Assembly: GCF_030144855.1 (NCBI RefSeq)
Contig: NC_082710.1
Coordinates: forward strand, 170,624,001-170,688,000
Direction: 5' to 3'
DNA length: 64,000 nt
DNA from: Hypanus sabinus
Taxonomy: Eukaryota
Positions within the stretch are counted from its first letter, which is position 1; every line of letters starts with the position of its first letter. The position numbers and the translations under genes were made by a program. This document shows positions 1 through 64,000 of the stretch, piece after piece. A model generated the notes under the pieces. That model had not been told where the DNA came from. It ran no database searches and saw nothing but the letters and a program-made list of their open reading frames with translations.

Positions 1-1199
1 CCTGGGTGCAGCGGCACTGATCGGGCAGCATGCCCCTCCCTGGGGATTCTGCTGAAATCTCCGGGAACAATAAGTGGCGAGACTGTGAGTTACTCATTAA
101 CGGTTGCTATGGATTGTGCCAGGCCACATGGTGTTGGAAATTCCTGGAAAATGTCCCAGGAGCAGATTGTGTTAATTACCAGTAAAAGCTCTGTGTGTGT
201 CTCTTTTTTTTACACACTGTTTTGTTTTTTTTCTCTCTCTGTGTTTCTCTGTCTCTGTCCTCTTCTCCATCCCTCCCTCCCCCCACTTTTCTATTTATGT
301 CAATTCCTCTAAGTTTTCCGATGGAGTCTGTCAGTCTCTTGGGCAGCTGATAACAAGACCAACTCTTGTCCCTTAACACTGTCATCTCTCATCTCTTTCT
401 CTCTGCCACTCTGCTGATATTTACAGAGCTCTTGACTTTTCGTAAGTGTGCTGGCTGCTTTGGGGATGACCTGCATACTTGTCTGCTGAGTTAGCGAAAT
501 TCCTCCTGCTGGTTGGTGAAGAACCAATAATCAGGGATTGCTGAAACTGTTAAGACTTCATTTTCCTCATAACGCAGACAGTACATTACACATTCGGAGT
601 TATTAAACTCTCTAAATGGACCATTTCATGTTATTACAATTAAGACTCCTTGAATTCACTTTTTGTCAGAAGTTACACAGAGCAGTAAGGTGATTATTCG
701 TCCCAGCCAGTGACCAGCTGAGTTTCAAAGGAATACAGAGGACGGCAGAATCAGCGGAGTTTCAAGGGACGCAGAGGGCAGAAGGGTGTACCGTGGTCAC
801 AGTGGTTTTTGACGGGTCGCTTGCATGGATTCGAATGGCCAGCCATCAGTAATCTGCTGTGCGATTGCTCAGAAATCCTGGAGTTTTCCTTTAGAGAAGT
901 AAAGCATTGCAGCGCAGAAACAGGCCTTTCAGCCCACCTGGTCCATGTCAACCCGATCTGCCTAGTCCCATCTACCTGCAGCCAGGACACATCTCTGTAA
1001 TCCACTTTCAGCTATGTACCTATTCTAGCTTCTCTTAATTGCCATATTTGAACTTGTATCTGTCACTTCAGCTGGCAGCTCACACCTTCAGAGTGAAGAT
1101 GTTCCTGCTCAGATTCTCCTTGCATATTTAGCCTTTCACCCTAGCCTCTGACCTCTAATTCTAGTCTCATCCAACCCGAGGGCATAAAGCCTGTTTGCA

Positions 1200-1810
1200 T
1201 TGGCCCATTCTGTGCAGAGTATTCAAATCCCAGCATGGGGATCTAAATCAGTCCACAAGCTCCTGTGTACTCCAGTTCAGAGAGACTGTGGTTGGCCTTG
1301 TATCCAAGGGCTGCTCTTGACTCTCCTGATATCTGCTTTAAATCAACATCTACAGGTACAGGTGAGGCTACACCTGGAGTCCTGGATACAGCTCCAGTCT
1401 CCTTACTAGAGGCAAATGTACTGGCATTGGAGGTGGTGCAAAACAGGTTCACCAGGTTAATTCTAGAAATCAGGGGGTTAACCTCTGAATAGAGATTTCA
1501 GCTGCTTGGAACTATGCTCGCTGGAATTCTGAAGAGTGAGTGGGGATTTTATTGAAAAATATAAAATAATGAAAATGTAGATAAAGGCAAGACAGTTGTT
1601 TCCACTGGTGAACTGTGGGACAATGCCTCAAGATTAGGGGGAGTAGATTTAGGAGGAAGATGGTGAGAAACTGCTTTTCCCAGAGTGGGAAAGTAGTGGA
1701 TCTGTATTAATTCCCTACCCAGGGAAGTAGTGAGGCTACTTCACTAAATATATTTGATACAGGAAGATCTTTACAGAACAGGGAAGTTAAGAGCTATGGG
1801 GAAAGGGCAG
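1200..1810 (+). mobile_element. CR1-type LINE 3' fragment (degraded RT C-terminus)
   Basis: LALEVVQNRFTRLI motif and the typical CR1 3' tail; boundaries approximate. Confidence 0.75.
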
Positions 1811-2719
1811 GAAGGTGAAGCTCACTGACTGCACGGGTACTTGGCAGCATGGTAACTGCACACTTAGAAATACAGAAAATGCATGGAGTTCATTGAAAGA
1901 AAAGATCTTCCCCCACCACATGAAAAAGAAACTGAAGTCCCAACCCCTCCCTCGCACAAAAACTAACAGATTGCCCACTTGGACACAGCAGCTAACCCCC
2001 AAGCCCTTCCATGCAAAGCAAAAACAGTTTCATCAAGTCCCCAACCCGTCCCACACCCAGAAATTGTGACTTTTCACACGCCCATCAATCAGCATCAAGA
2101 AAGAAAACACAGGAAAACTGAAGGAGACCAATGTACAGTAAGCTACAATCCACACCAGTAATCACATGTGAAATTTCAGAAACATCCTCCGGCAGCTTTG
2201 AGGAGAGTGACAACTCGAACCCTGTCCTTCCATGTGGAGAGACCGCTGACCCTTGACCCATTTATCCAAATGATCAACATTTCCCTGTAATTCCTGATAA
2301 CCTTCACTCTCTAAGACCTATTTTAGTGTAATCTTCAAACTTGCTAACCATGGTTTGCACATTCTTATCCAAATCACTGATATAGATGACAAACAATAGC
2401 ACTGACCACTGAGGCGCACAATTTGTCGTGGGTTTGAAGTCTGAAAAACAGGTTTTCCATATCACCTTCTGTCCTCAACCATCAGCCCAACTATGCATCC
2501 AGTCAGCCAGTCTCCCTGGATTCTGTGCAGTCTAACCTAACAGAGCAACCTACCATGTGGAACCTGATTCAAATTTTTTTAAAGTGTGAAGGAGAACAAA
2601 ATAATTATTACTCCGGATCCAATGGAACACAAAAAAAGCAACACAATAAGATAGAGAACACAATAATAAAAAACTCAATGAATATAAATACATAAGATAG
2701 TTTTATATAAATAACTACT

Positions 2720-3240
2720 GTTTTTGAGTCTGGTGGTGCTGGCATGGATGCTATGTAGCCTCCTCGCTGATGGGAGTGGGACAAACAGTCCAAGAGCAGG
2801 GTGGGTGGGATCCTTCATGATATTATTGTCCTTTTTCCAGCACGATTTTGTATTTCCGTACTTGTTGGTGGGTAGACTGGTGCTAGTGGTTTACACTTGC
2901 AATGCCTTCCTGTCATCCGCACTGCAGTTTCAGTACCATGCAGTGATGTGGCATGTTAGGATGCTCTAGCACGCATCTGTAGAATGACGTGAGTATAGAT
3001 GTGCATCATCCAGCTCTCCTCAGCCTCCTCACAAAGTAGAGGCATCGGTGAGCTTTCCTGATAATGCGGAATGTGTTCTGGGACCATGACAGGTTGTGGA
3101 GATGTGCACTCCTAGGTGCTCGCAGTTTCCACTGCCAAGTTGCCAGTGTTAAGACCACAGACCATAAGAGGGGTGTGAGTGGTGCGAGTTCTTCTGAAGT
3201 CAATAACCATCCTTTTAAAAGACTGTTGGACAAGAAAGTG
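2720..3240 (-). mobile_element. Rex1/Babar-type LINE fragment
   Basis: Minus ORF ...LSWSQNTFRIIRKAHRCLYFVRRLRRAG, homologous to the ORF at 26848; boundaries approximate. Confidence 0.65.
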
Positions 3241-4879
3241 ATTTGGAAAAGCTAAACACTAGCAAATGAGATTAGCTTAGGCCCCTTGGATGGCATGGAC
3301 TGGTTGGACTGAAGGGCCTGGTTCTGTGCTTTATCTCTCTGGAAATGTGAATTTTCACTAAGGAGAGGTTGCTGCAGGAATCCTGGATGTCCGCTGCCAT
3401 CTACTGGCCACTGAAACCTCCCTCCAGTTGTTAATTTTTCGCTGTCTTCCAACGGGAATGAGATTCCCTTTCTTCCAACTTTCAAAAGCTCAAAGTGCAT
3501 TTATTATCAAATTATTATACCTTATACAACCTTGAGATTCATCTCCTAACAGGCAGCGATGGAACAAAGAAACCCAAAAGAAAGCATTTTTAAAAAAGGA
3601 CTGTTGAACACCCAATGTGCAGAGAGGAAAAAACATTGTCAAAAAAGAGAAAAAAACACAACAAATAGCGTTTTGAACCGAGAGTCCCATATTCAGCACA
3701 GAGCAGAGGAAAACTCATGGAGCTGCGATCTGAGCCACAGTGCACCTGAACCAGTCACCCAAAGGAACGGCCGCTGCCTGCGGGCTCTGTGGAAAGGTGG
3801 TGTCAAGCAGCTGGCCTGCAGCCGGACTCGCTCCAGTTCCCGTTACCCTGGGATCGTCCTGTTTCAGTCAGCAGGCTCCAAGGCAGGAGATGGCAGTGTC
3901 ATGAGGATACAAGGTGTCAGCCCAAAGGAATGCCAGAGGGTAGGAGGGGCTGTCCTATCACTACAGAATCTGTGTGCTCTTGTTTGTGGAGCTGGATGTT
4001 GTCCCTTGGGCTATGTCCCTGCAATAGATCTCTTCTTCCCCCCCACCCACAGCCCTTCACACTGAGTGTTGTCAATGGGAGCTTGCTGTGCACAAGATGG
4101 TTGCCATATTTCCCAAACTGCGGAGAGCTTTGGACATCACAGAAACCAGCCTCCCCTCCATGGACTCTGATCTACTCTTCTTATGGTAGCAATCAATGCC
4201 TGAGGTTTGATTGCCACTGCTGTCTGTAAGCAGTTCGACCCTTCTCCCTGGGACCACGTGATTTCTTTCTGGGTGCTCTGGTCTCCCCCCACATTAGAGT
4301 TAGTGAGTTGTGGGTGTGAAGTTGGTGCTGAAGGATGGCAATGCTTATGGTCTGCCCCCAGAACAATCCTCACTGATTCTGCGCGATGCAGATGATGCAT
4401 TTCAGTGTATGTTTTGATGCCCATGACAAGTAAAGTTCTTTGCTTACTCCTCCCTTTCCTCTGTCCTCAAGCTCTCACTCCCCTAGCACCTAACCTCTCC
4501 CTCCACTCACTCACCCCTCTCTTCACCCCCTCCACAAACCTGCCTCTGCTCTTTTCCCTCTTTATTCTTACCTTCACCCCTCCGTCCTCTCCACACCCCT
4601 CCTCTACAAGCCTTTCTCCTTCACACCTCTCCCTCTTTTCACGTTTCCCCCAATCTTCCCTCTCTCATCCACCCTCCTCAGGCTGTCTAATCCTGCTCAA
4701 CCCCCTCCCTCTCATACTGGGCCTAATCCTCCCCTCCTGGGGTTGTCTGACCCTGCTCTTCCCTTCCCCCCCCACCCCCTGTTGTCTGACCCTGAAAGCC
4801 ACCATGCACCCCCCTCACTCCTGTGACTGTCTAACCCTACTCCTCACCTAAACCTATTCCCCTCTGCCTCTCTCCACAG

Positions 4880-4982
4880 AGCAATGCCGCTTTGCGCTGG
4901 GTATGCAGGATTCAATCATCAGGGATGAAGACATCGTGGCGTCCAGCATGTGGTCGGAGTCCACCGCGGCGAAACATGGCAG
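4880..4982 (+). CDS. DDR1: DDR1 coding exon 1 of 16 in window (start of discoidin DS domain)
   Basis: ctccacag|AG CAA TGC...GGC AG|gtaaac; 103 nt, phase 1->2; (E)[33 protein letters not shown](R) matches human KCRYALGMQD...SSSWSDSTAARHSR, including the collagen-binding Trp/Thr. Confidence 0.95.
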
Positions 4983-6054
4983 GTAAACCCACCTCACTCT
5001 CTACCCCTTCCCAATTCAGCATTACCCCAAAGACACTCACCAACTTGTGCAAATGTTTAATAGAAAGCGTCCCATCGAAATACATCTCGGCTTGCCATCA
5101 GCACTCATCGAGCACTATAGCACAGTAACAGGCCCTTCAGTCTGTCTAGTCCATTCTAGCCTGGCCTTCTGCCTAATTCCACTTGCATGCACCGAGACCA
5201 TAGCCCTGTATACCTATCTCATCCATGCACCAATCCAAACGTCTCTTCAGTTTTATAATTGGACCTACGTCCACCTCTTCCGCTAGCAGCTTGTTCTGCA
5301 ATCTCGCCACTCTCTGAGTGAAGAAGTTCGCCCTCAGGTTCACCTTTTGCCCTAAACCTATCACCTCTAGTTCTAGTCTCACCCAACCTGAGGAGGAAGG
5401 TCTTGCATAGATTCACTCCATCTATACCCCTCAAAATTTTGTTCACCTCTATCAAAAATCTCTCCTCATTTTACGCTCCAGGGAATAAAGCTCTGAGCTG
5501 TTCAATCTTTCCCAATAACTCGGTCCTGGCAACTAACTGAACTGTTATCTCTTGTATGACCTCAACGCATTGATGTGATGAAATGATCTGCACACAGGTT
5601 TTTCTCTTCCTTGGTGTGTGTCACAATGATAAACCGATTTAGTAATTATATGGTCATCTGTCTGCTGCAAAAGGCAGGATCTCCTGGTAGCTGACCATTT
5701 CAATTTGATTTCCTATACCATTCTGACATTGTTGGCTCTCGGCCGCCTTTACTGCCGTGATGAGGCAAAACACATTTTGGTGAAGTGACGCTTCATATTC
5801 CGCTTGGATAACCTTAAGTTGATGGTATGTATATCGATTTCAACTTCCATTAATTTCTCCCACTCCCGTTCTTTTACTCTTTTTCCATTCCCCATTCTGG
5901 TTACCCTTTCACCCCTTCTCCTCATCTTTCCGTCACTTCCCTCTGGTTCAGAATCATAATTAGATTTAATATCACTGGCATATGTTGTGAAATTTGTTGT
6001 TATGCAGCAATACAATGCAATATGTAATATCAAACACTGTAAATTACTGTAGTA

Positions 6055-6078
6055 TGTGTGTGTGTGTGTGTGTATATG

Positions 6079-6110
<32 letters not shown>
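6055..6110. repeat. (TG)n(TA)n microsatellite
   Basis: Direct reading. Confidence 0.95.
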
Positions 6111-6114
<4 letters not shown>

Positions 6115-6928
6115 AAAAAGTTAATTAAGTAGTGCAAAGAGAAAATAACTGTAGTGAGGTAGTGTAATGTCCATTCATGAATGTGATGGCAGAGGGGAAG
6201 AAGCTATTCCTGAACGATTGAGTGTGTGCCTTCAGGCTCCTATTTCTCCTCCCTGAGGGTAGTTATGAGAAGTGGGCACGTCCTGGGTGATGGGAATCCT
6301 TAATGCTGGATGCCCTTTTTGAGACATTGCTCCTTGAAGATGTACTGGATGCTGGGGAGGCTGGTGTCCATGATGGAACTGACAGAGTTTACAACTTTCT
6401 GCAGCTTATTTCAATCCTGTGTAATGTCCAACCTCTCCCCCGCCCCTCCATGCCAGACAGTGATGCAGCCAGTTAGAATGCTCTCCACCATACACCTGTA
6501 GAGATTTGTGAGTGTCTTCGGTAATGTACCAGAGCTCAAACTCCTGAAATATAGCCACTGTCAGCCCTTCATTGTAACTGCATCAGTATGCTGGGCCCAG
6601 GATAGATCCTCAGATGTTCTCGCCCTCTTTCCCTTTCTCTACGGTTCACTCTCCTTTACTATCAGACTCCTTTTTCTTCAACTCTTTACCTCTTCCACCA
6701 TCCCCTCCCAGCTTCTCACTTCATCCCCCTCCAGCTTCAGCCCCCTTCCTATCTAGTTCTGATGAAGGATCTCGGCCTGAAACGCTGACTGTTGATACCC
6801 CTCCATAGGAGCTGCCTGACCTGCTGGGTTCCTGCAGCGTTCTGTGAGTGTTGCTCCAGATTTTCAGCATCTGCAGAATCTCTTGTTTGCTTACCCATTT
6901 ACATTCGCCTCTCCACTTCCTCCCATAG

Positions 6929-7157
6929 GTTGGGGACAGAGAATGGTGATGGAGCCTGGTGCCCAGCCAAGTCGGTGTTTCAAAAGCCCAGCGAGTTCCT
7001 GCAGGTGGACCTGCGGCGACTGTACTTCATCACGCTGGTGGGCACGCAGGGCCGCCACTCCAGTGGGCATGGCAACGAGTACGCCCGCCTTTACAGCCTT
7101 CAATACAGTCGGAACGGCAAGGACTGGAAGACCTGGAGAGACCGGAATGGCGTTGAG
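6929..7157 (+). CDS. DDR1: DDR1 coding exon 2/16 (DS domain)
   Basis: cccatag|G...GAG|gtaacc; 229 nt; LGTENGDGAWCPAKSVFQKPSEFLQVDLRRLYFITLVGTQGRHSSGHGNEYARLYSLQYSRNGKDWKTWRDRNGVE; collagen-binding Arg (QGRH) and Glu (GNEY) retained. Confidence 0.97.
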
Positions 7158-9345
7158 GTAACCAGTCTCCTGGGATCTTTTTTTCCCCTTGTGGTAAGAC
7201 CATAACAGATAGGAGCAGAATTAGGCTATTTAGCCCATGGAGTCTGCTGCAGCATTCCATTAGGCCATGTTCTGTTGTAACAGTTGCTGCTTGTGTTGTT
7301 CATTGTTCGGTGTTGTGTTGGATATTGTGGGCCATGCTACACTGGCACTAGAAAGTGCCGAGACTTGCGGAGCACCACCTTTGGCTCATGTTAGTCGTTA
7401 ACACAAATCACACATTTCACTGTAGGTTTCAATGTACATGTGAAAAACAAATCTGATAGCTGGTGGAGGAGAAAGTGTGGTTCATTTATTGCAAAGTATA
7501 CAACTCTGAAATTCTACTTCTCCAGTAGCCATGAAACCAAAAGAGAGAACAGCAGTATGTTCATCCCCCAAATACCCCCTCCCCAGACAAAAAAATGAAC
7601 AACACCAGACAAGGCGCATCAACCCCCAAATACCCCCCTTCCCACACAAAAAAATGAACAAAAACAGAAGCGGCACACAGACCCCAAATCCCCCTTCCCC
7701 GCACAAAAAAAAAGGATCGGGTGAAAAACACAGAATATGAAAAAAACTATAATACTGGGAAAAAGGTTAATAGTCCAAGCCCATGTCCAAAATGCTGAAA
7801 ACCTGGGTAACGTTCTCCAGGCACAGTGGCAGGCTCTCTCTATCCTCTCAGGAAGCAGAACAACTCCCAGTGATCCAAAAGCAGGTAGCTGGCACTCACC
7901 TCCCATTATCACCTTGAAGTTTCAATCTTCTTCGTCACTTTTTATAATGGTGTCCAACATCAGTTTGCACTCCATCCCGCCACCTGCTTGCCATGAGGCT
8001 CACGCACGTTACCACAGCCTTCTGCAGTCTGCCGAGCGATGAGTCACCCAAGTGATTTCCAAACTGCAAACCACAGGCTCCAACATATTCAAGATGAAAA
8101 GCAAAAGTAAAAGACAAAGGAAGTGAAAATTATGAACTATCATGAAGATGTAGACCAAAGGACTGTTGTACGCGGGCATCACAGAATTGTATACTTTGAT
8201 AATAAATGACCCTTTGAAGTGTAGTGGGTAGAAATGGAAGGAGGGAAGTCTTTGGTGATGCAGACAGGGTGGAGTCAGAGGGAAATGGGAGAGAAGGGGT
8301 ACGGTCATAAGACTGGAGCAGAATTAGGCCATTTAGCCAGTCAGTCTGTTCCACCATTCCACCACAGACAGTTTATTAACCCTCTCAACTCAATTCTCCT
8401 CCCTTCTCCCCATAATCTTTGATGCCCTGACTAATCAAGAAGCTGTCAACCTCTGCTTTAAATACACCCAATGACTTGGGCTCCACCCATCGAGGCAATG
8501 AACTCCACAGATTTGCCACCCTCCAGCTAAAGAAATACCTCTTCATCTCTGATCTAAAGGGACAGTCTTCCTTTCTGAGATCGTAGCCCCTGATCCAAAA
8601 GTTCCCACTATTGGAAACCTCCTATCCGCGTCCACTCTATCTAAGCCTTTCAGTATTCGGTAGTTTTCAGTAAGGTAGTCTATCGTTCTTCTCAACTCCA
8701 GCGAGTATAGGCCCAGAGCCATCAATGTTAACCCTTTCATTCCCGGAATCATTCTTATAAGTCTCCTCTGGCCCCTCTCCAATACCAGCACATCCTTTCT
8801 TAGATATAGGCCCAAAACTGCTCTCAATACTCCAAGCAGTCTGACCATTTTTTTAAATAAAGCTTCATCATTACATCCTTGCTTCTATATTCTTGTTCTC
8901 TCGAAATGAATGTTAATGCTGCATTTGGCTTTCCTTCTCACCTTAAACCTGTGGTCTCTAGTTTTGGACACTCTAGCCTTGGGGAAAAAGACTGCCTTTC
9001 ATGATTCTGTAAAGCTCTCTAGAGTGCAGCATTTCGACACTCTCTGCAGTGCGGTTGATTCAATCCTCACCTGAGGCAACCATCTGAGCTGTCTGCCCAG
9101 CCAGTTGTCATCTGCAAACATACCCATCGTTTCCCCGACACACTCATCAATATATGTAGCACACAGCTAAGTTGCTGATTTTCGAAGCTTGGAGTATCCA
9201 GAAGCTCACTGTAATGGGTCACGTAGCCCAGAGAGGGAGTTCCAGCCCTGGCCCTCACTGTGGTGACATCTCTGCCATCAGTAGCTCGGACAAATAGTTG
9301 GATTGGCAGCAGGCTAACCTCCTGGTTTTGACCCCCTGCATCCAG

Positions 9346-9493
9346 GTGATCACGGGCAACTCAAACCCCTACGACGTGATCCTGAAGGACCTGGGGCCTC
9401 CGATCATCGCCCGCTTCGTGCGTTTTTACCCGATGGCGGACCGTGTGATGAGTGTGTGCATGAGGGTAGAGCTCTATGGCTGCCCGTGGGAAG
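9346..9493 (+). CDS. DDR1: DDR1 coding exon 3/16 (end of DS domain)
   Basis: tccag|GTG...GAA G|gtgagc; 148 nt; [49 protein letters not shown]. Confidence 0.97.
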
Positions 9494-9614
9494 GTGAGCG
9501 CAAGCAGCTTTTGAGGCATAAATGAAGCACTGGCATATTCACCAAATTCCCAACATCGTCACCAAAACACCAACACCACAACAGTATCTCTAAAAAAGAG
9601 ACATGAATGGCACT

Positions 9615-9915
9615 ACCGTAACCCTTATAAAACCAGGACCGCTACACTCCAGAACCCTATACCCCATAACCCTTATAAAAGCAAAACCCTACACCTTGTG
9701 TTAACCCTTATAAAACCAGAACCCTACATCCCCCCCACCCCGTAACCTTAAAACAGAAATCCTAACACTCCTAAGCCAGGAATCCTAACACTTCTACCGT
9801 AACCCTTATAAAATCAGAACCCTAACTCCCCTAACATAACCCTTATAAAATCAGAACCCTAACGCCCTTACTGTAACGCATACAAAACCAGAACCCTAAC
9901 GCCCTAACATAAAAC
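9615..9915. repeat. Degenerate intronic minisatellite
   Basis: TAACCCTTATAAAA exact at 9619, 9667, 9702, 9800 and 9837, plus degenerate copies, usually followed by (C/T)CAGAACCCTA. Confidence 0.8.
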
Positions 9916-9956
9916 AGCCTGCACTAACTAAATAACCACCTCCACTCTCCCCACAG

Positions 9957-10062
9957 ATGGCCTGAAGTCGTACACCATCCCTATGGGCCAGGTGATGAAT
10001 GTGTCAGGGCTGCCCCCGGTCAACCTCAATGATTCCACGTACGATGGCAGCCGGATCGGAAG
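9957..10062 (+). CDS. DDR1: DDR1 coding exon 4/16 (DS-like domain)
   Basis: ccacag|AT GGC...GGA AG|gtaggg; 106 nt; (D)GLKSYTIPMGQVMNVSGLPPVNLNDSTYDGSRIG(R); conserved LNDSTYDG sequon. Confidence 0.95.
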
Positions 10063-10519
10063 GTAGGGGCAGGGGTCGGGACTGTGGGAATGGGGTTCCA
10101 TCGGGAAATGCCGACAGTCCACCTCCCTTTCTGCATGGAAAATCTGTGAGTCTGACTCACCAAAGTCTCAAGGCTGACGGGTTATCAGTTTTACTGTACA
10201 CAGGCACGCAGGGATATGCAGATGCAGGCACACGTGTGTGCAGACACCTGTGAGCTCAAGTACAGTTGCAGACAAACGCACACACACAGACCCGTCACAG
10301 TCCTGTGCATTGATCTGACACATATGAGCAGGAACGGACTAAAACAATCATGTGGTTGGTGATGGACTCAGAGGCTTGTCTGGCTAAGCAAGCCCCTGTA
10401 AACAAAGGAGTGCAGGCGATGGCCACATGCATACTCATGCACAATACGTGTGGGTGTGTAAATGAGACGCACACATTCCACATAAAAGACTTACCATATG
10501 ATAAAGGATGCTTGGAGTT

Positions 10520-11570
10520 GGGAGTGATGTATTAGCATGGATAGAGGATTGGTTAACTAATAGAAAGCAGAGAGTTGGGATACTCTAGTTGACCATCAGT
10601 GGTGAACGGTGTACCGCAGGGGTCGGTGCTGGGCCTTCAAATGTTCACAATATACATTGACAATCTTGAAGTGCGGACTTAAGTATCTAAGTTTGCTGAT
10701 GATACTAAATTGAGTGGAAAAGCAAACTGTGCAGAAGATACAGAGAGTCTGCAGACAGATATCGATAGGTTAACTTGAGTGGGCAAGGGTCTGGCAGAGT
10801 ACAATGTTGGTAAATATGAGTTCATCCACTTTGGAAGGGAAAAACATTGCAAGCAGATTATTATTTAAATAGTAAAACATTGCAGCATGCTGCTGTGCAG
10901 ATGGACTTGGGAGTTCCTATGTATGAATCACAAAAGGTTGGTTGGCGGGTACAGCAGGCTATCAAGAAGGCAATGAAATGTTGGCCTTCATTGCTAGAGG
11001 GATTGAATTTAAGAGCAGGAAGGTTATGCTGCAACTGTACAGGGTACCCGTGAGGCCAAACCTGGAGTACAGTGTGCAGTTCTGGTCTCCTTATTTGAGG
11101 AAGGCTATACTGGCTTTGGAGGCGGTGCAGAGGGGGTTCACCAGGTTGATTCCAGAGGTGAGGAGAGATTGAGTCGCCTGGGACTGTACTCACTGGAATT
11201 CAGAATAATGAAAGAAGATCTTATAGAAACATATGAAATTATGAAAGGGATAGATAAGATAGAGACAGAAAAGGTTGTTTTCACTGGTAAGTGAAACAAG
11301 AACTAGGGGACATAGCCTCAAGATTCAGGGAAACAAATTTAGAGCAGAGTTAAGGAGGAACTACTTTTCCCAGAAGTTATGAATCTGTGGAATTATCTGC
11401 CCTATGAAGCAGTGGAGGCTACCTCAGTAAATATATTTAAGACAAGATTGGGTAGATTTTTGCATAGTAGGGTAGTTGAGGGTGGTAATGGAGGTGAGTC
11501 CATGGCCAGATCATCCAATCTTACTGAATGGCAGAGCAGGCTCGACGGGCCAGATGTCCTAATCCTGCTC
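10520..11570 (+). mobile_element. CR1-type LINE 3' fragment
   Basis: KFADDT-like aagtttgctgatgatact; MLQLYRVPVRPNLEYSVQFWSPYLRK; boundaries approximate. Confidence 0.85.
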
Positions 11571-11845
11571 CTATTTCTTATGTTCACACCTCACACCCTG
11601 CCCCCTTCACTGATATACAGACCCACACGGAGTGCTGAGGGAATGTTTGAGGGGGTTGCATAAGAGCCAGGAAGTACAGGAAAACATTCAGTCCCTTCAA
11701 GCTTGCTGCTCCATTAAGCGAGGCAACAGCTGATCCATAACCAAAATGCACACACCACCACCCCTGCACCGTCCTACCCACCCATGCAATGCCATCACCG
11801 GTTCCCTCTGCTGCATTCCATTCTCACCTCATTTCTCCTTACCAG

Positions 11846-12032
11846 GTTACACTACGGAGGCCTGGGGCAGCTAACAGATGGAGTATTGGGGCTGGATGAC
11901 TTCACCCAGAGCCACGAGCTGCGAGTCTGGCCTGGCTACGACTACGTGGGCTGGCAGAACCGCACGCTGGGCCGTGATTATGTGGAGATGGAGTTCCACT
12001 TTGACCAGCTCAGCACGTTCGACTACATGAAG
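11846..12032 (+). CDS. DDR1: DDR1 coding exon 5/16 (DS-like domain)
   Basis: accag|G...AAG|gtgagg; 187 nt; [62 protein letters not shown]. Confidence 0.97.
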
Positions 12033-12469
12033 GTGAGGCCTGTGGAACAAAGATGAGGAGGAATTTCTTTTGCCAAAGGGAGGTGAATCTGTGGAATTAC
12101 AATGTATTTAAAGCGGAGGTTGATAGATTCGTGATTAGTGAGGGTATCCAAGGTTACAAGAAGATGACAGGAGAATGGGGTTGAGAGGGAAAATAAATCA
12201 GCCACGATCAAATGGTGGAGCAGGTTTGATGGGCAGAATGGTATATTTCTGCTCCTATGTCTAATGGTGTCTGTCCAACCTGCAGGATCAACCCTCTATC
12301 CTTCCTCCACTGCCTTATACACTCTTCTGCCTGTATCCTGCCGACCTGTGGGTCCCTTCCCCACTGTCCTGTACCCTCTGCCTGTATCGCAACAACCTGT
12401 GAGTTTTCCCTCTCTTGTGCACTCCCGGGTAAGAAGCTAAAGTCAACGTATCAGTATTACAGTGGAGTA

Positions 12470-14310
12470 AAGGGAATTACAGTGGTATGAGAGAGCAGTT
12501 GGCCAGAATTGGTTGGAAAAGAATACTGGCAGGGATGAATGCAGAGCAGTAATGGCTGGAATTTCTGGAAGCAATTCAGAAGGGACGGGATATATACATC
12601 CCAAAAAGGAAGAAGTATTCCAAAGGCAAAATGACACAACGCCATGGCTAACAAGAGCAGTCAAAGCCAGTGTAAAAGCTGAAGAGAGGGCTTATTGGAG
12701 CAAAACTTTGTGGGAAGGTAGAGGATTGGGAAGCTTTTGAAAACCAACAGGAGGCAACTAAGAAGGTAAAGATGGAATATGAAAGTAAGCTAGCCACTAA
12801 TATTAAAGAGGATACCAAAAGATTCTCCAGATACATGAAATGTAAAAGAGAGGTAAGAATGGATATCAGACTGCTGGAAAAAGTGCTGGAGAGGTAGGAA
12901 TGGGGGACAAGGAAACGGCAAATGAACTGAGTGAGTATTTTACATCACTCTTCACTGTGGAAGACACCAGCAGTATGGGAAAAGTTCCACGTGTCAAGGG
13001 TCATGAAGTATGTGAATCTACCATTACTAGAGAGGGACTCTCGGGAAACCAGAAGTTCTAAAGGTAGATAAATCGCTTGGACCAGATTGTATACACCCCA
13101 AGGTTCTGGAAGAGGAGGCTAAAGAGATTGTGGAGGCTTTATTAAGGTTCTTCAAAAATCACTAGATTCCAGAATCATTCCAGAAAACTGGAAAATTGCA
13201 AATGACATTCCACTCTTCAAGAAGGGAGAGAGGCAGAAGATAGGAAATTATAGGCCAGTTCATCAAGTCAGTGGTTGGGAAAATGTTGAGAGTCGATTGT
13301 TAAGGATGTGGTTTTGACATACTTGGAGGCACATGATAAAGTAGGCCGTAGTCAGCATGGCTTCCTCCAGGGAAAATCTTGCCTGGCAAATCTGTTGGAA
13401 TTCTTTGAAGAAGTTACAAGCAAGATAGACAAAGGAGAATCACTTGATGATGTGTACTTAGATTTTCAGTAGTCCCTTGACAAGATGCCGCACATGAAGC
13501 TGCTTAACAAGCCACAAGCCCATGGTATTACAGGAAAGATACGAGCATGGATAAAGCAGTGGCTGATTAGCAGAAGGCAAAGAATGGGAATAAAGGGAGC
13601 CTTTTCTGGTTGGCTGTCGGTGACTAGTGGTGCTCCACAGAGGTCTGTGTTGGGACAGGATTTTTTTTATGGCAAATGTATTGTTAGCATTAATTTCAAG
13701 AGGACTCGAATATTAAAAGCAAGTGTCTAACAGTGATACTTTTTATAAAGCACTGGTGAGGCCTGACTTGGAGTAGTGTAAACTGTTTTCGGCCCCTTGT
13801 CTTAGAAAAGGTGTGTGGAACCTGGAGAGGGTTCAAAGGATGGTCATAAAAATAATTCCAGGTTTAAGCGCTTGTAATATGAAGAGCGTTTGATAACTCT
13901 GGGCCTGTATTTACTGGAAATCAGAAAAATGAGGGATGACTTAATTGAAACCTATCGAGTGCTGCAAGGGCTTGAAGGAGTGGATGTGGAGAGGATATTT
14001 CCTATGGTGGGAGTGTCTAAGACCAGTCTCAGAATAGAGGGGCATCCTTTTAGAACGGAGATGAGGGGAAATTTCTTTAGCCAGAGAATGATGGATCTAT
14101 GGAATTCATTGCATCAGCCAGGCTAAGTCTTTATATGTATATTTAAGGTACAGATTGATAGATTCTTGATTGGTCTGGGCATGAAGGGATATGGGGGGGT
14201 GGGGAAGCAGGAGATTAAGGTGGAGAGAAAAAATGGATCAGCCATGATGAAATGGCACAGCAGATTTGATGGGCCAAATGGCTTAATTCTGCTCCTGTAT
14301 CTGATGGTCT
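12470..14310 (+). mobile_element. CR1-type LINE, degraded RT region
   Basis: RT motifs (NYRPVS-like, SQHGF, DFQ..FDK.PH, GAPQRSVLG) with stops and frameshifts. Confidence 0.85.
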
Positions 14311-17156
14311 TATGATTTCTTCATCCTCTTGAGGACTTGGGATGGAGCAATGAAAATCTCTAGGGACAGACGACTATGGGTGATGCCTTCAACCGAGGTT
14401 GGTTCTTCACATCGGGAAATCATGGAATCATGTAACATGGATACAGGCCCTTGGGTCAACACCACCATATCAACCAAGATGTCCTTTGAAACTTGTCCCA
14501 TTTCCCATATCACACTAAATCCTTCCTGCCCATGTTCTTATCCAAGGGTTAAAACAGGCCCTTGCCAGTCTAGTCCATGCCAATCTGATCTTCTGCCTAG
14601 TCCTGTCTTGCTGTACCACATACCCATAACCTGCCAAACCCTCCTTTTCATATGCCTATCCAAAGTTCTCTTAAATGCTATGTTGTTGTAAATGCACCCA
14701 CCTCAATCACTTCCTCTGGCAGCTCATTCCATACACTGACCATCCCCTGGGTAGAAAAAGTTACCGGGCAGTTTCTGATTGAAACTCTCCCCTCTCACCT
14801 TAAGATGATGTCCTCTGTCTCTTGATTTCCAGCTCTCAGCTGTGTAGACCATTGTCAGGCCCATCTGCAGTCTGTCTGTGTATTTATTGAGATAAACTGA
14901 GGAAAACAGGCTCTTCCAGTGCTTAGATCCACTCCACCCAGCAACCTCTGATTTAATCCGAGCCTAATCACAGAACAATTTACAATGACTGGTATGTCAT
15001 TACCGGATTATGGGAAGAAACCGGAACGCACAGAAGAAACCCACACCTTCCATGAGGAGAACATACAAACTCCTTACTGATGAGGTCAGAATTGAACTCT
15101 GAACTCCGATGCCCAGATCTGTAATAGCATTGCTCCAACTGCTGTGATACCATTGCACCCCCTCACCATCTTTGTGATCTTATGCACCTCTATAAGATGA
15201 CCTCTCAATCCCTACACTTCAGTGAATGAAGTCCCAACCTGCTCAACCTTTCTCCATAGGTCAGTCACTGAAAACCCAGCAATGTCCTCGTAAATCTCCT
15301 CTGCACTTCCTCCATCTTTCCCAATAACAGAGTAACCAAAACTGAACCCAAAATGCAGCTTGACAAAGGTTTTGTACAACTGCAACATAACATCCCAATT
15401 TCTGTACCCAGTGCTAGGCCGGAGTAACGCTCAAAATGCTGGAGGAACTCAGCAGCTCAAGCAGTGTCTATGGAGAGGAATAATTAGTCAGAATGTCAGG
15501 CTGACACCCTAGATCTAATGAAGGGTCTTGACCCGAAATGTAGACTCTTTATATCTTTCTGTAGATGCTGCCTGATCTGCTGAATTCCTTATGTTTCCAG
15601 CATCTGCAGAATTTCTTATGTTTTTGGCCAATGTGTCAAAAGCTTTTTTCACCATCCTGTTTACCTGTGACTTTCAGTGAAACTTGTACTAGTGCTCCTT
15701 AGTCCTCTGTTCCACAGAAGTCCCCAGGGTCCTACAGTTTACAGTGAATGTCCTACCCTCATTTGTCTTCTTAAATTGAAACCCTGGTCTTGACCTCTAA
15801 ATCAGAATTGCATAGCATAGAAGCAATTCCTTTGCAAAGGCCCTTGGAATGGGGAAACATTTACATAAAGGATCTTTGAGCAGTTAGTGTCATCAGTAAG
15901 TTTCTGAAGCTTTGCAGACCCAGGTTGAATCTTGGCCTTGGGTGTTGTCTGTGTGGTGTTTGCACGTTCTCCAGGGTTTCTCCCTGGATCCTCCATTTTC
16001 CAACCATATCCCAAAAATATGTGGGGGGGTGGTGGAATGGTTAGTGGGTTCTATTGATGCTGTAAATTACCACTATTGTGTGAAAGAGTGGTAGAATCTG
16101 GGAGTGGGAGGAAGTTTTTGAGAATGTGATGAGAATCAAGCATAAGATTTAATATAGGATCAGGGAGGAGGTACAGGAGCCTGAAGGCAACACTCAGCTT
16201 TTTAGGAACAATTTCCTCCTGTCTGTCATCAGATTTCTAAATGGACAATGAACCAATGAACACTACCTCACTATGTTTGCTCTCTTTTTGTACTACTAAT
16301 TTAATTAATCAGAATCAGTTTTATTGTCACTGGCATATGATGTGAAATTTGTTAACTTAGCATTCTGATTAAAGATTAGTGTAACTGTATCGTTGATGGC
16401 CAGCATGGACTCAATGGGCCAAAAGGCCTAATCTCTATTTCTCTATGACTCTGGAAAGATTTAGAAACATTTGAATAATATGCACATAATTTTAAAAAAA
16501 GTAAAAATAATCAGTAAATAAAATTTATCAGCAGAATATCAAACCTAAGTTAACTCCAGGGCAGCAGAATGGTGCAGCCAGCACATAGCGACCTGACCTT
16601 GATCCTCGCCTCCAGCAGGGTCTGTGTGGAATTTGCATATTAACCCTGTGACTGCAGAGTTCCCTCACACCCACTCCACTCCCCCACCTCTGGTGCTCTG
16701 ATCCCTCGCACAGACCAGTCCCTCACACAGGCCGGTGGGTTAATTGGCCCTGGTGTGTTAAGTGGGTGGTAGTATCGGGGTGGGGGGGGGGTGGGTGGGG
16801 GAAGTTGATGAGAATGTAGGGGAGAATTTTTTTTTAAATGGGATTAGTGAGGGTTGGCAAGAAATCAGTGGGCCAAAGGGCGTTTTCTCGTGCTGTATGT
16901 GTCTGTGATAAAATTTTCAGAACGGTACAGAACCAGAACAGGCTCATGATGTTGTCCCGTCTAATCTAATCCCTTCTGCCTACACATGGTCCATACCTCT
17001 CCAATCTCTGCACCTTCATAAACCTATCTAAGCTGCTGTTAAATGCCTCTATTGTTCTGCCTCCACTACTAGCACCTGCCACTCTCTGAATGTAAAGTAA
17101 AAAACTTCTTTAAAAATCCTGTGATTAACATCTCTCGGCCGGCGCTTCTTTCCCAG

Positions 17157-17403
17157 GTCCATTGCAACAACATGTTCACCTACCACGTGAAGGCATTCCG
17201 AAAGGTGGAATGTTTCTTCAAGCCGAGTGTGACTGGCTCCTGGGATCCGGTGCCTGTCAGCTCCACCATGGTCCATGACAACAAGAACCCCAGCGCCCGT
17301 TTCGTCAAGGTGCCTCTGCGCCAGCGAGTTGGCCAGGTGGTGCGCTGCAACTTCTACTTCGCCGACGCCTGGATGATGTTCAGCGAGGTCACCTTCCGCC
17401 TGG
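17157..17403 (+). CDS. DDR1: DDR1 coding exon 6/16 (DS-like domain end)
   Basis: tcccag|GTC...CTG G|gtaaga; 247 nt; VHCNNMFTYHVKAFRKVECFFKP...VRCNFYFADAWMMFSEVTFRL. Confidence 0.97.
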
Positions 17404-18480
17404 GTAAGAGTTGACTGCGGTGCTGGGTGGGGGGAGGGGATAGAACAGGAGGTGAGGGCCAGTCTAACCTGGGATTGGCCAGTCGAGCCTGTTCTGCTGG
17501 TCGGTGAGCACTCGGCTGGCCCCTGCACTGTCTCGGGTGTAAAAGTGCCAGGTTGAGCAAAAGTATCGGTTATCCAGACCCTGCCCTCACCATCCCCCCT
17601 AGTGTTGTCCCTACGCTGCACCATCAGACTCCTCAGCACTGTTACAGTTGTGTTCAGCACTCACCTCCACAGTGCCCGCAAGCTGGGAAACTAAGTTGTA
17701 GCTGAGTCCCCATTTCATTCCCCAGCACCTCTGGTGAAGTGGGAGGAGGGGGGGTTTCACTTTCCTCCTTCCACCCCTCACCCATCTGTCTGTGTACATC
17801 TGTGTCTGAGTGTGTGTGTGTGTGTACATATGTGTCTCTGTGTGCCCTCTAAGCTGCCCAGATGCGTGGTCGTGCAGGAACAGAAATGCCCATGTGCACA
17901 CAGCATTTGTTGCCACAGAGCTGGAATATTCTTTACATAATATTTTATTAAAGTGCCACAGTTTTCAGGCCGTGTTTTTTTTCTAGGAAAAATCCCGCTC
18001 AGAGAAATGGTTGATCCATGCAGTTGTGGAAAAAAAAGAGGGAATATTGGTCTCTGTGATTATCTGTGTCTCTGTGTGTGCTATCCATCTCTGTCAGTGT
18101 ATCCATCTGAGCCTCTGTGTGTTTGTCTGTGTTGCTGTGTCTGCAACCATTTGTCATGCTCTTTGCTGCTCCCTGCTGCTGTCTGTGTGGAGTTTGCACC
18201 TCCTCCCAGTGACTCTCTAGAGTTTCCTCCCACTTCCCAGAGCTGTGTGAGACGTGTGGCTTGATCAGCCACTGTAAGTTGTCAACATCGTGTTGGGGAG
18301 TAGTGGAATTGGTGGGGGTGGGGAAGGAGTTGATAAGAAATGGGAGAATGAAATGTGGGTTTGTGTAAGTGCATGCTTTGTGGTTAGTAGGGATTTGCTG
18401 GGCTGAAGGGACTTGTTTCCATGCAGTATGACTCACCTACTCTTCCTCATGCCATCCCTAACCTGCTTCGCTCTCCCTAG

Positions 18481-18624
18481 GCTCCAGAATCACGACTCCT
18501 CTCCACACGGATCTAAAGCCACGCGCTCCCGCCCCGCCAGAATTGGGAACCATAATCCCGCCGGCAAGACAGTCCACTGCCAATCACCGGATGGATGCCA
18601 TGATTCCGACCGTCAGTAACCTAG
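18481..18624 (+). CDS. DDR1: DDR1 coding exon 7/16 (extracellular Pro/Thr-rich stalk)
   Basis: ctctccctag|GC TCC...CTA G|gtactg; 144 nt, phase 1->1, open; (G)SRITTPLHTDLKPRAPAPPELGTIIPPARQSTANHRMDAMIPTVSNL. Assigned by position, phase and composition rather than sequence similarity. Confidence 0.75.
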
Positions 18625-21274
18625 GTACTGCAAGTTGGGTAGCTTAAGGGCTGGATGGACTTCCCTGGGTCTTCAGTCACATTTGGAATGCAGTGCTGAC
18701 TTCCGTTAGGAGTGTGAGGAATGACCAGCGTTGTGCTGGTAACCCAGCCAGCCATCCCGCATTCACCTCTTCAGTCACAAGACCCAGTGGAAGCTGGCTT
18801 CCCTCGATCCCAAGTCACCGCTGAGAAGAACAACCCATCACTCACTCCCTCCTCCCACTGGGTCCCCTCCCCAACTGTTCCCATCTGCCCTCGCACCTCT
18901 CTCCCTCATTTCCATTCTCCACCTTCCTCAACATCAGAGTTCACCATCTACAGCCATCTATCGGTCACCTCCCACCTTCTGTCCCTACCTCCACCCTTCC
19001 CTCCTCCATCTGCCTATCACCACTCTTCACCTGGATCCACCTTAGCCCTTTCCCATCACCTTTTTGCAATGGCTTTTTCCCCTCTGCTCTTTCAGTCCAG
19101 GGTGAAGGCTTTTGAGCCAGAAGATCTGTTAACTGTTCATTCCCTTTCACAGACCCTTCTTCACCTGCTGGCTCTCTCGAGTGGATTGCTTTTTGCTCAG
19201 ATTCCAGCATCTCTCGTCTCTTGTCTCCACATGAAAAAGAAGGGTGACAACATTCACAGTTACCCCCAGAATTATATAACATCTCTGGAGTGTGTCTGCA
19301 GGAAGTAGAGGTCACTGGGAGAGGGAATATAGTTACAAGCTTTGGGGAGGTGGGGTGGCAGCAAAGAGTATAGGAATTTAGAAATACATGGAGTATACAT
19401 GGAGTGGACAGCCAGAAGCTTTTTCCCAAGGCAGTAACTGCTAAAGCAAGACGGCATAACTTTAAAGTGTTGGGAGGAGAATATAGGTTGGATGTCAGAG
19501 ATAGGTTTTTTTAAAACGTAGGAACACCCTGGCAGGGGTGGTGGTAGAGCCAGATACATTAGGGACATTTAAGAGACTCTTCGGCACAGGATGAAAGATA
19601 AAAGGAGGGCAATGAGGGAGGGAAGAGTTGGATTAATCTTGGAGTAGGTTAAAGGATTGGCACAACATTGTGAGCCAAAGAGCCTCCATTATGCTCTACT
19701 GTTCTATATAACATAGAACACAGAAGAGTACAGCACAGAAATAGGCCTTTCGGCCCACAATGTTTTGCAAACCAATTAAGTAAGTTATCAAATGTCCAAC
19801 TAAACTATTCCCATTGCCTACACAATGTCCATATCCTTCCATTTCCCACGGATTCATATACCTATCTAAAAGTCACTAAAAAGTCTGTAATGCAGGGGTT
19901 TCCAACCTTTTTATGTCAAGGAGCCTGCCAGTAAGCCAATGGAGCCAAAGTTGTGACCCCTCCCCCCCCACCCTGCTGTAATGTATGTGCCTTTTACACC
20001 ACTCCAGGCACCTGCCACACTCTGTGTAAATAAGTACATGTCCTTTAAAGTTACTCCCCCTCACCTTAAATGCATGCTATATTCTCTGTCCTGAATGGGC
20101 GAGGATTAAATAAAACTGTTCATTTAAAGAGGAAGTCAGAATCGAGTTTATGATCACTGACAGGTGTCATGAAATTTGTGGTTTTGTGGCAGCATTGCAG
20201 TGCAACAGATTAACGAATTGCTATACGTTACAAAAAGTAGTGCAAAAGAGGAAGCAATCTACTGATGGAGGGGAAAAAAGCTGTCCTTAAAATGTTGATA
20301 GAGGATAAACTTTGGAAGCTTTGGGGAACTGTTGGCAATGGGGCCAGGAGAGTGACAGAGGCGAGGAGATAAGGCCTGTGGTAGAACTGCCATGATCCTA
20401 GTGACTGACAGGCCAGCCTTAAGAGGCTAAATGGCTAAACCCTGCTCCTATGGTGTTTGTACAGATTTCAAGGAAACCAATAGGAGCAGGTGTTGGTCAT
20501 CTGGCCCTTTGAGCTGCTCTGCCATTCAATAAGATCATGACTGATCTGGCCATGGGTTCAGCTCCATTTTCCTGCCTTTTCCCCAGAACCCTTAATTATC
20601 CTGCTACGTGTCTTAAATATATCTGATGAGTAGCTTCTACAGAGAATTTCACAGATTCACTACTCACTGGGAAAAGCAATTTCTCTTCATCTCCATCCCA
20701 AACCTATTCCCACAAATCTTGAGGCTATGTACTAGTCTCAACTACCAGTGGAAACAACTTTCCTACCTTTCATAATGTTATGTATCTGTATAAGATGGAA
20801 GCTTTGGAGAAGGTGCAGAGGAGATTTACCAGGATGCTCAACTGGATTAGAGAGCATGTCTTCTGAGGATAAGTTGAATTAAATAGGGCTTTTGTCTTTG
20901 GAGCAAAAGAGAATGAGATGATAAGAGGCATTTATAGAAAATGTACTCAGCACCTCTTTCCCAGGACTGAAATGGCTAATACGAGAGGATATAATTTTAA
21001 GGTGATTGGAAGAAAGTCTAGGAGGGATATCAGAGGTAGGTTTTTATACATAGAGTGGTGGGTGTGTGGAACATACTGCCAGGCTCGTGGTAGAGCAAGT
21101 ACATTAGGGCATTAGGAACACTTACGAGGCATATAGATGAAAGAAAAATGGAGGGTTATGTGAGAGGGAAACTTGGAATAGTACAACATTGTGGGCCAAA
21201 TGGCCTGTACTGTGCTATACTGTTCTATGTTCTAAAGTCTTCTAATTTGCTGCTTTCTCTTGCCACCCTCCCAG

Positions 21275-21444
21275 ACATGGATTCATCGGTGAACATATCC
21301 CCGGATTCTGGCCGCCCCGTCGCCAAGGCCGACCACAGCAACACCTCCATGCTGATTGGTTGCCTGGTGGCCATCATCCTCCTTCTCCTAATTGTCATCT
21401 TCATCATCCTGTGGCGGCAGTACTGGAAGAAGATTCTCGGGAAG
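21275..21444 (+). CDS. DDR1: DDR1 coding exon 8/16 (transmembrane)
   Basis: ctcccag|AC ATG...AAG|gtaggt; 170 nt; ...RPVAKADHSNTSMLIGCLVAIILLLLIVIFIILWRQYWKKILGK. Confidence 0.97.
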
Positions 21445-22899
21445 GTAGGTTGGACACTTTGGCTGTCGTGAGGGGCAGGGGAGAGCAATAGGAGCTGTGA
21501 ACGTTGTGGCGAGGCAAGGGTTAAGATAATGTCCAGGCAAGTATAGTTTGCAAATAGTGTGCAGTCTTTGATAGTTGTTCTCTATAGTGGGGGAGTATAG
21601 GATCAGATGGCATAGCCTCAGAATAGAGGTGTGTCCCTTTAGAACAGAGATGAGGAGGAAATTCTTTGGCTGGGGGGGTGGATCTTTGGAATTCAATACC
21701 ACAGATGGCTGTAGAGACTAACCATTGGGTGTATTTAAGGTGGAGTTTGACAGGTTCTTGTTTAGTAAGGGTGTCAAAGGTAATGGGGGGGAATGCAGGA
21801 GAATGGGATTGAGAGAGATAATAAATCACCCACGATAGAATGGCAGATTCAGTGGGCCAAATGGCCTAATTCTGCCTCTATGTCATATGGTTTCAATCAG
21901 CCCAGACTAAAAAGGTCTTTGAAGAGCATAATTCCCTTTTCACAACAGAGTACTGGAGCCATTCCGCATATGGAGATGAGATGAGGGTTAAGTGGAAAGA
22001 TGCAAATACACACCACTGAAGGACAATTACTTCACTAATGTCAGAGTATTATCGGTTGTCAACCTGTAGTTTCTATTGACCTTGAACACCTGTGTTGTGA
22101 ATGGCGATAATCTTGCAAGCAAAGGATTTGAATATACGCAGTTTACCAAATGGTCAATATCTGTAACTGCTAATCAATTTTGTATGGAAATTGCATTTTC
22201 TCTGTTCAGACTTCAGAATGGTGTGGTGACTGGGGCCATGCTTTTTTCTTGTTCATTCAGTCGTTATGTGTCGTGTGACGTAGGCAATCTTGGTCTTTCT
22301 ATGACCGTGCTTGTTCTTGGCAAATTTTTCTACAGAAATGGTTTGCCATTGCCTTCCTCTCAGAAGTGTCTTTACAAGACGAGTAACCCCAGCCATTATC
22401 AATATTCCTCAGAGATTGTCTGCCTAACGTCAGCAGTTGCTTTAGCAGAACCTGAGATTATGCACCAGCTGCTCTTAAGACCATCCACTACCTGCTCCCC
22501 ATGGCTTCACGTGACCCTGATCTGAGGGCTCCACCTTGCACAGCAGGTACTGCACCTTGCCCAAGGGTGGCCTGCAGCTAGCAGAGGGAAGGAGCACCTT
22601 GCCCCTCTGTTGGTAGTGACGCATCTCCACCCCACCAGCCTTGTGCAAAAGTAAATAAAGTGTGATTGAGAAATGAGTGTGACTGTTCAGAGCCCAGTTA
22701 ATTGGCTATGGCAGAGCCGCCTGATGGTAGCTGGAGAAGATGGCATGGCTCGGGTGATGGGGATATTTGATGAAAGATGCCTGCTTGAGGCAGCCCCTCC
22801 TATTAATACTACTAATGGTGGAGAGGGCTGTGCCTGCCATGGGCTGAGTGGAATTCACTCCTCTCCACAGCTTTTAATGTTTCTGTACACTTGAATCAG

Positions 22900-23740
22900 A
22901 TTCGGGTTTCTTATCAGTGATATGTGGTGAAATTTGTTGATTTATTGCAGCTGTACAGTGCAATACATAAATTACTGTAAATTACAAGGATAGATTAAAA
23001 AAATGGTTCAAAAAAGGGAGCAAAAAGTGAGTTAATGTTCATGGGCTGTTCAGAAATCTGACGGCAGAGGGGACGAAGCTGTTTCTAAAACATTGAGGCT
23101 CCCGTACCTCCTCCCTGATGGTAGTAATGAGAAAAGACCATGTTTCTGACGGTGGAGTCCTTCATGATGAATGCTGCCACCTTGGGTTAGCATTTTCTGA
23201 AGATGTTTTCGATGGTGGGGAAGCTTGTGCCCATGATGGTGCTGGCCGAGTCTACAACCCTCTGCAGGTTTTTCTGATCCTTTGCATTGGAGCCTCCACT
23301 CCAGGCAGGGTTGCACCCCGTCAGAATGCTCCCCTTGGTACACCTATAGAGATTTGTTAGTCTTTGGTGACATATCAAATCTCCTCAATCTCCTCATGAA
23401 GTATAGCTGTTGGCGTACTTTCTTTGTGATTGCATCAATATGTATCTGTTGTACTGTAACGGCTGTATTAGACCATGAGTGCAACCAGTCACGATACTTT
23501 CAACTGTACATCTTCAGATGTTAGTGTCCCTTCACAAGCCAAATTCCTTGAACCTTAGCAGGAAGCAGAGACATTGGCTCACCTTCTTTCTAATTGCATC
23601 TGTGTGCTGGGACCAGGGCAGGCCAGCTTGCATGTTAATACCCAGGAATTTAAAGCTGCTGACCCTATCCACTGCCAATTCCCTCAATGTAGACTTGCGC
23701 ACATTCGGCCTCTTTCCCCTTCTTGAAATCAATATTTAGT
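22900..23740 (-). mobile_element. Rex1/Babar-type LINE fragment
   Basis: Minus ORFs VDRVSSFKFLGI...WSQHTDAIRKK and LYRCTKGSILTGC...QKNLQRVV. Confidence 0.75.
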
Positions 23741-23916
23741 CCTTATCGAGTGTTTGGGTAATGAGGAGGGTGGGAACTGTGCTAGTGGGGAGTGGGATGT
23801 GGCGAGGGGAAACGGCAGATTGTCTGGTTGGGAGAGGTGAAAAGATAAAGTCTTCCTCCATTAAATCTGACCATTCCTCCCCCTCAATGCCCTCCCCCAC
23901 CCCGCCCAACCCCAAG

Positions 23917-24127
23917 GCTCAGCGGCGGATCTCAGACGGGGACTTGACCGTGAGGCTCTCCACGCCCGGTGACACCATCGTCATCAACAACACCCAGACC
24001 AGCGGGGCCACCAGCCGCCACTCCAACCTGTACGAGCGCATCAGCTCCGGGGAGCTGGAATACCAGGAGCCCAGCAGAGTGCGGATGAAACTGCCCGATC
24101 TGCCACAGGGAGCGACTGATGGAGACG
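23917..24127 (+). CDS. DDR1: DDR1 coding exon 9/16 (intracellular juxtamembrane)
   Basis: cccaag|GCT...GAC G|gtgagc; 211 nt; AQRRISDGDLTVRLSTPGDTIVINNTQ...NLYERISSGELEYQEPSRVRMKLPDLPQGATDGD. An in-frame CAG acceptor 6 nt downstream could be used instead. Confidence 0.92.
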
Positions 24128-26300
24128 GTGAGCTGTGGGTGAGGGGATGTGGTGGGGGAAGGTAGCTCATTAGCCGAATCCATTTGGGGGAGGGGTAACC
24201 CCCCCAACCCCGTTAGGGAAAACAGCAGAGAGGGGTCCGCGGCTGGTTGACACGTTTTGGATGGAGTTGGTAGAGGATCCCTGAAGACCACCCCACCCTT
24301 TTCCCTCCCCCTTCCCCACCCCCCCACCACCGCCACCTTGCTAGGGTTATCCAGAGGCAATGCAGATTATGGGGCCTAAGCATGGAGCAGACCCTTCGAC
24401 CCGCCAAATTATACCACTACCTGTTGGTCTGCACTTCACCATTAGGTTTATTATCACCAACGTACATCATGAAATTTGTTGTTATCTTGGCAGCAGTACA
24501 ATGCACAGCATAAAAAATTATTATAAGGTACAATAAAAATGAAGTGTATCAGTGAGGTAGTGCTCATGGATTTGTTGTCCATTCAGAAATCTGGTGACAG
24601 GGGAAGAAGTAGGTCCTGAAACATTGAATGTGGGACTTCAGGCTCCTGTACCTGCTCCCTGATGGCAGTAATGAGAAGATGGCATCCCCTGGATGGTGAG
24701 GGTCCATAATAGAACATAGAACAGTACAGGCCCTTCAGCCCACAATGTTGTGCTGACCTTTTAACCTACTCCAAGATCAAACATAGAAACATACAAATCA
24801 ATCTAATGCCTTCTTCAGGCACCGCCTTTCGCAGCCGCCCTCGTTGGCAGGGAGACTAGTGCCTGTGGTGGAGATGGCAGAGCCTGCACCCACGTTCCTC
24901 CGTTCCCTGTAATATTTGTGTGTCCGTCTAACAGCCTCTTTAATGCCATTGTTGTATCTGCCTCCATATAGCCCGTTGCAGGCATCTACCACTCTCTGTG
25001 TAAATAGAAACTTAACTCCTTTCAACTCTACACCCTCCAAGTACTTCCTTTCATACTTGAAGTTTCTATCCTGGGCATTTGAAAAAACAATCTGAACTCC
25101 AGTAATCAAGCATCTAATTGTATAAATTGATCACTCTGGAATGGGAGCCAGGGACTTCTGGACTGTGTCTGAAACTGGGTGGGTGGATTTTTGTGGTGTG
25201 GATGGGTTTTCATATCACATACAGTAAACCTCCAAAAACTGTTGTCTTTGAGGATATTATTTTCTGGACTGTGGTCCATGCATACAATAATTTTCCCTTT
25301 TTCCTCTTTATCACATTTTACAATAGTGCAATAAATTTTCTGGTGAAGCCAGAAAGTTTTGACAGGAGCAAGAAATAACAGATGTTCTACAAATCCCAGC
25401 TCCACTCTCCACTCTCACACACCAATCCCGCAGTCTGCTGGACACCCAAATTGCACTCTTAATTCCACCACTTCCTACCGCCCCCTCCCCACTCACAGCC
25501 CAAATGAATGAGTGAGCTGGATGCTGGGCGGTCAGGAGTTGTGAACAATACTTACCACATTATCAAAGGTTTAATTAATTTATTTCTCAGCCAATGACAC
25601 ATTTCTCCTGGCATAGGTTCTCAACTCAATACGTCAAATGTTCCTCTCCCTCTCTAAAGATACTGTTTAACCCACTGAGTTCTTCCAGCAGATTTTAAAA
25701 CTAGAATTAAACCATGTTAATCATGATGCTGAACAGATGGGGGGATGGGTAAGGAAAGGGAATGTTTACCTCGATAGGTTCAGCGTTGGATATAGGGAGC
25801 ACCAGGCCAGTGTATTGGATGCCGTAACCTTATCTCCTCAACCAGTGAATGCAGGGACTGTATACTGTCCAATCAATGTTCAGAGATTGTACTGATTGGC
25901 AGGTGTGGGAGGGGATGTTGGAGGAGAGAGGGGAAACTCAAAGGACTCCCCTTCTCTTCTGGAATCAGAATGGTTCTGCTTCTCAATTTGAGCTGTGACT
26001 TGTCTCCATTTTTGGGCCAATGCCATGCCACCTACTACAGTCCCTTTCCTAGAACCACCATGGTAGGTGCAACGTGATTGAATGAGGTCACCATGAGGAA
26101 AGGTTTGAGATGCCCAACAGGCGGTGGGGAGGTGGGTGGAGGCTGCGCAAGTGGTGGCACAAGAGGCTTCACCCCAAGTATTGTGTTGTCCACCCTCTGC
26201 CCCTCCCCTCCTCCCATGTTTGTTTCCCCTTCTGTCTTGTTGCTCCTCCTTCCACCCTCGATGTTCATCCACCCTTGTTGTGTTCCCTCCTCTCCGACAG

Positions 26301-26408
26301 CTCTCCTGTTAAACAACCCAGCCTATCACCTCTTACTCTCTGCAAACCCTCACCCGATTGGAGGCCCTGGCTGCTCTAAGGACCAGCTTAAGCCAATCAA
26401 CACAGATG
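26301..26408 (+). CDS. DDR1: DDR1 coding exon 10/16 (NPxY cassette exon, DDR1b-type)
   Basis: ccgacag|CT CTC...GAT G|gtaagg; 108 nt, phase 1->1; (A)LLLNNPAYHLLLSANPHPIGGPGCSKDQLKPINTD vs human ALLLSNPAYRLLLATY...KPTNTQ. Confidence 0.93.
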
Positions 26409-26786
26409 GTAAGGACCTCGCCAAATTGGACTGGTAGTTGGGTTGAGTTGGGCTAGGGATGGTACGAGGGGTGGGATAAGGAGGGGTGGGTGGGGAATGG
26501 ATGGAGGGGTCTAGATCAAAGTTGTGAGCAGCCAGTGGGAGCCTCAAATTTTCTACTGACAACTAGGAGGTTAATTTGCTGGTCTTGTCCTCTGGGCAAA
26601 CAATTCAGAGACCCAAGTTTGAAATTCCACCACTGCAGATGTGGAGTTTAACTCTTGCTAATAATAGGGGATTTGGGGCAGACAAGTAGCCTTAGTAACT
26701 AAACCACACCAGCTGCTGGATTGTGTATGGGTGTGGACTCCAAGGCTACTCAGTCCATTGCTTCATTCCCTCCCTCGTCAAAGTTT

Positions 26787-27693
26787 CCATCAAACTCAAT
26801 ATACAAGTTTGCTGATGACACCACAATTGTAGGCCATATCTTGGGTAATGATGAGTGAGTACAGAGAGGAAATTAAGAACCTAGTGGCATGGTGCGAGGA
26901 CAATAAACTATCCCTCAACGTCAGCAAGATGAAGGAATTGGTTGTTGACTTCAGAAGGAGTAGTGGACCGCACAACCCCATCTACATCGGTAGTGCACAG
27001 GTGGAACAGGTTAAAAGCTTTAAGTTCCTCGGGGTGAATACCACAAATGACCTGACTTGGTCTAACCAAGCAGAGTCCACTGCCAAGAAGGCCCACCAGC
27101 ACCTTTACTTCTTGAGAAAGCTGAAGAAATTTGGCCTGTCTCCTAAAACACTCACTAATTTTTATAGGTGCACTGTAGAAAGCATTCTTCTAGGGTGCAT
27201 CACAACCTGGTATGGAAGTTGTCCTGTCCAAGACCAGAAGAAGCTGCAGAAGATCGTGAACCTAGCCCAGCACATCACACAAACCAATCTTCCATCCTTG
27301 GACTCACTTTGCACCGCATGCTGTCGGAGCGGTGCTGCCATAATAATCAAGGACACATCCCACTCAACCAACACACTTTTTGTCCCTCTTCCCTCCGGGA
27401 GAAGGTTCAGGAGCTTGAAGATTCATATGGCTAGATTTGGGAACAGGTTCTTCCCAACTGTGATAAGACTGCTGAACAGATCCTGACTGGGATCTGGGGC
27501 CGTACCTTCCAAATATCCAGACCTGACTTGCACTACCTTACTTCCCCTTTTCTATTTTCTAATTATGATTTATAATTAAAATTTTTATTATATTTACTTC
27601 GATTTGTACTTCAGGGAGCGTGAAGTGCAGAATCAAATATTGCTGTGATGATTGTATGCTCTAATATCAATTGTTTGGTGACAATAAAGTAAA
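26787..27693 (+). mobile_element. 5'-truncated Rex1/Babar-type LINE with an uninterrupted 212-aa RT C-terminal ORF (26848-27486)
   Basis: KFADDT at ~26806, then ...WCEDNKLSLNVSKMKELVVDFRR...FKFLGV...YRCTVESIL...FFPTVIRLLN; 3' end AATAAA (27683-27688) GTAAA. Confidence 0.85.
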
Positions 27694-29398
27694 TTGTATT
27701 GGCTGTTTTGTGATGTGAGTGGGAACAGGAAAGCTGTTATATTTCCTTCTTCCTGGCACCGTGGTGGCTTGACCTTTGCCATGGGAGATCATCCTAGTTT
27801 ATTGATTAGAAGCCATTCTCACTGTGGAGAGGCAAATCTTCAAGAAACCAGGGTGGAGAGGGGGAAGGAGGCAGTATAAAATAACGGGCTGAACAGCATC
27901 TCCGCTCTAGCCTGTTCAGGATATCCCCAGCAGAGAAAATCTGGATTGAAACACACTCTTCCGATGCCCCTGGACTTGACTGGTGCCGGACCATGGAAAT
28001 TTCCTCTGAACAGGAGAGCAGCAGGTCCTTGAGTATACCTGCTGCCCATGTCACATGAGGGTCCATGAACTTAAGTTTCCATAAGTCGGAACCGCTGTTG
28101 ACTGAGATTGCAAAAATCGCACTAATAGATTAGTTAGCTTCTGGTAGGTGCTACTCAGTATGGAAGCAGGCCTTTCAGTCCGAAGTCTCTATGTTGGCCA
28201 GGATGCTCCATCTAGGCTAGTCCCATTTCCCAGCATTTGTCTCATAATCTTCTAAATCGTTTCTGTCCGAGTATCTTTTTAACTGTCTTTTCAAAGTTGT
28301 TGTGCCTGCTCAACCATCTCTTCGGCAGCTCGCTCCATATATTTAAAAAAAAGTTGCCTCTAAAGTTCCTATTAAATCTCTCCCCTGTCGTCTTAAATCT
28401 GTGCCCACCACTTCTTGATTCTTCAAAACCTGGGAAAAACAATGCATTCACCCCATCAATACCCTCATGATTTTATATACCTTACATTTCTAACTTGGGT
28501 CTTAGAATTAGCTCCTTAAAACTTCAAAGTGTTTGGAGGAAGGTACAGAGATGGTGTCAGAGTTTTTCACACAGAGAATTGTAGGTGCATTGAACACCCT
28601 GCCAGGGGAGGTGGTAGAGGCAGATCCATTAGAAGCATTTAAGATACTCTTAGATAGGTACATGAATGTAAAAAAATGGCAGGCTCTGTAGGAGGGAAGG
28701 GTTAGTTTGACCTTAGAGTAGGCTAAAGGGTCAGCATAACATTGTGATCCAAATAGCCAGTTCTGTTCTGTGCTCTAAAACAGATCTACTACAGATTTGA
28801 AATGGGCTAAAATAGGGGTGGAATCTTTTTGGAGCATGTACCCAAATTGGCAATAATCTTTAAAAAATTCTTGCATGCCATGGTGATTTTTGTTTTCTTT
28901 TCTGAAAAATGATCAGAAAGGAAAGGAGCACATTCTAGCCATGATTCTTTAACATGTTCTCCATCACTGAATCATTTGCTGTATTTTTGCCAGTAAGGGT
29001 AATCTTTATGTACCTTTTTATTGTGGGTGTGTTTTGAAGAATTGAGGGGTGGCAGGGCATGCAAAGTTCCTACAAAATTTTTGCATGTGGTATCTTGGGC
29101 ATGCATGCCAAAGGTTCGCCACCCCTTGGCTACATCACAAGAGCTGCCACCAGTAAGGTTCAGATTGTTGTCCTGTCTGCCTAGTACGTAAGATGGATGC
29201 AGTAGGATCATTCCCCTCGACCAACAGCACCCAAATTGCTGCCATCTTACTGTGGACTCTTGCTGTGCATGATTTGGCCATTGGGTATGCAACTTCTTAG
29301 GGGTACTGTATTTTTCCAGAGCGATGAAGTGTGTCCTGCATGAACGCAGATTTGCCTTCAGTCCATGACTCCTGATCCCTTTGCTTTCCCATTCCCAG

Positions 29399-29643
29399 CA
29401 TGCAACGGGGAGTACGCGGAGCCTGACCTCACCAAGATGGCCGTTCAAACGGGCTTCCCTAACAGCGTGCCCCACTATGCCGAGGCTGACATCATCAACC
29501 TGCAGGGAGTGACGGGAAATAATACATACGCTGTCCCTGCCATCGCCATTGACATGCTGGCTGGAAAGGAGGTCACTGTTGGCGAGTTCCCACGGCAACG
29601 CCTTGTCTTCCGGGAGAAGCTGGGGGAGGGCCAGTTTGGGGAG
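29399..29643 (+). CDS. DDR1: DDR1 coding exon 11/16 (juxtamembrane to kinase Gly-rich loop)
   Basis: ttcccag|CA TGC...GAG|gtaagt; 245 nt; (A)CNGEYAEPD...[27 protein letters not shown]...[19 protein letters not shown]. Confidence 0.97.
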
Positions 29644-30550
29644 GTAAGTGGATAGGAGAGGCAGGGTGGGCACATAGAAGAGGTGGGAATGTTGGGACAA
29701 CACTGTAATCAATTGTTGCATATAAAGTCTAAGTTTCAGTACTTGACAGAGTCTTGGGAGTTCTAGTGCAGGATTCCCTGAAGGTTACTTGCAAGTTGAT
29801 ATGATAGTAAGGAAAGCAAATGAGATTTTAGCATTCATTTCAAGAGGACTAGAATTCAAAGCAAGAATGAAATGCTGAGGCTTTATTCGGCATTGCTCAG
29901 ACCACGTTTAGAGTATGGTGAGCAGTTCTGGGCCCCCATATCTACAAAAGGACGTGTTGGCATTGGAGAGGATCCAGAGGAGGTCCACGAGAATGACGGT
30001 TAACGGAGGAGGAGCGTTTGATGGCTCTGGGCCTGTACTTGCTGGAGTTTAGAAGAATGAGGAATCTCTTTGAAATCTACCAAATATTAAAAGGACATAG
30101 AGAGGATGTTTTCAATAGTGGGGGAGTTGATGATCAGCAGGCACAGCCTCGGACTAGAAGGTCATCCCCTTGGAGAGATGAGTAGGAATTTCTTCAGCCA
30201 GGAGGTGGTGAATCTGTGAAATTCATTGCCATGGGTGACTGAAGGCTAAGGCAATGGGTGTATTTAGGTAAAAATTAAGAGACAAAATAAACCTGTTGTA
30301 ATTGAATAGTGGAGCGGATCAATGAGCTAAATAGCCTAATTCTTCTGCCATGTCTAGCTAATAGATAAGGTTTTCATTTTGGGTTTCTTTTTGCAACCCT
30401 GTTAATGCAAAAATTGGCCTCCCTGTGTGCTGTAAGTGAAAGCTCTGCAATTTCTCTTTAGCTGTTCAAAAAAAGACACAAGGGGCCTTGATCGGCAAGC
30501 TGGCTTTAACCCAATGGCCAACCTCACTCCTCCTCCTCCTCCTGTTGCAG

Positions 30551-30678
30551 GTTCACCTGTGTGAAGTGCATAACCCTCAGGAGCTGGAGGACTTGGGAAT
30601 CCCCCTCAATGTCCACAAAGGTCGACCGCTTATGGTGGCTGTGAAGATGCTGCGCTCAGATGCCACCAAGAATGCCAG
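30551..30678 (+). CDS. DDR1: DDR1 coding exon 12/16 (kinase, VAVK lysine)
   Basis: ttgcag|GTT...GCC AG|gtaggt; 128 nt; VHLCEVHNPQELEDLGIPLNVHKGRPLMVAVKMLRSDATKNA(R). Confidence 0.97.
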
Positions 30679-32624
30679 GTAGGTCCACAACCCTATTTGC
30701 TCTTTTCCCATCTCCTTATCCCTTCCTGCAAGGTTCAGTGACAGTACTGTCTTGAATTGTGTTTCATTGCTTGTAACCAGCACGCTAAAGCATTCTGCTC
30801 TCTATTCTTATTTCAAAATAACTTTCTGCACTTGTATCTTTTAATTATTTTATGAGTAACATTCAAGTCAAAATATTAATGTGAAGTTATTCCATTTCAT
30901 CACCCGACCACTATTTAGTCAGGACAAGGTTATCATCAGCTGCCCAAGTACAGTGAGGTACAGGTACAGTGAAAGACTTGTTTATGGCATCTCTGCAGGC
31001 GTATGGGTTTAGACAACCCATACAAAATAGTTATATAAGGTGATGAGAGGCATTGATCGTGCGGACAGTCAGAGGCTTTTTCCCAGGGCTGAAATGACTA
31101 ACACGACAGGGCACAGTTTTAAGGTGCTTGGAAGTAAGTACAGAGGAGATGTCAGGGGTAAGTTTTTTACACAGAGAGTGATGAGTGCGTGGAATGGGCT
31201 GCTGGAGACAGTGGAGGAGGTGGATACGATACGGTCTTTTAAGAGACTCCTGGATAGGTATATAGAGCTTTGGAAAAATAGAGGGCTATGGGTAACCCTA
31301 GGTAATTTCTAAAGTACATGTTCAGCACAGCATTGTGGTTTGAAGGGCCTGTATTGTGCTGTAGGCTTTCTATGTTTCTAAAATAAAGATAGGCTTGCAT
31401 TGGTAATGCCATGATGCTGGAAACAGACATGGGGAGAAAAAAAGATAAACAAATAGAAACAAATCTATGCTAGTGCAAGAGGTGGTCTGTGGTGTTCCAT
31501 CACTGAGGTAAGATTGATTCAAGAGCCGAATTCAAAGTTGAAAGTAAATTTAATTTCGAAGTACAAGTATATACAACTCTGAGATTTGTTTCCTTGTGGG
31601 CATACACAATAATTCCAGGAAGCACAATGGTGTCAATGAAAGACTGCACCCAACAGGGCAGGCAATTAACCAATCTGCAAATACGAAATAGAAAAAAAAT
31701 AATAAATAAGCAATAAATACTGAGAACATGAAACAAAGAGTCCTTCATAGGTTGTGGGAACAGTGAAGTTGAGTAAACTTATCCCCTCTGGTTGAAGAGC
31801 CCGATGTTTGAGAGGTAGTAACTGTTCCTGAACATCACCTTACCGATGGCAGCAGCGAGAAAAGAGCGTGGCCTGGGTTTGGGGGTCCTTGACAATCGAT
31901 GCTGCTTTCCTGCAACAACACTCTGATTAGATGTGCTCAATGGTGGGGAGGTCTTTATCAGTGATGGACTGGGCCATATACACTACTTTTTGTAGGATTT
32001 TCTGTTTAAGGGCAATGGCATTTCCATACCCGGCTAGAATAATGTAAAATGGTTGTAAGAAAGTAGCTGTTCCTGTTGTGGGAATTCAGGCTTCTGTACC
32101 TCCTGTGTGACAGTAAGAAGCGGGAAGGTGGTGTGTCATGGGTAGTGGGGTTCATTGTCCTGAATGAGGAAATCCTTGATGCCAGGTGCCAACTCCTTGA
32201 GGCAGTGCTCCCTGTAGATGCTATTGGTGTGCAAAGAGCTGTGCCTGTGATGGAACCAGCTGGGTCCCCTACTCACTACTCCCTCTTGCATTGATTCTGG
32301 GCCATGATGGAACTGTGATTGCAAGGTTAAAATAAAGAGTGAGATGCTACCAGATAGCCCCAGCATCCCCGGTTCAATCCCAGCCTCCGCCGTCTATTTG
32401 TTTTCCTGTCAGTCAATCTAACATCTCTCTCTTTCACAGCCTCTAACCCTCCATTTCTCAATCAGCCCTGTGTCTATCTAAGAGTATCTTAAATGTCCCA
32501 AAAATCTCACCCTCTACCACCACCCCCAGCATTACACTTCCAATGTAAAAATAAACCTGTTTTGCAACATTTATATTTAGGTTTTTCATTTCAAAGATGT
32601 ACTTTATTTGTAATATATATGGTA

Positions 32625-33155
32625 TACTCAGTGGCCACTTTATTACGTAGCTCCTGCACCTAAAAATGTGGCTACTGAATGTATGTTCTTGGTCTTCTGT
32701 TACTGTAGCCCATCCACATCAAGGTTCAATGTGTTGTGCATTCAGAGATGCTCTTCTGCAAACCGCTAATGTAACGTGTGGTTATCTGAGAGACTGCCAC
32801 CTTCCTGACCGCTTGAATCAATCTAGCCATTCTCCTCTGACCACGCTCATTAACAAAACATTTTTGCCCACAGAACTGCCTGTCATTAGATGTATTTCTT
32901 TTGCACCATTCTCTATAAACTATAGAGAGTATTGTGTGTGAAAATTCCAGAAGAACAGCATTTTTTGAGATACTCGAACTACCCCATCAATCAATCCACG
33001 GTCAAAGTCACTTAAGATCACATTTCTTCTCCGTTCTGATGTTTGATCTGAACAGCAACTAAACCACTTGACCATGTCTGCATGCTTTTATGCGTTGAGT
33101 TGCTGTGATTGGCTGATTAACGAACAGGTGTACCTGAGAAATTGGCCACTGTGTG
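32625..33155. mobile_element. Non-autonomous Tc1/mariner-like element with TIRs
   Basis: TA|TACTCAGTGGCCACTTTATT ... AATTGGCCACTGTGTG|TA: imperfect inverted ends flanked by TA. Confidence 0.65.
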
Positions 33156-33772
33156 TAAATACAGTGTACATATCTCACTTTAAATTGGTTGAGCTATCAA
33201 TTGGTTCTTTTTGTTGCAACATGTCAGTGGTCTTCATGGGCAAGGTGTACAAAATCAGGAAAGGTATGGTAAATCCATACAGAACATTGGTTAGACAGTA
33301 ATTTTATCTGATATGATCAATCTATTTTAAGAAGGATGTGAAGTTTCTAAATGTGGGCTGGTTCCAGGGACATGGGCCAAGGTTAGACAGTTCTCCAATG
33401 AACATTGGTTGATGTATTAGATAAGGACTATCTTACACAGGGCAAACAAGGTGTTCACTTATCAAAGGATCATAGAGTAAGCATTAAAATGTCTGGGAGG
33501 AAAAAGAGGAAAATTTTTGTTCGGTGGAAAGGAGTGAGGAACTGGAACGGAGAGCTCAGAACAGTGGTGGAAATAGAGCCCAAATGCACATTCAAAATTA
33601 GCTAAACAACACTGGAAAGAGGGGAAGGGAGTCAGGGCTGGTATGGAATCAGTGGACCAAATGGTCACCACCTGTGTCATATTTGTCTCACCAGATGAAC
33701 GATGATTCAGGGTTGTTGCTGGAGGCAGTTTACAGTCGTCCTCACCTCTAAGCCTCTTCTTTCCACCAACAG

Positions 33773-33970
33773 GAATGATTTCTTGAAGGAAGTGAAGATC
33801 ATGTCACGGCTGAAAGACCCCAACATCATCCGGCTGCTGGGCGTATGCGTGAGGGATGACCCACTCTGCATGATCACTGAGTACATGGAGAATGGGGATC
33901 TCAACCAGTTCCTCAGCCAGCACGAGCTGGGAGACAAGTTTGCAATGGCCACCAACGTCCCGAGCATCAG
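33773..33970 (+). CDS. DDR1: DDR1 coding exon 13/16 (kinase, gatekeeper Thr)
   Basis: caacag|G AAT...ATC AG|gttagc; 198 nt; [65 protein letters not shown](S). Confidence 0.96.
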
Positions 33971-35130
33971 GTTAGCAGCTGAACCCCATTGTGACCCAGA
34001 GAAGACCCATGGTACCAGTGCTGACTTGGCAAGGACCCCTTCATTTATTTAAGGAAATCCAATATGGTTGACACAGGAGATCCATCTGTAATTCATTTCT
34101 AACCCCTGTAAACTGTCCTGACTGAGCCCTCTGACCTAAAGATGACTCTGGTAGCCATTTTTTAATCTAAGGAGATTTCCAGTGTTGATCTAAATAGTAC
34201 TCCCATTACTGACCCAACAGAGAACCCAATACATTATTATTGAGCCAATGGGACCTTTATAAATTCCACCTCCTCTTTATGCCTTATAATCCCTTATAAT
34301 CTGCCCAACACTTCCCTCTGGATCTCCATCTCCTTCCTTCTATTCCATGGTCTACTATCCTGTCCTATCAAATTCCTCCTCCTTCTCCCCTTTGCCCCTT
34401 CCACCTATCATCTTCTTGCATAATCACCCCTCCACTCCCCTCCCACCAACTTTCACCCTCACCTGCTAGCTTGTACTTCTCCCTCTCCCCATGTCACCTT
34501 GTTCTGGCCTTTGCCCCTTTCCATTCTGGTCCTGAAAGGTTTGTAGCCTGAAACATCGACAGTTTATTTGCCTCCATGTGTGCTGCCTAATCTGCATTTT
34601 CCAAGTGCTGCTCTGGATTTTCAGCATTTGCAGAATCTCTTGTGTTATTAGCTTGGAGAGACTTCTAAAATTGATCCCAAACTACTCCCCCAATGTTGAC
34701 CAAACGGAGAACTCCATCACTGACCCAGCAGAGTCCCACATTACCCACTGTTGACCAAGGAAACCATTGCGTTCCTTAGCATTGACTGAGGGAAGATGGT
34801 ACTGAACCCATGATTTATCCAGGGTGTTTTATTTCTTTCTTATTGATGGGCAGGACTCTGTGCATCAACCTAGAGGGGCAACTTAGAGAACATAGAACAG
34901 TGCAGCACAGTACAAGCCCTTGAACCCACAACGTTGTGCCAGTGTTATACTCTAGGATCAATTCCAGCCCTTCCCTCCTTCATCCTTCCGTAAGATAAAT
35001 CTCTTGATAATTGTGCTGGAATCCATGCGCGCTCCAAAACCTGTGTGTCCCTCATTTTGCTTCATTTCTACAGGAAATAACATCTGCTCTCCCCTTTCTC
35101 CCTCTCCTTGCCCCCCTCCCCCCAAACCAG

Positions 35131-35365
35131 TTATCCAAGCCTCGTGCACATGGCCAGCCAGATCGCTTCAGGCATGAAGTACCTGGCTTCAATGAACTTT
35201 GTTCACCGAGACCTTGCCACGCGGAACTGCCTGGTTGGCGAGAACTACACCATCAAGATCGCCGACTTCGGGATGAGCCGAAACCTGTACGCGGGCGACT
35301 ACTACCGGATCCAGGGGCGGGCCGTGCTCCCCATTCGCTGGATGGCCTGGGAAAGCATTCTGCTG
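35131..35365 (+). CDS. DDR1: DDR1 coding exon 14/16 (kinase HRD/DFG/activation loop)
   Basis: aaccag|T TAT...CTG|gtgagc; 235 nt; ...[56 protein letters not shown]. Confidence 0.98.
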
Positions 35366-36084
35366 GTGAGCGACCATGGGCTAGGAGGCTGGATGATGAA
35401 TGCAGAATCTCTGAGCTGGGTTATGGCTCTGTGACACTAGGGACTCCCATTACAAGGGGCATCAAGAACAAGGGAACCTGTCTGTGGCTACTCTGCAGAT
35501 CCCATTTTATATCCTACTGAAACAACACCCATGTGTGCTGCTTGTACTTACACCTTTTAGAACAGAGGACTCCGAAGAGTACAATGCAGGCCCTTCAGCC
35601 CACAACGTTGTGTGCGAACCTTTTAATCAATCCAAGATCAATTTTACCCTTCCTTCACAGCTCTACATCCTATCAATGTCCCATTGTGAGCTTTAACAAC
35701 CTTCTAAAACAATCCACAACGTCAACTGTAAACTTACAAACCCACCCTTCCACTTCCTCATCCAAGTCATTTATAAAATTCAAAGAGCCAGTGTTTCCTT
35801 AGCAGAGGACTATGGTCCTGGTGCAGTAGATGGGAGCTGGCAGAAGACCAGAGCATGAACAATGTCTCTATGTTGTAGTACTCTGATTCTTTTTTTTATT
35901 TGAAAAAATAATGTCACTTGTGAACCAGGCAATGGGTGAGACTGCTTTACGTGACACAACTGCGGATGGGAGGGATTTCGAGAGATCTCACAGCCTCTGT
36001 GCTGGCTCTTAGCACACACCCCATCTAACCTTGGTGCTAACAGCAGAGCAGCTCTGACCTTCTGATCTCCTCCTTTCCCTGCAG

Positions 36085-36234
36085 GGCAAGTTCACCACCA
36101 GCAGCGACGTCTGGGCCTTCGGCGTGACCTTGTGGGAGATCCTGGTGCTCTGCAAGGAGCAGCCCTACTACCACCTCACAGACGAGCTGGTCATTGAGAA
36201 CGCAGGCGAGTTCTTCAGGGAGCAGGGCAAGCAG
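36085..36234 (+). CDS. DDR1: DDR1 coding exon 15/16 (kinase C-lobe)
   Basis: ctgcag|GGC...CAG|gtaatg; 150 nt; [50 protein letters not shown]. Confidence 0.97.
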
Positions 36235-36615
36235 GTAATGCTTGGGGGGTGCTGTGGGCTGAAGGGCCTATATTTCAATCTACCCCATCTCTCCCACATT
36301 TCCCTCCATTATTCTATCATCCGTGCATCTACCTAAGAGTCTCTTACATATCCCTAATTTACCTGCCTCTAACACCACTGCAGCAGTGCATTCTAGGCAC
36401 CTAGCACTCTGTATATATTTGAAAAAAATATCTACCACTGACATCACCCCCCCATACCTTAAAATTATGTCCTCTCAAATTAGCCAATTCCACCCTAGTG
36501 AGAAAAGCACTTTATTTCCACCTCTCATCTTCATTTGCACCTCTATGACTCATGTGTTTCTGTGCTGTAGTACATTATGACTATGATTCCCACTGTCTGT
36601 CTCTTGTTCCCTCAG

Positions 36616-36756
36616 GTTTACCTCCCTCGCCCAGCCATCTGCCCCCAAGCCCTCTACAACGTCATGGTGAACTGCTGGAGGAGGGATGCCAAGGACCGGC
36701 CAACTTTCCAGCAGATCCATCAGTTCCTCACAGAGGATGCCATGAACATGGTGTAG
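36616..36756 (+). CDS. DDR1: DDR1 last coding exon 16/16, TAG stop
   Basis: ctcag|GTT...GTG TAG; VYLPRPAICPQALYNVMVNCWRRDAKDRPTFQQIHQFLTEDAMNMV*; the C-terminus is DDR1-type (human EDALNTV), not DDR2-type. Confidence 0.96.
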   Translation, partial: VYLPRPAICPQALYNVMVNCWRRDAKDRPTFQQIHQFLTEDAMNMV

Positions 36757-37739
36757 ACAGGACTTGGGCCGGGTGAACCCGGCTGACACCATCTCTGAGA
36801 CTGAGGGCCATCACATTGAGGAGGGTCTTCCATAAGCTGCCGCCGCTGTAGGAGCTTCGCCTTAGGGCCTGGGGTTGGAACCTCTAGTACTTGTAGGTTT
36901 ACTTTCCTTTCGTCTTGCAGTAGTCACTTGAACAGAACTTGATGGCCAACAAATCTTTGTGCACTTGGGCTCTCCGGCACACCTTGCTCCGTGGAAGGGT
37001 GGTGATACATGGGCTTCGCAACAAGTTCCAATCCCCACCGCTGTCTCAGGACCACACACTCATGTTCAGGCGGAACCCAGGAATCAGCTTCTCCCCTAAG
37101 CCCAACCCCAGCCTTCCACCCTCTCTCCTCTCCATGAATTGCATGGGAAAAGCCTGTTGAAGGATTGAGAACTGTGAGCCCTTTGGATTCTTTTATTTTT
37201 TGGGAAAAACACTGGAATTTGGAACTTTACTGTGGGTCAAAAGGTTTCTGTGACATCTCTCCTTGTAGCTCACGGTGCTCCATCTCAGCTCCCTGCTGCC
37301 AGTGGGGAGCAACATTTTGTGCATCGTCTCACCACCTCTCTGGTCTTGGCCAGAACGTACTACTGTGATACAGAATGCTCATTTGACTACTAAGGCTTAA
37401 CCCACTGGAGCAAGAGGAAGAGTGATTGGGAAGTGTGTGTGTGTGTCTGTCTGTCTGTGTGTCTCTCTCTCTCGCTCTGAATGCATGTAGGTGTCGTTAA
37501 GTGTATACAGGTCTGTTTGATTATCTCTTTGAGAGAGCAAGTGTGTGTGGACGTGTTCTAAAATACCAAATTTCTGGAGGAACCCGACAGGAACTTGTCT
37601 CTTTGTTAGCATGCATACATTCTGATGAGCGTGCACAGATATTGTGGTTCATGTGGTTTTGTCAGAATGTCCTTGTTATCTGTGTGTATGTATGTGCTCT
37701 GTACTCGAGCACACCTATGTGAGTTTGCTCATTGGTGAG

Positions 37740-38070
37740 CCAGCAAGAAAGTATGCATGTGTATAACTGTGTGTATTTGTGTGTCTACCCAAGTATATAT
37801 GTAAATGTGTGCATGTGTCTACATGTGTACCCGTAAGTGCACACACTTGTATGTATGGGGTGTGTGTGTCTATATACACTGACGGGTATCCAAGTGTGTG
37901 TGCGCATGTCTACATATGCATATGTGTAAATATGTGAACATGTATATATGGTGTGTGTGTGACATACAGTATGTGTTTCTGTGAATGTGTACATGTGTAT
38001 ATAAGGTTTGTGCATGCGTGTATGTCCACATATGTATATCTGCGAATGTGTGAATGAGTGCTTGTGTGCA
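37740..38070. repeat. TG/TA-rich low-complexity tract in the probable DDR1 3'UTR
   Basis: Direct reading. Confidence 0.8.
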
Positions 38071-40919
38071 TTTCAGAGTGAGAGAAAGAGTTGCTGTTAA
38101 ATGTTTACTCCAATCAAAATACAAAATTAATTGAACACTCACTCCAGCTCCATTGAGGTGAAGTGAATGCAATCCTGGTATAAGCAGAACCACAGCCACT
38201 GATCCACCAGAGATGCAATGCATTCTCGATGGGTCACAGAATTCCTGCAGCATGGACTTCACTGCCTGGGTCAACACTGGACTATTGCAAACTTACTTGA
38301 TCAGCCAGCACCCCCCACGCCACTAAAGAGGGGGTGTTGTTTATCTCACTGTCTCTCAGTGATGGGATCAGTGATGCTTGAATTCGAACATTAATCCTAA
38401 CTATTCACACAGACAATTTCAATTGATTTGACGACAGGTTTCTCAGGCGATTCTGTGGAATTCACTGACAGGACTGACCTTGGGCAATGGTTTCACTCAT
38501 TCTACATTCTGACTTAGCATGACTTGAATTGGGGAAGCTCCTTTTCTAGTTGTACTTGGCTTCCAAAGAGAAGAAATGTGTGTCCGATGAATGGGACAGA
38601 TTCGGGTTGAAGACTAATGGACTGTGTCAATGTGAGGATTCTGCCTTCAGTTGGAAGAACCCTCCAGGGCAGAGACAGAATCAGGGGTTTGGATTCATCC
38701 AACGTGGCTTAACTACTGAATGTGCATCTGACTACTCAATGGACAAGAAGCTGAGAGTCTGAGAGCTTCAATGGGACATTTGTCATTGCTCCCCATGACC
38801 TCAAGTTATTCATTAAACCATCGCCTTTCTCCCACACTGCTCAGCCAGTGGGGTGACAAACAAGTCCAACAGCCACCTCCCAATCGATGGATTTCACAGG
38901 CCATTATCCAACATGGGTGAAAGACTCGATCTGTGGAGGGGGTAAAGTGGGCTTTAACCCAACTTTGGGGGGGGCTGTGAAACCTGGTAGGGGGAGGAAA
39001 ACATCAGATTCTGGCTAGACTTGGGTCCTAAGGAGCGGCCCACAAGTCCGGTGAGTTAGTCTAGTTCACCCTGTAAAACATTGAGATGGGACAGAGAGTG
39101 CATAGTCATGTCTGGTTCCACTCTCTCATCTCCTCTTCCCCCCACCATGCAGAGTCCAGTCTGGTCCTGACATTAGACAGAATCTCGGGGGGGTAAAGTG
39201 AGATAGGGGAGGCAAATGCTGTCCCCAATTTCCTTGATGTGAATGGTGCTGGTCATCATTGGGAGTGCAGAGAGGTGCATCAATCAGCAGCTTTCTAAGC
39301 AATTCGGCCTCTTATAAACTTCCTTCCAACCATCCTCCACCTCTTGCCACCTTCCTCAACCCCCCCCACCCTCCTCATGAATCATTCACCTTCTGTGGTG
39401 CTGGTACACGCCAGCGTTCAATGCCCATCCCTAACTGACCCAACACCCATTGGTCCCTGCAGCAAGTCACCTGGTTAGGATGGAGATCACTCTTAGTCAC
39501 AATGAAAGCTGTAATGGGCTTGAGGGGCTGAATGTCCTTCTCTGGTCATTGCTGAGAGTCTGGAGCCATGAATAGAACTTTGCTATGAAAGCCCATCAAC
39601 ACATGCAGGTAGTCGGTCTGACACTTCACTGACATTGAGTAAATGTAGCTTAAATCGCATCTCTGCCTCCATGAGTGAGTATTGTAACCACAATAGGCAA
39701 CTGACTGGACCCATCCCCTCACACCCCTTCACTCACCTCACCCAGCCCACAGTACAGAAATCCCACAAGCTGGCTTGTATTACTCTGAAATATACAGGGT
39801 CTGGAGATGACTTGATTGAAGGAGTGTTTTTGGGTGTAGGGGTGGGGGGAGTGTGGATATTAAGGAGCCAATGAAAGATATTCCTGCTGATGGAAGTTTG
39901 AGGAAAGGGGAGAGAACCTTACTAGAAGCCCAGTCCAGGAATTTTCAGAGTGAACCTGAAATTCGCTTGCTGGAAATCCAGATTAATGCGCGCACACATA
40001 CAATGCTGGATGATCTCGGCAGGCCAAGCAAAATCAGTGGAGAGGACTAAACAGTGGATGTTTGGGGTGAGGACTGTCAGGACTCTCTCAAACTGAAGGT
40101 TGAAATATGGGGCTTCAATCTGCACGTTCTAATTCCATCAATGCGTTCTGCCCTGGGTTGATGAGTCTGGCAGAGAAGGAAGGTGAAAGGGCTTGGGAGG
40201 TAGACCAGTCTCCATCACATTAAAAGGCTGGAGGGTCAAAGCCTCACTGCTACCCTATAAAATATTAAACTGCAAAAATGGCTTAAGCATATAAGCTGTA
40301 CCAATCTGGTCAGGTGAGTTACAAACCAAAGGCAGAAAATGTCGGAAGATCTATCTCAGCCAGTCAAGCAGCATGTCTGGAAAGAGTGTGCAGTTAATGT
40401 TTCGGATCAGGAATTCTCAGTGCAAACCAGAGACTCAGGGTGACTCTGATGCATGGAACAGGCTGCATTCCTAGACATTACTGTTCTGTTTCCAATTCCA
40501 GTTTGATTTTGGTTTCAGTCCTGCAAACCCAAAATGTCCACTGTTTCTTTCTTCTCACAGATGCTGCTCAACCCTCTGAGTTCCTCCAGCAAGTTGTATG
40601 TTGCTGCAGATTCCAGCATCTGCAGTCCCTCATGTCACCTGATTAGTTTGCCTGTGTATGGGTGCGTTAGTGTAGAATCACAATCAGACGATAATTTCAC
40701 TGCAAATCTCATGTAGATATGGTGCTGTCATCTCGTCGTTTAATCTTTGAACTCTTTCTTTGGAGAGGTGTATAGTTTCCTACCAGTCCAACTACTGCTC
40801 AGGCAGGTACTTTAAACATCCTGCCTTCAAATCCAGGAATAGGGTGGTCATTTGTTCTTAAACCATTCAACGTACCACAGGTACTGTGGATGTTTAAGAT
40901 TGTAGATGAGGAGGAAGTG

Positions 40920-41401
40920 CACGCAGTGGCCATTTTACTAGGCATGCTTGTACCCCTGCTCATTAATGCAAATATCTAATCAGCCGATTATGGTGGCAGC
41001 AACTCAATACATAAAAGCATGCAGACATGGTCAAGAGGTTCAGTTGTTATTCAGATCAAGCAACAGAATGGGGAAGAAATGTGATCTAAGTGTCTTTGAC
41101 CATGGAATGGTTGTTGATGCTAGACTGGCTGATTTGAGTGTCTCAAACTACTGATCTCTTGGAAATTGTAAGCACGCCGTCCTTAGGGTTTACAGAGAAT
41201 GGTGCAAAAAAAAATACTGTGGATGAAAGCACCTTGTTAATGAGAGAGGTAGGAGGAGAATGCTCTGACTGGCTCAAGCTGACAGAAAGGCGACAGTAAC
41301 TCAAATAACCAAGTGGTGTGCAAAAGAGCATCTCTGAACGCTCAACACGTCGAAACTTGAAGCGGTTCCACTGCTCTACCTAATAAAGTGGCCACTGAGT
41401 G
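40920..41401. mobile_element. Second copy of the same Tc1/mariner-like family, inside the probable DDR1 3'UTR
   Basis: CACGCAGTGGCCATTTTACTAGG ... CCTAATAAAGTGGCCACTGAGTG; the interior is the reverse complement of parts of 32625-33155. Confidence 0.65.
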
Positions 41402-41614
41402 CATATGTGTAGTATAAATTTATTGATGTATACGGTGAAATATTAATGGGTATTTTTTTTCTAAACCTTTTGTGTCATGGAATCAAACTGTCCTGAATTC
41501 TGTGGGGGATGTGTGTAAATATTTTACGAAGAGATTTTTACACTAATATATATGAAATCACTTTAACGCTTCTCGGTAGATCTTGTTCTTGCTTGCATTG
41601 CTGTAGATGTTTGT

Positions 41615-41640
41615 AATAAAGTGTCGTTTGAGTGTTTAAT
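41615..41640 (+). promoter_or_regulatory. Probable DDR1 polyadenylation signal
   Basis: AATAAA at 41615-41620 followed by GT-rich gtgtcgtttgagtgttt. It ends a non-repetitive AT-rich stretch containing GATTTTTACACTAATATAT (41533-41551), which I recall near the end of the human DDR1 3'UTR. Confidence 0.55.
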
Positions 41641-42429
41641 GCTTGCGTTCTGCGTCTCGCATCTCGGGAGGAAATCGGAACACCCGGAAAACCTGCACGT
41701 TGGTAGGGGGTGTGTGAGAACCCCGCGCAGAGACAGTGCCGAAGGTTGAGGTTGAACCCGGGTCGCTGTGGCCCTGAGGCGGCAGCTGGGTCTCTCAGTG
41801 CCTCCCGGGGCCGAAGAATGGGAGAGATGAGAGCGTCTCATGTGGCCGGGGACTCCCCGGTAATATTAAGGCCAGAGTTAAAGTGAGCACCGAGGCCCTG
41901 TGCTGGCGAGCATGCCTGGAGGAATTCAGCGCGTTAAGGCGCATCTAAGGACTGAAATGGACAGTCGTTTCGGGCCGAAACCTTGATAACTACCAGAGGA
42001 TGAGGGGGGCAGAAACCAGAATAAAAACGTGGTGGGATTTACAAGCTGGAAGGTGATAAGTTAATTGGGTTAGTTTTAAAGTTAGAGTGGTGAAAGTTTA
42101 GAGTCATAGCTATACGGCACGCAAACTGGCCTTTCCATCCATCCTGTCCATTGTGACCAAGTTGCGAAACTGAGCTAGTCCAGTTTGACCCATATCCCTC
42201 AAAACATTTCCTACCAATGTACCTGTCCAAATGTCTTTATAATGTAATTGCGTTCACCTCCACCACATCCTCTTGCAGTTTTTTTCCAATATGCCCACTA
42301 CCAAATTAAGCTTTGACCAGCGATCAACCCATACACCGTATCGGAAATTTGAGAGGAGGGGATTTCACTCAGGTCCACTGTCCCAGTAGAAAAAGTTAGC
42401 AGCGAATGGGGGCAGTGTAGTTTAGCTTT

Positions 42430-44830
42430 GACCAGCGACAAATCAGCGTTTGGGATTGATTCGTAAGAGCAAATTTAAGGAAGGCGTGGCCAAGCACAAC
42501 AGCCATTCTTCGAGTGAACAGAGTCAGAACGGTGATCTTGAGCCTTTAGTTCTTCGAAGCTTCAGTCGGAGAAAGCAAAGGATAGAAAAGCTGAAGGTTA
42601 AGTTTTGCCCCTTTCCCTTTTTATACCTGGTGTTAGGGCAGCAGAGATGCCAGGCAGTTGAATGCTCCTCTTTCGGGCTGTGGAAAAGCAGGGAGACCCC
42701 CAATGTCCCTGACGACTCCATCTGCGAGGTGCATCCAGATGCAGTTCTAACAATCCGCGTTAAGCAGTTGGAGCGGGAACTGGATGAACTTCGGATCATT
42801 GGGGGTGGGGGAGGGGTGATTGATAAGACATTTGGAGGGGTACTTCCACCCAAAGTTCAGGGCACACGAAAATGGGTGACATGAAGGGTAAGGGGTTAAG
42901 AAGCTGGTGCAGAGTACCCCTGTGGCCATTCCCCTCAACAGCAGGTGTGTTTAACACATGGGTAAGGAGTTGAGGGCATAAGTAGGAGGGAGGGCATTAG
43001 ATTTTTGGATCATTGGACTCTTTAACAGGGAAGGTGGGACCAGCACAGGAGGGATGGTTTGCACCTGAAAAGATGGGGGACTAATACCCTAGCAGGAAGG
43101 GTTGTTGATGCTACATAGTGGGGTTTCAACTAGAGTTGCAGGGGGATGGAACCAGAGTACTATAACAGTTAGTTGAGAAGTTACAGAGACAGAAATTGGA
43201 AAGATGTCAGAAAAAGTCAGGAATCAAAAGTTAAGCATTAGTCTAGTGTCCTGGGTTGTGTATGTTTCAATGTAAGAGGTATTGTAGGAAGGGTTCATGG
43301 CCAATTGATCAATGCCTGGAATTATGACGTTGTAGCCATTAGTGAGACTTAGTTGCAGGACGCTCAGGGTTGGCAGCTCAACATCTCAGGGTTCTGTTGT
43401 TTCAGATGTGACAGAGTGGAAGGGATTGAAGGAGGAGAGATGGTGTTATCATTCAGGGAAAATATCACGGCAGTGCTCTGTCAGGGCAGACTGGAGAACT
43501 CAACGAGTGAGGTGTTTGGGTGGAACTGAGAAATAAGAAGGATATGCCCTTGTTATTGGGACTATGTTACAGGTCACCTAACAGTCCACAGGATTTAGAG
43601 GAACAAATTTGTTGATATTGCAAACTGTTGCAAGAAAAATAACATTGTTATAGAAGGTGATTTTAACTTTCCACATTGACCGGGAATCGCACACTGTAAA
43701 AGGACTAGATGGGCACGGTTTGTCAAATGCATTCAGGAAAGTTTCTTTCATCAGTACACAGAAGTCCTAACAAAAGAGCATGCAATACTGGATCTGGTAA
43801 AAGGGAATGAAACTGGGCAGGTGAAAGTTTATGTCTGGGAGCACTTTGCATCCCATGACCACAATACCCGTAGTTTCAAAGTGAGTATCTTAAAAGATAA
43901 GTTTGGTCCTCGGGTGGAGTTTCTAAATTGGAGAAATGCCAATTTTGTGGATTGGAACTGGCTGTTACCTGGTGAAGGTGTACTTGGAAAGTGGGAACAT
44001 TCTAAAACAAGATTTTGAGAGGTCAAAGCTTGTATGAGCTTGTTTGAGAGATCAATGCTTGTATGAGGCAGAAGGAATTTAATGCAGGTAAGTGCAAGGT
44101 TTTGCACTTCAGTAGGAGCAGGGTAAGCCTTACACATCGAACGGTAGGGCACTTAGGAGTATGGTAGGGCAAAGAGATTTGCGAATACAGGTACATAATT
44201 CATTGTAAGTAGTGACACAGGTAAATAGGGTAGTAAAGCAAGTTTTTGGCATATTGGCCTTCATAAATCAATCTATTCAGTAGAGCAAATGGGATGTTAT
44301 GTTGACATTGCTGATGCCTTATTTGGAGTAATGTGTGCAGTTTTGGTCACACACCTACAGGACAGATGTAAACAAGGTTGAAAGAGTACAGGGAAAACTT
44401 GCAAGGATCTGGGGAACCTAAGTTATAAGGAGAGATTGAATAGATTAGGACTGTATTCTTTAGAACGTTGAAGATTCTGAGATTTGATACAGTTATACAA
44501 AATTATGCCGGATATAGTTAGGATAAATGCAAGCAGGTGTTTTCCACTGAGATTGGGTGATAGTACAAGCAGTAGTCACGGATTAAGGGTGAACAGTGAA
44601 AAGTTTAAGGGGAACGTGAGGGGAAATTTCTTCACTCAGCAGGTCTTGAGAGTGTGGAATGAGCTTTCAGCACAAATGGTGCACATGAGCGATTTCAATG
44701 TTCAGGATAAGTTTGAATAGGTCCATGGATATTAGGGATATGAGGGCTATGGTCCCCGTGCAGGTCAATGGGAGTAGGTGGGTTCGGCATGGACTTAATG
44801 GACCAACGGATCTGTTTCTGTGTTGTACTT
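42430..44830 (+). mobile_element. Degraded, internally deleted CR1 retaining ORF1, endonuclease and RT 3' parts
   Basis: ORF1-like VECSSFGLW...RVKQLERELDELRII (42450-42884); endonuclease-like segment ~43240-43700; RT C-terminus and CR1 tail to ~44830. Confidence 0.75.
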
Positions 44831-44919
44831 TTCTACCTTCTTCGTGAAAACTTGCCCTGCAGGTCTGAGGTCTGTTTAACATTTTCTCTCCTCACTATCT
44901 GAATGGTGTCAAGTAAGGA

Positions 44920-45650
44920 AAAGGGGAAGTACAACGAGATCTAGGTGTCCTAGTTCATCGGTCACTGAAAGTAAACATGCTGGTACAGCAGGTAGTGAAG
45001 AAAGCTAATGGCATGTTGGCCTTCATAACAAGGGGAGTTGAGTATAGGAGCAAAGAGGTCCTTCTGCAGTTGTACAGGGCCCTGGTAAGACCACACCTGG
45101 AGTATTGTGTTCAGTTTTGGTGTCCAGATTTGAGAAAGGACATTCTTGCTATTGTGGGAGTGTAGCGTAGGTTCACAAGGTTGATTCCCGGGATGGTGGG
45201 ACTGTCATATATTGACCGATTGGAGCGACTGGGCTTGTATACACTGGAATTTAGAAGGATGAGAGGGGATCTGGTTGAAACATATAAGATTATTAATAGA
45301 TTGGACACGCAAGAGGCAGGAAACATGTTCCCGATGTTGGGGGAGTCCAGAACCAGAGGCCACAGTTTAAGAATAAGGGGTAGGCCATTTAGAACAGAGT
45401 TCAGGAAAAAACTTTTTCACTCAGAGAGTTGTGGATCTGTGAAATGCTCTGCCTCAGAAGGCAGTGGAGGCCAATTCTCTGGATGTTTTCAAGAAAGGGT
45501 TAGATAGAGCTCTTAAAGATAGTGGTGTCAAGGGATATGGGGAGAAGGCAGGAACAGGGTACTGATTGTGGATGATCAGCCATGATCACATTGAATGGCG
45601 GTGTTGGGTCGAAAGGCCGAATGGCCTACACCTGCACCTGTTGTCTATTT
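44920..45650 (+). mobile_element. CR1-type LINE 3' fragment, relatively young
   Basis: VKKANGMLAFITRGVEYRSKEVLLQLYRALVRPHLEYCVQFW (44977-45165) and a continuation ORF at 45181-45507. Confidence 0.85.
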
Positions 45651-45654
45651 TTTA

Positions 45655-47620
45655 TTGTCTGTTGTGCTGGGCGCAGAGGCTGGTGGGGTGGTAGGTGAGG
45701 ACAAGAGGAACCGTATCCCCGGTAGCGTGCCGGGATGATGGGGTAAGGTCAGACGTGTATGAAATGGAAGAGATACGATTGAGGGCAGTGTTGATGGTGT
45801 AGGAAGGGAAGCCCCTTTGAAAAAAAAAAGACATCTCCTTCGTTCTAGAATGAAAAGCCTCATCCTGAGTGCAGATGCGGCCCGAAACGTCGACTGTACT
45901 TTGTTTTCCGTAGATGCTGCCTGGCCTGCTGAGCTCCTCCAGCCGTTTGTGTGTGTTTCTTGAATTTCCAGCATCTGCAGATTTTCTCTTGTTTGTGATT
46001 TGACTCTTCATTCCTTTCTGTGGATGTTACCTGCTCTGCCGAATTCCTCCAGCATTTAGTTCATGTTACCAATTTGTAATACTATTTTCATTTTGCTGTT
46101 ATTTGTCTTGTTCAGCCTCAATGCATTGGGTAATGACTTGATCTGTATGACCAGTGTGCAAGACGGGCTTTTCACTGTATCTCAGTACATGTGACAATAA
46201 TAAACCAATTCCAAATCCAGTTCCAGAGTTTTGCAAAAAAAAAATGCGGCGGGGGAAGTTTTAGTAGCACGGAACGGCACAGATCGAAGCTCCGGATAAA
46301 AGAGAGGGCATTAGGAACTAAATGAAGGCCCTGTGTTCAAAATAGCGACATTGTAATATGGCCGTGACTGGATGTAGATATTTCCGGAGACAGGCTGTCT
46401 ACCGATATATTTTATAAACCAAAGGATCCCACGACTAACTTGACTATCCTCCCCCTCCCCCCCCCCCACACACAAATACATCCTGTGAAACAGCCATTTT
46501 CTCGATTCGTTCGCCTCCGCCGCATTCGATCCCAGAACGAGGCTTTTCTTTCAACATCAAAGAAATCACCCTTCTTCAGATAATGGGGTTTCCCATCCTC
46601 CACCACTGATGCTACCGTCACCCGTCTCTCTTCCATTTCCCGTACACCCACGCTCACCCCATCTTCACGCCGCCTTAACAGGACTAATTTCTCTGCTCCT
46701 CACTTATCGGCCCGTGCCCATCCGCATCCAACACATAATTCTCTGCAACATTTCCCTTTTCAACGGGACCCTGCCGCCAAACACATCTTTACCCCCCCCC
46801 CCCTCAACTTCGCGTTGCACAGGGTTTGCTCCCCCCGTGACTCCCTTGTCCACTCGTCTGTCCCCACTCATCTCCCTCCTGTCACTTATCCCTGCAAGGG
46901 TCAAAGGGTGCTCCACCTGCCCATTCGCCTCCTTTCTCACCTCCATTCAGGGCTCCAAACAATCCTTCCATGTAGACAGCACTTCACCCGCGAATCTGTT
47001 GTGGTCGTTTACTGTATATTCCGTGCTCCCAGTGCGGCCTCTGCTACGTTGCTGAGACCTGCCGTAGATTTACCGCTTTGTCAAGCACCCGCTCCATCAA
47101 GGAAAAGCGTTGTTTCCCGGTGGCGAAATATTTTAATTACTGTCACCATTCCCAGTCTGATATGTCGTTCCATGGTTTCCTTTTCTGCCACGATGAGACC
47201 AGCCTCAGGTTGGAGAAGCAACACCTCATATTCCGTCCAGGAAACCTTCGAACTGATGCCAATAACATCAACTTTTCCAGCTTCCGATAATTCCCCCACA
47301 CCCCCGCCTCTTTAGTCAATTCCCCATTCAGGTGTCTTACGCTGGTGCCATTCTTCCTTCCACTCTCCTCTCCTATCAGATTACTTCTTCTCCAGTCCCT
47401 TACATTTTCCACCTATCACCTCCTAGCTTCTTTCTTCATGCCCCCTCCCCTCCCCACCTGGCTTCGCCACTCTAGCTTGTCCATCTTCCCCTGCCCTCTT
47501 CCCATCTTTTTTATTGTGTCATCTTCCCCCTTCCTTTCCAATCCTGATTAAAGGCATTGGCTTTATTTCCTTAGATGCAGTTCCTCCAGCATTCTGTGTG
47601 TTTTGCCGTAGTCTTCTATG
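45655..47620. mobile_element. Penelope-like element remnants (minus piece ~45655-45880, plus piece ~46360-47620 with GIY-YIG region and pseudo-LTR)
   Basis: RRICTQDEAFHSR-like RT C-terminus; FTRESVVVVYCI resembles the GIY-YIG FTCESxxVIYCI; tail with gaaacgtcgact / gatgctgcctggcctgctgag. Confidence 0.65.
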
Positions 47621-48318
47621 CCGTGGGTTTCAGTTAAACACCCTAGTTACTGGTACTGCATTTACCACTGACTTAGTGTTTCCGTATTTCAGGTGAAGAA
47701 AAACTTTCTCAATTGGCCTCTAAACCTTCTTTTCCTTAAACTTATGTCCTCTGGTTATATTCTCTGCTAAAGGGGAAACTGTCTCATCGACTTTGCTGTC
47801 TATAACCCTCGTAGCTCAATCAGATTACGCTTCTGTCTCCTCTGCTCCAAAGTGTAAAGGAAAAACAGCCTGGCCCATGTGTTTGCCGACCTGGGTAAGA
47901 AAGAAAAAGAGAGATAGAACTGGGATCCAACATCAAGATGCAATAAGCATCTATGGTTTTGCATACACCCCGGAGGTAATTTGACATAACCTATTATCCC
48001 CGTTACAGCCAGCACGCAGTTCGACTATAATTGTCTAATCCCGCACCCACCCTCACCAACCATATATCTCCCGAATCAGAATTTCAGGTGACTTTGCCGA
48101 AACGATTTCACTGCGGCCGGGGAGACTGAGGTGGCCTTCAGTTGCCCGAACCATTTCTTTTATCTGCGGAAGGTAGCCCTTCGACTTACGTAAATCTGAC
48201 ATTTTACGGAAACAGGTCAGGTAGATCTGTGTTTTGTACCCAACATGTCAAATGTCCAGACCTGATACAATGAATGCATATATTGAACGACACCATGCAC
48301 ACAAGGAAAGCTGCTCAT

Positions 48319-48613
48319 TATATAAATATAGATTGGAATTCCCCCCTCCCCGAGTGAAGACGTTTCTGCTCACTTCAGTCCTAAACAACCGTGGCCTTGT
48401 TCGAAATTCCCCAGAGAAAACTTCCTCTGGTCTATGAAGTCCCCGCTAAGAAAGCTTTTGTAAAATCTCTCTCTGTGCTTATAAATCTGGGGAATATTTG
48501 GGGCGCGCGCGCATCCGTGACTATCTCTGTGACTCGCTTCCCTGTGGCTCACCTGCAAGGCTTTATATCGCGCGAGTGGCTCAGCAGACACTAAAACAAA
48601 GCGGCAGGTATTT
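48319..48613. promoter_or_regulatory. Candidate NF-kB/ETS-rich promoter or enhancer
   Basis: TATATAAATATA 48319-48330; kB-like GGAATTCCCC 48335, GAAATTCCCC 48403, GAAGTCCCC 48436, GGGGAATATT 48489; ETS/PU.1-like ACTTCCTC 48420; TTTATAT 48562; CpG-rich, non-repetitive. Confidence 0.4.
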
Positions 48614-48818
48614 TTGGCAGCGTGAATATATCTATGTTAATAGCACCACGTACGAAGCCTGTCTGTGTGAACATTCTGCAAGATTTATGTATTTATCTTT
48701 GAGCAAGAGAGAGAGTTTGTTAAAGAGAGACAGACTGAGATCCTAAACAGGGAGAGTAAAGAGCGAATGTGTGTGCGTGTGTCTATGAATACGAGTTATT
48801 TTTATAAATGTGTGTAAG

Positions 48819-48820
<2 letters not shown>

Positions 48821-48872
<52 letters not shown>
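48821..48872. repeat. (GA)26 microsatellite
   Basis: Direct reading. Confidence 0.95.
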
Positions 48873-48876
<4 letters not shown>

Positions 48877-49235
48877 TTAAGGAAGTGATGGTTCTGTGGG
48901 TAATCTGAATGTATGTGTGTACATGTAGCAGAGAGATTTGCATGTGTATACATGAGGGAGAGAAAGTTACCAAGTCCAGGAAGGACCTGTGTAGCAGGGG
49001 ACAGCGGGATTGCTCTCTAGGGTGGAAAATTAGCGAGGCACTTTTGTTTGCTCCTCTCTAAACTTCTTTCGCCTGGAAGTCTCAAGTTAGGTACCATCCA
49101 GGGCAACTGGGTTCCGTTTCAAGCTACCCGGACCTCAAGCTGCAGGTCACAGTGAACTATAGTGTTATCGAGTCACAAATAATCAGGAACAAATAATCAG
49201 GCCCTTCAGCCACCTGGTCTATACCGACCAAAATG

Positions 49236-50175
49236 TTTATCTAAACTAATCATTCGATCAGCAGATTTGCTGATGATACAAAGATTGGAGGTGTAGTGGA
49301 CAGTGGTGAAGGTTTTCAAAGCTTGCAGAGGGATCTGGACCAGCTGGAAAAATGAGCTGAAAAATGGTAGATGGAGTTTAAAACAGACAAATGTGAGGTA
49401 TTGCACTTTGGAAGGAAAACCCAAGGTGGAACATACAAGGTAAATGGTAGGAAACTAAGGAGTGGAGTAGAACAGAGGGATCTAGGAATACAGATATAAA
49501 ATTCCCTAAAAGTGGCGTCACAGGTAGATAGGGTAGTAAAGAGAGCTTTTGGTACATTGGCCTTTATAAATCAAAGTATTGAGTATAAGAGTTGGAATGT
49601 TATGGTGAGGTTGTATAAGGCATTGGTGAGGCCGAATTTGGAGTATTGTGTACAGTTTTGGTCACCGAATTACTGGAAGGATATTAATAAGGTTGAAAGA
49701 GTGCAGAGAAGGTTTACGAGGATGTTGCCGGGACTTGAGAAACTGAGTTACAGAGAAAGGTTGAATAGATCAGGACTTTATTCCCTGGAGCATAGGAGAA
49801 TGAGGGGTGATTTGATAGAGGTGTATAAAATTATGATGGGTATAGATAGAGTGAATGCAAGCAGGCTTTTTCCGCTGAGGCTAGGGGAGGAAAAAAAGAG
49901 GACATGGGTGAAGAGTGAAGGGGGGAAAAGTTTAAAGGGAACATTAGGGGGGGCTTCTTCACACAGAGAGCGGTGGGAGTGTGGAATTAGCTGCCAGATG
50001 AAGTGGTAAATGCGGGCTCACTTTTAACATTTAAGAAAAACTTGGACAGGTGCATGGATGAAAGGTGTATGGAGGGATATGGGCCAGGTGCAGGTCAGTG
50101 GGACTAGGCAGAAAAATGGTTCGACACAGCCAAGAAAGGCCAAAAGGCCTGTTTCTGTGCTGTAATGTTCTATGG
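49236..50175 (+). mobile_element. CR1-type LINE 3' fragment with a 165-aa open RT C-terminus
   Basis: KFADDT-like start; ORF 49512-50009 ...RPNLEYCVQFWSP...RRFTRMLPGL...RRMRGDLIEVYKIM. Confidence 0.85.
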
Positions 50176-60644: not shown

Positions 60645-63049
60645 AAACCACAGTCAATGAGAACCAGGTTGCAGTAAGATTAACCATTTACTGTTCACTC
60701 TTCACATTAACATATGGTTTATCTCGGCGTCTAATTCGGCGTTATCACTTACACCCGAACGAGAACGCTACAGTGAAAAAGCGTTGCTCTCACTGTGATT
60801 TCTAATGCTTGCAAAACAACTTCTGCTCGGGTCTGCCTTGTGGTGAGCCCCCACCCTTGCGTCGATCTCAAACCGGTCTTTTCCCACAAGATGCGGCGAA
60901 ACCGGATGTGACGTCATCACATGCCGATATATTTTACAGGCAATTAATATACTTTAAACACTTCTAATTCTAACTAGAAAATACTAACAAATAAATTACT
61001 AAGCAAAAATATTATAAACTAAATAACTGTCATAAAGACAACACACTCCCTGCCTGACCTTCGTAAGGTCACAATGAACAGAGTACAAAACTTAGTCTCT
61101 TAATCAGTCATTAGGTAGAAGTAGAATAACTTCTGTAACTGGCCTTTGGTAAATTTTCACATCGCCTTGGTCGGTGGTCTTCAACTCGACCTTCCTGACA
61201 TGTCCATCCCCACTAGGTATGTAGCAGTGATTCTGGCCATTGGCCAGCTGTTGCGGGCGATTTGCTTGTCCCTGAGCAGGACTAAGTCTCCAACTTGAAG
61301 ATTCCTACGGGGTTCTGTCCACTTTTGTCTGTGTTGCAACAAAGGTAGATATTCCTGTCTCCAGCGAGACCAGAATCGATTTGCCAGAGCTTGGACTTGT
61401 CTCCATTGCTTTGTGTACAAATCCTTGTCTCTCCTTGTGGAGGGGGAGCTCCTGCCTTCTGCGTAAGGAGCGTTGTTGGTGAAAGTATGAAGGGGTTTTC
61501 TGGGTTAGAAGACACAGGTAGGAATGGCCGTGCGTTTATAATGGCTGTGACCTCTGCCATTAGGGTGCACAGTACCTCGGGTGCATTGCTGCATCTCAGG
61601 TTTCTTTTTCCGGGTTTTTCGTAAAGACGTGAACCGCTTGACTGCCTGCTCTTTGTTATTTGGTGAGCGCTGGCGTGGTTCTCTGAAAGGCAATGGGGCG
61701 ACCCCATTCTTTGCTTCATCTCTGAAGACCTTGGTGTCCTTTGTTTTTAAGGAAATGGCATCTTGAGCTGATTGAGCAAGTTTATTACCATGCTCGGTTT
61801 GAATGAAAACTAAATGACCTAGCGTCTCGTCAGTTACTTTACGCTTGCTAACGTCTTGTTGTGCTTCCTTAGGGTACACCTTAGTGAGGCAGATCTTGGA
61901 ACAAGAACGGCTTGACTGACCTTGACCGCAAACTCCTGTACAGTTCGTGCTGACAACTGTTGTCCTATAGTGAGCCTCTCCCTCCCCACCGTCCTGTTGT
62001 GGGGGTGAAGGAGCGTTGTCGGTTCTTTCATTCTCAACTTCATCACGGAGTTGCGAGGATAAATTGTCTTCCTCGTATGGATGTGATGCAGTCGTGCCTC
62101 CCTGAGGTTCCTCATGGCTTGGGATGTTATCGAATATGTATGGAGGGGAAGAACAAGCCTACCTGTCTATTTGAGATCAGACATAGTCGATTGTGCATTC
62201 CAATCTGGTCCTTTCTGAAATAGATCTTACTTCGGCCAGATCATGCATTCCTTCAGCTTCTTCTATGTACTCTGCTTCCGCCTTGGCAGCTTCTTCTTCT
62301 CCTTCGAGCTGCAGCACTTGCAACTTTGTCGACATCCTTGCCATTTCCTTCTGGATTTCGGGTTCTCTTGCAGCCCTTTCCTTCTGGATTTCGGCTTCTT
62401 TGGCGGTCGCTTCCATTTTCAATTTTGCTAGTCGCTTGGCGTAGTCCACCCGCACATGGGCAGCATCTGCCTTTGCTCTTGCCTGGGCGGCCTTACTTGC
62501 TGATGCCCTACTGCCCTTGTCGCTGGGCGGCATCGACTTGATGCTGGATCGAGATGACATTGCAGCACTTGAAACACCTGATAATGTCGCTTTTTCACTG
62601 TAGCGTTCTCGTTCGGGTGTAAGTGATAACGCCGAATTAAACGCCGAGATAAACCATATGTTAATGTGAAGAGTGAACAGTAAATGGTTAATCTTACTGC
62701 GACCTGGTTCTCATTGACTGTGGTTTATCTCGGCGTTTAATTCGGCGTTATCACTTACACCTGAACGAGAACGCTACAGTGAAAAAGCGTTGCTCTCACT
62801 GTGATTTCTCATGCTTGCAAAACAACCTCTGCTCAGGTCTGCCTTGTGGTGAGCCCCCACCCTCGCGTCGATCTCAAACCGGTCTTTTCCCACAAGACGC
62901 GGCGAAACCGGATGTGACGTCATAACGTGCCGATATATTTTACAGGCAGTGAATATACTTTAAACACTTCGAATTCTAACTAGAAAATACTAACAAATGA
63001 ATTACTAAGCGAAAATATTATAAACTAAATAACTGTCATAAAGACAACA
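60645..63049 (-). mobile_element. Internally deleted BEL/Pao LTR retrotransposon inserted into the L1
   Basis: Direct repeats 60715-61043 and 62721-63049 (about 14 substitutions by hand count), starting TGTTG on minus; gag N-terminus (62560-62177); integrase C-terminus LCTLMAEVTAIINARP and WRQVQALANRFWSRWRQEYLPLLQHRQKW...GDLVLL, typical of BEL/Pao. Confidence 0.88.
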
Positions 63050-63051
63050 CA

Positions 63052-64000
63052 AACTGATAAAATTAATGCAGGGTAAGATGTTCATTTTAATGACTGATAT
63101 ACAGGCTGGGACTAATGCTGGCAGGTCTCCATCTATTAATATCTATTTTTTTCAAAATTAAAGAGTAATTTGTTTTAGCCACAGATGATAGGGAAGTATT
63201 AACTTTAATACCCAAGGAGTGGACCTCATTTGTCACCATAATTTGTAGAGGGAGAGACACCTTACTTTTATCTGTATTAATAAGCATCAGTGCTGATTTT
63301 GACAAATTAACTTTGTATCCTGAAAGAAATCCAAATTGCTCCAGTCTTTTTAAAACATAGGGGAGAGTTTGTTGAACATTTGCCATATAAACTAGCGTGT
63401 TATCCACGTAAGGTGATATCGAATGTGATGTTGTACCTATTGTAATAGGGGAGATCTAAGGACAGTTTCTAATTAACAGTGCAAGCAGTTCAATAGATAT
63501 AGTAAAAATTAAAGAAGATAAATGGTCCCCTTGTAGTGTGCCCTGTCCTATGTCAAATAACTCTGAGAAACCTCCTCCCACACATACCCGGGCTGAAGGA
63601 TGAGCATAGAATGTTTGAATCATATTGATAAATTTATCGCTGAACTTAAATTCTTTAAGAACTCTCCAAAGATATGGCCATTCAAGAGGATCTTTTTCCC
63701 CAAACGCTTTTACGGCATTTAGAAATAGCAGGCCACAGGCAGGTGGGATTTTATGTGTTGCACTCGGTATGTGTAAGAGCCGGCAAATATTATCAGATGC
63801 GAGACGCCCCTTGACAAAGCCCGTTTGATCTGGGTTAATTATTTTTCCAGCTACTGTCTCAAGTCTACTGGCTAAGACTTTGGAAAATATCTTGAGGTCA
63901 GCATTTATCAAGGAAATTGGACGGTAACTGGCACACTCCAAGGGGTCCTTACCGGGCTTAGTTATAACTGTGATCAGGGCTGTGTTTAGATCTCTATGGA
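63052..64000 (-). mobile_element. L1/Tx1-type LINE RT region (runs off the window)
   Basis: SYRPISLINADLKIFSKVLASRL...DQTGFVKGR...GTLQGDHLSSLIF; FSGYKVNLSKS-like motif. Confidence 0.88.

What the first reader, a model, noticed from the sequence alone, without database searches (positions are those of the whole stretch)
62588..62789. BEL/Pao LTR folds into a 69-bp hairpin covering the primer-binding position: candidate tRNA-independent self-priming
Seen: arms 62588-62656 and 62721-62789 are reverse complements (1 mismatch) around a 64-nt loop. On the element's sense (minus) strand the second arm ends ...GAGAACGCTACA|GTGAAAAAGCG, a CA LTR end at 62599 plus exactly 11 nt, just before the gag leader. 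There is no TGG-initiated tRNA PBS there; those 11 nt pair with CGCTTTTTCAC at the start of the first arm. Known: Tf1/sushi-group Gypsy elements self-prime using the first 11 nt of their RNA. I do not know of this being described for BEL/Pao, but cannot search. Inference: self-primed reverse transcription. The weak point is that I see no TATA ~30 nt upstream of the arm, so the TSS is unknown.
Basis: partly seen in the sequence, partly recalled or inferred. Interest (0 to 1): 0.72.

Follow-up and report, generated by a model that had tools for sequence, protein, structure and literature searches.

The report
Hairpin fossil of spliced retrotransposon primer
The 69-bp hairpin is real but sits in only about 1% of this jumping gene's terminal repeats and is likely a copying by-product; across the family, the 11 letters where copying would start match a sequence that exists only once an intron-like segment inside the repeat is removed, so host splicing likely builds the element's own primer in place of a tRNA.

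Summary
The hairpin is as described but is not the family's normal structure. Exact-pattern counts in the genome: 2965 LTR junctions carry a 279-nt GT-AG segment, 150 lack it precisely, and 32 are fold-backs like this one. Removing the segment joins CGCT to TTTTCAC, the exact complement of the 11 nt after the 5' LTR. No tRNA site is present. Support: a compensatory change (T:A 37, C:G 11, T:G 3, C:A 0 of 52 LTRs); a distant family with the same split design; 12 elements with an intron-less 5' LTR and an intron-bearing 3' LTR against 0 of the reverse; and integrated copies with 53-73 nt of reversed first exon right behind the 11 nt. Self-priming is therefore likely, with the primer made by splicing, and the hairpin is likely an integrated primer-plus-cDNA fold-back. 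No spliced RNA or start site was seen. The scan noted the same splice-junction primer in two other genomes; I had written this reading before looking. Ten literature searches found no report of it.

The parts
62599..63051 (-). 5' LTR of an internally deleted BEL/Pao element; intron-less, fold-back variant (TG at 63051, CA at 62599)
   Evidence: ends fixed by other copies with target duplications
62786..63051 (-). U3 plus first exon (266 nt), ending ...CAACGCT, where most copies continue with the donor GTAAGT
62779..62789 (-). 11-nt putative self-primer CGCT|TTTTCAC: the exon1/exon2 junction (62786|62785) left by precise loss of the 279-nt segment
62653..62778 (+). Inverted copy of U5 and R (reads like minus-strand strong-stop DNA); forms arm 1 and the loop; returns to the sense strand at a 4-nt microhomology (62653-62656)
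62599..62656 (-). Normal U5 (most of arm 2)
62588..62598 (-). Primer-binding position GTGAAAAAGCG, directly after the LTR end; not TGG-initiated
61046..62587 (-). Internal region: leader, gag start (ATG 62560) and fragments of gag-pol with three large deletions; integrase C-terminal piece matches DUF5641; polypurine tract 61046-61060
   Evidence: PPT
60645..61045 (-). 3' LTR with the same junction (60780|60779) and first arm, loop in sense orientation; U5 end and target duplication lost

Best explanation
The hairpin is likely a reverse-transcription fold-back product fixed in a rare LTR variant of a BEL/Pao family that likely primes its own cDNA with a junction created by splicing a GT-AG intron inside its LTR. 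Shown in DNA: the normal 670-nt LTR has exon1-end CGCT, a 279-nt GTAAGT...CAG segment, then TTTTCAC; the joined 11 nt are the exact complement of the 11 nt after the LTR; intron-less and fold-back LTRs have exactly this junction. Inferred steps: (1) the 5' LTR intron is spliced from the genomic RNA while the 3' LTR copy mostly is not, which is how about 94% of LTRs keep it; (2) the junction pairs with the primer-binding site; (3) the RNA is cut after ...UUUUCAC, by analogy with Tf1 (untested), releasing a primer that probably carries a first exon of about 60-75 nt; (4) plus-strand synthesis copies the unremoved primer, and the reversed first exon folds back on exon1/U3 or jumps to the leader, giving integration-competent hairpin ends. 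The window copy descends from such an event and went through at least one more round, since both LTRs carry arm 1.
For: Counts 2965/150/32. In the family LTR the best match over all GT-AG pairs is 11 nt at the real boundaries (2 of 2000 shuffled sites reach it); the best contiguous match is 7 nt; the donor is the only perfect GTRAGT of 62 GT sites. Of 52 intron-bearing 5' LTRs, 42 pair at all 11 positions, all 52 have at most 1 mismatch, and 49 keep GT..AG; the last exon1 base and site position 8 are T:A 37, C:G 11, T:G 3, T:T 1, C:A 0. A family at 25-48% protein identity has exon-end CACG|GTAATT, acceptor TAG|TTTTCAC and site GTGAAAACGT (10-nt junction match in L174, 2 of 2000 shuffles). Among 40 unpaired intron-less hits: 12 elements have 5' intron-less and 3' intron-bearing LTRs, 0 the reverse (sign test p = 0.0005), 9 of the 12 with perfect target duplications, and L308's LTRs are otherwise 100% identical. 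15 of 30 fold-back loci join the spliced junction to intron-containing sequence, with at least 6 different second junctions. L337 has the 11 nt plus reversed exon1 after a 3' LTR. In 6 of 39 fold-back junctions the reversed exon1/U3 stops early, at 14, 53, 60, 61, 64 and 73 nt; three of these sit in elements with intact target duplications. The predicted 11-bp duplex has mean probability 0.88-0.99 in 7 of 7 natural intron-less 5' ends, and the exon2 part is 0.0 in 7 of 7 unspliced ones. Tf1 cDNA is reported to keep a copied primer at its 3' end in about 50% of molecules (PMC11042837, passages).
Against: No spliced RNA, start site or cleavage was observed. The compensatory change separates subfamilies and is probably one or two events, so its Fisher p is inflated. 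The cross-family swap control did not discriminate: foreign sites also reach 10-11 nt at some GT because the 7-nt part is shared. In the second family L178 fails the test because its site is mutated. A third family has a contiguous 12-nt complement and needs no intron, and elements with both LTRs intron-less exist with target duplications, so splicing is not universally required. One of 4 intron-less copies (L050, mutated site) did not form the duplex. No clear branch point and no AATAAA were found in this family's LTR. Why the 3' intron escapes splicing is unexplained. The 73-nt cut-off for the first exon was chosen after seeing the data.
Confidence: 0.68

Rival explanations
1. The long hairpin itself is the family's priming structure.
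For: Very stable stem. Hairpin LTRs did integrate with target duplications (L286, L340, L078, L287, L288, L275, L278), and one arm variant recurs at several loci, so hairpin RNAs can be copied.
Against: 32 of 3147 junctions. At least 6 different second junctions. Arm 1 is a copy of the element's own U5. None of 16 intron-bearing two-LTR copies has it.
Confidence: 0.04
2. The primer is a host RNA, such as the 5' half of tRNA-Glu(TTC) cut in the anticodon loop; the LTR match is secondary.
For: All three families and one metagenome contig (L349) start the site with GTGAAAA. tRNA-Glu(TTC) genes in this genome contain TTTCAC or TTTTCAC at the anticodon loop. Half-tRNA priming is known in Ty1/copia (PMC6317226, passages).
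Against: Contiguous pairing is 6-8 nt against 11 for the junction; duplex -8.5 to -11.4 against -14.1 kcal/mol for this family. Site positions 8-11 follow the exon1 end, not the tRNA. The sequence behind the 11 nt in fold-backs is reversed exon1, never tRNA. The full tRNA set was not screened.
Confidence: 0.08
3. The element self-primes without splicing: the 7-nt exon2 part, or a bipartite 4+7 pairing that loops out the segment, is enough, and intron-less LTRs arise by template switching through the primer-binding site.
For: No RNA joint seen. A contiguous-primer family exists. The exon1 4 nt pair with the site at 0.45-0.75 in 4 of 7 unspliced folds. A double template switch on 4-nt and 7-nt homologies would give the same junction.
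Against: The lost segment has a perfect GTAAGT donor and a pyrimidine-rich CAG acceptor, with GT..AG kept in 49 of 52 LTRs and the same signals in a distant family. The 7-bp duplex is weak (-4.9 kcal/mol) and not predicted in unspliced RNA.
Confidence: 0.15
4. The hairpin arose after integration by a host replication template switch and says nothing about reverse transcription.
For: An inverted repeat with an inverted spacer and a 4-nt microhomology is the usual footprint of such switches (recalled, no call). The window copy's own 3' end is lost, so its target duplication cannot be checked.
Against: The first junction is identical in all fold-backs; it is present in both LTRs of several elements; spliced junctions are joined to intron-bearing sequence; full and solo hairpin copies have target duplications.
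Confidence: 0.05

Closest known systems
Tf1/Tf2 and the Tf1/sushi group (Ty3/gypsy chromoviruses), self-primed reverse transcription
   Same: A short primer-binding site directly after the CA of the 5' LTR pairs with the element's own LTR-derived RNA; no tRNA (10.1101/2022.12.06.519325 and PMC5341516, passages). Copied primer is retained on cDNA ends (PMC11042837, passages).
   Different: Different superfamily. The Tf1 primer is contiguous at the very 5' end of the mRNA; here it is split by a GT-AG segment and probably lies about 60 nt inside the RNA. The three-duplex 'pretzel' was not predicted; the duplex closes a junction with two hairpins. Tf2 controls primer presence by start-site choice; here it would be by splicing.
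Belpaoviridae / BEL-Pao LTR retrotransposons (ICTV profile PMC8742986, whole text)
   Same: LTRs, polypurine tract, Peptidase_A17 and DUF5641 domains; closest named proteins are in fishes, for example zebrafish at 75%.
   Different: The profile gives an 18-nt site for host tRNA-Arg or tRNA-Gly, and Achilles has a tRNA-Tyr site (PMC4580426, passages). This family has an 11-nt non-TGG site.
TAR-lineage Ty1/copia and Tcn1 elements predicted to self-prime; half-tRNA-primed copia lineages (PMC6317226, passages)
   Same: Shows that self-priming has arisen outside Tf1/sushi.
   Different: The passages seen list three primer types (whole tRNA, half tRNA, self-primer released by cleavage) and mention no splicing step and no BEL/Pao case.

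Membership tests
BEL/Pao (Belpaoviridae) | Direct LTRs with TG..CA ends and a polypurine tract | tested here: met
BEL/Pao (Belpaoviridae) | BEL-type Pol domains (PF05380 Peptidase_A17, PF18701 DUF5641) | tested here: met
   DUF5641 in the window; both in longer copies L061 and L075
BEL/Pao (Belpaoviridae) | Target-site duplication | tested here: met
   5 bp in 12 of 18 parsed copies; not checkable in the window copy
BEL/Pao (Belpaoviridae) | 18-nt site complementary to a host tRNA 3' end (ICTV description) | tested here: not met
   The site starts GTGAAAA or a one-base variant, with no TGG at the LTR end, in 52 of 52 LTRs. This is a descriptive trait of the profile; placement rests on the Pol domains.
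BEL/Pao subclade (Suzu, Sinbad, Dan and others) | Position in an RT/IN tree with named references | not tested
   No named reference proteins were in hand
Tf1/sushi self-priming group | Ty3/gypsy chromovirus Pol | tested here: not met
   BEL-type domains
Tf1/sushi self-priming group | Site complementary to the element's own LTR RNA, ending at the LTR boundary | tested here: met
   11 nt, but only across the junction
Tf1/sushi self-priming group | Primer is the first nucleotides of the mRNA | tested here: inconclusive
   No start-site data; integrated reversed-exon pieces suggest about 60-75 nt upstream of the donor
Tf1/sushi self-priming group | Three-duplex 'pretzel' structure | tested here: inconclusive
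   Not seen in the minimum-energy folds; pseudoknotted forms were not modelled
Tf1/sushi self-priming group | RNase H cleavage releases the primer | not testable with these tools
   Needs biochemistry
Spliceosomal GT-AG intron | GT..AG ends, U1-type donor, pyrimidine-rich acceptor | tested here: met
   GT..AG in 49 of 52; only perfect GTRAGT of 62 GT sites, while the acceptor was not among the top 4 by pyrimidine count in this family and was first in the second family
Spliceosomal GT-AG intron | Precise loss in retrotransposed copies | tested here: met
   150 + 32 exact junction matches
Spliceosomal GT-AG intron | Branch point, and spliced RNA observed | tested here: inconclusive
   No clear branch point; only contig-level runs were available
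Half-tRNA priming | Site complementary to a tRNA 5' half ending in the anticodon arm | tested here: not met
   6-8 contiguous pairs with two tRNA-Glu(TTC) types; other tRNAs screened only through the pattern

The most novel reading that the evidence does not exclude
A vertebrate BEL/Pao lineage makes its reverse-transcription primer with the host spliceosome: one LTR intron is spliced at the RNA's 5' end and kept at its 3' end, and the released primer is a capped RNA of about 70 nt that pairs by its last 11 nt. The hairpins, 5'-only intron losses and reversed-exon insertions in the genome are integrated fossils of that intermediate.
Probability: 0.55. Interest if true: 0.85.

Novelty: new variant of a known kind. 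Interest (0 to 1): 0.72.

Why it matters
Three primer types are described for LTR elements: whole tRNA, half tRNA and a contiguous self-primer (PMC6317226). BEL/Pao elements are listed as tRNA-primed with poorly understood replication (PMC8742986). A primer that exists only after splicing would make a host splicing decision a licence for reverse transcription, and would need the same intron to be treated differently at the two ends of one RNA. It also gives a DNA-only way to read RT intermediates: directional intron loss and integrated primer copies. Close relatives occur in zebrafish and other fishes, so the RNA predictions can be checked in existing data.

Tried and rejected
RNA evidence: no RNA holder on record was listed. 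Four contig sets guessed to be RNA, laid on an intron-bearing LTR, listed no joint skipping the intron; short contigs show presence, not absence, so this counts neither way, and the RNA-versus-DNA level of the junction stays unmeasured. The cross-family swap control was uninformative. The first two covariation scripts had faulty motif matching (6 rows; 16 rows with a mis-placed acceptor) and were replaced, which read 52 of 94 distinct sites; the other 42 have no readable intron-bearing 5' LTR (intron-less, fold-back, truncated or diverged). The 35-nt run for L347 was an aligner artefact; it is 14 nt. The metagenome scan gave 5 loci, only 1 reaching the LTR end and none with enough LTR to test. 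The tRNA family search gave only Lys, Thr, Cys and Gln genes in 30 loci, so no complete tRNA screen was made. The script stopped at the eighth unspliced copy; 7 are reported. A one-off rearrangement of this single copy was rejected. Arm covariation was rejected as evidence. A TATA box search by eye found none near either candidate start. The look-up by sequence among earlier findings gave nothing.

Full report
OBSERVATION. The inverted repeat is as reported: arms 62588-62656 and 62721-62789, 69 nt, one mismatch, 64-nt loop; z = -20.7 against shuffles. It lies in the 5' LTR (63051-62599, minus strand) of a 2.4-kb element with three large internal deletions, flanked by LINE-like sequence. The integrase tail matches DUF5641, and longer copies carry Peptidase_A17 and DUF5641, so it is BEL/Pao. 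The 3' LTR (61045-60645) has the same first arm but the loop in the opposite orientation, and has lost its end.

THE HAIRPIN IS A RARE VARIANT. The genome holds three LTR forms. The usual 670-nt LTR reads ...CAACGCT, then a 279-nt segment GTAAGT...TGTTTTATCAACAG, then TTTTCAC, R and U5. A 395-nt form lacks exactly that segment. The hairpin form also lacks it and continues into reversed U5. Exact patterns give 2965, 150 and 32 matches (the first pattern is 19 nt and the others 23 nt, so the rare forms are slightly undercounted). Of 20 two-LTR copies fetched, four of them chosen for being unusual, 16 have the segment in both LTRs, 3 in neither, and 1 is a fold-back. In 16 of 18 parsed copies the LTR is followed by GTGAAAAAGCG, in 2 by a one-base variant, and 12 of 18 have perfect 5-bp target duplications.

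THE SPLIT COMPLEMENT. Joining the two sides of the segment gives CGCT|TTTTCAC, the exact complement of the 11 nt after the LTR. Over all GT-AG pairs in a natural LTR the best match is this one (11 nt; 2 of 2000 shuffled sites reach it), the best contiguous match is 7 nt, and the donor is the only perfect GTRAGT of 62 GT sites. Of 52 readable intron-bearing 5' LTRs (of 94 distinct sites), 42 pair at all 11 positions and all have at most one mismatch. The last exon1 base and site position 8 are T:A 37, C:G 11, T:G 3, T:T 1 and C:A 0. This follows subfamily lines and is probably one or two events, not 52. A distant family (25-48% protein identity, no LTR similarity by blastn) has exon end CACG, donor GTAATT, acceptor TTTCTTGTAG|TTTTCAC and site GTGAAAACGT; L174 scores 10 nt (2 of 2000 shuffles) and L178, with a mutated site, fails. 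A third family has a contiguous 12-nt complement (0 of 2000 shuffles in 2 of 2 copies) and no split match, so self-complementarity is the shared trait and the intron is not universal. A cross-family swap control did not discriminate, because the 7-nt part is shared. Folding natural intron-less 5' ends gives the 11-bp duplex at mean probability 0.88-0.99 in 7 of 7; in 7 of 7 unspliced ones the exon2 part is unpaired with the site. In an earlier set 3 of 4 formed it.

FOSSILS OF THE INTERMEDIATE. (a) Direction of intron loss. I fetched 40 exact intron-less hits that had no exact partner nearby, from the first 100 of 150 listed. Twelve are 5' LTRs whose 3' LTR keeps the segment, none is the reverse, 5 are intron-less at both ends, 2 have no readable partner and 21 are solo LTRs (20 with perfect target duplications) (sign test p = 0.0005). 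Nine of the 12 have perfect target duplications, and L308's LTRs are otherwise identical, so the difference dates from integration. This fits an RNA spliced at its 5' end and unspliced at its 3' end (inference). (b) Fold-backs. All share the first junction, but the 30 loci show at least 6 second junctions, and 15 of 30 join the spliced junction to intron-containing sequence. Several full and solo copies have target duplications, so they formed before integration. L337 has the 11 nt and reversed exon1/U3 after a 3' LTR, where no template has a primer site. (c) Of 39 junctions, 33 run through all of reversed U3 and 6 stop at 14, 53, 60, 61, 64 and 73 nt. L333, L335 and L336 have matching target duplications with such a piece behind the 11 nt. 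These look like copies of a primer that carries a first exon of about 60-75 nt; the cut-off is post hoc and the number small. (d) The loop is flipped in the 5' LTR and sense in the 3' LTR in the window, L274 and L284, and sense in both in L286; a primer covalently joined to strong-stop DNA would read as the flipped form (inference).

MECHANISM. Shown: LTR anatomy, precise loss, complementarity, covariation, asymmetry, fold-back junctions. Inferred: splicing of the 5' intron, duplex formation, cleavage after the 11 nt by analogy with Tf1, copying of the unremoved primer and fold-back. Unexplained: why the 3' intron escapes splicing; where the RNA starts and ends (no AATAAA and no clear branch point). 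The tRNA rival is weak: two tRNA-Glu(TTC) types give 6-8 contiguous pairs as 5' halves and no fold-back carries tRNA sequence, though the shared GTGAAAA start could be a trace of such an ancestry (speculation). RNA data did not decide the point.

WHAT IS KNOWN. The ICTV profile (PMC8742986, whole text) gives an 18-nt tRNA site for Belpaoviridae and calls replication poorly understood. The BEL/Pao survey PMC3118150 has no occurrence of 'primer', 'PBS' or 'tRNA' (term counts and passages), and the Sinbad paper PMC554778 none of 'PBS', 'primer binding' or 'tRNA'. Achilles has a tRNA-Tyr site (PMC4580426, passages). Self-priming is described for Tf1/sushi, Tcn1 and TAR copia (passages of 10.1101/2022.12.06.519325, PMC5341516, PMC6317226, PMC5443660), and Tf1 cDNA often keeps the copied primer (PMC11042837, passages). 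PMC3601003 passages added nothing on BEL priming. Ten searches found no paper on self-priming in BEL/Pao or on a primer made by splicing; two searches returned zero papers. Subscription journals, Repbase reports and supplements were not seen and may bear on this; the Levin and Butler papers are known to me only as citations.

EARLIER SCAN NOTES. Two notes on other genomes report a splice-junction primer in BEL/Pao families. They are unchecked AI notes and are not counted as support; my reading was written, before that look-up. The directional intron loss, the integrated primer copies and the explanation of the hairpin are not in the lines I was shown.

VERDICT. Observation confirmed; interpretation partly supported. 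The hairpin is most likely a by-product (about 0.85), the family most likely self-primes (about 0.8), and splicing most likely makes the primer (about 0.7); jointly 0.68. New variant of a known kind; interest 0.72.

Noticed in passing
L280 (also L049, L258; G000:C27, about 162.641 Mb): A complete histone H2A reading frame sits between the LTR and the leader of a family copy, and its stop codon overlaps the first 4 nt of the primer-binding site: likely a host mRNA captured by template switch at the priming site.
   Followed up: partly
L161, L163-L166, L169, L171: A third BEL family has a contiguous 12-nt complement of its primer site about 200 nt inside the LTR, a donor-like GTAAGA about 255 nt upstream of it, and tandem repeats of the LTR-end/site junction in L161 and L165.
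   Followed up: partly
L349:55-90: A metagenome contig with 58% Pol identity has a similar U5 end and a site starting GTGAAAAG; the LTR is cut off.
   Followed up: partly
L003:1513 (run X1, organism A): A loose contig end reads reversed exon1 right behind the 11 nt, so the fold-back junction may exist in another organism too; one contig only.
   Followed up: no
L297, L317, L073: Tandem elements sharing an LTR, like the tandem Tf1/Tf2 insertions in PMC11042837.
   Followed up: no
L327:4711-5381 (reverse strand): A solo LTR with target duplication has the spliced junction followed by part of R, then most of the intron, R and U5.
   Followed up: no
window 57679-58233 (+): Open frame with an immunoglobulin V-set domain, probably a host exon.
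   Followed up: no
window 59806-60372 and 63087-63998 (-): LINE-like pieces on both sides of the element (RVT_1 match at 63456-63998); the element likely inserted into a LINE.
   Followed up: no
window 58645-59229: Tandem repeats of about 78 nt and 36-40 nt.
   Followed up: no
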